The notes beneath the pieces were generated by a model, which was not told where the DNA came from, searched no databases, and saw nothing but the letters and a program-made list of their open reading frames with translations. Shown one piece after another: positions 1 to 52,656 of a stretch of 52,656 nt of DNA. This stretch comes from an uncultured Methanosarcinales archaeon (GTDB lineage Archaea > Nanobdellota > Nanobdellia > Woesearchaeales > CAYMBN01): assembly GCA_964388715.1 (NCBI GenBank), contig CAYMBN010000011.1, positions 1 through 52,656 on the forward strand. Reading direction: 5' to 3'. How positions within the stretch are numbered: the first letter of the stretch is position 1; the number at the start of each line of letters is the position of its first letter. A program made the translations under genes and the position numbers.

Positions 1-177
1 TTGAAGGTTGGTGATACTGTAATGGTACAAGGGAATAAGACTGGTGTGTTTGAGCAGAAAATAAAGTCAATGCAGATTAATCATAAGAATGTTAAAAAGG
101 TTAAGAAAAGTGATAGGGTTGGATTAAAAGTTAATAAAGTAGTAAGAACTAATGATAAAGTGTTTATAATTTCTTAA
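1..177 (+). CDS. 3' end of a probable U32-family peptidase (C-terminal beta-barrel), partial
   Basis: Frame 1 reads LKVGDTVMVQGNKTGVFEQKIKSMQINHKNV...VGLKVNKVVRTNDKVFIIS*, resembling U32 C-terminal domains. Confidence 0.6.
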   Translation: MKVGDTVMVQGNKTGVFEQKIKSMQINHKNVKKVKKSDRVGLKVNKVVRTNDKVFIIS

Positions 178-341
178 GATCCTTCGAGTGTGTCTGAGAA
201 TTCTTCATCATAATAGTCTCTGTCATCAAAATGGTTACTAAAGTTGTCTGGTATAACAATTTCACGTATTATCTCAAATTCGTTCCCCTTTTCAGAGGTC
301 CATTTAAGATGCTTCCATTTAATGTCAGGAATTGCCCTCAC
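174..341 (-). CDS. small acidic hypothetical protein (~55 aa), not in ORF track
   Basis: Open frame VRAIPDIKWKHLKWTSEKGNEFEIIREIVIPDNFSNHFDDRDYYDEEFSDTLEGS*; minus-strand TATA-like box upstream; start codon uncertain. Confidence 0.5.
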   Translation of the reverse strand: MRAIPDIKWKHLKWTSEKGNEFEIIREIVIPDNFSNHFDDRDYYDEEFSDTLEGS

Positions 342-376
342 CCCGTATATACTATATATTATAGTTTTTTTAGTAT

Positions 377-460
377 ATAAATGTTTTGAAAAATCTAAGG
401 TGATTTTTCAAGACATTTATACTTAGAAATTTTTATGAAAATTTATCTTGTATAAACTTT
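377..460. repeat. AT-rich palindromic intergenic element (copy A)
   Basis: Inverted repeat 377-395 / 402-420 (18/19 match); clearly homologous to 7648-7726. Confidence 0.65.
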
Positions 461-554
461 GCTATTGTTTTTTCGAATAAAATGGAAATTGGATTGCATT
501 CTTTAGTACAACAAAATTTAAATAAATGTTAGATAATATCAGCTGTGGTGGCAA

Positions 555-1385
555 ATGAATACTGAAAAAGAGATTGTTAATTTTTGGTTGAATAAGAAAG
601 GGTATTTTACTATTAATAATATTAGAACTTCTACAAATAGAGATGTGGGTATTGTTGCGGTTATGTTTGAAAAAGGAATTATAAAAGAAGTAATCCATGT
701 TGGTGTGAGTTGTTCAATATCATCAAATGTTTCTATTGATAAGAAAAGTGTTAAAGATTTTATCAATAATAGATATTTACATAAGTCAATTAAAAGTAAA
801 GTTAATAATGTGATTAGAAAGATGGTGGGTAGTGGTATTAAACCAGAAAGGGTTGTTGTGATGCCGTTAACTAAATTGAAAAGAGATGTTACAAAAGAAG
901 TTTTTGCTACCCATGATATTAAGGTTATTGATTTTGTTGATGTTATTGTGGATTTGCTTGGTTTTTTAGATCAACATTATTATAAGAGTGATTATTTAAG
1001 AACATTGCAAGTGATAAAATATATTTTGTTGTCTGAATCTGATAAAGCAGGTGATTTGATTGTTGATGTTCTTAATCAAAACACAAGACCAGAGTTTTTA
1101 CTTTCATTGTTGAAAACAGATAAGATGAAAAAAAGTTTGAGAAGGGTTAAGTCAGAAGAAGATACACTAAATCTTTTGAAACATTCTGCGATGAAAAAAC
1201 CTGATAAGTTAGCTGATTTTTTAGTGGAAAACATTTTAACTTCTAAAACAAGAAGACCTTTTTTAATGAGCTTATTATCTCAGGAAAAAATGAACAAGTT
1301 GTTTAATGAGTTAGTTGAGTCAAAGAGTATGAAAAAAGTTCTTAAACACGATCAAAAATCATTACAGTCATTCTTTAGTAGCTAA
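555..1385 (+). CDS. hypothetical protein, N-terminal PD-(D/E)XK-like fold and C-terminal PIP box
   Basis: E-x-I-V-x-x-W-L-x-x-x-G-Y-F-T...D-V-G-I-V-A start resembles restriction-endonuclease folds; ends QKSLQSFF. Confidence 0.55.
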   Translation: MNTEKEIVNFWLNKKGYFTINNIRTSTNRDVGIVAVMFEKGIIKEVIHVGVSCSISSNVSIDKKSVKDFINNRYLHKSIKSKVNNVIRKMVGSGIKPERVVVMPLTKLKRDVTKEVFATHDIKVIDFVDVIVDLLGFLDQHYYKSDYLRTLQVIKYILLSESDKAGDLIVDVLNQNTRPEFLLSLLKTDKMKKSLRRVKSEEDTLNLLKHSAMKKPDKLADFLVENILTSKTRRPFLMSLLSQEKMNKLFNELVESKSMKKVLKHDQKSLQSFFSS

Positions 1386-1487
1386 AACCTCGTGCTAAAA
1401 AAGGGTTTATTTAGACGGGTAAAAACAAAACATTTAAATATGGGTTTTATTTTATCCTCTATAAATAACTAAAAGGGGGTTATAACT

Positions 1488-1745
1488 ATGGCACAAAAAG
1501 TAGCAAAAGTAGGAGTTAAAAAAGAGTCTGGTTATCTATATTTTGTAGATAAAAAAGGTAATGTCGCATGTGCAAAAATGGCACGTGGTAAAAAGAAAGG
1601 TAAAGCAAAAATTAAAGTAGTAGCAAAAGTTGGTATTAAAAAGAAAAAAGGATTTCTTTACTTCATTGATAAAAAAGGTGATATCTCCTGTGCAAAAATG
1701 GCACGTGGAGGAAAAAAGAAGAAAAGGAAAAAGAAGAAAAAATAA
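1488..1745 (+). CDS. small Lys-rich protein with an internal duplication, putative nucleic-acid binding
   Basis: Two copies of VAKVG(V/I)KKxxG(Y/F)LYF(V/I)DKKGxxxCAKMARG; GGGGG RBS; T-tract after stop. Confidence 0.75.
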   Translation: MAQKVAKVGVKKESGYLYFVDKKGNVACAKMARGKKKGKAKIKVVAKVGIKKKKGFLYFIDKKGDISCAKMARGGKKKKRKKKKK

Positions 1746-1766
1746 ATCTTTTTCTTTTTTATTTTT

Positions 1767-2786
1767 TTAAGCAACTTTTTTCTGAGCAGATTTTTTTTGA
1801 TGAGGAACTTTTTCTATTTTTTGGAGAACTTTTTCTCTTAACTTAATATGTTCTTGTACTTTAAAGTGCATGTATTGTCTTCTTGCTTGAGCTGTTAATT
1901 TTCTAAGTGATGATTCAAGTTCTTTGTGAGCTTTTGTTCTGGCTGGTAGTTTTAATAATTTTCCTTTATAACGAGACATTAAAATATTGGTGTTATGAGC
2001 AATTTTTTTAATGTCTTGTAATTCTGTTTCCCATAATTCAATTAGTTTTTTAATGTTTTCAACAAATTGCTGAAGATTTTTCTTTTTAATGTGACCTATA
2101 AGTTTATCAGCTTTTTTTTGGACAACACCTAATTCTATAATCTCTCTCTTAATTCTTTTACTTTTTGGTATTGTTGCTTGTAAACTTATATCATCTATTG
2201 CTTGTGTACTCATTACTCCTCTTTCAATATATTTTGCATTGAGGAATAATGAGTTAAGTAATGATTTTATTTGATGTTTTAATTGGTTTAATTTATTAAC
2301 TGTTAAATGCTTGAACTGTAGAACTACTTGTGGTGGTGCATTAGGAATTTTAAGAGCTTTGACTTTTTTAATAACATAATCAATATCTTCACCTTCTCTT
2401 TGAATTACTGTTCTATTATCAATTATTATATCTTCAAGGGCCTTGATTACCTTTTCAAATTCCTTTGATTCTTTTTTAAGAGTAGAATTTAATTGAGAAG
2501 TAAGTTCGTAGACTTCAGTACCTAATTTTTTTCTTTGCTTTTTGAAATTTTTGATCTGTTTTTTACTTGCTTTTTTCCCTGGATTCTGAATTTGTTTATT
2601 AAATCCTTCAATCTTTGATTTTAGCTTTTCAACAGTTTTAGTTTTTGATTTGATATCTCTCTCAAGTTCTGGTATTGATGCAATTTTTTTAATCATTCTT
2701 GAAAATAAAACAGAATCTAATGCAAGTCTACCTTTATACTTTTCAAAAGGGTTTAGGATGTCAAATATAAAAGAAAGCCATGACAT
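1767..2786 (-). CDS. basic coiled-coil hypothetical protein
   Basis: Long ORF with heptad-like K/E/L content; GGAGGT RBS before ATG at 2786. Confidence 0.75.
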   Translation of the reverse strand: MSWLSFIFDILNPFEKYKGRLALDSVLFSRMIKKIASIPELERDIKSKTKTVEKLKSKIEGFNKQIQNPGKKASKKQIKNFKKQRKKLGTEVYELTSQLNSTLKKESKEFEKVIKALEDIIIDNRTVIQREGEDIDYVIKKVKALKIPNAPPQVVLQFKHLTVNKLNQLKHQIKSLLNSLFLNAKYIERGVMSTQAIDDISLQATIPKSKRIKREIIELGVVQKKADKLIGHIKKKNLQQFVENIKKLIELWETELQDIKKIAHNTNILMSRYKGKLLKLPARTKAHKELESSLRKLTAQARRQYMHFKVQEHIKLREKVLQKIEKVPHQKKSAQKKVA

Positions 2787-2788
2787 GT

Positions 2789-3259
2789 TCAATACCTCCA
2801 CTTTTTATGGTAGTCACATAGTGGGATTTGTTTATTCATTTGGTATAGTAATGAAAGTGTTTCTAATTCTTTTGTATTGTGAATTATGTGTGTGCAATGT
2901 TCATTTGTGCAGTAACAATTGCTATAATGGTTTGCAAGAATATTATAACCAAGAATGAATGCTTGGCTGGAGTTTTGTATGTGTTTTAGTGATAGTGCTA
3001 TGTTTGTTTGTTTTTCATCTTTAATTTCAATAAACCTTTCTTGGTTACGGTGTGTTAAAATAAGGTTAAGATGTTTTTTTCTTAAGTCTTTTTTTCTTCT
3101 TTCAAAAAAGTCACGATGTGAGTCAATTGATTTCCAATCTTCTTGATTGTTGACTGGAGAAAGGTTCATTTTATCTTTAATAAAGTGGTTTAATCCTTTT
3201 ATTACTGACTCAGAGATTCTTGGTTTTATTTCTGGTGATGTGATATAATTTATTTTCAT
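2789..3259 (-). CDS. hypothetical protein with Cys/His cluster
   Basis: CYCTNEHC...LCDYH; translationally coupled to sppA. Confidence 0.65.
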   Translation of the reverse strand: MKINYITSPEIKPRISESVIKGLNHFIKDKMNLSPVNNQEDWKSIDSHRDFFERRKKDLRKKHLNLILTHRNQERFIEIKDEKQTNIALSLKHIQNSSQAFILGYNILANHYSNCYCTNEHCTHIIHNTKELETLSLLYQMNKQIPLCDYHKKWRY

Positions 3260-4131
3260 GTTTGTATCCTTAAATCTTGTTTTATTGTTTTTTGGGAAAG
3301 GGTTTTTGTTAATATATCCATGAAACTTTTAGTTTTTATATATCTGGTGAGAGTTACTTCTGTTATGTTAAGATCTTGTTTTATTTTATTTTTTAGTGTG
3401 TAATAATCACCAAATTCATCAATTAAGTTAAGTTCTTTTGCTTGTTGTGCAATAAAAATGTTTCCTGTTGATATTTTATCAATTATTTCCTTATTAATAT
3501 TTCTATTTTCTGCAATAGAGTTTACAAGATGTGTATGGGTTTTGTTAAGAATTGTTTGTAATATTTCAATTTCTTCATCTGTTAATTTTCTAAAAGGACT
3601 TCCTATATCTTTGAATTTTCCTGAAACTAATCTTTGATATGTTATGTTATAATGGTCAAGTAATCCTGAGAATTCTAAATAAGAAGAGGTTGCTGCAATA
3701 TTACCAATGATTGAAAGTTCGTTTGCAATAATATTATCTGTAGCACTTGCTATCCAATATGCTGCACTTGCTGCGATCTCTCTTACTAGTGCATAAGTTG
3801 GTTTTTCTGTTCTTTTTATTGCGTCAACTATTTCTTTTGCTGCAACTGCACTGCCACCACCCGAATTAATCTCAAAAACAATTGCTTTTATTGAAGGGTT
3901 TTGTTCTGCGGATTCAATGTATTCTATTACTTGTGATGAGGATGTTATTGTTTGGTCTAATAAGTAACTTGAGTCACCAACTAAGATTGTTCCTGTGATT
4001 GGAATAACAGCAATGTTTCCTGCTGAAAAGGTTTCATCTGACATGAATGTTGCAATTAGGTATGAAACTAGAAAAAGTCCTATCAATACCATAATTGTGT
4101 ACTTGATTTTGTTGATTTGTCTTTTTTTCAT
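3256..4131 (-). CDS. sppA: signal peptide peptidase SppA (S49)
   Basis: N-terminal TM helix; INSGGGS, AASAAYWIASA and SGKFKD motifs. Confidence 0.92.
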   Translation of the reverse strand: MKKRQINKIKYTIMVLIGLFLVSYLIATFMSDETFSAGNIAVIPITGTILVGDSSYLLDQTITSSSQVIEYIESAEQNPSIKAIVFEINSGGGSAVAAKEIVDAIKRTEKPTYALVREIAASAAYWIASATDNIIANELSIIGNIAATSSYLEFSGLLDHYNITYQRLVSGKFKDIGSPFRKLTDEEIEILQTILNKTHTHLVNSIAENRNINKEIIDKISTGNIFIAQQAKELNLIDEFGDYYTLKNKIKQDLNITEVTLTRYIKTKSFMDILTKTLSQKTIKQDLRIQT

Positions 4132-4613
4132 TTTAATTTGTAAGCTTGGACAGTGTGTACATGTGAAATTCTTTCCATGAAACGTTGATTGTTTTTTGTG
4201 AAAATGATATATATTGGGTCAACAATCCAAAGTATTGCGAATGGAAAAAAAGGTAGGAATGTTAAGTTTGATAATAGATATTGCCAAAAACGAGGTTGTT
4301 TTTTTTGTGAAACTGTGAAGATTTTCATAATCATTTTACCTATTGTTTGTTGGGTTTTGAATTCTAGGATTGTGAAGTATAATATTCCTAGTGTTGCGAT
4401 TATCCCCATTATCATGGAAAGTTTATATGATACCTGTGGATTGCTCATTATAAAATTCATTACCTCTGAATATGATGTTCCTGGAACAATATTTTTAAGA
4501 TGTGATCTAAAAGGAGCTGCGATAATAAGTTCAATAATTAGAATATCAATGACAAATGCTAGAATCCTCTTCCAGAGTAATGCTGGTGCTAGGAATACTC
4601 CTCTTTTTTTCAT
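4128..4613 (-). CDS. RDD family membrane protein
   Basis: LWKRILAFVIDIL and QTIGKMIMKI motifs. Confidence 0.88.
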   Translation of the reverse strand: MKKRGVFLAPALLWKRILAFVIDILIIELIIAAPFRSHLKNIVPGTSYSEVMNFIMSNPQVSYKLSMIMGIIATLGILYFTILEFKTQQTIGKMIMKIFTVSQKKQPRFWQYLLSNLTFLPFFPFAILWIVDPIYIIFTKNNQRFMERISHVHTVQAYKLK

Positions 4614-4647
4614 ATTCAGTATTATTTGTTTGGATATTTATAAATCT

Positions 4648-4740
4648 TTTGGGAATAAAGAATTTTAAAAACAGAGTTTTTAAACCGTCAAGCAGAGCTT
4701 GAAGTTCCCAAACCATTTAGAAATTTCTTCTAAAAGTTTT
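4648..4740. repeat. AT-rich palindromic intergenic element with CAGAG-loop hairpins
   Basis: TTTAAAAACAGAGTTTTTAAA and TCAAGCAGAGCTTGA nested in TTTGGGAA/TTCCCAAA, then TTTAGAAATTTCTTCTAAA. Confidence 0.6.
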
Positions 4741-4755
4741 CAAAACATTTATAAA
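4741..4755 (+). promoter_or_regulatory. archaeal BRE/TATA promoter of aIF1A (likely leaderless mRNA)
   Basis: CAAAACATTTATAAA ends ~22 nt before ATG 4778 with no SD; similar motifs precede many genes in the window. Confidence 0.65.
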
Positions 4756-4777
4756 GTGAATTCTATTTTTCTGTGTT

Positions 4778-5122
4778 ATGAGTCGTAAAAAGGAAGAACA
4801 AGCTAAACAAGAACAACTTGCAGAAGAAATTAGAAGGACTAAGCTGCCAAGAGGTAACCAAAGTATAGGTATTGTAGAACAAAGACTTGGTGGTTCTAGG
4901 ATGTATGTTAGATGTCTTGATGGTAAAACAAGAGTTTGTAGGATTCCTGGAAGGCTTAAAAGAAGGTTATGGGTCAGAGAAGGTGACCTTGTTATTGTCC
5001 AACCATGGGAATTAGGTGGAGAAACAAAAGGTGATGTTGTCTTTAAATATAGGCCATCACAAATTCAGTTCTTAAAGAGGAAGGGATATTTGAAAAAACT
5101 TGAAGAAATGGATGAGTTTTAG
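4778..5122 (+). CDS. eif1a: translation initiation factor aIF-1A
   Basis: GIVEQRLGGSRMYVRCLDGKTRVCRIPGRLKRRLWVREGDLVIVQPW. Confidence 0.96.
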   Translation: MSRKKEEQAKQEQLAEEIRRTKLPRGNQSIGIVEQRLGGSRMYVRCLDGKTRVCRIPGRLKRRLWVREGDLVIVQPWELGGETKGDVVFKYRPSQIQFLKRKGYLKKLEEMDEF

Positions 5123-5282
5123 GATTCTTTTAATTTAACTTGAGAAATTTTTCCTATTAATTTCATAACCAACTGGTAATTATTTTGGAAATATTTTTAC
5201 TACTCTAAAATGGAAATATTTAAATATGAGTTTACTTTTATTTAAGAGTATTATTATGAATTATGAAAACGGGGGGATATAA

Positions 5283-5926
5283 ATGAAAAAATGTTCTGGA
5301 ACACTTATTATACTTGATATGGCTCTTTTGGTTATGATATTTGGTTCTGTTTTATTATTGTTTAAGTTAAGTAGTAGGTTTATTATACAACAATTATTTT
5401 TGCAATTATTATTCTTGTTAATTGGATTTATTGGATTAGTTGCATGTTATAAGAATAAAAGTTATGGATTTAATTTACTTGCACTTGTATTTGGTGTTGG
5501 TTTAATTAATCTGCTTGTTGTTTACTTTACCAGAGGCGGTGGTCTTGTAAAAACAGGTGTGTTAGCGATTGTTGCTGCATTTGCATTTATTGTTTCACTT
5601 GCAAAGATGAGTAGTTGTTGTGTGTGTAGTTTAGATAAAGAAGAAGGGTATCAAGAAAAACTTGAGAAAGTTGCTAGGGAAAGAGTTGAGTCTGAAGCTG
5701 AACCTTTGGGAGAAGTTCCTGAAGTTGAAGTGTATGGTGGAAAAGGTAAGAAAGCAACAAAGAAATCTAAAGCACAGTTTAAGCCTGGTAAGTTTATTGC
5801 AAGTAAAAAAGGTACAAAGTTTCACACTGCAAAATGTGATTGGGCAAAAAAGATTGACAAGCGTAACAGAGTTTGGCTAAAGAAGCTAAGAAAAAAGGTT
5901 ATAAAGCTTGTAATTGTGTTAAGTAA
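5283..5926 (+). pseudogene. 4-TM membrane protein with C-terminal Ada-type metal-binding domain, frameshifted near 5880
   Basis: ASKKGTKFHTAKCDWAKKIDKRNRVWL in frame; the expected EAKKKGYKACNCVK* continues in the -1 frame (5882-5926). Confidence 0.7.
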
Positions 5927-5927
5927 T

Positions 5928-6347
5928 TTATTTTTTTTCTTTCCATAAATGTATGACAACTAATATTGCACCTATTACGATTGCAGAATCAGCTAGATTA
6001 AAGATAGGCCATATTCTGAGGTCAATAAAGTCAATGACATAGCCGAGGAGTACTCTGTCTATTAAGTTACCTATTGTGCCGCCTAAGATTAGGGCAGCTG
6101 GTATTTTAAGTTTCTTTGGAATTTCTTTGTAATAACCAATTATGTATGCGATTACGATTGCAGAGATAAGTATTAAGAATGTTCTTTGATTTTGGAAGAG
6201 TGAGAATGCTGCACCTGTGTTATGGGTAACATTAATGAGGAATGTGTGAATGTTTAGCTTGTTAAGAAAATGTTTGGTTATTTGATCTATTAAGATTACT
6301 GTTAATGTAATTAAAGAAAAAAGATGATGTTTCTTCATTTTTACCAT
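5928..6347 (-). CDS. lspA: lipoprotein signal peptidase (signal peptidase II)
   Basis: DQITK, NTGAAFS, GNLIDR, VIDFI and FNLADSAI motifs. Confidence 0.93.
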   Translation of the reverse strand: MVKMKKHHLFSLITLTVILIDQITKHFLNKLNIHTFLINVTHNTGAAFSLFQNQRTFLILISAIVIAYIIGYYKEIPKKLKIPAALILGGTIGNLIDRVLLGYVIDFIDLRIWPIFNLADSAIVIGAILVVIHLWKEKK

Positions 6348-6772
6348 GTTTTTCTTTTTAGAGGTTTTTCTTGTTCTTTTGCAAGTCGTTCAAGATGAAG
6401 TAATCTTTGGTTAATGCTTTCTAATGTTGCACGGATTGCGTCAAGTTTATAATTCATTATCTCAACATCTTTGCTTAGCTCTGTGTTTTGAACTGGTTGT
6501 TGTTGAGGCATTTGTGGTTGTTGACTTTGTTTTGGAATTCCACCAATTGGTTGGCGTTCAAATGGGACTTCTTTGTAAGTATAGTGGTCATCAAACTCTG
6601 ACGGACCTTTTTTTCCTAAAAAATCACTTGATTTTGTGCCGATTGGATTTAAATCACTTGGGCTTGCGCCTTTGTTACTTGTTATGTTGATTGGATCTTT
6701 GTCAAAGTCTAAGCCAAGGTCTGAAAAATCATCTTTCTTTTTCCAAAATTGTAATTTATCTAAAAATGCCAT
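6341..6772 (-). CDS. hypothetical protein, disordered middle and C-terminal coiled coil
   Basis: MAFLDKLQFWKK start, Q/P-rich linker, KLDAIRATLESINQRLLHLE. Confidence 0.75.
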   Translation of the reverse strand: MAFLDKLQFWKKKDDFSDLGLDFDKDPINITSNKGASPSDLNPIGTKSSDFLGKKGPSEFDDHYTYKEVPFERQPIGGIPKQSQQPQMPQQQPVQNTELSKDVEIMNYKLDAIRATLESINQRLLHLERLAKEQEKPLKRKTW

Positions 6773-6773
6773 T

Positions 6774-7544
6774 TTAAATTTCTTCTTCAACCTTTTCTTT
6801 TAGTTTTTCCTTAACTTTTTCTGTTGCTTTTTGTGTGTATTTTTTTACTGTTGAAGTTGGTACTGATTTAATTATCTTAAACACTGATGTACAAGGGTGT
6901 ACTTTTATGTTTTCTGCTTTAAGTTCTTCAATAAGGAATAAGTTACTCTGTTCTATGTTTTCTGCAATAAGACCAACAAAGATATGTGCTTTGAATTGAA
7001 CTTGGTCTATGTCAGAAGTTAAGTCTTTGAACTCTTCTTTTGCGTCTTCAACTTCATAATCTTTTCTTTTTGCCATTTCTTCTGCAAATAAATCAATTGG
7101 ATTATCTGATCTTAACATTTCAAACAGATAATATTTTGGGAATGATTCTTCTTTTATTGTTAAATCCTTTGTTTTGTTAAATGCGTTTATGTTTGTAATA
7201 ACAAGTCTGTCGTGTTCACCTTTAATTTCATCAAGATCTTCTAGTGTGTTGAAATTGTCAATCTCTGTTAATGTTAAGAATTCTGTTTCTTCAAAATCAT
7301 CAAATGTTGCAGAGAAACCTGCTAAATATTTTCCGTCGTCTTCTAGTAAAAAGATTTTTGGTTGGTCCCAATTATCTCTTAAATCTTGAATATCAGTGTA
7401 TGCAAATAAGCTTGCGATTAAGAGAACTACAACCAGTAATCCTGCTACATATATCAAACTTTTAATCACCTTCCTAAAAACAAAAAATATTATGATAATA
7501 GCAATAATAGTAAGAATTCCATATGTTAATATTGATGGGTCCAT
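6774..7544 (-). CDS. membrane-anchored acidic hypothetical protein
   Basis: Two N-terminal TM segments; GAGGTGA RBS. Confidence 0.8.
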   Translation of the reverse strand: MDPSILTYGILTIIAIIIIFFVFRKVIKSLIYVAGLLVVVLLIASLFAYTDIQDLRDNWDQPKIFLLEDDGKYLAGFSATFDDFEETEFLTLTEIDNFNTLEDLDEIKGEHDRLVITNINAFNKTKDLTIKEESFPKYYLFEMLRSDNPIDLFAEEMAKRKDYEVEDAKEEFKDLTSDIDQVQFKAHIFVGLIAENIEQSNLFLIEELKAENIKVHPCTSVFKIIKSVPTSTVKKYTQKATEKVKEKLKEKVEEEI

Positions 7545-7587
7545 TAAGTTTCACCTCTTTATAAAATAATAGGGAAGTTTGGTATAT

Positions 7588-7726
7588 TTAAATGTTTTGT
7601 AAATTCTTTGAATTTTCAAACCGTTTAAAAATTGAAAATTTTTAAAAGTTTTGAAAAATCCCTTGAATTTTTTTAAGACATTTAAACTTAGAAAATTGAA
7701 AAATTTTATCTCGTTTAAATGTTTTT
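7588..7726. repeat. AT-rich palindromic intergenic element (copy B, compound)
   Basis: Chain of inverted repeats joined by AAACCGTTT; 3' part homologous to 383-460. Confidence 0.65.
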
Positions 7727-7766
7727 ATTAATATTTGTAAAAAAAGTAAAATAAGAAAGAAAAAGT

Positions 7767-8198
7767 TTATTCTGTTGGTTGTGCTTCTGGAGCTTCTTTT
7801 ACTTCTGCTGTTTGTGTGCTTCTGTAGATGCTTGCAAAGTTAGGTGTTGCAACAATCCAGTCTTCACCAAAGCCAGCAATGTCTCCATCAATTGCATCAC
7901 ATGTCTTTTTTAGTTTGTTAATCACTCTTTTTAGTTCAACAAGATCCTTGTCTTTTAAAGGTTTTATGTTGACCAAAGCAATTGTGTAACCTTCTCTTAG
8001 AGCATCAAGAATCTGTTTTATGTCCTCAAATTCTTCGATCATGAATGGTCTAACCATGATTTTTGTGTGACCTTCAGCGCGAGGAGTAGATTCAAGTTCA
8101 ACATATTCTTCAGCGTGCTCTCCAGGAATCTCTGCATCACTAGTCATTGCAAATCTAGAACCGATTTTCTCTTTCATATTGGATAAAAATTTTTTCAT
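7767..8198 (-). CDS. sepF: cell division protein SepF
   Basis: EEYVEL...ILDALREGYTIALVNIKPL...IDGDIAG...IVATP. Confidence 0.88.
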   Translation of the reverse strand: MKKFLSNMKEKIGSRFAMTSDAEIPGEHAEEYVELESTPRAEGHTKIMVRPFMIEEFEDIKQILDALREGYTIALVNIKPLKDKDLVELKRVINKLKKTCDAIDGDIAGFGEDWIVATPNFASIYRSTQTAEVKEAPEAQPTE

Positions 8199-8308
8199 TG
8201 TTCTTGCCCTCCTTTAGAGTACTAAATAAAATGTTAGGTCAAGAGATATTTAAATGTTTTGTTTTTTACGTGTAAAAAGGTTATTATCAACTTAGGGCGA
8301 AAAGGTGG

Positions 8309-8551
8309 TTATTTCCACGCAGAATGCCCGAATTGGATAAGAAGATCAGCTTTAAAATTAGGAATATCGCATGCCCCAAAGCAAGAACCAAGCCAGATCA
8401 ATGGTTTTATATTTGTTTGTTTTTGGATTTTATCTGTAATTTCTTTTGCTTTTGGTTTTAAACCATCTGGTAGTTGGATAATTACTGTTTTTGGGTTGGA
8501 TTCTTGGATTTCTTTGATGATTTTGTTTAATTCAAGGTTGTAATTGTTCAT
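8309..8551 (-). CDS. short Dph2-like (diphthamide synthesis) protein, N-terminal domain only
   Basis: IQLPDGLK, CFGACD and QFGHS motifs; only 80 aa. Confidence 0.8.
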   Translation of the reverse strand: MNNYNLELNKIIKEIQESNPKTVIIQLPDGLKPKAKEITDKIQKQTNIKPLIWLGSCFGACDIPNFKADLLIQFGHSAWK

Positions 8552-8639
8552 TATGATGTGATATTCTTGATTTTTTTAAAAATATTGTGGTTATTTAGGA
8601 AAGATTTATTAATAAAAATAGGAAATTAAGGTACACAAA

Positions 8640-8714
8640 GCCCTGTTGGTGTAGCCCGGCCAATCATTTCGCCCTCTCGAGGCGAAGACTCGAGTTCAAA
8701 TCTGGGACAGGGCA
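8640..8714 (+). tRNA. tRNA-Glu(CTC)
   Basis: GCCCTGT/ACAGGGC acceptor stem, TCGCC-CTCTCGA-GGCGA anticodon arm, TTCAAAT T-loop; CCA not encoded. Confidence 0.93.
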
Positions 8715-10138
8715 TGATGAAAATGAAATGGAAGTTTTTATTGGATAGGAAGAATCTGACTTTAGTATTTTATGAACTTGTTACTAGGTATCAGACTGAG
8801 AAAGGTATGAAAGAGATTATGGGTGTTGATTTTGGGTTTGATAATTATAGAGCAGTGCAAGGTGCTGTGTATTATGGTGCTGAGGATGTTAAAAAAGCAA
8901 ATAAAAAAGTAAAGCAGATTTATCTGAAGAAAGGGGCTGGTTTTTTTAAATCATTAATTGAACAATGGAATGATTTTTTTGATGAGTTGTTGAAACTTAG
9001 TGTTGTTATTTCAAAAATAGATTATTCTGATAAGAGTAATGATGAACTGGTAGATGATCTTAGGAAATTAAGGGATGCTTATTACAAAACTTCAACTGCA
9101 CTCTACTCTCCTATTTTAATTGAAGCTTTAGCTGATGATATTATGAGAAAATATTTGCAAGAGAGGACTGATAAAGTAATTGATTTTTTTAATATTTTAA
9201 CAACTCCTGTTATTGAAAGTGATGCTACAAAAGAATTGAAAAGTATTTTGAAGATAGCTATTAAGAAGAATGATATTTCTAATGATATTAAGAAGCATAT
9301 TAAAGAATTTGGTTGGATTAATGCAAGAGGGTTTGGTGGAGATGGATGGTCAGAGAAAGAAGTTTTGGAAAGACTTGATTATATTTTGAAAGAAGATCCT
9401 AAAGAAAAACTAGATAAGTTGGAAAAGCATGCAAAAGGAGTTGTGGAAGAAACAGAAAAAGTGTTATCTGTGATTAATGCTGACCAAAAATTTAGAGAAT
9501 TTGTTGAAATAACAAAAGATTTTGTGTTTTTTAGAAATTATAGGATGGATATGTATACTAAAGCTGGTTTTGTTGCAAGAAATTTGTTTAGAGAGATTGC
9601 AAAGCGGTTAGGAATTGATTTGTGTGATTTGTTTTATTTGTTGACAGATGAAATTGTTGATGCTCTTAATAGTGATGAGGATTATTTGGATAAGATTAAG
9701 GAAAGGAAGAAAGGTTATGTTTATATTTTACAAAAAGAGAAAATAACAATTTTGGTAGGTAGGGAGCTTGAAGAATATAAGAAAAAAGAAATTAAAGATG
9801 AAGTTGAACAAGTTGATGAGGTTAAAGGAACTATTGCTTGTAAAGGTAAAGTTACTGGAATTGTTAAACTTGTTCCTGGAAAAAAAGATATTGGTAAGGT
9901 TGAGAAAGGTGATGTGTTGGTTACATCAATGACAACTCCTGATTTTGTTCCTGCAATGGAGAAGGCAGCTGCTTTTGTGACAGATGAAGGCGGTATTTGT
10001 TGTCATGCAGCGATTGTTTCGCGTGAAATGGAAAAACCGTGTGTTATAGGGACTAAGATTGCTACAAGAGTGTTTAAAGATGGGGATAAGGTTGAGGTTG
10101 ATGCTGAGACGGGAGTTGTTAGAAAGATTTATAAATGA
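8714..10138 (+). CDS. PEP-utilising enzyme family protein (C-terminal phospho-His swivel domain)
   Basis: GDVLVTSMTTPDFVPAMEKAAAFVTDEGGICCHAAIVSRE; no ATP-grasp domain recognisable. Confidence 0.85.
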   Translation: MMKMKWKFLLDRKNLTLVFYELVTRYQTEKGMKEIMGVDFGFDNYRAVQGAVYYGAEDVKKANKKVKQIYLKKGAGFFKSLIEQWNDFFDELLKLSVVISKIDYSDKSNDELVDDLRKLRDAYYKTSTALYSPILIEALADDIMRKYLQERTDKVIDFFNILTTPVIESDATKELKSILKIAIKKNDISNDIKKHIKEFGWINARGFGGDGWSEKEVLERLDYILKEDPKEKLDKLEKHAKGVVEETEKVLSVINADQKFREFVEITKDFVFFRNYRMDMYTKAGFVARNLFREIAKRLGIDLCDLFYLLTDEIVDALNSDEDYLDKIKERKKGYVYILQKEKITILVGRELEEYKKKEIKDEVEQVDEVKGTIACKGKVTGIVKLVPGKKDIGKVEKGDVLVTSMTTPDFVPAMEKAAAFVTDEGGICCHAAIVSREMEKPCVIGTKIATRVFKDGDKVEVDAETGVVRKIYK

Positions 10139-10158
10139 AAGCTAATTTTTAAGTCAAT

Positions 10159-10260
10159 ATGAAACGAAGCTCAAGACGTTGGAAAAAGAAAGGGCAGATG
10201 CGCTGGAAGTGGCAGAGAAAGCGTATGAAGAAAGAGAAAAGAAGAAGAGCTAGAAAGTAA
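10159..10260 (+). CDS. rpl41e: ribosomal protein eL41/eS32 (33 aa), not in ORF track
   Basis: MKRSSRRWKKKGQMRWKWQRKRMKKEKRRRARK*, matching the archaeal WKKKGxMRWKW pattern. Confidence 0.88.
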   Translation: MKRSSRRWKKKGQMRWKWQRKRMKKEKRRRARK

Positions 10261-10264
10261 TTTC

Positions 10265-11014
10265 TTATTTAATTTTAGGTATAGTGTTTATGATTAGATC
10301 AGTTACTTTGCTGACGTTTTTCTTGAAAATCTCTAATACAGCTTCCCATGTAACTGGTTCTTCATCATCTTTCCAACAATCATAATCAGTAGACATTGCA
10401 ACTGCTGCGTATGGAATACCTATTTCATTTGCAAGAATGCATTCAGGTGCAATGCTCATATTAATTACATCAGCACCCCATGTCCTGAACATGTGTGATT
10501 CTGCTTTTGTTGAAAATCTTGGACCTTCAATTGTGACAACAGTACCTTTTTCATGGTGTTTTAATTTAAGTTCTTTACAAGTTTGAATTAATGTGTTTCT
10601 TAGTTCTTTGTTAAATGGTTCTGCAGTTGGAGTGTGTGTTAGTTTGTCTGGTTCAAATTTATCAAAAAATGAAACTTTTCTTAATCTTGTGAAATCTATG
10701 AATTGATCCAGAATAACAAAATGTCCTCTGCCAATTTCTTGTCTTAATGAACCACATGCAGTTGTGACAAGGATATGTGTACAACCTTGTTCTTTTAATG
10801 CATGGATGTTAGCTCTGTTGTTAACTTGCGTTGGTGGAATTGTATGTTGTCTTCCATGTCTTGATAATAGAACAACATCAACACCTTTTATTTTTCCTAA
10901 TTTTAATGGAGAAGATGGTTTTCCAAATGGTGTGTCAACTTCAATATCTTTTGCATCTTCAAGAATACTTGGATCTTCTAATCCTGATCCTCCAATGATT
11001 GCGATTTTTGTCAT
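10265..11014 (-). CDS. mtnP: S-methyl-5'-thioadenosine phosphorylase
   Basis: [23 protein letters not shown] and TDYDCW motifs. Confidence 0.93.
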
Positions 11015-11045
11015 GGTATCACCTTTAATGTGTTTTTTTAGTTGA

Positions 11046-11501
11046 TTATTTTAATTTTTTATATATTTTTGCTATTTCTGAGTTTTTACTCCTTTTTTCT
11101 TTTAAAAAGTTTAATGCAGAATCAAATCCTTTTGTATGTTCAAGGCCAGCTGCTTTTCCAAGTAGTGCATAATAGTTAGTTGGTTCACGTACTAATACTT
11201 TTTCAAACTTTCTTATGCTTCTTTGGTATTCTTCTTGTTGATATAATTGTACTGCATCATCTAGTGTTGGGTTGTTTAAATTATCTTTTAATAAATCAAT
11301 AAAATATTGGTCAAGCTTGTATCTTTTTTTTGTATTGTTTTCATGATTATTTGAATCTTCTGAACTATTAATTTTGTAAGGTCTGGTTTTTGGTTTTTTG
11401 AATATTGATGGTCTCTTTTTTTTAGAAGTTTTGTTTCCAAATAATATTCTTTCTACTAATGGTCTATGATCTGATTTATCTGGTTTATTTTTTTTGCCCA
11501 T
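11046..11501 (-). CDS. hypothetical protein with basic N-terminus and a TPR
   Basis: [35 protein letters not shown]. Confidence 0.7.
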
Positions 11502-11554
11502 AATATTTGAGAATTAAGGATATTTTTTAAATTTATTGGGGTTGTAGAATAGGT

Positions 11555-12091
11555 TTAAGCTCTTATCTTTTTGATGATTGCTTTATCACTGATGATTGCA
11601 GAGTTACCTGATTTGTCTTCTATTATTATTTTAAGTTTTTCTTGGCCCCAAGTAACTCTGTTAAGTTTTTTCAAAAGTTTTCTTGCTTTTTTTTGGTCAG
11701 ATTTTTCTTCTGCACTATTTTTTGCAGATTCAATTGCTGTCTTTGCTCTGTTTATGATACCTTCTATGTTTGTTACATAACCTTCTGAAGCAGGACCAGG
11801 TGTGATAGTTATAACATGTGGAATCTTTACTGTTGCTGCACTTGATTTAACAACTCTTATCTTCATATCTTTTTCAGAATTAATTTCAATTGTGTAAGAG
11901 GAAGCTGGTTTTTGTTCTGCGCATTCAATGTCAGCTTTATGATATTTGCAATTTGAACAACTCATTGAGAAAACAAAGACTTTTCCAAAATAAGGTACTT
12001 CTGTTTCTTCTTCCATTAATGTTAATGTCTTTTTAAGGCACATTGGACAAGTTTCTCCTTCAATCTTGTTTTGTGTCTTGTTTTTTGTCAT
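11555..12091 (-). CDS. ZPR1 zinc-finger protein
   Basis: CPMC...VPYFG...CSNC, EGYVTNIEG and DKSGNS motifs. Confidence 0.93.
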   Translation of the reverse strand: MTKNKTQNKIEGETCPMCLKKTLTLMEEETEVPYFGKVFVFSMSCSNCKYHKADIECAEQKPASSYTIEINSEKDMKIRVVKSSAATVKIPHVITITPGPASEGYVTNIEGIINRAKTAIESAKNSAEEKSDQKKARKLLKKLNRVTWGQEKLKIIIEDKSGNSAIISDKAIIKKIRA

Positions 12092-12177
12092 GGATGAAAT
12101 GATGAATCAGATATATTTAAACTTTGTTGTTTGATTTGCAAAAGCTTTTTAAACCTTTCCAATACTACTTTATTAAA

Positions 12178-12306
12178 ATGAAAGAACTCTATGAAATTCT
12201 CGTGTGTCCTAAGTGTAAGAAAAAGTTAACGAAAGATTTAAAGTGTGAAAAGTGTAAAAAGAAGTATCCTGTTAAAGATGGGATTGTTGTGCTGATGGTT
12301 AAATAA
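12178..12306 (+). CDS. Trm112-like zinc-binding protein (42 aa)
   Basis: LYEILVCPKCK...LKCEKCKKKYPVKDGIVVLM. Confidence 0.85.
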   Translation: MKELYEILVCPKCKKKLTKDLKCEKCKKKYPVKDGIVVLMVK

Positions 12307-12349
12307 TTCCAAAACTTTTTAAATTAAATTATAATTTTATCTTTTTGTT

Positions 12350-12470
12350 GGGCTCATAGCTCAGTCTGGTTAGAGCGATGGCCTCTTAATCCAAAAGGAG
12401 TAAGCCATAGGTCGTGGGTTCGAATTGTGCGAAGGTTCAAAGCTTCGCTTCGAAATTCCCTCTGAGCCCG
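12350..12470 (+). tRNA. tRNA-Lys(CTT) with two introns (12389-12402 at 37/38; 12425-12456 at 59/60)
   Basis: Removing both introns gives a 75-nt cloverleaf; each junction forms a bulge-helix-bulge. Confidence 0.9.
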
Positions 12471-12483
12471 TTTTTATTTTTTC

Positions 12484-14940
12484 TTAGAAGAAACTTCCTA
12501 ACTTACTCTGATCCTTGCTTTCGAGTAAGTCTTCTGATTTGAAACCAAGGACTTCGAAAATACTTTGGACAGCTGGAACTATTTGATGTTTTATGTAATA
12601 TTCTGAATCATAATCATTGTCTTTGATTTCATCAGGGAGTTTGACTCTGTCACGAATCCTTCCTTTGCCTTCTGCAACTATGTATGATATCATTGTGCCT
12701 GGTGGAACTTCTTCACCTTTACTTTGCATACGTTGTGCAGCAGCAACATGAGGACCATATGTTTCATAGTCTGCAATGTCTTTTTGTAATTGTGTGACAA
12801 TTATTAATTTGTTAGGATTAACCTTTTTTGTTCTGAGGTCATGGATAACTTCTTTTACATATTCAAATGCTTTTGTTTGTTTGTCATATTTAAGGATCAT
12901 GTTAAGAACTTTTTGTTGAACTTGTTTTGCAATTGTACTCCAATTTCTTCTGACTGCTTCAAAACCTTTTATTTTTATTACTCCTTTATTTGATACTAAA
13001 GCGTATTTTTTCTTTGCACCATAACTACCTTGTTTTGCAGGAACAAAAATACCTTTTGGATAATGACCTTCAAATTCAAGTTCCATTATACCTGGAAGAT
13101 CTTTATTTATTATTTTAACAAATTCTTTTGCATCTTGCATTGTTTTTTTTCCAAGTGTTAAGAATACTGAATCTGTATCAGAGTAAAGTACATTAAAACC
13201 TTTTTTTTGTGCTTTATTAATAACTTTTTTTATGTAGTACCTTCCATAGGCTGTGATTGATTTTGCACATTCAAGAGAATACCAGCGTGCACCAAAGAAT
13301 CCATAATAACCATATGTTGCATTAGCAAGTAATTTAAGACCTTCTGATCTTGCGTTTAATAGTGGATTTTTCTTTTTCTCTTTTTTTAAGATTTCTTTAA
13401 CACGCATTCTTCGTGTTATAAGATCTTCAACTATTGTTGGAATAAAACCTTTTTTTTGTTTACAAAACCAATATTTTTTGTGTTCAGTAGGTGCTTTTTC
13501 TGCTTTTCCTCTGCAACAACCACATTTTAATGTGTCTGGAGAAATGTTGTGTGAGGTAATTATTGTTGGGTACAGACTTCTGAAATCAAACACGATAATG
13601 TCATCATATAAACCTGGTTTTGGTTCATATACAAAAGCTCCTGTAAAAGTGTGTAATCTTCTTTCTTTTATTTGATTATGATGTGGTTTGTTTGAAGCAA
13701 TTTCATTGAATAAAGGAGCTTGTTTTAGAATGTGCCATTCAACTAATTGTGAGAAACCCATTCTACTTGTGTCAAACAAAGGCAGATTGACAAGTTTAAC
13801 CATTTCTTCAATTAAGGGATATATTTTTTTTAGTAATCCTAATGTTAAATTACAATCTTGTAAATTGTATGTGCAGTATTGTTCAAGTTTTTTTGGATGT
13901 TTGTCCCAGACTTCTGCTAATTTTTCCATTTCAATTTCTTGTTTTTTTTGTCCAAGTATTTCTGTTGCGACATCATCTAATCTGTATGAGTCTGTTTCAA
14001 GTGTTCTGCTCATTACACTTTTTATGAATTTGAAAACGTCAACATGAACAATGCCGTTAAGTTTGATTGATTCTGCTCTTCCTCTTCCAGTCATGGGTTC
14101 TAAATTGTCTAAACCTATGTTTAGTTTTATTTTGTATTTTTTTGCTCGTTCAATAATGTAAGGGAAATCAAATCCATCTGAGAAGTAACCTGTTATTATG
14201 TCTGGTTTAAATTTCTCAATTGTTTCTTTAAAATCTTCAAGCAATTCGATTTCACTTTTTACGAAATTAATGTATTTATGTTTTGTTTTGAAATGTTTCC
14301 ATGTTGTAACTTTTTCAAATTTGTCTGCTTTGTAACCTAACATAATAATTGGATGTTTTTCAGGCATAACTGCTTTACCTAATGGATTATATGTTTCAAT
14401 GTCAATTGCAAGGATTCTTGGTTTGATAGAGTCAGTTGATTCTTGTTTGATGTTAGTTGCCTTGAAAATAGGTACTTTAAGATTTCCTTGGATAAAGTCA
14501 CCTTCTGCTTGCCATAATGTTAATGGTGTGAGAGCTTTGTCAATCAGATATCTTCTTATGAATTTGATGTCATACTCATAAATCTCTTTTACCATGTCCC
14601 ACTCTTTGATGACTTGTCTTATTGCTGGGACAGAAGAAGGTAGATTTACAAAGAGTTTGATTGTTTGAACATCTTTGCCAAGGTGTTTTTTTTGATGTTG
14701 TTCAAGTTTTGTAACAAAAGCATCACCTTTTTTTGTTTCAACTTTAAGTTTTAATGCTTTTCTTTGAAATTCTTTGAAATCGTCATTATCTTCAAGTATG
14801 ACCCAGAAATATGGTTGAAATGAGTCATCTATCACACAGACTTGTTTATTATCAATTGTTCTGCCAAATAGATGGATTAAGGCTTTGTTCCTTGTGATTC
14901 TGTACATTATGTCTAAACAGTGGAAGTGGATTTTTGGCAT
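12484..14940 (-). CDS. polB: family B DNA polymerase
   Basis: DIET exonuclease motif, DFRSLYPTII, KLLANATYGY, YSDTDS; C-terminal PIP box QSKLGSFF; no intein. Confidence 0.97.
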   Translation of the reverse strand: MPKIHFHCLDIMYRITRNKALIHLFGRTIDNKQVCVIDDSFQPYFWVILEDNDDFKEFQRKALKLKVETKKGDAFVTKLEQHQKKHLGKDVQTIKLFVNLPSSVPAIRQVIKEWDMVKEIYEYDIKFIRRYLIDKALTPLTLWQAEGDFIQGNLKVPIFKATNIKQESTDSIKPRILAIDIETYNPLGKAVMPEKHPIIMLGYKADKFEKVTTWKHFKTKHKYINFVKSEIELLEDFKETIEKFKPDIITGYFSDGFDFPYIIERAKKYKIKLNIGLDNLEPMTGRGRAESIKLNGIVHVDVFKFIKSVMSRTLETDSYRLDDVATEILGQKKQEIEMEKLAEVWDKHPKKLEQYCTYNLQDCNLTLGLLKKIYPLIEEMVKLVNLPLFDTSRMGFSQLVEWHILKQAPLFNEIASNKPHHNQIKERRLHTFTGAFVYEPKPGLYDDIIVFDFRSLYPTIITSHNISPDTLKCGCCRGKAEKAPTEHKKYWFCKQKKGFIPTIVEDLITRRMRVKEILKKEKKKNPLLNARSEGLKLLANATYGYYGFFGARWYSLECAKSITAYGRYYIKKVINKAQKKGFNVLYSDTDSVFLTLGKKTMQDAKEFVKIINKDLPGIMELEFEGHYPKGIFVPAKQGSYGAKKKYALVSNKGVIKIKGFEAVRRNWSTIAKQVQQKVLNMILKYDKQTKAFEYVKEVIHDLRTKKVNPNKLIIVTQLQKDIADYETYGPHVAAAQRMQSKGEEVPPGTMISYIVAEGKGRIRDRVKLPDEIKDNDYDSEYYIKHQIVPAVQSIFEVLGFKSEDLLESKDQSKLGSFF

Positions 14941-15051
14941 TTTTAAGTAGAATGTAGAAGTTGGTTTATTTAAAGGTTTAGGAATATATTGTCTAGAGCA
15001 GAAAACTTTATATAGCTTGGAGTATTTGGGTATACACTGGGGGCAAAAAAT

Positions 15052-15252
15052 ATGGTAGATAGGTTTAAACTGGAATGTATGAAATTAGCAAAACTGCAAA
15101 GAGCGCAGTTTAGAGAAGTTCTAAGGTATGTTATTAAGCAGAAGAAGCCGTTAAAGTATGATGTTTTCTCTAGGTTTTGTGGTATTTCAAGGCAACAATG
15201 GGATAAGTTCCGTTCTGAGAACAGAGAAGTTAATATTAAGTGGATGGTTTAG
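15052..15252 (+). CDS. small hypothetical protein, possible HTH
   Basis: GGGGG RBS and TATA upstream; FSRFCGISRQQWDKF resembles an HTH. Confidence 0.6.
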   Translation: MVDRFKLECMKLAKLQRAQFREVLRYVIKQKKPLKYDVFSRFCGISRQQWDKFRSENREVNIKWMV

Positions 15253-15256
15253 GTTT

Positions 15257-15325
15257 AAAATCGAAAAGTTTTAGAAATCAAGATTTCTAAACCGTTTCAA
15301 TTTTGTTACACAAAATCGAAAAGTT
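15257..15325. repeat. palindromic element flanked by a 14-bp direct repeat
   Basis: AAAATCGAAAAGTT at 15257-15270 and 15312-15325 around TTAGAAATCAAGATTTCTAAACCG. Confidence 0.65.
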
Positions 15326-15353
15326 AATATACTATTTCTTGTAGATAGTTGAT

Positions 15354-15644
15354 ATGGTAGAAGCTAGTACTGCATTAGCAATCCTAGAAAACGTATCATT
15401 ACCTATTAAAAATATTGTTGGTATTCTATATACTCTTGTTGGTGGTGTGTTTGGACTTTATCTTATACTATTATTCATGAGATTTAAAGAATATCGTACT
15501 CTAAGGAAGATTCTTACTGATATAAGGCATGATTTGAGATCTTTGAACATGCATCTTGGGAATTATCATGTTAAGCCTGAGAAAGAAAGTCATTTTAAGA
15601 AAAGTTATCATAAGTTTAAGAGTTCTGTTAAGAAGAAAAAATGA
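15354..15644 (+). CDS. small membrane protein
   Basis: One TM helix followed by a basic tail. Confidence 0.7.
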   Translation: MVEASTALAILENVSLPIKNIVGILYTLVGGVFGLYLILLFMRFKEYRTLRKILTDIRHDLRSLNMHLGNYHVKPEKESHFKKSYHKFKSSVKKKK

Positions 15645-16153
15645 CTGAGTATGTTTATAGTGTGGATGAGAATGACAATGTAATTGGTAAAATAACCAGA
15701 GAGCAGTCTAAATCTAATAAATTTATACATAGAGGTGTTGGTGCTTTTGTTTTTAATAAAAAAGGAGAGTTATTTATTCATAAAAGGGCTAAGCAGAAGA
15801 AGTTGTATCCTGAACAATGGGATTGTACTGTTGGTGGTGGTGTTGATTATGGAGAAACATATGAAGAAGGACTTGTTCGTGAGATAGAAGAAGAGATTGG
15901 AATAAGAATTAAGAATCCTGTGTTTCTTTTTGATTTTAGGTATAAAGATGAAGTTAATAATTATACTTCAAAAACTTATAGGTGTGTTGTAGATGCAGAA
16001 CTGAAGTTTCAAGAAGAAGAGATAAGTGAAGGAAGGTTTGAAACTGTTGAAAATGTAAAAAAGCTTATAAATGAGATTGTCTTTTGTCCAGATGCGATTG
16101 AAGTATTTGAAATATTTTTGAAAAAAGAGGGTAAAAATGAAGTTAACAATTAA
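15641..16153 (+). CDS. NUDIX hydrolase (IDI/YfcD-like)
   Basis: Nudix box GGGVDYGETYEEGLVREIEEEIG; VDENDNVIG...HRGV. Confidence 0.9.
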   Translation: MTEYVYSVDENDNVIGKITREQSKSNKFIHRGVGAFVFNKKGELFIHKRAKQKKLYPEQWDCTVGGGVDYGETYEEGLVREIEEEIGIRIKNPVFLFDFRYKDEVNNYTSKTYRCVVDAELKFQEEEISEGRFETVENVKKLINEIVFCPDAIEVFEIFLKKEGKNEVNN

Positions 16154-16838
16154 TGATAGTATATTTAAACTTGTTCCTGGTGTTAATGTAGGAGCGATTA
16201 TTGTAAAGAATGTTGATAACTCTGGAACACATGATATGGTTGATAAACTTCTTGTTGATATACAACAGTTTGTAAGAGATAGTTTTGTTGGGAAAGAATT
16301 GTCATCTCTTCCTTCAATTGCTCAGTGGCGTGAAGTGTACAAAGCGTTTGGGGCAAAACCTAAAAAATATAAGTGTAGTGTTGAAGCTCTTATGAAACGT
16401 GTTCTTAATTACCAGGATTTGCCAAAAATCAATAAAATAGTTGATTTGTATAATTATATGTCACTTAAAGAGACAATTCCAATGGGTGGAGATAATCTTG
16501 ATAAAATAGATGGTGATATTATTTTGACTTTAGCAAAAGGTACTGAGAGTTTTTTAGTTATCAATGGAAAACAACCAGAAAGACCGCATAAAGGAGAGGT
16601 TGTTTACAAGGATAGTAAGGATGTTTTATGCAGAAGATGGAATTGGAGAGAATGTGATAAGACAAAGATAACTGAAGATACTAAGAATGTTATAATTTAT
16701 GCAGAAGCATTGCCACCAATATCATTGGAAAAGTTACAGAAGGTTCTTAAGGACATGAGTGAGTTAGTTGAGACTTATTGCGGCGGAGAAGCAAGAGTAG
16801 AAGTTTTGAGTGAGAATAGGAAGAGTGTTGAATTGTAA
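16137..16838 (+). CDS. free-standing B3/4 tRNA-editing domain protein
   Basis: WREVYKAFG, CSVEAL, INKIVDLYN, CRRWNWRECDKTKI. Confidence 0.9.
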   Translation: MKLTINDSIFKLVPGVNVGAIIVKNVDNSGTHDMVDKLLVDIQQFVRDSFVGKELSSLPSIAQWREVYKAFGAKPKKYKCSVEALMKRVLNYQDLPKINKIVDLYNYMSLKETIPMGGDNLDKIDGDIILTLAKGTESFLVINGKQPERPHKGEVVYKDSKDVLCRRWNWRECDKTKITEDTKNVIIYAEALPPISLEKLQKVLKDMSELVETYCGGEARVEVLSENRKSVEL

Positions 16839-16988
16839 ATAATCCTGTGGATGGTTTTCTTGTGTTTTTTACTTTGAGAATAATAGAATAGATAATCATG
16901 TGATTTTTTAGAAGTTGATGTTTGGTTAATGGTTGTTAAATTCAATAAAGAAAGGGAAAATTGATTAATTGGGAAAAACAAACTACAA

Positions 16989-17612
16989 CTAATTAGAAAA
17001 AATAATATCTGCATATTGTTTCATAATATCTTGCATATCATTTCCAATAGTTTCTGGACTACTAACAATCGCTTTCTCTAGTTCAATTCTTGAAAAAGGT
17101 TTTATTTGCTGAACTTCTCCAGGTTGAGGATTAGTTGGACCATCATATCTTCCTTTAAATAACTCAAGATGAATTACTTCAACCTTTTCAGAACCATCTT
17201 GTTTTATTCTTCTAGCATTATAATTAAGTACAGTTTCCAATTTTGTTAGAACAGCAGTTTTTGATAAGTCAGTATCTTGTTGAGCAGAAGCATATTCATC
17301 TGGTGAGACTATCACAGCACTAATTCCTAAAATTTCGTAACACATTTCCTCTAAGAATTCTTCAGTTAATGAAGCACCTATTCCAATGTGTCCTCCAGGT
17401 TTATCCCACTGATTGGCATTAACAGATTTATCCTTAGCTCTTAATTGTAATAAAACTTCTCCATGTTGATTTGTTATGGCATAGGCAACATGTTTGTTGA
17501 TTAATCCTTTTTGGTGAATCTCTTTTCTTGGTAATGTTCCTAATACTTCACCTTCAGAATTATAAAAATGTAATATTTCTTCATGCTTATCTGCTACTAG
17601 TTTTTTACCCAT
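16989..17612 (-). CDS. divergent NUDIX-fold protein
   Basis: IHQKGL, LLQLRA, WDKPGGHI; Nudix box degenerate. Confidence 0.75.
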   Translation of the reverse strand: MGKKLVADKHEEILHFYNSEGEVLGTLPRKEIHQKGLINKHVAYAITNQHGEVLLQLRAKDKSVNANQWDKPGGHIGIGASLTEEFLEEMCYEILGISAVIVSPDEYASAQQDTDLSKTAVLTKLETVLNYNARRIKQDGSEKVEVIHLELFKGRYDGPTNPQPGEVQQIKPFSRIELEKAIVSSPETIGNDMQDIMKQYADIIFSN

Positions 17613-17755
17613 ATTAACTAAAAAGTAGTAACACCATTATATAAATGTTTTGTTTATTTTTTGCCCTTTCTTACTTTACAAACTAAAAAACCAACAGTTT
17701 TCTAAGTAAACAATCAGATGATTATTTACTTCTTAGAAAGATGTTGATTATTAGA

Positions 17756-19516
17756 TTACCAATCATAAGTAGGTGCTACGTATGCTTTGTTAGACCAACT
17801 TGGCATTGACATTGCAGAAGAAAAGATTTCTTTGTCATATCCTGATGATGATGAGGATGAAGAAGATGATCCTGAAGAGCTTGATGATCCACTTCCTGGA
17901 TATGATGGGAATTGTTTGGTTGTGAATTCAACTGTTTTTTGTTCAGGTTTCTTAAAAGTTCTTCCTCCTAATGCTTGCGCTTTATCAAGGTCTGGTTGTG
18001 CCCTGGTTGTATCTCCTAAATCTAAATTGTAGTAAACAGTTCCTCTATTAAAGTAAGCATCAGCATAATTAGGTGATAATTCTATTACTTTTGTATAATC
18101 TGAGATTGCTTTATTATACTCTTCTGAAGACTTTGACATATCTCCATTCATATAAGATTCTACACCTAATTTTGCATATACATTTCCTCTATTCAAGTAT
18201 GCTAAAGCAGAACTTGGATCTAATTCAATAGCTTTGGTTGCATCTGATATTGCCTTTGAATAATCTTTTAACATACCATGTGAACTTCCCCGAGAAATGT
18301 ATGCTAAAGTGTAATCTGGGTTTAATTGAATTACTTTATCAAAATCAAGGATAGCACTAGAATATTCTTCTGATTCACCATAAGCATCTCCTCTGTTGTA
18401 ATATACTTCTGCATCTGTTGAACCAAGTTCTATAACTTTGCTATAATCAGTTATTGCATTTTCATATTCTTCTAACCAATAATATGCTCTTGCTCTGCTA
18501 TAATATTTGTTAGCATCATTTGGGTTTTGTTGGATTGCTGTGTCATAATCAGCTACAGCACTTTTATCATCTCCTAGTGCATTAAGTAGTTGGTAAGCTG
18601 AAATTCTGCCTTTGTGTGCTTTTGAATCTCTTGGATTAAGTTCAATAACTTTATCATAATCAGATATTGCTTTTGAAGCACTGGATATATCTTTAGATGT
18701 TACACCTAAAAACCAATAAGCTGTTCCTCTATTATAATATGCTTTAAAATTTTCTGGATCAAATTCAATGTTTTTACTGAAATCAGATATTGCGTTAGAG
18801 TAATCACCTGCTTGATAGTAAATACTTCCTCTATCATAGTATGCAGGAGCAAATTCTGGGTTTAATTCAATAACTTTGGTGTAATCAGATGAAGCTTTAG
18901 AACTGTCTCCTAAATCACTGTGAATAGATGCTCTAAGATAATAAGTTTTGAATAATCCTTCAGAGTCTTGTGTGCTAAATTCTATTGCTTTGTCTAAGTC
19001 TGATACTGCTTTAGAAAATTCTCCAAGCATACCATAAATCATGCCTCTATTGAAAAACGTGTCAGCATCTTGTGGGAATAGTTCAATTGCTTTGTCATAA
19101 TCAGATAATGCACTAGAACTATCTCCTTTTGCTTGGTAAACAGAACCTCTGTTTCTATATGATATAACATCACTAGGGTTTGTTTCAATAGCTTTGCTAA
19201 AATCTGATATTGCTTTGGAATTTTCTCCGAGCATTGCATAAGCAGTTCCTCTGCTAGAATATGCTAAAGTGTACTCTGGATCAAGTTCAATTGCTTTTTC
19301 ATAATCTAGTATTGCTTTATCATAGTCTCCTGAATTTGCACTAGAATCACCACTTTGCATGTATTCTTCAACTGAAGTTGTTTGCGGTTCTTGGACTTCT
19401 TCTGGTGTTTCAATTGTTTGTTGAATTGGTTCATCTGTTGGTGTTTGTTTTTGTCCACAGCCACTTATAAGAATAACCATTAATACTAAAATACATATCA
19501 GCTCTTTTTTGTTCAT
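17756..19516 (-). CDS. TPR-repeat lipoprotein
   Basis: Signal peptide with lipobox ISG-C; more than a dozen AYxxRG...AIxD(Y/F)xK(A/V)IEL repeats; Ser-rich tail. Confidence 0.9.
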   Translation of the reverse strand: MNKKELICILVLMVILISGCGQKQTPTDEPIQQTIETPEEVQEPQTTSVEEYMQSGDSSANSGDYDKAILDYEKAIELDPEYTLAYSSRGTAYAMLGENSKAISDFSKAIETNPSDVISYRNRGSVYQAKGDSSSALSDYDKAIELFPQDADTFFNRGMIYGMLGEFSKAVSDLDKAIEFSTQDSEGLFKTYYLRASIHSDLGDSSKASSDYTKVIELNPEFAPAYYDRGSIYYQAGDYSNAISDFSKNIEFDPENFKAYYNRGTAYWFLGVTSKDISSASKAISDYDKVIELNPRDSKAHKGRISAYQLLNALGDDKSAVADYDTAIQQNPNDANKYYSRARAYYWLEEYENAITDYSKVIELGSTDAEVYYNRGDAYGESEEYSSAILDFDKVIQLNPDYTLAYISRGSSHGMLKDYSKAISDATKAIELDPSSALAYLNRGNVYAKLGVESYMNGDMSKSSEEYNKAISDYTKVIELSPNYADAYFNRGTVYYNLDLGDTTRAQPDLDKAQALGGRTFKKPEQKTVEFTTKQFPSYPGSGSSSSSGSSSSSSSSSGYDKEIFSSAMSMPSWSNKAYVAPTYDW

Positions 19517-19622
19517 TTTTATATTTGTTTGATTATCAACTATATAATTGTTTCGGAATGAAAATAGAAACATTTATATATTATTACTTTTAATAATATT
19601 AATAGAAGTATTAATATTAATA

Positions 19623-19817
19623 ATGAAGAAAGGAAGTAAGTTTGTTGGAAAGGCGAAATTGACTACTCAAGGACAGCTTACGCTACCTCTGGAAGCACGG
19701 AAAGACCTTGATATTAAGGATGGCGCTGAGTTGTATTGGTATGAAGTTGGTGGGATGCTTGTTGCACTTCCTAAATTAATTAGTTTAGAAGAGTTAGCTA
19801 GAAAGGTGAAAAAGTAA
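19623..19817 (+). CDS. AbrB/MazE/SpoVT-family DNA-binding protein
   Basis: KLTTQGQLTLPLEARKDLDIKDG. Confidence 0.85.
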   Translation: MKKGSKFVGKAKLTTQGQLTLPLEARKDLDIKDGAELYWYEVGGMLVALPKLISLEELARKVKK

Positions 19818-19819
19818 AA

Positions 19820-21523
19820 ATGCAAAACATATTCATTGACATTGGAATTATAATTATAATTGCAACTTTGTTTGCTTATTTAGCTAGATTGCTTAGGCAA
19901 CCACTTATTCCTGCGTATATTATCACTGGGTTAGTTATCGGACCAATTTATGGGTTGATAACAAACACTTCAACAATACATACTTTGTCTGAGATTGGTA
20001 TTGCATTCTTATTGTTTATCGTTGGTTTAGATATTGACTTTAGGAAATTAAAGAATGTTTCGTTTGTATCATCAGCAGGAGGATTGATACAATCATTTAC
20101 TTTGTTTATCATTGGTTTTGTTATTGCAATTGGATTTGGTTTTGTACAGATGGAAGCTGCTTATATTGGATTGATATTAGCATTCTCTTCAACAATGGTT
20201 GTTATCAAATTATTGTCTGATAAAAGAGAGATTGATACATTGCATGCAAGGATGATAATTGGTTTCTTGTTAATGGAAGATTTTTTAGCTGTTTTAGCTT
20301 TATCAATTATAACAACATTAAGTGAGTTTACATTTAGTTTGTTGGTTTTATCTTTTATTAAAGGTATAATTGTTGCGCTTGTTGCATTTTTTTCTAGCAA
20401 ATATATTTTTCCGTACATTTACAAGTTTGCAGCTAAGTCACAGGAATTGTTGTTTTTGACATCAATAGCTTCATGTTTCTTGTTTGCATTATTGTTTTAT
20501 TATATTGGGTTTTCAATTGCAATTGGTGCGTTTGCAGCTGGACTTACATTAGGTAATTTACCTTATTCAGTTGAGATAATAAGTAAGGTGAAATCATTGA
20601 AGGATTTTTTCGCAACAATATTTTTTGTTTCGCTTGGTATGACAATGGTGTTGGCTAATATTCAACAGTTTGTTATACCTGCTATTGTAATACTTTTGAT
20701 TGTTTTATTATTTAAACCGCTTTTGTGTATGACAATATGTTCATTGTTTGGTTATAAGAAAAGGCCTAGTTTTTTAACTGCAATATCACTAGCAGAGACA
20801 AGTGAATTTTCATTGATAATGGTATCACTTGGTTTTACATTAGGGCATATAAGTCAGAATATTCTTTCATTGGCTATAATTATTGCAATAATTACAATGA
20901 CAATTGCAACTTATACGATCAAATATGATGATACATTCTATAAATTATTCTCAAAAAAATTGAATATTTTTGAGAAACTTTCTAAGAAAACCAGAGGGCT
21001 TGAACATTTTCCTGATAAATTAAAGTATGATGTTGTTTTGTGTGGTTATAATAGGATAGGTTATTCTATAATTAAAACATTAAAGAGAAGTAAGAAAAGT
21101 GTTTTGGTTGTTGATTTTAATCCTGAGGTTATTAATCGGTTGGTTGATGAAGGTACTCCTTGTATTTATGGTGATGTAGGTGATATAGAAGTTATTGATA
21201 GGATTGATTTTAAGAAAGTTAAACTACTTATATCAACTGTACCTCAAAGAGGGGATAATAAACTTTTGATTAAGAGAATTAAAGAATTAAATAAAAAAAC
21301 AATTGTGTTTGTGACTGCTTCACAAGTTGAGGATGCATTGAAATTGTATAAGGCAGGTGCTGATTATGTTATTTTGCCACATTTCCTTGGAGGGGAGTAT
21401 GTTTCATTGATGATAAGCAAATTTAAAGATAATTTTAAGAAAGCCTTAAAAGGGAAGATGAAATTCGTTAAAGAATTGGAACAAAGAAGGAGACTTGGAC
21501 ATGAACACCCTGCACACCATTAA
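19820..21523 (+). CDS. CPA2 cation:proton antiporter with TrkA-N domain (Kef-type)
   Basis: ~13 TM helices, FSSTMVVIKLL, GYNRIG, IYGD, GADYVILP. Confidence 0.92.
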   Translation: MQNIFIDIGIIIIIATLFAYLARLLRQPLIPAYIITGLVIGPIYGLITNTSTIHTLSEIGIAFLLFIVGLDIDFRKLKNVSFVSSAGGLIQSFTLFIIGFVIAIGFGFVQMEAAYIGLILAFSSTMVVIKLLSDKREIDTLHARMIIGFLLMEDFLAVLALSIITTLSEFTFSLLVLSFIKGIIVALVAFFSSKYIFPYIYKFAAKSQELLFLTSIASCFLFALLFYYIGFSIAIGAFAAGLTLGNLPYSVEIISKVKSLKDFFATIFFVSLGMTMVLANIQQFVIPAIVILLIVLLFKPLLCMTICSLFGYKKRPSFLTAISLAETSEFSLIMVSLGFTLGHISQNILSLAIIIAIITMTIATYTIKYDDTFYKLFSKKLNIFEKLSKKTRGLEHFPDKLKYDVVLCGYNRIGYSIIKTLKRSKKSVLVVDFNPEVINRLVDEGTPCIYGDVGDIEVIDRIDFKKVKLLISTVPQRGDNKLLIKRIKELNKKTIVFVTASQVEDALKLYKAGADYVILPHFLGGEYVSLMISKFKDNFKKALKGKMKFVKELEQRRRLGHEHPAHH

Positions 21524-21758
21524 ACAGAAAGCAAAAGCTATTGAGCCTATTGTAAGGATTGGTAAGAATGGTATCACTGATAATCAGGTTAATGAAGTGA
21601 AGAAAGTTCTTAAGACTAAGAAACTGGTTAAGATTAAGTTGTTGAAATCTTTTGTTAAAGGAAAGGATAGGAAAAAGATTGCAAAAGAATTAGCTGAGAA
21701 GAGTGGTGGCAAGTTAATTGATTGTGTTGGACATGTTGTGGTTTTGTGGAAGAGATAG
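21501..21758 (+). CDS. YhbY/CRM RNA-binding protein
   Basis: PIVRIGKNGIT...LVKIK...GHVVVLW. Confidence 0.9.
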   Translation: MNTLHTIKQKAKAIEPIVRIGKNGITDNQVNEVKKVLKTKKLVKIKLLKSFVKGKDRKKIAKELAEKSGGKLIDCVGHVVVLWKR

Positions 21759-21880
21759 TTTTTGGATTGAATTCTCTTTAATTTTTTTAGATATTTTATA
21801 TTAGAAATTCTAAAGTGAATAATTATATGATTGTTTATGGAAAGATTTAAATATCATAAGTTTGGGATGGTAAGATTACT

Positions 21881-22372
21881 ATGAAATCAATTACATCACC
21901 TTATATTGAAGTAAGAAGGTCAGGAATACATAATAGAGGAGTTTTTGCTAAAGAGAATATTTCTAAAGGTATAAGAGTTGTTGAGTATGTTGGGGAAAAG
22001 ATTACTAAAGAGGAATCTGATAAAAGGATTGATAAAAGTTTGGAAGATGCTGAAAAAAATAGTAAGAATGGTGAAACTTATATTTTTGAACTTGATGATA
22101 AATATGATATTGATGGAAATGTGCCTTATAATTCTGCAAGACTTATTAATCATTCATGTGAACCTAATTGCGAAACTGATATAATTGATGGTAAAATCTG
22201 GATAATTGCTCTAAGAAATATTAAAAAAGGTGAGGAGATTACATATGATTATGCGTTTGATCTAGATGGTTTTGAAGATTATCCTTGTAAGTGCGGTTCT
22301 AAAAATTGTGTTGGATATATTGTTTCAGATGATCATTGGGATGAGTTAAGTAAGGCTGTTAAAGAAAAATAA
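21881..22372 (+). CDS. SET-domain protein-lysine methyltransferase with post-SET
   Basis: SGIHNRGVFA, RLINHSCEPN, EEITYDY, CKCGSKNC. Confidence 0.93.
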   Translation: MKSITSPYIEVRRSGIHNRGVFAKENISKGIRVVEYVGEKITKEESDKRIDKSLEDAEKNSKNGETYIFELDDKYDIDGNVPYNSARLINHSCEPNCETDIIDGKIWIIALRNIKKGEEITYDYAFDLDGFEDYPCKCGSKNCVGYIVSDDHWDELSKAVKEK

Positions 22373-22411
22373 AAACAAAGATTTAAATACACTAAATAAA
22401 TAGTTCTTGTT

Positions 22412-23335
22412 ATGAGTTTTCAAACAATTATTCAAGTAGAGAAACCGCAGTTTTACATAGATATTTGTTTTAAAAGAGCAGAGAAAAAAGCGTCTCTTGT
22501 AAGATCATCTAGTAAATTTAGAGGTGATAGGTTAAAGAAATCTAAAAAGATAGAATTAATCAAGTTGGATGTTATTAAGGATGGTGCAGTTGCCCAGATT
22601 GATAAAATTCTTCATTCATTTCCACAGCTTGATGATTTGACTGTGTTTTATCAACAGCTAGTAAGATGTTTTATTGATTATGGTTATTTGAAAAAATCGC
22701 TTGGAGCATTGAATTGGGCAAAGAAGAAAATAAATGAGTTTTGTTCAATGTATAAAGGAAAGATTCAGAGAACCAATGAACTGAAAATTATTAATAAGTA
22801 TAGAAAAGAGTTCTATGGTAGGTTTTCTTCTGTTTTTAAGCAGATAAAAAAACAGTTAGCGTATCTTGAAGAGTCTAGAAGAATACTGAAGTCTTTTCCT
22901 GTTATTAAGTCAATGACTACAATTGCGATTGCAGGTTTTCCAAATGTTGGTAAAACTACTTTATTATTTAATCTGACTGGGTCAAAACCTGAAATAAATT
23001 CTTATCCTTTTACAACAAAGAACATTAATGTTTCATATATGGTAAAAAATAAAAAAAAGATTCAGTTGTTGGATACTCCTGGTACATTGAATAGATTCAA
23101 TAAGATGAATTTTATTGAAAAACAATCTTACCTTGCAATGAAATATTGTGCTGATCAAATTATATATGTTTTTGATTTGACAGAACCGTATCCGTTGAAT
23201 GATCAGTTAAAGTTGTACAGAAGTCTTAAGAAGTTTGATAAAAAGATATTGGTTCATATAAGTAAAAAGGATATTGTTGAAGAGCATGAAGTAGAACGTT
23301 TTATGAATAAACATCATTTTGATTATTTAGAATGA
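22412..23335 (+). CDS. NOG1-family GTPase
   Basis: GFPNVGKT, YPFTT and DTPG motifs; helical N-domain. Confidence 0.92.
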   Translation: MSFQTIIQVEKPQFYIDICFKRAEKKASLVRSSSKFRGDRLKKSKKIELIKLDVIKDGAVAQIDKILHSFPQLDDLTVFYQQLVRCFIDYGYLKKSLGALNWAKKKINEFCSMYKGKIQRTNELKIINKYRKEFYGRFSSVFKQIKKQLAYLEESRRILKSFPVIKSMTTIAIAGFPNVGKTTLLFNLTGSKPEINSYPFTTKNINVSYMVKNKKKIQLLDTPGTLNRFNKMNFIEKQSYLAMKYCADQIIYVFDLTEPYPLNDQLKLYRSLKKFDKKILVHISKKDIVEEHEVERFMNKHHFDYLE

Positions 23336-23344
23336 GGTGTAATT

Positions 23345-23461
23345 ATGGATTTAAGTTTTTTAACAAAAATATTTGAAATGTTTAAAGAATATCCATTACA
23401 AGCTTTTATTGTTTTAGCAATCGGGGTTATAATTGGAAAATTCTTTTGGAAAAGTAATTAA
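23345..23461 (+). CDS. 38-aa single-TM protein, not in ORF track
   Basis: GAGGTG RBS; MDLSFLTKIFEMFKEYPLQAFIVLAIGVIIGKFFWKSN*. Confidence 0.65.
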   Translation: MDLSFLTKIFEMFKEYPLQAFIVLAIGVIIGKFFWKSN

Positions 23462-24508
23462 TTATTTTTTGGTTTTTTTAATGTATACTTCTCGTGATGG
23501 GAATGGTATTTTAATCTTGGCTTTGTTTAGATCATTATAAATTCTTGATCTTACCTTGTCAAGTGATTCAAATTTGTTTTTGTAATTCCTGATAAAGAAT
23601 CTTAGTTCAAAGTTGATTGAAGAGTCACTAAATTCTTTGAAAAATACATATGGTTTTTTTGTTTCAACAAGATAATCTTGAACGATTTTTGTTGAGTCAA
23701 GGAGTATTTTTTTGACTTTGTTTACGTTTGAACCATATGCAACACCGACTGGTATAATGACTCTTTCCATTTTGCTTGGTTTTGCATAATTGATTATTCT
23801 TAGATTGCTTAGAACTCCGTTTGGGATTATGAGTAGTTCATTATCATATGTTTTTATTTTGGTTGATCTAAGTCCAATATCAATAACTTCTCCTACTTCG
23901 CCTGTATCAAGTTTTACTATGTCACCTGTTGTGAAATTTTTGTCAAGTACAAGAGATATTCCTCCCATTATATTTTTTAATGTGTCTTGTAAAGCTAAAC
24001 CAACTGCTAAACCTGCAATACCTAAACTTGTTAGCAAAGGTGTTATCTTGACGCCCCATTTATTGAGGATCATTAAGATAGTAATTATTATTATAAATAG
24101 TTTTGAGAATGATCTTAAAAACGGAATTATTTCATCATCATGTGCTGAGTTTGTTCTTAATCTTAATTTTTCTGACCAGACCCTGATTGCAATGTCAACA
24201 ATGTGTGCAACAATGTTCATTATTAATAATATAATTATAGAATCAATAATGCTTTTTATTATTGTGTTTGTTACTTGTATTCTTACTAAAGCTGCATTAA
24301 GTCCAACAAAAATAATAATGAATGCAAATGGTTTTTCTGTTTTTTCTAGAATTAAGTCATCAAGTTTTGTTTTTGTTCTTTTTGCAACTTTCATAAGATG
24401 TTTTTTGCTTATGTAAAGGATGAGAAGGCTGATGATAATAAAAATTGATACAATTGCAGCAGCTTGTACATATGAATTATTGATAATTTGTTGGATTGTT
24501 AGTTGCAT
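23462..24508 (-). CDS. MscS mechanosensitive channel
   Basis: LGIAGLAVGLALQDTL, IGLRSTKI, VGVAYGS, IPFP. Confidence 0.93.
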   Translation of the reverse strand: MQLTIQQIINNSYVQAAAIVSIFIIISLLILYISKKHLMKVAKRTKTKLDDLILEKTEKPFAFIIIFVGLNAALVRIQVTNTIIKSIIDSIIILLIMNIVAHIVDIAIRVWSEKLRLRTNSAHDDEIIPFLRSFSKLFIIIITILMILNKWGVKITPLLTSLGIAGLAVGLALQDTLKNIMGGISLVLDKNFTTGDIVKLDTGEVGEVIDIGLRSTKIKTYDNELLIIPNGVLSNLRIINYAKPSKMERVIIPVGVAYGSNVNKVKKILLDSTKIVQDYLVETKKPYVFFKEFSDSSINFELRFFIRNYKNKFESLDKVRSRIYNDLNKAKIKIPFPSREVYIKKTKK

Positions 24509-24565
24509 ATGGGTATATCTTGCTTATTACTATAAAAAGATTTGTCTATATTCAAGAGTAACAAA

Positions 24566-25087
24566 TTATTTCTCTACAACTTCAATTCTGTAAGAATTAG
24601 GTAATTTATGTGATGCTCTTTTAAGTGCTGTTTTAGCTGTGCTTAAATTTTGTTTGTTAACTTTTATTGTTAATACTGTTTGTCCTTTTTTTACTCTTGC
24701 TGCTCTACCAATAGCTTTACCAAATGAATGGCTCATACCTGTGCTCATCCTATCTGCACCTGCACCTGCTGCTAAAGGATTTTCTCTTAGAACGTGATGT
24801 GGATATACTTTGAATTTGAAAAAATATGCTTTTTTACCAAGTTTGTTTTCGACTAATCTGTTAGCTGTTTGTCTTGCACTTTCAAGTGCATTGTATCTAA
24901 TCTGTAAATCTGTTTTTGAGACAAGATTAAGTGTATGTGAGAATTTTTTAGAAGGGTCACCCATCTCAAATTTGACCAAAGTCATGTGTGGGTTTGCCTT
25001 TACATAAGACTTTTTCTTATACTTAGATACTCTTGTGTAAGGTCTTTCAAGCCTTCTATATGCAATAAACTTTCTTATTCTTGCCAT
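24566..25087 (-). CDS. rpl10e: 50S ribosomal protein uL16 (L10e)
   Basis: ALESAR, YPHHVLREN, GADRMSTGM. Confidence 0.96.
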   Translation of the reverse strand: MARIRKFIAYRRLERPYTRVSKYKKKSYVKANPHMTLVKFEMGDPSKKFSHTLNLVSKTDLQIRYNALESARQTANRLVENKLGKKAYFFKFKVYPHHVLRENPLAAGAGADRMSTGMSHSFGKAIGRAARVKKGQTVLTIKVNKQNLSTAKTALKRASHKLPNSYRIEVVEK

Positions 25088-25135
25088 TTTACACGTAAGA
25101 ATAAGTGGGTATTTTTAAAGCTTTCGGCTAAGCCG

Positions 25136-25180
25136 AAACCGTTTAGAAATTTCAAAGAAATTTCTAAAAGCTTTTGGAAA
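25136..25180. repeat. short palindromic element of the same family
   Basis: AAACCGTTTAGAAATTTCAAAGAAATTTCTAAA. Confidence 0.6.
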
Positions 25181-25209
25181 TGATAAGTGGCAAAGGCACT
25201 ATGCATATA

Positions 25210-25965
25210 TTATTGTTGTCTAGAATTAAAATACAAGTCTAAATCTTGTTGTGATTTGGCTATGTTTTCTTTTTTAGTGGTTTCGATTATGATTTTCCTG
25301 ATTTTAGAGAAGTCGAGTTGGTCAAATATGTGTTTCCAGTTAAGAGTTCCATCACTTAGTGCATTATGGTTATCATGTTCTCCAAAATTATTGTGTGCAT
25401 GAAGGTATATGATTCTGTCTTTAACTTTTTTTACAAATTCACCTATTTCACAGCCAAGTTTTTTATGGTAAGCACTTTTGTTAATATGGCCAATGTCAAG
25501 GTTGAATCCGATGTCAGGGAATCTGTTGAGAATATCTAGCATTACTTCTGCATGTGCAACTGAATTACACTCATAAATCATCTGGACATTATGTTGTTTT
25601 GCAAAGTTGATAATCTCTCTTAGTTGTTGTTCTTCAGATTCAGTAAGTTTTTCACCTTTCAAATGAAAGATGAGTTCTTTTATATCAAGCATTTCGCATA
25701 GTATGATTTCTGATTTTAATGTATGAAGTTCAGTTATTGTGAATTGGTCTACTCCTGTAAATATGCTTTTAGTTGCAGAATGTAGGCTCACATCATAACC
25801 TTTTAGAAGTTCTTTGATATTGTATTTTTTAAGCCACCAAGGATCAAAAGGTAGTCTTGTTTGTCTTCTATAGATTTCGATTACTTTATACTTTTGAGTA
25901 TCTAATTCGTCAAACCAGTTTCTTGGACTAAATATTTTTGTTGAAATTCCAATTTTTGGTGTCAT
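25210..25965 (-). CDS. sugar-phosphate isomerase/epimerase / AP-endonuclease-2 TIM barrel
   Basis: SLH, YE, LDIGH, HAHNN, DNH, IIE metal ligands. Confidence 0.85.
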   Translation of the reverse strand: MTPKIGISTKIFSPRNWFDELDTQKYKVIEIYRRQTRLPFDPWWLKKYNIKELLKGYDVSLHSATKSIFTGVDQFTITELHTLKSEIILCEMLDIKELIFHLKGEKLTESEEQQLREIINFAKQHNVQMIYECNSVAHAEVMLDILNRFPDIGFNLDIGHINKSAYHKKLGCEIGEFVKKVKDRIIYLHAHNNFGEHDNHNALSDGTLNWKHIFDQLDFSKIRKIIIETTKKENIAKSQQDLDLYFNSRQQ

Positions 25966-26022
25966 AGTGGATAGATTATGTGTTTATTTATAAATATTAG
26001 GCTTTGAAATTGCGGATTTTTT

Positions 26023-26152
26023 ATTTAAACTAATCGAAAGGTTTTTGAAATACAGTGGTATTTCTAAACTTTTAGAAAAACAGAGTTTTTCTAAACGGTT
26101 TAAAAAACAGAGCTTTTTAAAACCATTTCGATTTAAACTAATCGAAAGGTTT
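26023..26152. repeat. three-hairpin palindromic element flanked by a perfect 22-bp direct repeat
   Basis: ATTTAAACTAATCGAAAGGTTT at 26023-26044 and 26131-26152. Confidence 0.75.
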
Positions 26153-26212
26153 ATAAAGGAAAGTGTACTCTTTATCTCTATAAAATACTTATAAAAAGAG
26201 AGGTGGCTTATT

Positions 26213-26797
26213 ATGTATAAAAGAAAGAGGGCAAGTCTTAGTATTTCTATAAATGCAATTGTTATTTTGATTTTGGCTATAACCATTCTTGGCTTAGGTT
26301 TAGGATTTATTAAAAAGCAGTTTGGTAGTGTTGAAGAACAATTTACACAAGTTAGTTCTGAAATTAAGAATGAAATGATTAATAAGATTAAACAGTCAGG
26401 TGATTTACTTGTCATGGACAGGATTGAGTTTGAGATTTCTCAAGGAAAGCCTGAAAAATTCTATATAGGTGTGCATAATACTGATAGTGACGCTGCGTGT
26501 TTTAATGTTAAGTTTGAATGTAAGTCAGCTTTGACAGGAATATGTGATGCTCCTGAAGATGGTATCTCTGGTTTAGAATGGTTTAAGACATTTGAAAAGC
26601 AACTTGTTAAACCTGGTGAAACAGCTGTTTTACCTGTAACATTACTAGCAACAGGCGCGTCTGATACTTATCTTGCAAAAGTAACTAGTTTTAAATATGA
26701 TGCAACTGATAGTGGTTGTGGTACAGGAGCTATAACTAATTGGGATGACGCAGGAACTGAACATAATTCAAAAGAATTTTATGTAACATTAAGGTGA
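26213..26797 (+). CDS. pilin-like protein with class III signal peptide
   Basis: KRKRA|SLSISINAIVILILAITILGLGL. Confidence 0.75.
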   Translation: MYKRKRASLSISINAIVILILAITILGLGLGFIKKQFGSVEEQFTQVSSEIKNEMINKIKQSGDLLVMDRIEFEISQGKPEKFYIGVHNTDSDAACFNVKFECKSALTGICDAPEDGISGLEWFKTFEKQLVKPGETAVLPVTLLATGASDTYLAKVTSFKYDATDSGCGTGAITNWDDAGTEHNSKEFYVTLR

Positions 26798-26802
26798 TTA
26801 TA

Positions 26803-27015
26803 ATGAAAAAAAGACTAACTACTCAACAAGAATTTGATGTAATGAAACTTGTACTGGATAAATTCCTTTGGTTAGGTTTCATTATTATGGCATATGGTTT
26901 GTACAGAATGATTGTGACTGCGATGAATGACGGTATTTATTATATTATCAGTGGTGCAGTATTGTTGATATTGTTCCTAGTGATTATTGTAAAGGAATAC
27001 GAAGTTATTCGTTGA
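26803..27015 (+). CDS. small 2-TM membrane protein
   Basis: AGGTGA RBS; two hydrophobic segments. Confidence 0.75.
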   Translation: MKKRLTTQQEFDVMKLVLDKFLWLGFIIMAYGLYRMIVTAMNDGIYYIISGAVLLILFLVIIVKEYEVIR

Positions 27016-27030
27016 TTTTTATTTTTTAAA

Positions 27031-28416
27031 ATGATATCAAAGAAACTTTTGCTAATTTTATGTATTATTTTAGTATTGTTTGTTTCTGCATGTAGCAAAT
27101 GTCCTGAATCATGTGATGATGAAAAAGTATGTACCAGGGATGTTTGTTCTAAAGATACTAAGTATGAATGTAGACATATTCCTGTACCAAATTGTGTTTG
27201 TGGTAATGGAGATTGTGATGAAGCTGCAGGAGAAAACCAATGTACTTGTGCTGAGGATTGTGGTGCTTGTGCTGGTCAGGTTTCAGATTCAGTTGTTTAC
27301 AAGTGTGTTAATGATGTGTGTGATGTAAGTGTTAAGCCTGAGTTATTACAATTGAAAACTACAACAGATGCATTTACTTTATCTGCAGGAAAGTTAATAG
27401 CTGTTTCTGAGATGAATTTACCATTTAATTTTGTGAAAGATGTTGTTAATCTTAAATTGCATATGGAAAATTTTGCAACTGGTGTTGATAAAATTAAGAT
27501 CACAAAAGTGGAGTTTACTGGTTATTCAAGTAGACAAAAAACAACTTTAGCTGAGAGAGAAGTTAATAAAATGCTTTGGACAACTGATACTGTTATTGAA
27601 GAAGTGATTCCTTTAGTCTATAAAGGCACTGAACAAGAAGGAGAGTTTGCAGGATTATACATCAAAGTTTATTATGAATATGATAAAGAATCAACCAGTG
27701 GAATAGTGCAAAAATCAGAATCAAAAGAATTAAAGTATCCATTTGGGAAATTTAAATTTGTTAATACTGGTGTGAAAGAATGTGGTGTTTGTGATGATGG
27801 TAATGCAGGAACAAAAGATTCTTGTGGTGAAGAAACTAATTATTTTTGTGAATATACTCTTGTAGCTAATACTTGTGGTAATTTTGATTGTGGTTCAGGT
27901 GAGGATAAATGTAATTGTCCAAATGACTGTGGTCCTTGTAGTGGAGATGTTGGAAAGTATCTTGAAATGGGATGTATAAGTAAAAAATGTGAGACTTTTG
28001 TTAAAGATCTTAGTGAACTTAAGTCAACAACTGTTTTAGATGAAAGAACAATTTCTGGGTTTAAAATACAAACAAAAATAACATATGATGAACCTTTTAA
28101 TCTTATGAGTTCTGAACTAGGTTTTGTTTATACACTTGAAACTGTTGGTGATGGATTGACTGATCTTGCTATCACTAAAATACAATTGCTTGAAGGAACT
28201 AAGTTGTTAGGAGAGAAAGCTGTTAATCTTTTAATCATGCAAAGTGGTTCAGAGTATAGTTCTGTTGTGCCATTTGATTTTGATATGAAGGAAAATGAAG
28301 GAGATAAAAAAATAAAAATCAAGGTAAGTTATTCATATAAAAAAGATGAAGAGGTTAAGAAAGCAACTTATGAAAAAACTCTTGAATCAATACATTTCTT
28401 AAATCCAACAAAATGA
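27031..28416 (+). CDS. Cys-rich surface lipoprotein with two repeated modules
   Basis: Lipobox VSA-C; two copies of CDDxxxxTxDxC...CGNxDC...ExxCxCxxDCGxC, each followed by a beta-rich domain. Confidence 0.8.
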   Translation: MISKKLLLILCIILVLFVSACSKCPESCDDEKVCTRDVCSKDTKYECRHIPVPNCVCGNGDCDEAAGENQCTCAEDCGACAGQVSDSVVYKCVNDVCDVSVKPELLQLKTTTDAFTLSAGKLIAVSEMNLPFNFVKDVVNLKLHMENFATGVDKIKITKVEFTGYSSRQKTTLAEREVNKMLWTTDTVIEEVIPLVYKGTEQEGEFAGLYIKVYYEYDKESTSGIVQKSESKELKYPFGKFKFVNTGVKECGVCDDGNAGTKDSCGEETNYFCEYTLVANTCGNFDCGSGEDKCNCPNDCGPCSGDVGKYLEMGCISKKCETFVKDLSELKSTTVLDERTISGFKIQTKITYDEPFNLMSSELGFVYTLETVGDGLTDLAITKIQLLEGTKLLGEKAVNLLIMQSGSEYSSVVPFDFDMKENEGDKKIKIKVSYSYKKDEEVKKATYEKTLESIHFLNPTK

Positions 28417-28967
28417 ATAAACGGGGAATTGAATTATCAATAAATTTTATTGTAATGATGATTATAATACTTGTGATTCTTGTACTAAGTTTGTCTTTAA
28501 TGAAAAGATTTTTCGGAACAGCGCAAGAATTAAAAGAACAACTTGATCGAGAAACAGAAGATCAGATAACTTCTTTATTATCTGCAGGGCAAAGGGTTGC
28601 AGTGCCTGTAAACACTAAAAAAATTAATGTTGGAGAGAATGATATTTTTGGTGTTGGGGTTTTGAATGTTTTGACAGAGAAGAAGTTTAAGGTAAGTGTT
28701 AGTTTTGATGAAGCTTATCGTAAGGACGATACAAATATTGATGGTTTGTATGATAAATGGTTGCTTTATTCTGATGATGAGTTTTCTTTAGAAAAAAATG
28801 AACAAAAAATACATGCTGTTTTAGTTGCACCAAAAGGAAGTGTTGAACCAGGTACTTATATTTTTAATGTGGATGTAAGATATGACAGTAATGGAGACGA
28901 TGTTATTGATGGAAATGATGATCAGTATGATAGCAGTCTTCATAAATTATATGTTGTTGTTGGTTGA
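28413..28967 (+). CDS. pilin-like protein with class III signal peptide
   Basis: NKRG|IELSINFIVMMIIILVIL; paralogous in style to 26213. Confidence 0.78.
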   Translation: MNKRGIELSINFIVMMIIILVILVLSLSLMKRFFGTAQELKEQLDRETEDQITSLLSAGQRVAVPVNTKKINVGENDIFGVGVLNVLTEKKFKVSVSFDEAYRKDDTNIDGLYDKWLLYSDDEFSLEKNEQKIHAVLVAPKGSVEPGTYIFNVDVRYDSNGDDVIDGNDDQYDSSLHKLYVVVG

Positions 28968-29231
28968 TTTGTTGATTCTTTTACTCTTTTTGAAAAAAAT
29001 AAGTGTTATTTTTGAGTTTTAGTTTAAAATCTGTTCGGAAATTATATATATCCTAAAAACATTACTATCTTTAGAGGGGATGAGGAAGTAATTATAACAC
29101 TACTTGAATGTTGAAAGTAGTCATCCTAAAGTTCTACCGATGACAGTGTTTGACTTAATTTAAAACCCTCAAAAAAACCATGGGTTGAAAACAAGGTTTT
29201 CAATCTATTACAAATTTCGGAGAAATTTGAA

Positions 29232-29498
29232 ATGAGGATAAACCCATTAAAAATATTGGATGATGAATCTGAGCTTGATAGATTAAGGGATGAGAGAGAT
29301 AGCCTGGATGATGAGTTGATTAATAGTGAGGAAGGATTAGAAAGAGAGGTTTTTGGTGCAATTCCTATGAGTAGAGTTAACGCTGACCTTGAGAATATGG
29401 ACCTGTATGATCCTGATTACCACAGAATCATGAAGAACATAACAGGAGGTAATGGGCATCATATTATTGATGCAAATGGGCTGTTGTTGGGTGGATAG
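29232..29498 (+). CDS. acidic hypothetical protein
   Basis: 88-aa ORF with GGAG RBS. Confidence 0.6.
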   Translation: MRINPLKILDDESELDRLRDERDSLDDELINSEEGLEREVFGAIPMSRVNADLENMDLYDPDYHRIMKNITGGNGHHIIDANGLLLGG

Positions 29499-29573
29499 CT
29501 GTTTCTTGTGTTGTTACTAAAAGGTGGTGTAAAATAGAAAGATTTATAAAGGATGAGTTCTTGTTTGTTTAAT

Positions 29574-30212
29574 ATGGCACAAGAGATTTTTGAAGATATA
29601 TTTGATAAGGATAATATGAATTCTGTAGTTTGGCAAACTGTTAAAAAAAATGTAAAGTTAGAAGAAGTGGTTTGGCAAATTGCTAGAGGAAAAGATAAGA
29701 TAGATTTAAGGAATTTTGATCTTGATACTTATGAGATTCCAGATAGTTATATTACTATAACTTTAGTTATTGATTCTGATAATTATGCTCAACAAATAAG
29801 AAGAACAGTTGATAGAATTGTTGAAGCAGCTGAAAAGAGAGGATGTTCACCTAATCTTCATACAGCTATCTATGAGGCAGCTTTAAATGCTTATCAACAT
29901 GGAAATAAATGTGATCCTGATAAGAAAATATTAATTTCTTATGTTTTGAGAGACAATACAATAGAGGTTGCAGTGATTGATGAAGGTGGTGAAATAGATA
30001 CTAAATTTTTACCTTTTATTCTAAAACATAAAAGTGAAGGATGTAAAGATCAGTACATAGATTTTTATGAATTTACTGGACAAGATAAACCTAAAAGAAA
30101 TAATGGTACAGGAACTTCATTTATGCATGCTTATGTTGATGATGTTTTTTATTTTAAATCAGCAGAAGGTGGTTTAGTAGTACATCTTTCTAAGAAGTTG
30201 AATGGGAAATAG
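29574..30212 (+). CDS. HATPase_c (RsbW-like) ATP-binding protein
   Basis: EAALNAYQHGN (N box), VIDEGG (G1), GTGTSFM (G2). Confidence 0.82.
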   Translation: MAQEIFEDIFDKDNMNSVVWQTVKKNVKLEEVVWQIARGKDKIDLRNFDLDTYEIPDSYITITLVIDSDNYAQQIRRTVDRIVEAAEKRGCSPNLHTAIYEAALNAYQHGNKCDPDKKILISYVLRDNTIEVAVIDEGGEIDTKFLPFILKHKSEGCKDQYIDFYEFTGQDKPKRNNGTGTSFMHAYVDDVFYFKSAEGGLVVHLSKKLNGK

Positions 30213-30848
30213 TTAATACTCAATACCTTTCCTGGCATTGATGCCCTTGTTCATTGGGTGTTTTATTTCTTTCATTTCTGTGACTAAGTCTGCGAGTTCA
30301 ATTAGTTCTGCTGGAGCGTTTCTTCCTGTTAGAATAAGCTCTGTCTTTTTGTTCTTTGTGTTGATTAATTCAATTACATCATTTATGTCAATTAGGTTTG
30401 CTTTGACTGCGCAGTTTATCTCGTCCAGGATTAACATGTGATGTTCTCCTTTTTGTGAGATGTCTTTTGCTAGTTCAAAAGCTTTTATTGCTTGCTGTTT
30501 TTCACTGTCATCAACTAAGAAACAGTATCTACATTCACCGCAGTGTTTGATTCCTCTTATTTTGTCAGCAAGAGGACAATTTTCGTCACCAGGTACTAAT
30601 TTGAGCTGTTTGTCTTCTTTAACACAACCTTTACCAAATTGCACTATCTCAATGTTTTGTAAATAGTTTTTTGCAGCAACAAATTCGCCTGTGTAAGCAC
30701 CACCTTTCATAAACTGGATAATGTGTACTTTAAAACCTTGGCCAACTGCTCTTAGTGCTAAACCCATGGCAGCTGTTGTTTTGCCTTTTCCATCTCCAGT
30801 GTAAACGTGGATTAATCCTCTTTTTTGTACCTCATTTTTTTCTTGCAT
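30213..30848 (-). CDS. cobO: cob(I)alamin adenosyltransferase (CobA/CobO/BtuR)
   Basis: YTGDGKGKTTAAMG, QFMKG, LDEI, LTGR, ADLVTEM, KHP, GIEY. Confidence 0.94.
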   Translation of the reverse strand: MQEKNEVQKRGLIHVYTGDGKGKTTAAMGLALRAVGQGFKVHIIQFMKGGAYTGEFVAAKNYLQNIEIVQFGKGCVKEDKQLKLVPGDENCPLADKIRGIKHCGECRYCFLVDDSEKQQAIKAFELAKDISQKGEHHMLILDEINCAVKANLIDINDVIELINTKNKKTELILTGRNAPAELIELADLVTEMKEIKHPMNKGINARKGIEY

Positions 30849-30857
30849 GAGAATGAT

Positions 30858-33005
30858 CTAAATATGGCAAGTAGGACAACCACCAGCGTATTCTGCTGAG
30901 ACAGTTAGTCCTTTCTTGGTTTTTTTCATAGGAATCTTTTTACCAGTGCTTTGTACAACTGTTTTTCGTGATGTTCCTATGTTAAGTACTTGTTCTTCTC
31001 TACTTTTGTCACGGTAAATTGTGATTCCTTTACAGCCTGTTTTGTAAGCGAGCATGAAAACTTTTTCAACATCTTGGATTGTTGCATCGTTTCTGAAATT
31101 GACTGTTTTACTTACAGCATTGTCTGTATATTTTTGGAATGCTGCTTGTATTTTAACATGCCATTCAGGTGTTATGTCGTGTGATGTTACGAAAATTCTT
31201 CGAATGTGTGCAGGTACTTCTTCAATACCATGTAATGATCCTACCTGTGCGATCTTTTTCATTAAAGTGTAATCATAAAAGCCTTGTTTTTTTGCAATTT
31301 GTTCAAATAAAGGATTAACTTCAAGTAGTTCTGCACCGTCTAGTACATGACGGATGAATGAAATTGCAAATAAAGGTTCGATTCCAGAAGAACAACCTGC
31401 AATAATACTTATTGTACCTGTTGGAGCAATTGTTGTTAATGTTGCGTTTCTTAATTTTGGTCCGTTGGGTCTATTGTAAACACTTATTTTGTAATTAGGA
31501 AATACACCACGTTTTTTTGCAAGCTCTTCTGACATTTTCCTTGATTCAATTCTAATGAATTTCATAACTTTTTCAGCTGTTTCAACTGCTTTAGTACTAT
31601 TATATGGAATGCCTAACTGAATAAGCATGTCTGCGAATCCCATTACACCAAAACCTATCTTTCTGTTGGCTCTTACCATATCTGCGATTTTTCTTAATGG
31701 ATATCTGCATTTGTCAATAACATTATCAAGGTAATGAACACAGGTTCTTACTAGTTTTCTTAGTTTGTCCCAATCAATTTGTCCATCTTTAGCAACTTTG
31801 GAAAGGTTTATTGAACCTAGGTTACATGATTCAAATGGTAATAATGGTTGTTCACCGCATGGGTTAGTGCTTTCTATTTCGCCAAGTTTAGGTGTTGGAT
31901 TATACTTGTTTAGTTTGTCAATAAATATTACTCCTGGTTCACCATTTTTCCATGCCATTGTACAAATTAATCTGAAAACTTCCCTTGCTTTAAGTTTTTC
32001 AACAACTAATCCATTATGTGGACTAATTAAATCATAAGTGTCATTAGTTTTTACAGCTTCCATAAACTTGTCTGTGATTGCAACAGAAATATTGAAATTG
32101 TTATATGCACCTTCTTTTTCTTTGCAAACAATAAAGTCAAGTATGTCAGGATGGTCAATTCTTAGTATGCCCATGTTTGCTCCTCTTCTTCTTCCACCTT
32201 GTTTAATGACTTCTGTGCTCATGTTATAAACTCTCATGAAAGATAATGGGCCTGATGCAACACCATGACTTGACTTAACAACATCACCTCTAGGTCTTAT
32301 TTTTGAGAATGAAAATCCTGTACCACCACCACTCTGGTGAATTATTGCAGTATATTTTAATGAATCAAATATGCTTTCAATTGAATCATGTACAGGAAGA
32401 ACAAAACATCCTGCTAATTGTTGTAAAGGACGGCCAGCGTTCATTAATGTAGGTGAATTTGGTAAAAATTCAAGATTAACCATTACTTCAAAGAAATCTT
32501 TTTCAATTTGTTTTGTGTTAGCATTTTTATCATATAATTTGTCAGCGCTTGCAATGTTTTCAGCAACTCTTTCAAACATGTCGTGTGGTTTTTCAATTAC
32601 ATTTCCATTTGCATCTTTTTTCAGATATCGTTTTTCAAGAACTTTTAATGCGTTTAATGAAAGTTCTGTTTTGATTTTCATACCTAAGTAGAATGATTTT
32701 GCAGCTCTTAGTTTTGCTCTTTCTTGTCTATATATAATGTAAGATTTAACTGTGCTTGCATGGCCTCGTTCAATAAGTACTTTTTCAACCATATCTTGAA
32801 CTTCTTCTACAGTTGGAATATCACGTTTAGTGAATTTTTGATTAATGAGTATAACTACTTCATCAGATAATTTTTTAGAAAGTTCTTTATCTTTGCCACC
32901 TACTGATTGGGCTGCTTTAAAAATAGCATCTGTAATTCTATCCTGATCAAAAGGCACAATTCTACCATCACGTTTTCGAATCTCTTTAATATGACTATCA
33001 ATCAT
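30858..33005 (-). CDS. nrdJ: class II (B12-dependent) ribonucleotide reductase with ATP cone
   Basis: KRDGR ATP cone, PNSPTLMNAG, TNPCGEQPL, TIAPTGT, C-terminal CPTC. Confidence 0.95.
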   Translation of the reverse strand: MIDSHIKEIRKRDGRIVPFDQDRITDAIFKAAQSVGGKDKELSKKLSDEVVILINQKFTKRDIPTVEEVQDMVEKVLIERGHASTVKSYIIYRQERAKLRAAKSFYLGMKIKTELSLNALKVLEKRYLKKDANGNVIEKPHDMFERVAENIASADKLYDKNANTKQIEKDFFEVMVNLEFLPNSPTLMNAGRPLQQLAGCFVLPVHDSIESIFDSLKYTAIIHQSGGGTGFSFSKIRPRGDVVKSSHGVASGPLSFMRVYNMSTEVIKQGGRRRGANMGILRIDHPDILDFIVCKEKEGAYNNFNISVAITDKFMEAVKTNDTYDLISPHNGLVVEKLKAREVFRLICTMAWKNGEPGVIFIDKLNKYNPTPKLGEIESTNPCGEQPLLPFESCNLGSINLSKVAKDGQIDWDKLRKLVRTCVHYLDNVIDKCRYPLRKIADMVRANRKIGFGVMGFADMLIQLGIPYNSTKAVETAEKVMKFIRIESRKMSEELAKKRGVFPNYKISVYNRPNGPKLRNATLTTIAPTGTISIIAGCSSGIEPLFAISFIRHVLDGAELLEVNPLFEQIAKKQGFYDYTLMKKIAQVGSLHGIEEVPAHIRRIFVTSHDITPEWHVKIQAAFQKYTDNAVSKTVNFRNDATIQDVEKVFMLAYKTGCKGITIYRDKSREEQVLNIGTSRKTVVQSTGKKIPMKKTKKGLTVSAEYAGGCPTCHI

Positions 33006-33112
33006 AAAAACACCCCATTTTACAATAAAAAGTAAGAAGTTTATATTTAAATGTTTTTTGTTTTGGTATTTTACGAAATATTTATAAAAAAACTTGTAAT
33101 TCATTACTTATT

Positions 33113-33712
33113 ATGAATAAAATATCACAAGGAGCTGAAGCTACTCTGTATAGGGAAGGAGATATTGTTGTTAAGCATAGGAGTGAGAAGTCTTATCGAC
33201 ATAAAGATATTGATGCAAAGCTGCGGAAGAGCCGAACTAGGAGAGAAGCTAAGGTTTTGGGAAAGTTGAAAGGGATTGGGTTTCCTGTGCCTGGACTGAT
33301 TAATATGGATGATAAAGATATGAAGATTGAGATGGAATTTGTTAATGGAGATAAGTTACGTGATGTTTTGCATAAGGATTATAAGAAATTGAGTAGAGAG
33401 ATTGGGAAAAAAGTAGGTGTTTTGCATAAGAATAATATTATTCATGGTGATTTGACAACTTCTAATATGATGTTGGATGGTGAAATCAAATTCATTGACT
33501 TTGGATTAAGTTTTTTTTCTACTCATGTTGAAGATAAGGCTGTTGATTTGCACTTGTTACGGAGAGCTTTGGCTAGTAAGCATCATGAAATCTTTGAAGA
33601 ATGTTTTGATGAGGTTGTGAAAGGATACAAAGAAGAATGTGCTGATGCTATTGAGGTTTTGAATAGGTTGGAGAAGGTTGAAAGTAGAGGAAGGAATAAA
33701 GGGAAACACTAA
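33113..33712 (+). CDS. bud32: KEOPS kinase Bud32
   Basis: QGAEA, RTRREA, HGDLTTSN, IDFGL, EDKAVDL, RGR. Confidence 0.94.
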   Translation: MNKISQGAEATLYREGDIVVKHRSEKSYRHKDIDAKLRKSRTRREAKVLGKLKGIGFPVPGLINMDDKDMKIEMEFVNGDKLRDVLHKDYKKLSREIGKKVGVLHKNNIIHGDLTTSNMMLDGEIKFIDFGLSFFSTHVEDKAVDLHLLRRALASKHHEIFEECFDEVVKGYKEECADAIEVLNRLEKVESRGRNKGKH

Positions 33713-34254
33713 TTTTGTTTAGTATTAATGTTCTCAACTTTATTATTTAAATAATGTTTCACTAATGATTTTGCAAGATATACATACATCAATGAAACAC
33801 CTTTTTTTTCATCTTTTACTGACCCAGTTTTTATAAATTCAGGTACAATATAAAAGAAAGCTTGTTGCATAGGAAATCCTTTTGATTCATCATATTCCCA
33901 GAGACAATCCCATGCAGAAGTTCCTTCTGCTGTAGCTAAAAATAAAGCATTTAGAGCTTTATTAGCTTCTGGAGAAATGTAAGGTGGGTCATAGGAAAAT
34001 GACTCATCACCTAACTCTGCTTTAATCATATCTCCTATCTCAGGATTATTTTTTATAATTAGTAATCTATCTTCTAAAGTAGGGAGTTGATCAAGCTCAG
34101 GAGATTTAAATCTTTGTCTTAATAAATCAATATATGGTAACAAAAATTCATCTTCATAAAAGAGTTCTAATAATTGTTCTGGAAAATGTGGTTGATAAGG
34201 CTCTTCCGTAACAATTAGTTTTAATCTTTGAATAAATTCTTTATCTTCTTGCAT
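33709..34254 (-). CDS. hypothetical protein
   Basis: 181-aa ORF with TATA upstream. Confidence 0.7.
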   Translation of the reverse strand: MQEDKEFIQRLKLIVTEEPYQPHFPEQLLELFYEDEFLLPYIDLLRQRFKSPELDQLPTLEDRLLIIKNNPEIGDMIKAELGDESFSYDPPYISPEANKALNALFLATAEGTSAWDCLWEYDESKGFPMQQAFFYIVPEFIKTGSVKDEKKGVSLMYVYLAKSLVKHYLNNKVENINTKQN

Positions 34255-34325
34255 ACTAATTCAAAGAAGTCAAGGAATTTAAATACTTTTTCAAATTTTT
34301 TTTTGTATCTTGATTAATTATTTGA

Positions 34326-35591
34326 TTATCTTCTTCTGTGGAAAGAACCTTTTCTTTTTGTTGCTCGTCTTCTTCTATCGTTCCCAGATTGATTTCTATT
34401 GCTTCTACTGTGTCTGTTGAATTTTCTTTTGAATCCTCTTTTGAAGTTTCCTCTGTTATTGTCTCTTATTATTCTTACTCTCTCTAAAAATGGTTTTTCT
34501 CGTTTTTTGATTATGAAATCACGATATTCATATTGAATTCTGCCAAACTTATCATGATCAATTGGTGATAATAGATTAACTACTATACCTTCTTCTCCTG
34601 CTCTTGCTGTTCTCCCAATTCTGTGCACGTAATCTTTTGGATCTTCAGGGATGTCATAGTTGTATATGTGGGATACGTTGTCAATGTGTAATCCTCGTGC
34701 TGCTACATCTGTACAAACTAATATTGTTGCTTTAGCGTCATTGAACAATCCAATTATTTTTGTTCGTCTGTTTTGTGACAAACCACCGTGAATTGCAATA
34801 GCATTAATTTTATTAGCTTTGAGATTGTTTACAACAAAGTCTGTGTTTATTCTGGTTTTACAGAATACCATGACTAAACCAGATGTTTCTTTTTTTAACA
34901 GATGTATAAGTAAAGATAATTTTAAGCTTCTTGAGATGTCATAATAAACTTGTTTAAGTTTACTTGGGTCAACCATGTTTTTTGCCATAACTTTGATTGG
35001 ATTATTCATAAATTTGTCAGCTAACTTTTTTATCTCTTGCGAAATTGTTGCAGAGAAAAATAATGTTTGACGTCTTTTTGGACAAACTCTAATAATTTGA
35101 CTAACATCTTTTATGAATCCCATGTCTAACATTCTATCTGCTTCATCTAAGACTAATATTTTGATCTTGCTAAGATCAATTGTTCTTCGCTGAAGGTGGT
35201 CTAATAATCTACCTGGTGTTCCTACTACTACATCTGCATATTCTAATCCATGAATCTGTGGGTTGATTGAAACTCCACCATAAACAGAAATTATCCTTAA
35301 TTTTTGATGTTTGGATAGTTGGATAAGTGAATTAGTAACTTGTTCTGCAAGTTCCCTTGTAGGTGTTAGTACTAATGCTTGTAGTCCTTTTTTGTGAACT
35401 ACTTGTTCAACAATAGCACAGCCAAAAGCTAATGTTTTACCTGAGCCTGTTGCTGATTCTCCAATTACATCTTTCCCCTTTACAATGTGTGGGATAGATT
35501 TCCTTTGAATCTCAGTAGGTTCTGTTATTCCTTGTGATTTTATTGTTTCTATTAGTTCTTTACTTAAATCTAAATTATTAAATATATTCAT
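34326..35591 (-). CDS. DEAD-box RNA helicase
   Basis: TGSGKT, PTRELA, DEAD, SAT, HRIGRTAR; Arg-rich tail. Confidence 0.96.
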   Translation of the reverse strand: MNIFNNLDLSKELIETIKSQGITEPTEIQRKSIPHIVKGKDVIGESATGSGKTLAFGCAIVEQVVHKKGLQALVLTPTRELAEQVTNSLIQLSKHQKLRIISVYGGVSINPQIHGLEYADVVVGTPGRLLDHLQRRTIDLSKIKILVLDEADRMLDMGFIKDVSQIIRVCPKRRQTLFFSATISQEIKKLADKFMNNPIKVMAKNMVDPSKLKQVYYDISRSLKLSLLIHLLKKETSGLVMVFCKTRINTDFVVNNLKANKINAIAIHGGLSQNRRTKIIGLFNDAKATILVCTDVAARGLHIDNVSHIYNYDIPEDPKDYVHRIGRTARAGEEGIVVNLLSPIDHDKFGRIQYEYRDFIIKKREKPFLERVRIIRDNNRGNFKRGFKRKFNRHSRSNRNQSGNDRRRRATKRKGSFHRRR

Positions 35592-35712
35592 TCTTTTATA
35601 CCTCGTTATATCAAAGCACTTCTTTAGAAAAAGCGAAATGTTCATTAAACAAGTGCTCTCTCACCATGCTCTCTTAACATCAAGATTCTCGTTCACTTTA
35701 TAAACTTTTCTA

Positions 35713-35988
35713 TTAACCGTAAATTAATGCACCTACTGCGATGAAAACCTGGACGATGATTAAGCCAAGGTTCATTATTAAAATTGGTTTGTCTTTGTGT
35801 AATATTCCATAAATAAACCATAGCAGTGAAATAATAGAAAAACTGAACCAGGAAATGACTGAAACACCTGCTGCGCTCTTGTATAACCATATTTTGAATA
35901 ATTGTGGAAGGTTAACAAGAGGACCTGCAATGACAGCAATGTAAATTATTTTGTCATATGAGGTTTTTAATTTATTGTTGCTTATCAT
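35713..35988 (-). CDS. SemiSWEET / PQ-loop transporter
   Basis: LPQLFKI, SAAGVS, WFIYG; 3 TM helices. Confidence 0.85.
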   Translation of the reverse strand: MISNNKLKTSYDKIIYIAVIAGPLVNLPQLFKIWLYKSAAGVSVISWFSFSIISLLWFIYGILHKDKPILIMNLGLIIVQVFIAVGALIYG

Positions 35989-36018
35989 AATAGAGTTTTT
36001 GTTTTATTAGTATATATA

Positions 36019-36805
36019 TTTATCGGATATCGAAAAATTTAAAAATTGTCCTCAGTTCCCTGGGATTATGGTATTTATATTTGAAAAGACTATTGAGAAT
36101 TTTCTTAGTGAAGCAGGAGCAATAGTTCATCACGCTAAATACAAAAGAGGTGAACTAGGATTAACAGGTGATCCATGTAAAAATGCTTCTCTTCTCAATA
36201 TGTCTGGTGGGTTTTATTATGAGATTGGTAGAACAATTCATGTTGATAATCATGATTATTTTTTTAATCTACTTAGGGAAGCTATGTTGAATTCTGAATT
36301 TCGTGGTGGAGGTCTTACAGAATTAGAGGTTTACAGAACTGAAAAAGGTATAGTCACTGTGGTGGATCAAAATTCTCCATGGGACTTTAGAAAAAAGGTT
36401 AAGACAAGTCAGTTATTTGTAGAAACAAGAAATACACTACAAAATCTTTGTGTTGATTTTTCATTAAGATATGATAAGATAACTCAACAGCTAGTGCTTG
36501 AGACTGATGAGGGTGTAGATGTTCCAACTAATGTACAAGAATTACTAGAAAGGTTAAGTTCAAGGTATGGAGAAAAACTGAATGGAATAACACCTGATGA
36601 CTTGTATTTAAGTGAAGGTCTTGTACAGAGATTTGGTATGAAAGTTTTAGGTACTGGATTGGAGATGTTCAGTAAAGATCCTGATAACGTAAGAAGGTGG
36701 GAAGTGACTTATTCTGATGAGGGTAGACAGACTATAATCATGTATCTGGCTGAGAACATTAAAGAATTTTAAGATGGTTTTATCAGATATCGAAAAGTTT
36801 AAAAA
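36019..36805. repeat. 27-bp direct repeat (25/27) bracketing one orphan gene
   Basis: TTTATC(G/A)GATATCGAAAA(A/G)TTTAAAAA at 36019-36045 and 36779-36805. Confidence 0.7.
36068..36772 (+). CDS. hypothetical protein
   Basis: 234-aa ORF. Confidence 0.75.
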   Translation: MVFIFEKTIENFLSEAGAIVHHAKYKRGELGLTGDPCKNASLLNMSGGFYYEIGRTIHVDNHDYFFNLLREAMLNSEFRGGGLTELEVYRTEKGIVTVVDQNSPWDFRKKVKTSQLFVETRNTLQNLCVDFSLRYDKITQQLVLETDEGVDVPTNVQELLERLSSRYGEKLNGITPDDLYLSEGLVQRFGMKVLGTGLEMFSKDPDNVRRWEVTYSDEGRQTIIMYLAENIKEF

Positions 36806-36839
36806 CAACATTGCTTTAATGTGATTTAATGGGGTGTTT

Positions 36840-37715
36840 ATGATTAATAATGATCAGACAGAAGTAGTAAAGCCTGTTATAGAAATAGTTCAGAAATCTG
36901 TGTTAAAAAAAGTTCTTAAGGAAAGAAAAGATACTAGTCATAAAGGTGAGAATGGAAGAGTTCTTGTAATTGGCGGAAGTGTTGATTATAGTGGTGCACC
37001 TATCTTAGCTGGATTAGCTGCATTACGTACTGGAGTAGATATTGTGAAGTTAGCTGTGCCAGAACAAGTTGGTTGGGCTGCAGTGTCTCATTCACCTGAT
37101 CTAATTACTAAAAAGATCAAATGTGAACATTTTGGACCTAAAAATGCAAGTGATATTATTCCAATGTTAGAGAATTTTGATTGTGTTTTACTTGGACCTG
37201 GTCTTGGTTATAATAAATATATTGTTAAGTTTGTAAATAAGCTTATTCCTAAAATTAAAGTTCCTTTGATAATTGATGCTGATGCGATTAGAGCATTAAA
37301 TGGAAGAGAAATTAAAAATGCTATTTTTACACCGCATGCAAAAGAGTTTGAACACTTAACAAGCAAAGCATTAACACTTGATCAAGAAGCTAATATAAAT
37401 ATTTGTCAGCAATATGCAAAAGAGTCAATAATTTTACTTAAAGGTCAAACAGATATTATTGCATCAAAAGATAAAATTATGTTGAATAAAACAGGTAATT
37501 CTGGTATGACTATTGGAGGGACAGGTGATACACTTGCTGGGTTATGTGCTGGTTTTTTAGCACAAAGTAAGAATCTATTTGATAGTGCATGTGCTGCTGC
37601 ATATTTGAATGGTGCTGTTGGAGAACATCTTTCTAAAGAGAATGGTTATTCTTATACTTCTACTGATATGGTAAAGAATGTTAGTCTTGTTCTGAAGAAA
37701 TTGGTTGGGAATTGA
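36840..37715 (+). CDS. nnrD: ADP-dependent NAD(P)H-hydrate dehydratase
   Basis: SHKGENGRVLVIGGS, GPGLG, DADA, TPHAKEF, GGTGDTLAG. Confidence 0.93.
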   Translation: MINNDQTEVVKPVIEIVQKSVLKKVLKERKDTSHKGENGRVLVIGGSVDYSGAPILAGLAALRTGVDIVKLAVPEQVGWAAVSHSPDLITKKIKCEHFGPKNASDIIPMLENFDCVLLGPGLGYNKYIVKFVNKLIPKIKVPLIIDADAIRALNGREIKNAIFTPHAKEFEHLTSKALTLDQEANINICQQYAKESIILLKGQTDIIASKDKIMLNKTGNSGMTIGGTGDTLAGLCAGFLAQSKNLFDSACAAAYLNGAVGEHLSKENGYSYTSTDMVKNVSLVLKKLVGN

Positions 37716-37753
37716 CAGTAACATTTTTATACTTAATTCTTTTGAATGGCTTT

Positions 37754-38323
37754 ATGAATATTGAAATACCAAAAAATGCACGTATAATTATTATAGAGGG
37801 GATTGCTGGTTCAGGAAAGGATACGTTTCAAGCAATTCTAAAAGAAAAATTGAGTGATAAACTAGTATATAATTATTCTGAAGAAGAAGTATTATTTTCA
37901 TGGAAACATGCAGGAATTCCTGGAATAATGAAATTAAGAATTGAATTTATGAAAATTTTTATAAATTACATGGAACAGGTTTTAAATGATGAACCTGAAG
38001 CTATATTTTTGTTAAATAGATTTCATTTATCAACATATAAAGCACATATTAGTAAGGATGTGAAATTAAGAAAAGAGTATGATCCTATTCTTGAACATTT
38101 GAAGAAACTTCCTGTACATATTTTTATTCTAAAATTAAATCCTGATGAAATTGAAAAAAGGTCTATGCATGCAGAAAGACCAGATACTTGGAAAAAACAT
38201 CAACAAGAAATGATCAAAAAAGAAGGATTCTCTAATGGAACTGAAAGATATTTAGATGAACAAGAAATAATAATTGAAGCAGCACGTGAACAAGGAATAC
38301 CTTTCTCTGTTATAAAATTATAA
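37754..38323 (+). CDS. P-loop nucleoside/nucleotide kinase-like protein
   Basis: IIIEGIAGSGKDT and LNRFHLS (dTMP-kinase-like). Confidence 0.75.
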   Translation: MNIEIPKNARIIIIEGIAGSGKDTFQAILKEKLSDKLVYNYSEEEVLFSWKHAGIPGIMKLRIEFMKIFINYMEQVLNDEPEAIFLLNRFHLSTYKAHISKDVKLRKEYDPILEHLKKLPVHIFILKLNPDEIEKRSMHAERPDTWKKHQQEMIKKEGFSNGTERYLDEQEIIIEAAREQGIPFSVIKL

Positions 38324-38326
38324 TTT

Positions 38327-39100
38327 TTATTTTATACTACATCCACCAGCAGGTAACATTCTGATTATGTCATCAAGTTCTCCGCCTATTTTTGCGCGGA
38401 TTTTCTTTGCAATATCACTTGCTTTTTTGTTACCTTGGTTGATGATGATATGTTTTTCTGCGTTAGCTTTTACTGCGTTAACAGGACCGCCAATGATGAT
38501 GTTATCTTTGATACCTATTGCGATTCCAATGTCAACTGTGAGATTATTTCTTTTACCATAAACCATGAATGAACCTTTTGGCATGTATTCTCCTGCTTTT
38601 GTTTCTTTTGTAACTTGATCTGGTTTTACATAGAAAACATCAAGTGAAGCAACACCTAATTTCCATGCTCTTGAATAAGATGCTGTTGCTTGTGCTGTTT
38701 CTTCAATAGTTGCTTTGCCTGGTTTTTTACCTTGTGTTTTGATTATGAAGAATGGACTTCCTGCAATGTCTGTGTGAAATACTAAGTCAGTTGGATCAGT
38801 ATGTTTCTTGACTACGATTTCGTTTGTTGTTGCATCTCTGCCGCCAATGCAAAGAAAACCTTCTGAAGAATGGAACCATCTGAATTTTTCATACCATTCT
38901 TTTTTTCTTTTTGGTTTTTGTTCTTTTTCTTGTTGTTGTTTTAGTTCTAATTCTTTTTTTTGTAATCTTTTTAGTTTCTTTTTTGTTTTTTCAACTATTT
39001 CAATAGCTCCTTTTACCTTTTTCTTTGATTTTTTTGCTTTTTCAAAGTATATTTCTGCGTTTTGTTCTACTGATTTGTCTAGGAATAGTTTTATCTTCAT
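38327..39100 (-). CDS. NFACT RNA-binding domain protein (short Rqc2-like)
   Basis: WYEKFRWF, GGRDATTNE, FHTDIAGSPF, GSFMVYG. Confidence 0.9.
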   Translation of the reverse strand: MKIKLFLDKSVEQNAEIYFEKAKKSKKKVKGAIEIVEKTKKKLKRLQKKELELKQQQEKEQKPKRKKEWYEKFRWFHSSEGFLCIGGRDATTNEIVVKKHTDPTDLVFHTDIAGSPFFIIKTQGKKPGKATIEETAQATASYSRAWKLGVASLDVFYVKPDQVTKETKAGEYMPKGSFMVYGKRNNLTVDIGIAIGIKDNIIIGGPVNAVKANAEKHIIINQGNKKASDIAKKIRAKIGGELDDIIRMLPAGGCSIK

Positions 39101-39136
39101 AATAAGTTAGAAATCGTTTGGTATTTATTAGGTTTT

Positions 39137-39610
39137 CTATCTACACTTATCTATTTCTGAGACTCCTAGTACTTTATTAAGGCACATTACTTCTTCATTG
39201 CCAACCATTATCTTTGGAGTGAATTGGATTTGTTGGACATTTCCAATTATGCTTGCATCATATTCTGCTTTTGAAGAAAAAGAATTTCCTGATTCAATTG
39301 TTTGGGAAAAATCTTTTATGCTGATTAAGTCTCTGTTACCAATGATCCATATTCGCAACCCACTTGCTTCTTTTAAAGCATTGTTTTCAACTGTAAATTC
39401 AACATAACTGTTTGAACCAGCTTGTTTATAACATATAGGTGAATTTCTGAGAAGTTTTAATTTAATATCAGATGCACATTCTCCTTTTTCAATACCAAGT
39501 TCTTCAACTTGGGCTCTGCCCCAGTTCATTACAACTGCACCTAGTGCAACTGCAAAAGCTATCAAAAGAATTGTTGCGACTAACGGAGATACACCTTTTT
39601 TTGCTAGCAT
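39137..39610 (-). CDS. archaeal type IV pilin
   Basis: KKG|VSPLVATILLIAFAVALG. Confidence 0.88.
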   Translation of the reverse strand: MLAKKGVSPLVATILLIAFAVALGAVVMNWGRAQVEELGIEKGECASDIKLKLLRNSPICYKQAGSNSYVEFTVENNALKEASGLRIWIIGNRDLISIKDFSQTIESGNSFSSKAEYDASIIGNVQQIQFTPKIMVGNEEVMCLNKVLGVSEIDKCR

Positions 39611-39682
39611 ATTGAATTTTATTGTTTTGTTGTTTATAAATTTAACTAAAACTTTATATTTTAATTAATATTTTTTGTTAAT

Positions 39683-40309
39683 ATGAAATTAATAATTACA
39701 AAAGACAGTTCAATTACGTTTCATAATGATAATTATGATGAAACATATCATTCTGTGAGTGGGGCTAGGCAGGAAAGTGTTAAAAAGTTTGTTGAACCGT
39801 GTAAAAAATTGTTTTGTAAAGATAGATTGGATGTTCTTGATGTGTGTTTTGGAATAGGATATAATACAGCAGCTTTAATGGATAGTTATAGTGGTGAGTT
39901 AAATATTGTGTGTTTAGAAAATGATCCTGTAATTTTGCAAGAAGTTTTGAAAATTGATCCTGATTTTAGGAATTATGATTTGATTAAAGAATTAGTTAGG
40001 AAAAATAAAGTTGAAAAAGGTAATGTAAAGATTAGTTTGGTTATTGAAGATGCAAGGAAGTCTGTGAAGAAGTTGAATGTGGGTTTTGATATTTGTTTTC
40101 TTGATCCTTTTTCTCCAAAAAAATGTCCGGAGTTGTGGACTGTGGAGTTTTTGAGTGATATTTTTAGATTAATGAAGAAGGGTGGGATATTGACAACTTA
40201 TTCTTGTGCAAGAAGTGTTCGTGAGAATTTGGAGAGGGTGGGGTTTGTTGTTAAGGATGGGCCTGTTGTTGGAAGAAGAGGGCCTAGTACTGTTGGAGTT
40301 AAGAATTAG
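39683..40309 (+). CDS. MnmC/MnmD-like SAM-dependent methyltransferase
   Basis: ETYHS, DVCFGIGYN, DPFSPKKCPELW, TYS. Confidence 0.9.
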   Translation: MKLIITKDSSITFHNDNYDETYHSVSGARQESVKKFVEPCKKLFCKDRLDVLDVCFGIGYNTAALMDSYSGELNIVCLENDPVILQEVLKIDPDFRNYDLIKELVRKNKVEKGNVKISLVIEDARKSVKKLNVGFDICFLDPFSPKKCPELWTVEFLSDIFRLMKKGGILTTYSCARSVRENLERVGFVVKDGPVVGRRGPSTVGVKN

Positions 40310-41102
40310 TTAAATATTGGTTTACTTTATGGAACAATTTTCTGTATATTAAACCTTGTTCAACATTTTCACATATACTTTCATCAAACATATGAACTAA
40401 TTCTGGCAGACCTTCTTTTCCATAATGGTGTGAAATTTCTAAGAATTTTTCAAGCAAAAATATTGTTTCTATTATGCCTCCTGGAATTGTTTGATTTTTT
40501 ATTTTTTCTTGTTTTTTGTTTTCTCCATCTAATTGTTGCTCAAACCACCTTACTCCTTCAGCATATCCTTCAATTCCAATTAAACTTTCTACATACAATA
40601 TTTGTGTAAGAGCTGCAGCTCCTTCCTCCATGTTAGGAAATTTTTTAATGTATCCTCCTAAATGTCTTGCAATATGAAAAAGTTCGTGTATAAACATTGA
40701 ATTATAATAAACTTGAAGTTCTGAAGTAAGTTCTGGAAGTTCTTCAAGATTTTGATTGTAATATATAATTTTTCCATTAGGTGGACACATATTTTGTTTT
40801 TTTTCTTCAGGACTCATTCTAGGTAATCCTGGATTAGATTCTTTTAATTCTAATATTGCTTTTTCAATACTAGAATTAACTTTTGCTGTGTCATATTGTT
40901 TTAATGATCTTGTTTCTCTTAGCATTTCTATAACTTTTTCATATATATTTGCATTATAAATTTCCTGTCTGGTATAAGGTAATGGAATTGAAAGACCTCC
41001 TTTAACTAATTCTTGAGGTATTAATTCTAAATGACTAAAGTCTAATTTCTGAGAAAAGGTTTCTCTCATAAATCTTATTGCTTCATCTGGTATTGTTAAC
41101 AT
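40299..41102 (-). CDS. hypothetical protein with zincin-like HExxH
   Basis: FIHELFH...MEEGAA. Confidence 0.7.
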   Translation of the reverse strand: MLTIPDEAIRFMRETFSQKLDFSHLELIPQELVKGGLSIPLPYTRQEIYNANIYEKVIEMLRETRSLKQYDTAKVNSSIEKAILELKESNPGLPRMSPEEKKQNMCPPNGKIIYYNQNLEELPELTSELQVYYNSMFIHELFHIARHLGGYIKKFPNMEEGAAALTQILYVESLIGIEGYAEGVRWFEQQLDGENKKQEKIKNQTIPGGIIETIFLLEKFLEISHHYGKEGLPELVHMFDESICENVEQGLIYRKLFHKVNQYLTNS

Positions 41103-41144
41103 TGTTTTAGGAAAGTTGTTACTATTATTTAAATTCTTACAAAG

Positions 41145-41700
41145 AAATGTGAAGGTGAGCTTCACTATGGGGGGCTCACCTAAATGTGATGATAGTCCCT
41201 GTCAGATCAACTAAAAAGCCCACTCTAGTTAATCAAGGACTGTTATGAGAGTGAAAGAGAAAGGCTCCCGAGGGTTAGAGGGGGTTTGGGAGAAATATTT
41301 GGGAGCCAGAGTTAATATAAAAGTGGAACAAGCCTTTGGGGGGTCATGTTCCACTAGTGCGTACTGAGACTATTTTAGCTTTCGAGCAACGTATGATCAG
41401 GGCATTAATTACGTATGTCACCTCATTTTTTTAGTCCCTGGATCTTTTGATGAGACAGGAATCACCTTAGCATACTACGTTTAGTGTAATCCTATTAGCA
41501 TGTGTCAGTTAATACTATGTCTTCTGACTTTTCTATGCATTGACGTATTGCTTGCATAGCAGCTTTTTTCATTTGCTTAAAGCTCCATTCTATATGATCA
41601 TTACCAGAATTCTTTCGTTCGAAAGAATTCACAGGCTCCCTGACGAGGGTCGAGGGGGTTAGAAAAAATCAAGGAGCCCTGATTTTTTGATTGTGTATCT
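41145..41700 (-). ncRNA. candidate large structured non-coding RNA (~550 nt), family unrecognised
   Basis: No long ORF, raised GC, at least 11 consecutive stem-loops, repeated loop motif, minus-strand TATA at 41725-41732. Confidence 0.6.
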
Positions 41701-41873
41701 TAATATACTGTATAATTAAACTAGTATATAAATGTTACTATTTAGTATACTGGTGTGGATAAGTGTGATATGGATTATGGTGTTATAGGGCTTATGGCTC
41801 AAGAATTTTTAATTTAGTACTCAATAGTTACAAAACGAAAGTTTTATATATTATGCAGAAATTATGGATTTTA

Positions 41874-43139
41874 ATGAGTAATTTACCAGAAAGGATTGAA
41901 GAGAGAACATTGGATGATTTATATGCTGAAGCTGTTGAAGCTTTTGATGTAGGAGATTTTGGAGTAGCAATTGATAATTGTGATGTGATAATTACTAAAC
42001 GTGATTCAGATCATTTTGATTCTTATCTTTTGAGAGGACAAGCATTTTACAAAAATTCTAGGCGTCTTCAAGAGTTGAATAGAATCCCTGGATATCAATT
42101 AAAAGATGATGATGAACTTGAATTAATTTGTAATGAAGTAAATATCTCTACTGATGAATTTACAATTGATAGATTGATTCAAGAATATTTTAAACAGGCT
42201 GCAAATGATTTTGAAAGAAGTGTTGAATTAAATCCTAACTCTTATGTTGCACATTGTTTTGCAGCACAGGCTTATTTCTTTGTTGAAGAGCCAGAAAAAG
42301 TTTTGGAACATCTTGATATGGCAATAAGGATGAAATCTGAAATAGGTGAACAACCTAAAATAAAATACTTGCAAGCAGAGTCTTTAAGAAAAACATGTAA
42401 ATTTGATTTAGCACTTAAAAAATTTGATGAAGTAATTGCTGAGTTAGAACCAATTGTTTGTGCTGATGAAGGTGATTCAGCTGTGTCACATGAAAAACTT
42501 GTGCAAGAAATAAATAGTTCTGAGAAAGAATTTGGTCAATTAATAAGGACTTATTTGGGTGCTATTGATACTTGTGATGATATGCGTAAATTGAGAAAAG
42601 CAACCCCTTATTTAGAAGGATTACTAAAAATAAGTCCTGATATAGATAGTTATATAATTGCTCTTGAAGTGTATTCTAATCTAAGAGATTGGAAAAAAGT
42701 TGTTTCATATGTTGATCAAGGTATGGGTGAGACAGTAAGTAACCCAGAACATTTTATTCCTATTTTTAATGCTTACAAAGCAGTTGCTTTGTCTTTGTTA
42801 AAAAGGTACGATGAAGCATTAAAGTTGATAGATAAAACAATTGAGATAGGTATTAGTCATGAAGATGAGAGTCTGCTTAAATTTTACAAAGCAATATGTT
42901 TATTTGGATTAGAAAGATATATGGAAGCTGAAGATCTTTTTCGTGATGTAGCTGTTTCTAATCCTGGAATAGGAAAGTATAAAGTATCTTATGAGAGAGC
43001 AGCAGAATATATAAGAATAAAAGATGATCCTGACGCTTTGAGAGAGGTTAATCTTGATAGAGAATTACAAGAACGTAGAAATCAGTTTGATGATTTTCTA
43101 GTCACTAGTCTTTCACCAAAAAAGGATATGAAAAATTAA
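41874..43139 (+). CDS. TPR-repeat protein
   Basis: Several TPR-like units, e.g. DFERSVELNPNSYVAH and YDEALKLIDKTIE. Confidence 0.82.
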   Translation: MSNLPERIEERTLDDLYAEAVEAFDVGDFGVAIDNCDVIITKRDSDHFDSYLLRGQAFYKNSRRLQELNRIPGYQLKDDDELELICNEVNISTDEFTIDRLIQEYFKQAANDFERSVELNPNSYVAHCFAAQAYFFVEEPEKVLEHLDMAIRMKSEIGEQPKIKYLQAESLRKTCKFDLALKKFDEVIAELEPIVCADEGDSAVSHEKLVQEINSSEKEFGQLIRTYLGAIDTCDDMRKLRKATPYLEGLLKISPDIDSYIIALEVYSNLRDWKKVVSYVDQGMGETVSNPEHFIPIFNAYKAVALSLLKRYDEALKLIDKTIEIGISHEDESLLKFYKAICLFGLERYMEAEDLFRDVAVSNPGIGKYKVSYERAAEYIRIKDDPDALREVNLDRELQERRNQFDDFLVTSLSPKKDMKN

Positions 43140-43207
43140 GTTTTTCTCTAAACTGTTTTAACTTTGTCAAAAGATTTTTATATTCAACTTATTCTTTTTT
43201 GGTTATT

Positions 43208-43279
43208 GCCCTCATAGTATAATGGATAGTACACAAGGTTGCGGACCTTGGAGCCGGAGTTCAATTCTTCGTGAGGGCG
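43208..43279 (+). tRNA. tRNA-Arg(GCG)
   Basis: GCCCTCA/TGAGGGC acceptor stem, CAAGG-TTGCGGA-CCTTG anticodon arm, TTCAATT T-loop. Confidence 0.94.
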
Positions 43280-43636
43280 TAATTGTCTTTTAGTTGTGAC
43301 GATAAAATTAAAATTCAGTCGATAATTTTATAAACTTACAGAGAATTTCATTAAGAATGGAAGAAAATAAACCCTCAAGTCAGGATTTGTATCCTATCTA
43401 TTTTATGGATTATAGTGCTACTGCTTTTGCGACAACAAGTAAAGCAGTGGTGGCTGCGACTGATGAAAAACAAGCCCAATCATTACTTGAAGCAACATTA
43501 AGAGGTGATAATACTGTTGCTAAACGTAATAAAAGACCTCTTGAGATTATAACTTGTACTGATACTGGATATAATGCAGATAAGGAAGGCGTAATTCTTC
43601 ATTAATTTTTAATTAAAATTCTTCGTGATGGCGTAA
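43263..43636. mobile_element. mini-islet at the tRNA-Arg 3' end bounded by a 20-bp att-like repeat
   Basis: AATTCTTCGTGA(G/T)GGCGTAA at 43263-43282 and 43617-43636 (19/20). Confidence 0.7.
43357..43605 (+). CDS. small hypothetical protein (islet cargo)
   Basis: 82-aa ORF with its own TATA box. Confidence 0.7.
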   Translation: MEENKPSSQDLYPIYFMDYSATAFATTSKAVVAATDEKQAQSLLEATLRGDNTVAKRNKRPLEIITCTDTGYNADKEGVILH

Positions 43637-43650
43637 AAAAAGAAAAAAAA

Positions 43651-43959
43651 TTAAACTATGTTTTCATTAACACTAATTGTTTTTAACATACATCCTTCTA
43701 AAAAGACTTCAACAACTTTGCCTTCTAATTTTGATACCTGATATGCCTTAGTCTCTTTAAGAAGTGCCATTATATCATTTGGATCTTTTAATCCATATTG
43801 AGTTCCACCACCATTAGCATGATTTAAATGAAACTCTAAAGCAAGTTGATCTCTATCATTGATACCATAAGTTGGGTTTTCAATTTTAGCGTAATCTTTT
43901 TTTAACCCTTCAACATCTTCATCTGTTAGTCCATGACAATACCATTTTGGTTCACTCAT
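43651..43959 (-). CDS. hypothetical protein
   Basis: GGAGGT RBS; 102 aa. Confidence 0.75.
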   Translation of the reverse strand: MSEPKWYCHGLTDEDVEGLKKDYAKIENPTYGINDRDQLALEFHLNHANGGGTQYGLKDPNDIMALLKETKAYQVSKLEGKVVEVFLEGCMLKTISVNENIV

Positions 43960-43982
43960 TTTGATTTACCTCCATTTAAAAA

Positions 43983-44432
43983 TTAAAACTGAATTACTTC
44001 AGTTTTGGTTTCTGCTTTTGGAGCATTAAGACTTGCTTCGTATTTTATTTTTTCCGCCTGGTAAAATGGAATCAATAGTCCTACAGCTGGAACCAAAAAT
44101 TGAAATGATTCTCCATAAGAAGCATTTTTCTGTACTCTAAGATTATTTTGTATTGCTTCTAAATGTTCCATTACGCTGTCTAAATTTTCACCAGCTACAG
44201 TGTTTGAATTTTTTCTAGGGCTGTATGTTCTACCTTCTTTACTCACATAAGCACTACCTAATTCTCTTTCATTACTAGAAAAATTTGCTTCTGTTTGTGT
44301 GTATCTAGTCATCCCATTACATCTCTCAATATCATAACTTATATCAGCTACAAAGCCATCCTCAAAATCAACTTTGTAATTGCCTCTTCCAAAATTTGCT
44401 TGACTATTTGCTTCAATTTGTTTTATTTTCAT
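43983..44432 (-). CDS. hypothetical protein
   Basis: GAGGTGA RBS before ATG 44432. Confidence 0.72.
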   Translation of the reverse strand: MKIKQIEANSQANFGRGNYKVDFEDGFVADISYDIERCNGMTRYTQTEANFSSNERELGSAYVSKEGRTYSPRKNSNTVAGENLDSVMEHLEAIQNNLRVQKNASYGESFQFLVPAVGLLIPFYQAEKIKYEASLNAPKAETKTEVIQF

Positions 44433-44555
44433 TTTTTCATTCACCTCATGAATGTTATAACTATTAAGTAGTGATTGTTATATATAAAATATCTTATTCT
44501 TTTTTTTAACAAATGGTAACATTTATATATAATAACAACCATTAAGTAAAATATA

Positions 44556-45527
44556 ATGCTAGATTTGAAAGATAAGAGAATATTGAAAGAACTGTTTGTT
44601 GATGGTAGAATGCCTCTTTCAGTGATTGCTAAGAAAGTTCAGCTCAGCAAAGAGGTTGTTCACTATAGAGTAAACAGGATGATTAAAGAAGGTTTATTGT
44701 TAAGAATTAATTCTGTCTATGATATACAAAGATTAGGTTGGAAGATATTTCTTGTATATGTTAGGTTAAAAAGTGTTGATAATGAAAAGGAAAAACAGAT
44801 TATTGATACACTGAAAAATCACCCAAATATTGCTTGGGTAACCAAATGTATTGGAAGTTTTGATCTTGTTGTTAAATTCTTTGTAAAAGATAATATTGGG
44901 CTTAACTTAATCATGAAAAGACTTGAAGAAAAGTTTGAAATTGATGATTACAAAATTGATTTCATGGAAAAGGAGCACTTAGTACCACTTCCATTTTTAT
45001 ATGCTCCTGTAAAACCAGATCAAATGATAGAAAAAAGAGGAAAAGGAATTTTTAAACCAGAAAAAATTGACTTGAAAATCCTAGAACAATTAGCACACAA
45101 TTCAAGAATGCAAATAACAGACATTGCAAAAAACATTAACGAATCAAGGGAAAAAGTAAAATATCATCTAAAAAAGTTAGAAAAAGAAAAAATAATTCTA
45201 AAATACCGCCCAAGTGCATGGTCAGGAAGTAAGTCAATTGGTTATAGTTGGTATTTAGTTCTTTTAAAATTGAAAAAATTAGACAAACAAAAGAGAAATA
45301 CATTGATTAGTTTTATTGCAAATCATCCTAACATGACTTATTATTATGAAATGATTGGAGAGAATGATTTTGGTTTTGAGATAAGACTTAAGACAGGTGA
45401 TGAATTGAATGAAATCCTGATGAAAATCAGATCAATCTTAGGAGAAGACCTTAAAAGACATGATTTGTCTTTGATTCTTAAGGAGTATAAATACACTTAC
45501 TTCCCAGAATGTTTGAAGAATACGTAA
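44556..45527 (+). CDS. tandem (double) Lrp/AsnC transcriptional regulator
   Basis: Two HTH+RAM units: LDLKDKRILKEL... and IDLKILEQLAHNSR... Confidence 0.9.
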   Translation: MLDLKDKRILKELFVDGRMPLSVIAKKVQLSKEVVHYRVNRMIKEGLLLRINSVYDIQRLGWKIFLVYVRLKSVDNEKEKQIIDTLKNHPNIAWVTKCIGSFDLVVKFFVKDNIGLNLIMKRLEEKFEIDDYKIDFMEKEHLVPLPFLYAPVKPDQMIEKRGKGIFKPEKIDLKILEQLAHNSRMQITDIAKNINESREKVKYHLKKLEKEKIILKYRPSAWSGSKSIGYSWYLVLLKLKKLDKQKRNTLISFIANHPNMTYYYEMIGENDFGFEIRLKTGDELNEILMKIRSILGEDLKRHDLSLILKEYKYTYFPECLKNT

Positions 45528-45560
45528 CTTTTATAAAACAATCATGATTTCTGTGTGTTT

Positions 45561-45785
45561 ATGAGCGATGAACATATGGTGGATATGTATTTGAATCAAG
45601 ATAGATGTTGTAATTATCATTTGAACACTTGGAGAGCTGATGAAGCAGGATTAGGTGGGCAAACTATTAAAAAGTATAGAATGACTGCTCCAAAGGTTAG
45701 TGAAATTAATAAAATGCTTGCTAAATTTAAAGGACACCCAGATGATGTTCCTGGTGAAGTTGAGAGAATTCTTGAAGAAAAATAG
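45561..45785 (+). CDS. small hypothetical protein
   Basis: ORF with TATA ~25 nt upstream. Confidence 0.6.
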   Translation: MSDEHMVDMYLNQDRCCNYHLNTWRADEAGLGGQTIKKYRMTAPKVSEINKMLAKFKGHPDDVPGEVERILEEK

Positions 45786-45897
45786 AAACTTTTTTATATT
45801 CTGTCTGAACTTTGTGTATTTTGTGATAAATATGACACGTACACCAAGTTTCATTGACGAAGTTCAGTGAGATGGTGCTCTATTCTTTTGCATCATA

Positions 45898-47100
45898 ATG
45901 TTCAATATTAAACTTATCTCTGTCAAAATGTCAATAAAAAAACAAATGAAAGCGAATATATGGAAATTTTACCTGTATCGGGTATTTTGTAGCTTTTCAT
46001 TAGTTTCACCTATATTCATATTGTTCTTGCTGGATAATGGCATGAGCATGTTTCAGGTTGGAATATTACAGATGGCTTTCACACTGACAATTATGTTGTT
46101 GAATATTCCTGCTGGAATATTGACAGATAAGTTGGGTAGAAAGACCATATTGATAGTTAATACTGTGTTTTATTTTTTTGGATGGTTACTTTATGCAATG
46201 TCTTATTCATTTGTTAGTTTTTTAATTGCTGAGATTGTGATGGGTATCTCTGTTGCATTGTGGACAGCAGTAGGAAGTACTTTTGTTTATGATGTTTTGT
46301 TGTCTATCAAAGAAGAGTCTAGGTATAAGAAGGTTTTTGGTAATGTTACTGCTATTAATTATTCAATGTGGGGGATTGCTGCATTATTTGGTTCGTATTT
46401 TGCAACTTATAGTTTAAGATTGCCTGTTTACCTAACATTAATACCAGTAACAATTGCACTTTTGGTGACTTTTACTTTTAAAGAACCTGAAGTACATAAA
46501 AAGATTGATACACATTACCTAACACATCTTAAAGAAGCTGTTAAGTATAGTGCAAACCATGAAAAAGTAAGGTTGCTTATGGTTTACATTGCAATATTTT
46601 ATGCAACTGGTTTTGGAGTGTTTATACTTTACCAACCTTACCTGAAAAGTTTGTCAATTCCAATAATTTATTTTGGTGTAGTATATTTTTTGTCAAACAT
46701 GGGTTCTGCTTTGATGGCAAAGTATGCGCATAAGATTGAACTTAGGTTTGGTGAGAAGAATAGTTTGGTTTGGATTATATTGTCTAGAAGTATCTTAATA
46801 GTTTTGATGGGCTTTATGTTTGGACCAATTGGAGCAATAATGCCAATTTTGATATTTAGTATAGGTGGTTATGCTGAAACTGTTTTAGCTGATTATATAC
46901 ATAAACATGTTGAGTCTTCACATAGAGGTACAGTGATGGCATTGAGTAATTTTGTAACTAACTTAGCAAGTTCAATAGTAATGCCTTTCTTAGGATTTTT
47001 AGTAGATTTCTATAGCTTAGGCTTTGCATTCTTAGTATCAGGAGTAATTACTTTGCTGAATGTGATTGTGATATGGTTTATGTATAAGAAGAAATCTTAG
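45898..47100 (+). CDS. MFS transporter (start may be 45928)
   Basis: GILTDKLGRK motif A; ~12 TM helices. Confidence 0.92.
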   Translation: MFNIKLISVKMSIKKQMKANIWKFYLYRVFCSFSLVSPIFILFLLDNGMSMFQVGILQMAFTLTIMLLNIPAGILTDKLGRKTILIVNTVFYFFGWLLYAMSYSFVSFLIAEIVMGISVALWTAVGSTFVYDVLLSIKEESRYKKVFGNVTAINYSMWGIAALFGSYFATYSLRLPVYLTLIPVTIALLVTFTFKEPEVHKKIDTHYLTHLKEAVKYSANHEKVRLLMVYIAIFYATGFGVFILYQPYLKSLSIPIIYFGVVYFLSNMGSALMAKYAHKIELRFGEKNSLVWIILSRSILIVLMGFMFGPIGAIMPILIFSIGGYAETVLADYIHKHVESSHRGTVMALSNFVTNLASSIVMPFLGFLVDFYSLGFAFLVSGVITLLNVIVIWFMYKKKS

Positions 47101-47678
47101 AAAAACTGTTTCAATGTCTTATATGAACTGATGTCGCCTTTCTTGAAGAGGACTGTTTTTTCCTCTGGGTAAAGGCCCATCTTGCTCATCTGTGCAAACT
47201 GGTCCACTGTTAGAGTAAGAGGACTTACTGTGAAACCATAGTCACTTCTTATTTTTGAACATGCTTGTTTAATAGCGCCTTCATCAATGTTTTGGCCAAT
47301 TAATAAGACATTAGCCCTTTCTTTTGTTTCTGGGCCGTGCTGGATAATCATTTCTACGCCAGGGATTAGACTAGCTTTGTTGACGAATATTTGTAGTACT
47401 TTTGTTTCTTTTTTGACAAGTTTTCTTAAGAATTTGGTTGTGTCATTATCATTAATCTGGTAGAGTTTGAATTTGTTGATTACATGTTGTTTGACAATGC
47501 CTAGTTTGACGAATTTGTTAATAATCCTAAAGGTTGAAGCTACACTTACTTTAGATTCTTTTGAAATTTCTCTTAGATAGAACTCTTTTTTCCTGTTTGA
47601 GAGTAATGTCCTTAGGATGGCAAGGATTTTGCTGTCAAACAATTCTTCCAAAATCTCAACATTCTCCATTCCATGCAC
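47097..47678 (-). CDS. winged-HTH protein with degenerate nucleotidyltransferase-like domain
   Basis: EFYLREISKESKVSVASTFRI; C-terminal IQHG...ANVLLIG. Confidence 0.75.
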   Translation of the reverse strand: MHGMENVEILEELFDSKILAILRTLLSNRKKEFYLREISKESKVSVASTFRIINKFVKLGIVKQHVINKFKLYQINDNDTTKFLRKLVKKETKVLQIFVNKASLIPGVEMIIQHGPETKERANVLLIGQNIDEGAIKQACSKIRSDYGFTVSPLTLTVDQFAQMSKMGLYPEEKTVLFKKGDISSYKTLKQFF

Positions 47679-47802
47679 TATAAAGATTTACTAATATATA
47701 TATGTTTTCATTTTTAGAACAATGTTTCATAATTGGAACAATGTTTTATTTATGAAATCATGCTTAGAAAGACTTAAATATCTACAAGTTATATTGGGTC
47801 CT

Positions 47803-49704
47803 ATGCAATATAATAAGCTAGTTGAAGTCTATGAAAAGCTTGAATCTACGTCTAAGAGACTTGAAAAAACTTATTTTATTTCTAAATTATTGAAACAAAC
47901 AAAAACAGATGATTTAGGAGTGATTATTCTTCTTTTGCAAGGAAGGGTTTTTCCAAAATGGGATGAAACAAAGATTGGTGTTGCGTCAAAATTGATTATA
48001 AAAGCGCTTAAACTTGCGACTGGTTTTAATAAGATTGAAGAAGAGTGGAGAAAGATAGGTGATTTAGGAGAAGTTGCTGAAAAACTTGTTAATAAAAAAA
48101 AGCAAGCAACATTATTTTCAAGACAATTAACAGTGAAGAAGGTGTTTGATAATATACAAAAACTGTCTCATTTAGAAGGAAAAGGTTCTGTTGAACAAAA
48201 AATAAGGTTTATTGCAGAGCTTTTGACAAGTGCAAAGCCAAATGAAGCGAAATATATTGTAAGAACTATACTGGAAGATCTTAGAGTTGGAGTAGGTGAA
48301 GGTTCTGTAAGAGATGCGATTGCTTGGGCATATTTTCCACCAATAAAAGGAATATTTTATTATTGTAAAAAGTGTAAAACATTTCAACCTGCTATTAAGA
48401 AATGTCTTGAGTGTGATTCTGAACTTGATAAAGAGTATGATACTGGTGATTTTAGGGTTTTAAGGATTGATCAAATTGAACAGGTTGACAAGGCAAAGCT
48501 TGATAATTATGATCTTATTATTGCAAAAGATAAAGAAGTTGCGCGGCAAGCTTATAATCATTTGGTTAATATTTTACAAGAAGCAGCTGATAAGACAAAT
48601 GATTTTGCAAAAGTTGCTGAGATTACTAGTACAAAAAGTGTTAAAGGTTTGTCTGATGTTGAACTTTCTGCTGGGCATCCAATTAAAGTTATGTTATATC
48701 CTAAAGCTAAGGATATTGAGGATGGTTTTGAACGTTTAGGAAGACCAGCTGCACTTGAATTTAAGTATGATGGGTTTAGGATTCAGGTGCATAAAAAAGG
48801 TTCAAGTATTAAATTGTTTACTCGTCGATTAGATGAGGTTACAAATCAGTTTCCAGAAGTTGTTAAGTATGTTAAACAACATGTTAAAGGAAGAGAATTT
48901 ATTCTTGATAGTGAAGCTGTTGGGTTTGATGCGAAAACAGGTAAATATCAGGCATTTCAACATATTTCTCAGAGGATTAAAAGAAAGTATAATATCAAAG
49001 AGTTAGCTGAGAAACTTCCTGTTGAACTTAATATATTTGATGTTATTTCTTATAATGGGAAAAATATGTTAAAGATTGATTTTGTTGAAAGAAGGAAGTT
49101 ATTGAAAAAGGTTGTTGAGTCTGTTTCTAAAAAGATAGTACTTGCAAAACAACTTGTAACAGATGATGTTAAAAAAGCAAGAAAGTTTTATGAAAAAGCT
49201 CTTGATTCTGGTGAAGAAGGTATTATGATGAAAAAACTTAAAGCTCCGTACAAACCAGGTGCAAGAATTGGTTATGGTTTTAAAGTTAAACCTACAATGG
49301 AAGCTCTTGACTTAGTTATTGTTGGTGCTGAATGGGGTACTGGTAAAAGAGCTAACTGGTTGAGTAGTTTTATGCTTGCTTGTAGGGATGAAAATGATGA
49401 GCTTGTTGAGATTGGTAAAGTTGGTACTGGATTTAAAGAGAAAAAAGAACAAGGTGTTTCATTTGAAGAATTAACTGAATTATTGAAACCTTTGATTGTG
49501 AGTGAAAAAGGTAGGGTTGTTAAGGTTAAGCCTAAGATTGTTATTGAAGTTGCTTATGAAGAAATTCAAAAAAGTCCTACTTATTCTAGTGGTTATGCAT
49601 TAAGATTTCCTAGATTATTAAGATTAAGGCATATGGAAAGAGGTGCTGAGGATTGTAGTACATTAGAATATATTGAAGAACTTTATTATCAGCAGAAGAA
49701 ATAA
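47803..49704 (+). CDS. lig: ATP-dependent DNA ligase
   Basis: EFKYDGFR, EGIMMK, DLVIVG, LRFPR. Confidence 0.96.
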   Translation: MQYNKLVEVYEKLESTSKRLEKTYFISKLLKQTKTDDLGVIILLLQGRVFPKWDETKIGVASKLIIKALKLATGFNKIEEEWRKIGDLGEVAEKLVNKKKQATLFSRQLTVKKVFDNIQKLSHLEGKGSVEQKIRFIAELLTSAKPNEAKYIVRTILEDLRVGVGEGSVRDAIAWAYFPPIKGIFYYCKKCKTFQPAIKKCLECDSELDKEYDTGDFRVLRIDQIEQVDKAKLDNYDLIIAKDKEVARQAYNHLVNILQEAADKTNDFAKVAEITSTKSVKGLSDVELSAGHPIKVMLYPKAKDIEDGFERLGRPAALEFKYDGFRIQVHKKGSSIKLFTRRLDEVTNQFPEVVKYVKQHVKGREFILDSEAVGFDAKTGKYQAFQHISQRIKRKYNIKELAEKLPVELNIFDVISYNGKNMLKIDFVERRKLLKKVVESVSKKIVLAKQLVTDDVKKARKFYEKALDSGEEGIMMKKLKAPYKPGARIGYGFKVKPTMEALDLVIVGAEWGTGKRANWLSSFMLACRDENDELVEIGKVGTGFKEKKEQGVSFEELTELLKPLIVSEKGRVVKVKPKIVIEVAYEEIQKSPTYSSGYALRFPRLLRLRHMERGAEDCSTLEYIEELYYQQKK

Positions 49705-49775
49705 ATTATAAAAAAAGAAAACTTTTAAATATCCTAAAGAAATAAAAACAATTAAGAAGTAAAAGAGAGGCAAAA

Positions 49776-50474
49776 ATGGATGTATTAGACTGCATAAAAA
49801 CAAGACGTTCTATTCGTAAATATCTTGATGTTCCTGTTGAATTTGATAAATTAACTAATATTGTTGATGCTGCACGTTTTGCACCAAGTTCAGGTAATGT
49901 GCAAAATTGGAAATTTATTGTTGTTTTTGATAAAGGTAAGAGAAAAAAGTTAGCAGAAGCTTGTCTACAACAGTTTTGGATGGAGCAAGCTCCTGTGCAT
50001 ATTATTGTTTGTGGAGAGCCTGAAAAAGCTAGAAGGTTTTATGGGATTAGAGGAGAAAGATTGTATACTATTCAAAATTGTGCTACTGCAATTCAAAATA
50101 TACTCTTAACAGCGCATTCTCTTGGTTTAGGTGCTTGTTGGGTTGGTGCTTTTGATGAAGATATGATCAAGAGAGATTTTGGTATACCTGATAATGTAAG
50201 GCCACAGGCGATAATTACTATTGGTTATGCTGATGAAGATCCACCTGCCCCTCCTAAGTATAAGATTGAATTTATGTTCTTTTTTCAGAGTTGGAGAGCA
50301 AGAATAAAGGATGCTGCAACATACTTTGGTTGGACAAGTGTTGGGTTTGAAAAGGCTTTTAAAGAAGGAACTGAATCTGGAAAAGGTATACTAAAAAAGG
50401 CTAGTGAAAAGATTGCTGAGAAAAGCCAAAAAATTGCTGACAAAATTAAGAAGGTTGCTAAAAAAAATCCTTAA
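49776..50474 (+). CDS. nitroreductase family protein
   Basis: RRSIRKY, APSSGNVQNW, LGLGACWVG. Confidence 0.93.
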   Translation: MDVLDCIKTRRSIRKYLDVPVEFDKLTNIVDAARFAPSSGNVQNWKFIVVFDKGKRKKLAEACLQQFWMEQAPVHIIVCGEPEKARRFYGIRGERLYTIQNCATAIQNILLTAHSLGLGACWVGAFDEDMIKRDFGIPDNVRPQAIITIGYADEDPPAPPKYKIEFMFFFQSWRARIKDAATYFGWTSVGFEKAFKEGTESGKGILKKASEKIAEKSQKIADKIKKVAKKNP

Positions 50475-50777
50475 CAGCGTCGATATTTCTTAAAATGTAT
50501 ACAAAAAGTATATAGTGGAGAATAGAAATATTTATATATAAGTAGTGCATTACAAATATTAGAAAAAAAACCTGTTTTTTGGCGGAAACTCGGTTTTGTG
50601 TTGTGTTTTAGATGTTTTTAAGCTTTCTACAGCTTGAAGTCGCTTTGTCCGAAACTTGTTGGCGCAAGTTTGAACGTTGTTTCTAAGAAAAGTAAAGATC
50701 ATTACCCTTATAAATGTTTCGATACTGGAACATATATGTTAGGGTAAATAAGATAAACAAAAAGGGGAGGCGAAAAA

Positions 50778-51848
50778 ATGGATTTTATCATTGAAAACGC
50801 AAAAAAACATGAAGAACAAAATTTCCAACATCTTGAAGTTGGGCAAGCAAATATAAAAGTAATAGGTGTAGGCGGTGCAGGAAACAATATGGTTTCTTGG
50901 TTATATAAGAAAGGTATTAAAGGTGCAGAAATAATTGCATGTAATACTGACCAACAGCATCTGACTATTACAGATTCTGACAGAAAGTATCTTTTAGGAA
51001 AAGAAGCTACACGTGGTCTAGGATGTGGTGGATATCCTGAAAAAGGAGCAGAGGCTGCTCAAGAAAGTATGCAAGAGGTAAAAGAATCATTAAAAACCTC
51101 AGATATGGTTTTTGTTTGCGCTGGTATGGGTGGCGGAACAGGAACAGGAGCTGCACCAGTTGTTGCGCAAGTAGCAAAAGATGCAGGAGCAATTGTTATT
51201 GGTACAGTAACAATGCCATTTAAGATTGAAAGAGCAAGAGTTGATAAAGCTGAATTTGGCTTACAACAATTAAGACAAGTTTCTGACACAGTTATTGTAA
51301 TTGATAACAACAGATTAGTTGCAATTGCAGGTAACTTACCAGTACAACAAGCGTTTGCAGTAGCAAATGAATTGATTAGTACTATGATAAAAGGAATTGT
51401 CGAAACAATAGCAATCCCAAGTTTAGTTAACCTGGATTATGCAGATGTGAAAGCTATCATGACAAACGGAGGAGTAGCTGCTATCGGTGTTGGAAGTTCT
51501 GACACAAATAACAGAGTTGAAGAAGCTGTTAAAGGAGCTTTAAGTAATCCTTTGTTAGACATAAGTTATGAAGGAGCAACAGGAGCATTGATCCATGTAA
51601 TCGGCGGTCCTGATATGACTCTTGACGAAATCAGTAGAGCAGGAGAATTAGTTACTGAAAGCCTAGATGATGATGCAAATGTTATCTGGGGTGCAAGAGT
51701 TAGCGATGATATGAAAGGAAAGCTGACAGTTATGACAATTATAACTGGTGTCAAGTCTCCCTGGATTTTAGGTAAAGTAGACACCAGAGGACCAAGTGCA
51801 GAAGCAATGCAAATAAGTCAGGAATTAGGAATAGAAATAGTAAGGTAA
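50778..51848 (+). CDS. ftsZ: cell division protein FtsZ
   Basis: [33 protein letters not shown]. Confidence 0.98.
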
Positions 51849-51858
51849 TTTAATAGTT

Positions 51859-51965
51859 ATGTGGTTTGCGGTGGGCTGCAAACCACATTTTATATTCATT
51901 GGTTGCCCTCTTTTCCATCTAACTTCTCCACACCCCCTAAGGAAGAGGGCATTTCTTTTTTTTAA
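51859..51965 (+). terminator. two hairpins plus T-tract 3' of ftsZ
   Basis: 13-bp stem 51859-51888; GCCCTCTT/GAAGAGGGC stem 51905-51950 with C-rich loop; poly-T follows. Confidence 0.65.
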
Positions 51966-52028
51966 TCCGAAAAGTTTACGGAATTTATTTTCAAAACATT
52001 TATATAGTTTTTAGGTATTACTTTTTCT

Positions 52029-52508
52029 ATGACTATAGCTTATATCTCAGTTGGTTCTAATTCTGGTGATAGAATGAGGAATATTGAGCGTGTGCTTAAT
52101 GTTCTTAAGAATTTTTTTACAATTAAAAAGATTTCTTCTTTATATGAAACAGAACCAGTTGGTGTTGTAAGCAAGGAATGGTTTGTTAATGGAGTTGTTA
52201 AACTTGATACAGATATGAAAGTTGAACAGTTTATGGCTAAGTTAAAACAGATTGAAAATAGTATGGGGCGTTTAAGAAATGTTTATGGCGGACCGATTGT
52301 GATTGATCTTGATATTTTATTTTTTGGAGATAAGATGCTTGATCACCAAGATCTTTTTATTCCGCATTTTAGATTACATAAAAGAAGATTTGTTCTAGTT
52401 CCATTGGTTGAAGTTGAGCCAGAATTGATTCATCCAAGTTATGGAAAGACAGTTAGTCAACTTCTTGAAGAACTTCCAAATGATAAAATTGTTAAGAAAT
52501 TAGAGTAA
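52029..52508 (+). CDS. folK: 6-hydroxymethyl-7,8-dihydropterin pyrophosphokinase
   Basis: SVGSNSGDR, SSLYETEP, IDLDIL, PH, RRFVLVPL. Confidence 0.93.
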   Translation: MTIAYISVGSNSGDRMRNIERVLNVLKNFFTIKKISSLYETEPVGVVSKEWFVNGVVKLDTDMKVEQFMAKLKQIENSMGRLRNVYGGPIVIDLDILFFGDKMLDHQDLFIPHFRLHKRRFVLVPLVEVEPELIHPSYGKTVSQLLEELPNDKIVKKLE

Positions 52509-52656
52509 AATTACCAAAAAATTTTTAATTAAGTTACGTTCTAAATGTGCTGGAGGGTTGTTTTTGATTTTTTATTCTTTCAAAGACCTTAATGTAAGGA
52601 GTTTTAACTACTATGAAATGGTTAAAAAAGCGAAAGGTTTATAAAGAGAAAATTTA

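Follow-up and report, generated by a model that had tools for sequence, protein, structure and literature searches.

One question raised by the intergenic DNA of this archaeon is what purpose is served by a cluster of hairpins, packed between two divergent genes, whose loops are rich in C. An earlier note on the locus proposed that the loops pair with many ribosome-binding sites, as do the C-rich loops of staphylococcal RNAIII, or that they act as multivalent protein-binding sites in the manner of CsrB. The window, by which is meant the whole 52,656-nt stretch of DNA analysed here, belongs to an AT-rich archaeal contig (GC 31%) that encodes a family-B DNA polymerase, an ATP-dependent DNA ligase, NOG1, aIF1A, L10e, ZPR1, SepF, and FtsZ. 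FtsZ has many relatives, spread over more than 100 clusters, at 82-87% identity, and because the named ones are from Candidatus Woesearchaeota or Nanoarchaeota, the host is considered to be a DPANN archaeon of a Woesearchaeota-like group. The hairpins sit in a 749-nt gap (41103-41852) that is bordered by divergent genes:

40299-41102, minus strand: gene for a 267-aa HExxH protein, with a TATA box in leaderless register
other flank of the gap, plus strand: TPR gene, whose TATA box predicts a start near 41873

On the basis of that TATA box, the second ATG of the TPR ORF (41874) is read as the probable leaderless start. The HExxH protein has no relatives among 5.8 billion clusters, as the sole one of 832 candidates to pass was the protein itself.

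Four hairpins were described within the gap, two of them as related to one another and two more as carrying C6 runs, and all four are present in the sequence:

41634-41678, minus strand: hairpin A, 10-bp stem (one G·U), 25-nt G-poor loop, -16.0 kcal/mol
41263-41307, minus strand: hairpin B, 7-bp stem, 31-nt loop without G, -11.6 kcal/mol
41322-41355, minus strand: hairpin L2, 9-bp stem, loop with C6 then AAAG, -13.9 kcal/mol
41153-41181, minus strand: hairpin L4, 8-bp stem, loop with C6 then AUAG, -11.3 kcal/mol

Hairpins A and B have GGCUCC/GGAGCC arms in common, as well as a loop in which AACCCCCUC is followed by CCCUCG. A covariance model made from hairpin B alone finds hairpin A with 21.6 bits and E 0.002 in a search of both strands of the window, the next match other than A, B, or their opposite strands having an E of 1.3. 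The loop of hairpin A contains UCUAAC, C5, and CCCUCG, and that of hairpin B contains CUCCC, C5, UCUAAC, and CCCUC, with UUUCUCUUUC following the hairpin. The distance from AACCCCCUC to CCCUCG differs by one base between the two hairpins, and for this reason an ungapped search tolerating as many as 3 mismatches matched one copy only. Hairpins A and B may have arisen by recent duplication and would then be one observation and not two. The C6 runs of L2 and L4 are in the loops, which share the 10-nt word CCCCCCA(A/U)AG with one mismatch, and L4 is followed by a U-rich tail (41152-41139) just ahead of the TATA box of the next gene.

Clustering of this sort is not a chance outcome of base composition. 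The plus strand of the window has 9 runs of at least five Gs, 4 of which fall within 41169-41658; the mean expected number is 0.50, and 4 was reached in 1 of 5000 dinucleotide shuffles of 41146-41700. A hairpin descriptor that requires a stem of 6 bp or more (4 or more of them G-C) and a loop of 10-36 nt with at most 3 Gs, at least 35% C, and a CCC matched 6 times on the two strands of the window. When the window was shuffled locally 100 times, it matched 0.4 +/- 0.7 times and never more than 3. The 6 matches are hairpins A, B, L2, and L4, and two others just past ftsZ. The cluster of hairpins with C-rich loops is thus real and non-random. In the minus-strand ensemble, the mean unpaired probability of the four C5/C6 runs is 0.51-1.0, as compared to 0.46 overall, and for the three C runs in the loop of hairpin B it is 1.0. 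Several unpaired C-rich motifs, C5-C6 in length, are therefore found in the loops of four hairpins, and those loops, apart from the G-less one of hairpin B, have at most 3 Gs.

Beyond the gap, a fifth hairpin bears on what these loops might do:

51904..51963 (including a T8 run), plus strand: hairpin E, 10-11-bp stem, 26-28-nt loop; z -3.08

Its loop contains UCUAAC, UCUCC, and C5, and the T8 run (51956-51963) follows the stem. The C5 run, 51933-51937, is the only one on the plus strand of the window and lies inside the loop of the hairpin proper (51904-51951). Hairpin E is positioned between two plus-strand genes, ftsZ and the HPPK gene, such that its C-rich strand is the strand of both and presumably the transcribed one. 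UCUAAC and a C5U word are common to the loops of hairpins A, B, and E, and UCUAAC occurs only 21 times on the two strands of the window. A relationship of hairpin E to hairpins A and B is suggestive. It does not extend to the stems, and hairpin E receives a non-significant 9.2 bits (E 4.6) from the hairpin B model.

Which strand would be transcribed in the gap is central to any reading of the loops. The earlier assignment of the hairpins to the minus strand is supported by an orphan promoter-like site, by fold z scores, and by C runs that are mostly unpaired on that strand. The features at the predicted 5' end are as follows:

41719..41740, minus strand: BRE/TATA promoter-like site, TATA start at 41732, predicted transcription start near 41702
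41663..41688, minus strand: 11-bp 5' hairpin (one G·U) formed by A6 and U6 arms, nascent-RNA energy -8.5 kcal/mol
41607..41630, minus strand: perfect 11+2+11 palindrome, 100% complementary

Using a position matrix built from upstream regions of the window's own leaderless genes, the site at 41732 scored 12.8 in a first run, in which the 99.9th percentile of window positions is 8.0, and 14.0 in a second. The matrix also placed sites 32-35 nt upstream of 3 of 3 tRNA genes, none of which had been used in building it. The 41732 site is the sole promoter-like site in 41100-41800 that lacks a start codon in leaderless position, there being no ATG at +30, and none on the plus strand exceeds the 99.5th percentile in this interval. 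A 571-nt minus-strand RNA folds with a z of -4.10, a value matched by 0 of 100 shuffles, versus -1.77 and 4 of 100 for the plus strand, and 41140-41470 alone gives -3.22 on the minus strand versus -1.45 on the plus strand. Sliding 120-nt z scores are modest on either strand and do not alone settle the matter. In addition, G·U pairs account for 13 of the 159 pairs in the minimum-energy fold of the minus strand; hairpin A and the A6/U6 hairpin that competes with it contain one apiece. Read from the plus strand, all 13 would turn into A·C mismatches. All 5 runs of at least five Cs on the strands taken to be transcribed, 4 in the gap and 1 past ftsZ, are in hairpin loops.

These observations make it very unlikely that the plus strand is the functional one, displaying G-rich, Shine-Dalgarno-like loops, or that the region is a DNA element composed of operators, G-rich protein sites, or a replication origin. 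The plus strand does have the lower absolute folding energy (-161 versus -147 kcal/mol), but its z scores are weak, and a mismatch would fall in each of the alternative 5' hairpins. Similarly, the hairpin and T6 run at 41663-41688 resemble a plus-strand terminator, but on that strand no promoter-like site was found in 41100-41800. The divergent promoters that flank the region, and the perfect 24-bp palindrome inside it, which could act in DNA as an operator or in RNA as a 10-bp hairpin, would suit a DNA element, as would dyads followed by G strings, which recall archaeal origin recognition boxes. Against this, hairpin E is C-rich on the strand of both neighboring genes. A replication origin was rejected because the cumulative G-C climbs steadily from 1 to 52648 with no turning point, because no Orc1/Cdc6 was found in the 56 ORFs scanned, and because the cluster is GC-enriched rather than AT-rich.

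Taken on the minus strand, the hairpins would be parts of one promoter-driven transcript of ~560 nt, with a start near 41702 and an end near 41140; we infer both the production of this RNA and the position of its 3' end. The A6/U6 hairpin overlaps bases of hairpin A, making the two mutually exclusive, and the two 5' folds differ by 0.6 kcal/mol. The U6 run, ~35-40 nt past the predicted start, resembles an archaeal stop signal and could stop many transcripts, and a U5 run is found at 41215-41211. Because the coding strands of the window avoid such runs (34 runs of at least six Ts versus 171 of at least six As), their presence here makes full-length transcription uncertain. Downstream of the palindrome, the predicted RNA contains a small reading frame and a large folded domain:

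41495..41572, minus strand: candidate small ORF of 25 codons plus stop, GGAG 10 nt ahead of the ATG
41188..41466, minus strand: GC-enriched folded domain, closed by a long-range helix (41466-41454/41203-41188)
41205..41234, minus strand: 12-bp hairpin with 3 G·U pairs (A·C mismatches on the plus strand)

The closing helix continues at 41439-41433/41241-41235 and 41426-41418/41254-41245, and the domain encloses L2, hairpin B, and the 12-bp hairpin. GC reaches 0.48 in 120-nt windows of the domain, against the window mean of 0.31.

The small ORF raises the issue of whether the transcript is simply a leadered mRNA that encodes a 25-residue protein, with hairpins that act in cis on stability, on attenuation at the U6 run, or on 3'-end formation, and we consider this unlikely. 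The ORF has a codon score of 0.35 per codon, where true frames average 0.40, and takes fifth place among the 249 ORFs that begin with ATG, span 20-60 codons, and lie outside annotated frames; this rank and the GGAG favor the mRNA reading. The score is nevertheless only ~2 standard deviations above non-coding ORFs, and a GTG-started version of 45 aa has 0 homologues among 1.84 billion representatives. The two 5' folds, near-equal in energy and with the U6 run used in one of them, resemble an attenuator, but past the ORF stop come ~350 nt that are the richest in GC and fold best. According to a 2026 review, C-rich signals belong to bacterial Rho whereas U-rich signals belong to archaeal termination (PMC13675443). 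Some terminator-like features are seen: T8 follows hairpin E, which is positioned as an ftsZ 3' untranslated region or terminator would be, and U-rich tracts follow hairpins B and L4. Loop lengths range from 13 to 31 nt, however, those of 25-31 nt being atypical of terminator hairpins, A and L2 are internal, and a run of at least five Ts occurs within 60 nt past the stop codon in only 21 of the 55 genes, with no hairpin evident by eye in the downstream stretches that were inspected. Cis-acting hairpins would also leave the clustering of C runs unaccounted for.

Apart from this ORF, the region is GC-enriched and looks non-coding. No Pfam match below E 0.07 was found in its 12 stop-to-stop frames, and there is no pseudogene signal. 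RNase P RNA and SRP RNA are the usual GC-rich RNAs of AT-rich archaea, and both were rejected, as permissive filters and an E cutoff of 10 still brought no match to the archaeal Rfam models. At gathering scores, Rfam matches in the whole window were limited to 2 tRNAs, and permissive searches of 41000-41900 and 41135-41475 yielded only sub-threshold snoRNA-like matches, the best with 20.9 bits versus a gathering score of 44 (E 0.18). A C/D-box or H/ACA guide sRNA was accordingly discarded (snoR138 at 20.9 bits, gathering 44; sR17 at 12.9 bits, gathering 36; E 0.18-4.4), and the Rfam searches argue equally against the large RNAs already known. Likewise, blastn of 41100-41760 found no similar DNA in phage or plasmid collections, and an integration site was rejected since the nearby tRNA-Arg (43207-43280) has no similarity to the hairpins. 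The genome-wide motif search advocated in the earlier note, run here as an exact 22-base gapped pattern of the shared loop and 3' arm, returned chance matches only: 2 loci in a collection of 185,579 species genomes that excludes the window's own genome. Both loci, in a Streptomyces and a Gemmatimonadales genome, are GC-rich coincidences that lack the 5' arm. A search of the literature on archaeal C-rich-loop sRNAs, archaeal C-rich termination signals, and structured RNAs of DPANN archaea found precedents only in bacteria and Methanosarcina, and did not find regulatory RNA in DPANN archaea. To our knowledge, no multi-seed RNA directed against ribosome sites has been described in Archaea, and no regulatory RNA of any kind in DPANN.

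An orphan locus of this sort might also consist of decaying leftovers with no present function, namely foreign or degraded DNA in which a hairpin was duplicated and stems arose by chance. The HExxH neighbor, being without relatives, indicates a fast-changing part of the genome, and failure to find the motif among the species genomes (by the exact 22-base pattern only) points in the same direction. We nonetheless regard decay as distinctly unlikely, given the strong promoter-like site, the fold z of -4.1, and the lack of a pseudogene signal. Moreover, four independent stems place C runs in loops, an arrangement at odds with chance by both the shuffles (1 in 5000) and the hairpin counts (6 versus 0.4). 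An orphan regulatory RNA, with more than one candidate mechanism, is plausible.

What, then, would such an RNA recognize? The G-rich ribosome-binding sites listed in the earlier note do exist, as GGGGGG, GGGGAGG, GAGGTG, and GGAGGG are positioned 4-8 nt ahead of start codons, and each of the ATGs at positions 1488 and 15052 has a GGGGG 8 nt upstream. Leaderless ORFs nevertheless predominate among the 55 long ones, having BRE/TATA elements ~30 nt ahead of the ATG, and G-rich sites are in the minority. Possible pairing targets are thus few, and not many as had been supposed. Of the runs of at least five Gs, 4 are on the transcribed strand of a gene; 3 of these are 6-8 nt before an ATG (1488, 5283, 15052) and 1 is within a coding sequence. 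The core of the archaeal anti-Shine-Dalgarno sequence, CCUCC, is absent from all of the loops, and consequently the loops do not mimic the anti-Shine-Dalgarno and fit G-run sites only. What survives of the proposal is complementarity to GGGGG(G), GAGGG, and GGGAG in a few start regions.

The extent of that complementarity depends on how it is counted. Perfect GC-rich complements of 6 nt to the loops are found in 3 of 59 start regions versus 0.19% of 20,000 random coding windows, and complements of 5 nt in 6 of 59 versus 1.6% of the background, the six including ftsZ and sepF. By duplex energy the enrichment is weak: 11 of 55 start regions reach -10 kcal/mol or lower versus 10.6% of 2000 background windows, and at -12 kcal/mol the numbers are 4 of 55 versus 5%. 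Between the loop of hairpin A and the leader of gene 1488, complementarity extends to 9 nt, a length that, by a rough estimate, is not significant alone. A duplex scan of the whole window with five loops found no outstanding target, only bulged duplexes laden with G·U pairs; the best of these (9316-9360) was not counted, as it is inside a coding sequence and comprises overlapping alternative pairings. Judged from sequence, an anti-Shine-Dalgarno role is plausible where the leader has a G run, which is the case for only a few genes. We tentatively place first, while holding it to be well short of probable, a trans-acting minus-strand regulatory RNA that pairs with G-rich leaders by means of its C-run loops.

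The same loops can be viewed as places where a protein specific for single-stranded RNA would bind by recognizing UCUAAC and a C run. In this case, the four-hairpin RNA would titrate or assemble the protein, whose mRNA targets would be isolated sites of the kind seen in the hairpin after ftsZ. The sponges CsrB and RsmZ have many loops with the same short motif, which is single in target mRNAs, and a similar layout is seen here, with four loops in one RNA and a loop-related hairpin after ftsZ. UCUAAC and C5 occur together in loops A, B, and E, where ~0.02 UCUAAC would be expected in 84 loop nucleotides. The order and spacing of the two words vary from loop to loop, which suits a two-domain protein better than a single complementary RNA and means that one common RNA target is not an easy explanation. 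The weak result of the start-region energy test leans the same way. Conversely, the GGA loop motif of CsrB/RsmZ is absent, the loops having 0-3 Gs and the host being an archaeon, and a Pfam scan of the 56 ORFs of the 52.7-kb contig found no match to CsrA and no obvious partner beside the locus. The link of hairpin E to hairpins A and B consists of loop words only (by the hairpin B model, E 4.6), and hairpins A and B may themselves amount to a single observation if recently duplicated. A protein-binding scaffold is accordingly a possibility we rate as rather doubtful, ranking it second, behind the base-pairing RNA and ahead of a small-protein mRNA with structured untranslated regions.

Known RNAs offer several points of comparison for the base-pairing RNA. 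RNAIII is about 500 nt in length and encodes a short peptide in its 5' part, and the predicted RNA has a parallel organization, in that its candidate 25-codon ORF precedes a folded 3' domain whose loops are C-rich. In staphylococcal RNAIII and the Rsa RNAs, unpaired UCCC in hairpin loops binds Shine-Dalgarno sequences, as described in PMC2790875, and for RNAIII, Rsa, and RsaE (RoxS) the same paper describes several unpaired C-rich loop motifs per RNA, as found here, which in those RNAs block initiation. Unlike these bacterial RNAs, the RNA considered here has an archaeal host, no Rfam match, and no homology of sequence or structure to them. Its loops, at 13-31 nt, are much larger and have C5-C6 in place of UCCC, its mostly leaderless host offers few targets, and its pairing is a prediction. 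Among alphaproteobacteria, MmgR (suhB, RF00519) has C-rich, anti-Shine-Dalgarno-like loops and ends in a terminator; hairpin E scores 15.3 bits against the suhB model, whose gathering score is 41, with E 0.47 in a 156-nt search, which is at chance level.

Archaeal counterparts for comparison are sRNA154 and sRNA41 of Methanosarcina mazei, which are much shorter, with one or two interacting loops. PMC5867862 describes how loop 2 of sRNA154, and sRNA41, mask ribosome-binding sites, the two being archaeal intergenic RNAs in which loops with sequences against the ribosome-binding site repress translation. Their host belongs to another phylum, the predicted RNA has no detected homology to them, and their targets have experimental support.

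For the base-pairing RNA, the proposed sequence of events would begin with four stable stems that keep the C5-C6 runs of the G-poor loops single-stranded. The loops would then act as seeds that pair with the GGGGG, GAGGG, and GGGAG leaders of the leadered minority, and pairing would block ribosome binding or alter the stability of the mRNA. Pairing with leaders, and what follows from it, is predicted here from complementarity. If its 5' part also encodes a 25-residue peptide, as it may, the RNA would have a dual function. The most elaborate version, an RNAIII-like dual-function RNA of a DPANN archaeon with a 25-residue peptide, four C-run seeds, a small leadered regulon, and cell division tied in via the ftsZ hairpin, strikes us as improbable.

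If the loops serve as a protein sponge instead, the locus would point to an unknown RNA-binding regulator. If the base-pairing RNA is real, a tiny, mostly leaderless DPANN genome would have kept a long, dedicated riboregulator, with a small candidate regulon that consists of genes 1488, 5283, and 15052, and perhaps ftsZ and sepF. It would also mean that a route from C-rich loops to G-rich ribosome sites arose independently in Archaea, and that RNA genes could be found in AT-rich metagenomic bins by looking for GC-rich islands with a promoter and no ORF.

Besides the hairpins with C-rich loops, the 749-nt gap that they occupy (41103-41852) holds other elements, and one of its neighbours is a gene for a HExxH-motif protein:

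40299-41102, minus strand: gene for a HExxH-motif protein of 267 aa
41186-41192, plus strand: box C/D-like word GUGAUGA
41199-41243, minus strand: box C/D-like words UGAU and CUGA, either side of a stem
41607-41630: perfect 11+2+11 palindrome with an EcoRI site at each end

The box C/D-like words gave only sub-threshold matches to snoRNA families in Rfam (E 0.18-4.4), though a kink-turn protein site might conceivably be present. The palindrome could be the operator of a transcription factor, either in place of an RNA hairpin or in addition to one. The HExxH protein belongs to no Pfam family, and a search of 5.8 billion protein clusters returned no relative other than itself.

Candidate targets for pairing with the C-rich loops, and two further structured elements of the window, lie on the plus strand:

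1475-1479, 5271-5276 and 15039-15043, plus strand: G5/G6 runs before the ATGs of three genes
12350-12469, plus strand: tRNA gene, CUU (Lys) by reading of the anticodon
51859-51963, plus strand: two strong hairpins 3' of the ftsZ stop codon (fold z -3.08 for both together)

Each G run lies 6-8 nt upstream of its ATG, and the three genes encode products of unknown function, one of 85 aa that is lysine-rich with an internal repeat, and others of 221 and 66 aa. Promoter-like sites, that is, matches to a BRE/TATA matrix built from the window's own leaderless genes, precede two of the three and imply leaders of just ~15-25 nt. The abundance of such runs on the plus strand (nine of G5 or longer versus one of C5 or longer) is due in part to a strong strand skew. 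The contig seems to lie within one replichore, because cumulative G-C climbs near-linearly to +2988 across 52.6 kb, independent of gene orientation. The coding strands of all 55 long ORFs are also unbalanced, with 34 runs of T6 or longer versus 171 of A6 or longer (11 versus 62 for seven or longer); this scarcity of T runs fits a role for oligo-T as a transcription stop signal, and lysine-rich codon usage also contributes to the imbalance.

The tRNA gene, which has a promoter-like site 33 nt upstream, is interrupted twice: its anticodon loop carries an insertion of 16 nt, and its T loop one of 33 nt. It was missed by ARAGORN and by an Rfam run over the whole window, and scored 41.7 bits, against a gathering threshold of 29, when 12330-12485 was searched alone.

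Of the two hairpins that follow ftsZ, the first (51859-51888) has a loop of 10 nt, whereas the loop of the second (51904-51951) is large and rich in C, with a T8 run after the hairpin; the pair may represent either a small RNA or a 3' untranslated region with structure. Upstream of the gene, whose ribosome site is GGGGAGG, is a plus-strand gap of 303 nt (50475-50777), and the best promoter-like site before ftsZ (score 15.5) has its TATA start at 50531. This predicted promoter would give ftsZ a leader of ~215 nt, amid a mostly leaderless genome.

Follow-up and report, generated by a model that had tools for sequence, protein, structure and literature searches.

RoxS/RsaE-type sRNAs of Firmicutes (Rfam family RsaE) are encoded by stand-alone genes with their own promoters and carry unpaired C-rich regions in hairpin loops. 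Staphylococcus aureus RNAIII is about 500 nt long, has many hairpins, several C-rich loops that are said to bind Shine-Dalgarno (SD) regions, and a small ORF inside. CsrB/RsmZ-type sponge RNAs repeat one short motif in the loops of successive hairpins. In Archaea, sRNA162 and sRNA41 of Methanosarcina mazei act in trans, and SD or start regions have been proposed as the sites at which they pair. Full-text literature searches found no paper on structured or regulatory RNAs of DPANN archaea or Woesearchaeota. The DPANN archaea are uncultivated and host-dependent, with tiny genomes.

In this study, we analysed a 52,656-nt stretch of DNA (the window) from a Woesearchaeota-type (DPANN) archaeon. We found that its minus strand at 41140-41702 likely holds a real, independent gene for a structured ncRNA. 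This RNA may resemble RoxS or RNAIII in design, without homology to either. It is comparable in size to RNAIII and, with 12 stems, also has many hairpins; four of its loops are C-rich, and it contains a 25/45-aa ORF. However, there is no sequence or model match to RNAIII, the ORF has no relatives, the context is not one of quorum sensing, and the first hairpin alone is conserved in relatives. Unlike RoxS/RsaE, the RNA is archaeal, has no Rfam match and is far longer (about 560 nt; 190-320 nt in relatives), and the CCCC tetramer of RoxS/RsaE contrasts with a conserved loop of about 16 nt whose pairing is predicted. Its repeated motif is C-rich, whereas that of CsrB/RsmZ is GGA; it has no known partner protein, and relatives have one copy of the loop. 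It differs from sRNA162 and sRNA41 in lineage, sequence and size, with no homology, and the complementarity of its loop extends beyond one operon to a whole SD class. Like the large structured RNAs in Rfam (such as RNase P, SRP, OLE, GOLLD, ROOL and HEARO), it is GC-rich, multi-hairpin and intergenic in an AT-rich genome, but it matches none of them and has no sign of a conserved complex tertiary core.

The region had been described in a first-pass annotation as the largest gene-free stretch of the window, GC-enriched and tiled with stems, and this description held throughout. By crude gene calls, the gap at 41103-41873 spans 771 nt, and the runners-up span 554 and 413 nt. Its GC content was 0.36, compared to 0.278 in all other gaps, with a maximum of 0.437 in 41150-41449 (window, 0.31). 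It contains four small ORFs, each of 40-45 aa, and nothing longer. All 12 proposed stems were recovered at their positions. Six were strong, at -9 to -19 kcal/mol on whichever strand folds better (41153-81, 41192-243, 41263-307, 41322-55, 41607-30 and 41634-78), and six were weak (-1 to -7 kcal/mol). The features are collected in Table 1.

Table 1. Features of the RNA region and its promoter, in the order of the minus strand.
Feature	Position	Strand	Remark
Conserved box, plus-strand GTATACTGG, just upstream of the promoter	41745-41753	minus	putative regulator site
BRE/TATA promoter GTAACATTTATATA	41725-41738	minus	exact copy of this genome's consensus
Predicted transcription start	41698-41702	minus	leaderless-gene spacing
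Hairpin B	41623-41688	minus	core stem 41634-41639 with 41673-41678; C-rich loop, CCCCCUC at 41652-41658
Perfect 11-bp hairpin after GUGAAUUC	41607-41630	minus	fold
45-aa ORF (25/45 aa)	41495-41632	minus	GGAG precedes the ORF
Weakly structured middle part	41440-41606	minus	absent from relatives; overlaps the 45-aa ORF
A7 then UGAGGUG, SD-like motif within the RNA	41419-41432	minus	A-run + GAGGU(G)
Hairpin with CCCCCC loop	41322-41355	minus	9-bp closing stem; C-run P(unpaired) 0.72
Hairpin A, paralogue of hairpin B	41263-41307	minus	C-rich loop, CCCCCUC at 41278-41284
Long hairpin	41192-41243	minus	MFE -19.3 minus vs -9.2 plus
Terminal hairpin (41153-41181, CCCCCC loop) then U-rich tail	41138-41181	minus	flagged terminator-like

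The promoter that the first-pass annotation had placed on the minus strand, pointing into the gap, is indeed an exact consensus copy. The BRE/TATA motif occurs at 18 sites in the window with at most two mismatches, compared to 4.03 expected, and 0 of 100 shuffles reached 18. The sole other exact copy of the 14-mer GTAACATTTATATA, at 44516-44529 on the plus strand, has its end 27 nt upstream of the ATG (44556) of a leaderless gene. The BRE fixes the orientation of the promoter at 41725-41738 on the minus strand. No further promoter motif was found inside the RNA region in a scan at up to two mismatches. The plus-strand promoter block TATATAAATGTT is invariant in five aligned sequences (the window, L004, L005, L012 and L030), with a near copy in L063. 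The GTATACTGG box is invariant in the same alignment and also present in L063, and is a possible regulator site. As the leaderless genes of the window begin 23-27 nt after the end of the motif, transcription is predicted to start at 41698-41702. By eye, the 5' leader in the window looks like that of L005. The earlier claim that the region is not simply a leader had cited a TATA box of the downstream gene. This 267-aa neighbour gene does have a ATTTAAATA box of its own at 41127-41135, and its ATG (41102) follows 25 nt further on. That claim also agrees with the closest relatives, L004 and L005, where the corresponding RNA extends into a convergent gene at that gene's 3' end.

The folding of 41140-41735 was compared with dinucleotide shuffles. 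The minus strand gave z -4.85, with 0 of 100 shuffles as good, and the plus strand gave z -2.25, with 2 of 100. Within the minus strand, the part at 41600-41705 reached z -4.14 (0/150 shuffles), that at 41140-41440 z -2.77 (1/150), and the 3' 181 nt of the RNA z -3.37 (0/150). The middle, 41440-41633, was barely structured (z -1.93; 3/150). In the relatives, z on the minus and plus strands was -7.38 and -2.92 for L004, -5.37 and -4.03 for L005, and -6.69 and -1.72 for L030. No fold excess was found on the minus strand of L012 and L063 (z -0.68 and -1.22). The minus strands of L004, L005 and L030 contain no T5+ run; T5-7 runs lie on the plus strand in L004 and L005, and L030 has no such run on either strand. 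The conversion of C:A mismatches on the plus strand into U.G pairs on the minus strand, first noticed in the window alone, is real both there and in the relatives, in stems that also bear double changes. The fold excess and the wobble pairs favour the minus strand.

We next describe the homologous loci. To be testable, a relative's locus had to extend for 600 nt or more beyond the MnmC gene, and 76 Woesearchaeota loci did so. In 5 of these 76 (L004, L005, L012, L030 and L063), the same MnmC-like gene is followed downstream by a homologous block that keeps the promoter and the 5' hairpin. The window, L004 and L005 form one clade in a quick MnmC tree (SH-aLRT 95). With nhmmer, the window matched L005 at E 3.3e-7 and L004 at E 2.2e-6. 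The flanking genes of the window are not conserved alongside the RNA; both flanking proteins are orphans, with no relatives found when they were used as synteny anchors. Phage and plasmid collections gave no match.

Hairpin B is the conserved 5' module. Alignment of the hairpins by MAFFT and RNAalifold misaligned the 3' arms and gave 0 pairs, and was replaced by a model seeded from one locus. The single-sequence model R1 found L005 and L030 only. The covariance model R2 was built from L004, L005 and L030 alone, with the window left out. Its best match in the window was hairpin B, at 24.6 bits and E 2.2e-5. Among 91,620 nt, this was one of its top new matches, together with L063 (E 3.4e-7) and L012 (E 9.9e-5), and the other 75 loci (1.06 Mb) gave 0 matches at E<=1. 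Covariation was scored in an alignment of hairpin B that had been fitted to the model and comprises no more than 7 independent rows, besides 2 reverse-strand duplicates. In it, 95% of 120 cells were paired, 6 of 16 pairs had double changes, and the covariation score was 0.245 vs 0.127, with 0 of 500 shuffles as high. When the partners were slid, at most 59% of cells paired. In the 6-bp core, G-C alternates with A-U at pair 2 and with C-G at pair 5, and all four combinations occur. For an alternative pairing, of leader AAGAA with loop UUCUU, 88.5% was paired and there was one double change, but 106 of 500 shuffles scored as high and slid versions did equally well. Compensatory changes, which the first-pass annotation had proposed to look for in homologues, are thus present in hairpin B, and also in the RNA bodies of L004 and L005, which differ from each other by double changes in 12 of 29 predicted pairs. 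The C-rich loop of hairpin B, about 16 nt, is invariant among the homologues. An exact DNA-pattern scan of genome contigs with a hairpin motif of 22 specified bases gave 0 matches, the source genome included. A descriptor search for more C-loop hairpins returned only the known ones and dubious matches; one candidate, L002 6894-6956, lacks the promoter block and was set aside.

The RNA body is more variable. It measures about 190 nt in L030 and 320 nt or so in both L004 and L005, and the whole RNA in the window would be about 560 nt long. Hairpin A has the same stem sequence and loop motif as hairpin B, and R2 matched it weakly (14.5 bits, E 0.08-0.11). An A-run followed by GAGGU(G) is found in 6 of 6 loci, and the predicted folds of four RNAs show this SD-like motif as paired (P(unpaired) 0.00-0.25). 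As a generic ribosome-binding-site or terminator motif, A-run + GAGGT proved uninformative, with counts inflated by overlapping matches. GUGAAUUC can also be found behind the A-rich stretch of L004 and of L005, a likeness seen by eye only. The 3' end of the RNA is likely at 41138-41181, as judged from its hairpin and tail. The RNAs of L004 and L005 end alike, with a GC hairpin and then a U-rich tail, although sequence homology to the end in the window is not demonstrable. R3, a covariance model of the L004/L005 3' module, had no match in 41140-41260 among its 34 matches in the window at E<=10. Its best match, 11539-11624 (E 0.012), falls partly within a coding gene and partly next to it, and was taken as chance. 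By eye, 41140-41260 has some likeness to this module (CUAUCAUCAC and a hairpin). Because R3 missed the 3' part of the window RNA, the length of 550 nt is unproven. The roughly 450 nt behind hairpin B are not demonstrably conserved, and a single conserved 550-nt RNA is likewise unproven. Therefore, the first-pass reading of a stand-alone large structured RNA of about 550 nt stands as to a stand-alone structured RNA gene, with its promoter, fold and homologues, but not as to its length, since only the promoter and 41623-41688 are conserved and the body varies in length.

The loops of this RNA are rich in C. Four of the nine G5+ runs of the window lie in the RNA region, all on the plus strand, and so appear as C-runs in loops of the minus-strand RNA. 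Three of the remaining five lie 7-10 nt before an ATG. Across the window and 80 loci, words complementary to the loop were at the SD position in 9/32 and 41/163 cases and canonical SD words in 16/59, compared to 2/38, 4/39 and 2/32 for reversed or same-strand controls. GGGGG-type SDs are shown to form a real class in Woesearchaeota. No rRNA, from which the anti-SD of the lineage could be read, is present in the loci. The C-runs are predicted to be unpaired with probabilities of 0.96-1.00 in the relatives and 0.53-1.00 for the four C5-6 runs in the window. The highest of the latter is that of hairpin A (1.00) and the lowest that of hairpin B (0.53), where an A6:U6 hairpin competes with hairpin B in the MFE structure of the window. 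The test for targets in the window placed 6/58, 4/58, 0/58 and 2/58 TIRs below the 2% background quantile for the respective loops, and one top match is really a tRNA 3' end. By hand, the loop of the relatives, CCACCCCUC, pairs over only about 4 bp with the common GAGGUGA-type SD. The SD-led genes per locus are too few to set the loop against SD type by lineage.

Since the first hairpin recurs in distant relatives and the C-rich loops match G-rich ribosome-binding sites of the lineage, the RNA is probably a new translation-regulating RNA. That it works by pairing of C-rich loops to SDs is possible, if somewhat short of probable. Transcription would start near 41700 from the BRE/TATA consensus and pass through hairpin B first. 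In this genome, it would go on through three more hairpins with C5-6 loops and would end at the terminal hairpin and U-rich tail near 41140. In the most likely mechanism, the unpaired C-rich loops would act as anti-Shine-Dalgarno mimics that base-pair with the G-rich SD variants of the lineage, GGGGG(G) and GAGGGGUG. Such pairing could mask ribosome-binding sites, or alter stability, in a subset of mRNAs. With its four loops, the copy in this genome would be multivalent.

Several other explanations were considered. One candidate for the conserved functional unit is just a short sRNA, some 70-90 nt in length and made up of the leader and hairpin B. The other 450 nt or so in the window would then be lineage-specific spacer, decayed hairpin duplicates (A, 41322-55 and 41153-81) or separate transcripts. 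We consider this unlikely, though it deserves real weight. In L012 and L063, U5-6 runs on the minus strand lie just behind the hairpin (placed by eye) and there is no fold excess, so that the family may consist of short sRNAs about 80 nt long. Behind the hairpin there are U-rich tracts in L012 (two U5), L063 (U5) and L004, and the window has U6 at 41661-41666 within hairpin B and U5 at 41222-41226; by their sequence, these two runs could terminate the archaeal polymerase early. Detectable conservation confined to the promoter and hairpin B, the failure of R3 on the window body and the barely structured middle part fit the same explanation. However, L004, L005 and L030 have bodies with strong structure on this strand too (z -5.4 to -7.4) and without T5+ runs, the L004-L005 pairs carry their double changes, the 3' 181 nt of the window RNA fold better than all shuffles, and the region has no second promoter motif. 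A protein sponge or scaffold is less probable still: the repeated C-rich loops would, in a CsrB/RsmZ-like way, bind a protein that is specific for C-rich RNA in single-stranded form, with no mRNA pairing. The same kind of motif in unpaired loops of four hairpins, a conserved loop longer than an SD complement needs, and the weakness of the target test in the window are consistent with a sponge. But no candidate protein is linked to the locus, where the two neighbouring genes are orphans that show no conservation alongside the RNA, relatives have one such loop only, and the complementarity to real SD variants is specific compared to reversed controls.

A feature of the DNA or of the plus strand is very unlikely. 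It might be a bidirectional terminator or 3' UTR of an upstream plus-strand gene, promoter or operator DNA, or a replication origin carrying ORB-like repeats that include a G-string. A conserved plus-strand CACCTC followed by T6-7 is terminator-like, and in L004 and L005 the region comes directly after the MnmC stop codon; in the window, however, no plus-strand gene precedes it, and the fold excess, the wobble pairs and the orientation set by the BRE all point to the minus strand. For an origin, there is GTGGAAC...GGGGGG at 41322-41343, which we take to recall ORB elements with a G-string, and by hand translation the next gene in L012 and L030 looks like a family-B polymerase. Against this, the Orc1/Cdc6 family is absent among 57 proteins scanned vs Pfam, PolB is 26 kb away, and the G-runs are all on one strand at one side of an AT-rich block, with no inverted set. 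The stems also covary rather than keep a fixed binding sequence. An mRNA for one or more small proteins is no more credible. GGAG precedes the 25/45-aa ORF, and L012 and L063 have an ATG and ORF (58 aa in L012, by hand translation, and 47 aa in L063) 4 nt after the conserved A-run and GAGGU. But the 45-aa ORF has 0 relatives among 1.84 billion representatives and no Pfam match, the three peptides are unrelated by eye, no start codon follows the SD-like motif in L004, L005, L030 or the window, and the GC enrichment and fold excess are unlike mRNA. The least probable explanation is a housekeeping RNA (RNase P RNA, SRP RNA or a guide sRNA) so divergent that the Rfam models miss it. The size of about 320 nt in L004 and L005 would fit, and the purine-rich GAGGUGAAUUC after the first hairpin has what we take to be a faint likeness to CR-I. 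One report describes the RNP form of RNase P as in use in DPANN archaea, without HARP (PMC6380272), so that an RNase P RNA must exist somewhere. The Rfam 15 results speak against it, and agree with the earlier failure to find RNase P or SRP signatures. In the whole window, only two tRNAs, elsewhere, reached the gathering score, and in 8 relatives' loci nothing but tRNAs did. Between 41000 and 41900, there were five chance-level matches at E<=10, the best being snoR138 (E 0.18, 20.9 bits vs gathering 44); in L005 6500-7050 the best was E 1.6. No RNase P, SRP, C/D or H/ACA model matched the window or L005 at E<=10, save chance-level snoRNA matches (E 0.18-8.5). Length and body are not conserved, only 5 of 76 relatives carry the RNA at this position, and P4-type long-range pairing was not found by hand. 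RNase P-like P4 pairing, a K-turn, C/D or H/ACA boxes and a G-quadruplex in hairpin A were also examined by hand, and none is conserved.

The structured RNA gene on the minus strand is the reading that we prefer. The locus represents a promoter-driven, covarying RNA family, with an invariant loop of about 16 nt complementary to a ribosome-binding-site variant typical of the lineage. It offers a testable handle on post-transcriptional control in DPANN archaea, and R2 is a ready covariance model for metagenome mining. C-rich-loop riboregulators may have evolved convergently in Archaea and Firmicutes. A bolder proposal, which we regard as doubtful, is that a conserved single-hairpin sRNA expanded into a multivalent anti-SD RNA of about 560 nt whose four loops out-compete the 16S rRNA tail for mRNAs with G-rich SDs, making it a global translational governor and an independent archaeal counterpart of RNAIII and RoxS. 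Most genes of the lineage are taken to be leaderless in this proposal. The candidates with G-rich TIRs are the genes at 1488 and 5283, ftsZ (50778) and sepF (8198), and the best predicted partners in the window include ftsZ and sepF.

The 771-nt gap at 41103-41873 is the largest in the window, and its GC content is 0.36 (peak 0.437) compared with 0.278 in the other gaps. The first-pass annotation had described this stretch as GC-enriched and tiled with stems, and all 12 named stems were found, six of them strong and six marginal. Folding against dinucleotide shuffles, a check it had proposed, gave z -4.85 for the minus strand of a 596-nt stretch (0 of 100 shuffles as good) and z -2.25 for the plus strand (2 of 100). 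Most of the excess came from the first 106 nt of the candidate RNA (z -4.14) and from its last 181-301 nt (z -3.37 and -2.77), its middle 194 nt being near background (z -1.93). Of the nine G5+ runs in the whole 52.6-kb window, four fall in the gap, all on the plus strand and within hairpin loops; on the minus-strand RNA they form C5-6 loops, and its C-runs are predicted to be unpaired. A plus-strand G6 run (41169-41174) is followed 9 nt on by an ATG-TGA start-stop pair (41184-41189), which probably has no meaning unless the plus strand is transcribed.

The motif RTAACATTTATATA was found at 18 sites in the window at two or fewer mismatches, against 4.03 expected, with the consensus (A/G)(A/T)AACATTTATATA. 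Since copies end 23-27 nt ahead of many leaderless start codons, we take the motif to be the BRE/TATA of the organism, a large share of whose genes is therefore leaderless. The direction of the promoter is fixed by the BRE side. One of only two exact copies in the window, at 41725-41738 on the minus strand, predicts an RNA start near 41700. The first-pass annotation had placed a minus-strand promoter here and a separate one before the downstream gene; the latter is a ATTTAAATA box 25 nt before the ATG at 41102.

The window is archaeal in content, has a GC content of 31%, and encodes an ATP-dependent DNA ligase, a family-B polymerase, FtsZ, SepF, aIF-1A, an NFACT-type protein and a pilin-like protein. 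The best relatives of its MnmC-like methyltransferase (39683-40309) are at most 57% identical and occur in records named Woesearchaeota or Nanoarchaeota, indicating a DPANN archaeon that has no close relatives among sequenced organisms. When the two genes flanking the candidate RNA were compared with 5.8 billion protein clusters, the sole relative, own sequences aside, was a weak TPR match (E 4e-5).

Features of the candidate RNA locus, the window and related loci
Feature	Position or locus	Strand	Remark
267-aa gene	40299-41102	minus	flanks candidate RNA; orphan
TPR protein gene	41874-43139	plus	flanks candidate RNA; orphan
Promoter-motif site	44516-44529	plus	example
Promoter-motif site	1427-1440	plus	example
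Promoter-motif site	4742-4755	plus	example
Promoter-motif site	17638-17651	minus	example
Promoter-motif site	51993-52006	plus	example
Putative GGGGG(G) Shine-Dalgarno variant	1475-1479		
Putative GGGGG(G) Shine-Dalgarno variant	5271-5276		
Putative GGGGG(G) Shine-Dalgarno variant	15039-15043		
Hairpin stem	window, L063		GGCUCC/GGAGCC
Hairpin stem	L004		GACUGC/GCAGUC
Hairpin stem	L005		GGCUGC/GCAGCC
Hairpin stem	L012, L030		GACUCC/GGAGUC

An exact-pattern scan of GTDB representative genomes for the hairpin motif returned no match, source genome included. Alignment of the MnmC-like protein was then used as an anchor, by which 80 Woesearchaeota loci were fetched. A homologous non-coding block lies directly behind the MnmC-like gene in loci L004, L005, L012 and L030 and, more weakly, L063 (blastn, nhmmer; window versus L005, E 3.3e-7; versus L004, E 2.2e-6), that is, in five of the 76 loci with at least 600 nt downstream. 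The gene and the RNA adjoin in these relatives, and in the window the 267-aa gene intervenes. The promoter block (plus strand, TATATAAATGTT) and a box upstream of the promoter, GTATACTGG, are invariant across the window, L004, L005, L012 and L030, and L063 has a near copy of the block. About 25-75 nt downstream of the promoter, on the minus strand, the relatives share a hairpin whose stem differences (Table) are compensatory. Its loop retains YUUCU..AAACCACCCCUCACAC in the relatives and reads ..UAACCCCCUC.. in the window. Beyond the hairpin, the relatives share an A-run followed by GAGGU(G), a motif that is predicted to be paired and has an ORF behind it in L012 and L063 only.

A quick MnmC tree grouped the window with L004 and L005 in a clade (SH-aLRT 95), so that these three loci are plausibly orthologous. 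L012, L030 and L063 were scattered over the tree (4 label changes; 2 of 500 shuffles as low). Many MnmC-like carriers are titled 'uncultured Methanosarcinales archaeon' (L002, L008, L010, L019 and others), and L078 is titled 'Cloacimonadota bacterium'; their genes nest among Woesearchaeota or Nanoarchaeota, and these contigs are likely mislabelled or misbinned. Past the conserved promoter block, on the other strand, a gene resembling family-B DNA polymerase by hand translation lies from ~11230 onward in L012 and from ~9403 onward in L030; the PolB of the window (12487-14940) is 26 kb from the candidate RNA.

A covariance model with the L004 hairpin as its sole seed recovered L005 (E 1.5e-9) and L030 (E 1e-3). 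The model was rebuilt from these three and run without filters on the window, L005, L012 and L063 (91,620 nt). The top new matches were L063 (E 3.4e-7), window 41623-41688 on the minus strand (hairpin B, E 2.2e-5) and L012 (E 9.9e-5); the second hairpin of the window, 41263-41307, scored weakly (E 0.08), and the other 75 loci (1.06 Mb) gave no match at E<=1. In the alignment, fitted to the model and comprising few independent rows (7; two of the nine rows are the same hairpins on the other strand), 95% of cells were paired, double changes occurred in 6 of 16 pairs, and the covariation score was above all 500 shuffles. Sliding the partners lowered pairing to at most 59%. Thus, homologues carry the compensatory changes that the first-pass annotation had proposed to look for. 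The leader AAAAAAUCAGG (within 41663-41688, minus) can also pair with CUUGAUUUUUU inside hairpin B, excluding the conserved stem. This alternative may be a conformational switch; a similar AAGAA:UUCUU pairing exists in L005 and L063, from which the window differs by one double change, and the counts are not above controls.

The RNA bodies of L004 and L005 finish with a GC hairpin and a U-rich tail right against the stop codon of the MnmC gene, which is convergent. In these two loci the RNA therefore cannot be a leader, as had been argued for the window. Folding again favoured the minus strand (z minus/plus: L004, -7.38/-2.92; L005, -5.37/-4.03; L030, -6.69/-1.72). Between L004 and L005, 12 of 29 predicted pairs showed double changes, and these stems retain a C.A mismatch on the plus strand that is U.G on the minus. 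T5+ runs were absent from the minus strand of L004, L005 and L030; plus-strand T5-7 runs occur in L004 and L005, and L030 has none on either strand. No fold excess was found in L012 and L063, where U5-6 runs and unrelated small ORFs come after the hairpin. In these two (L012 10690-10870; L063 4145-4285, minus), the A-run and GAGGU precede an ATG by 4 nt, opening unrelated ORFs of 58 aa (read by hand translation) and 47 aa. In L063, the C-loop hairpin, here terminator-like, lies directly behind the ORF stop codon.

A 3'-module model built from L004 and L005 left the 3' part of the candidate RNA unmatched, and the likeness there is visual only. For this reason, the demonstrably conserved unit consists of the promoter and the 5' hairpin, and the long RNA body is lineage-specific. 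The best window match of that model (11539-11624, plus; 19.3 bits, E 0.012) is at the start of, and partly inside, the antisense of a ZPR1-like gene and was taken as chance.

Rfam 15 detected only two tRNAs in the whole window. A permissive scan of 41000-41900 gave five chance-level snoRNA/sRNA matches (best E 0.18), none of them to RNase P, SRP or rRNA, in line with the first-pass reading; the equivalent regions of the relatives were equally blank, and phage and plasmid collections gave no match. A coding role is most improbable: the ORF at 41495-41632 (minus) has an SD-like GGAG, but ORFs of the gap reach at most 45 aa, and this one, to which the search was confined among the small gap ORFs, had no Pfam match and no relatives among 1.84 billion representatives. 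A function at the DNA level or on the plus strand, for which a replication origin is one option, is very unlikely, as every G-run sits on a single strand and to one side, the covarying stems do not keep a fixed binding sequence, and Orc1/Cdc6 is absent among 57 scanned proteins of the window. The first-pass observation is confirmed. Its proposal of a stand-alone large structured RNA was largely right in kind, namely a probable independent, structured, unrecognised minus-strand ncRNA, but went too far on extent, one conserved RNA of 550 nt being conjectural. We rate the candidate as a putative new RNA family of a functional kind already known.

RoxS-type sRNAs work through C-rich loops complementary to Shine-Dalgarno (SD) sequences, and the loops of the candidate RNA resemble these. 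Other genes of the window use GGAGG or GAGGUGA, and three of the five G5+ runs outside the locus lie 7-10 nt before an ATG. In the window and 80 loci, the SD position was occupied by 9 of 32 8-mers complementary to the relatives' loop and by 41 of 163 words of 6-8 nt that complement the loops of the window. Canonical SD 8-mers reached the same rate (16 of 59), and reversed or same-strand controls were several-fold lower (2/38, 4/39, 2/32). GGGGG(G) and GAGGGGUG stood there in 25-28% of occurrences versus 5-10% for controls, on par with GGAGGUGA words. By their placement, GGGGG(G) and GAGGGGUG serve as SD variants in Woesearchaeota, and because loop complements match the canonical rate and exceed controls, the predicted loops perfectly complement a genuine class of G-rich SDs. 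CCUCC is the anti-SD core of the 16S tail in general, with which G-rich SDs would pair only via G.U wobbles.

The C-rich loops, predicted to be unpaired, may pair with the G-rich SDs of mRNAs. Across 58 start regions of the window, a modest 6, 4, 0 and 2 duplexes fell below the 2% background quantile for the four loops. The best predicted partners were the genes at 1488, 5283 and 36840, ftsZ and sepF; one top duplex match was traced to a tRNA 3' end and dismissed as an artefact. The start regions of ftsZ (50778) and sepF (8198), both cell-division genes, carry the G-rich SDs GGGGAGG and GGAGGG.
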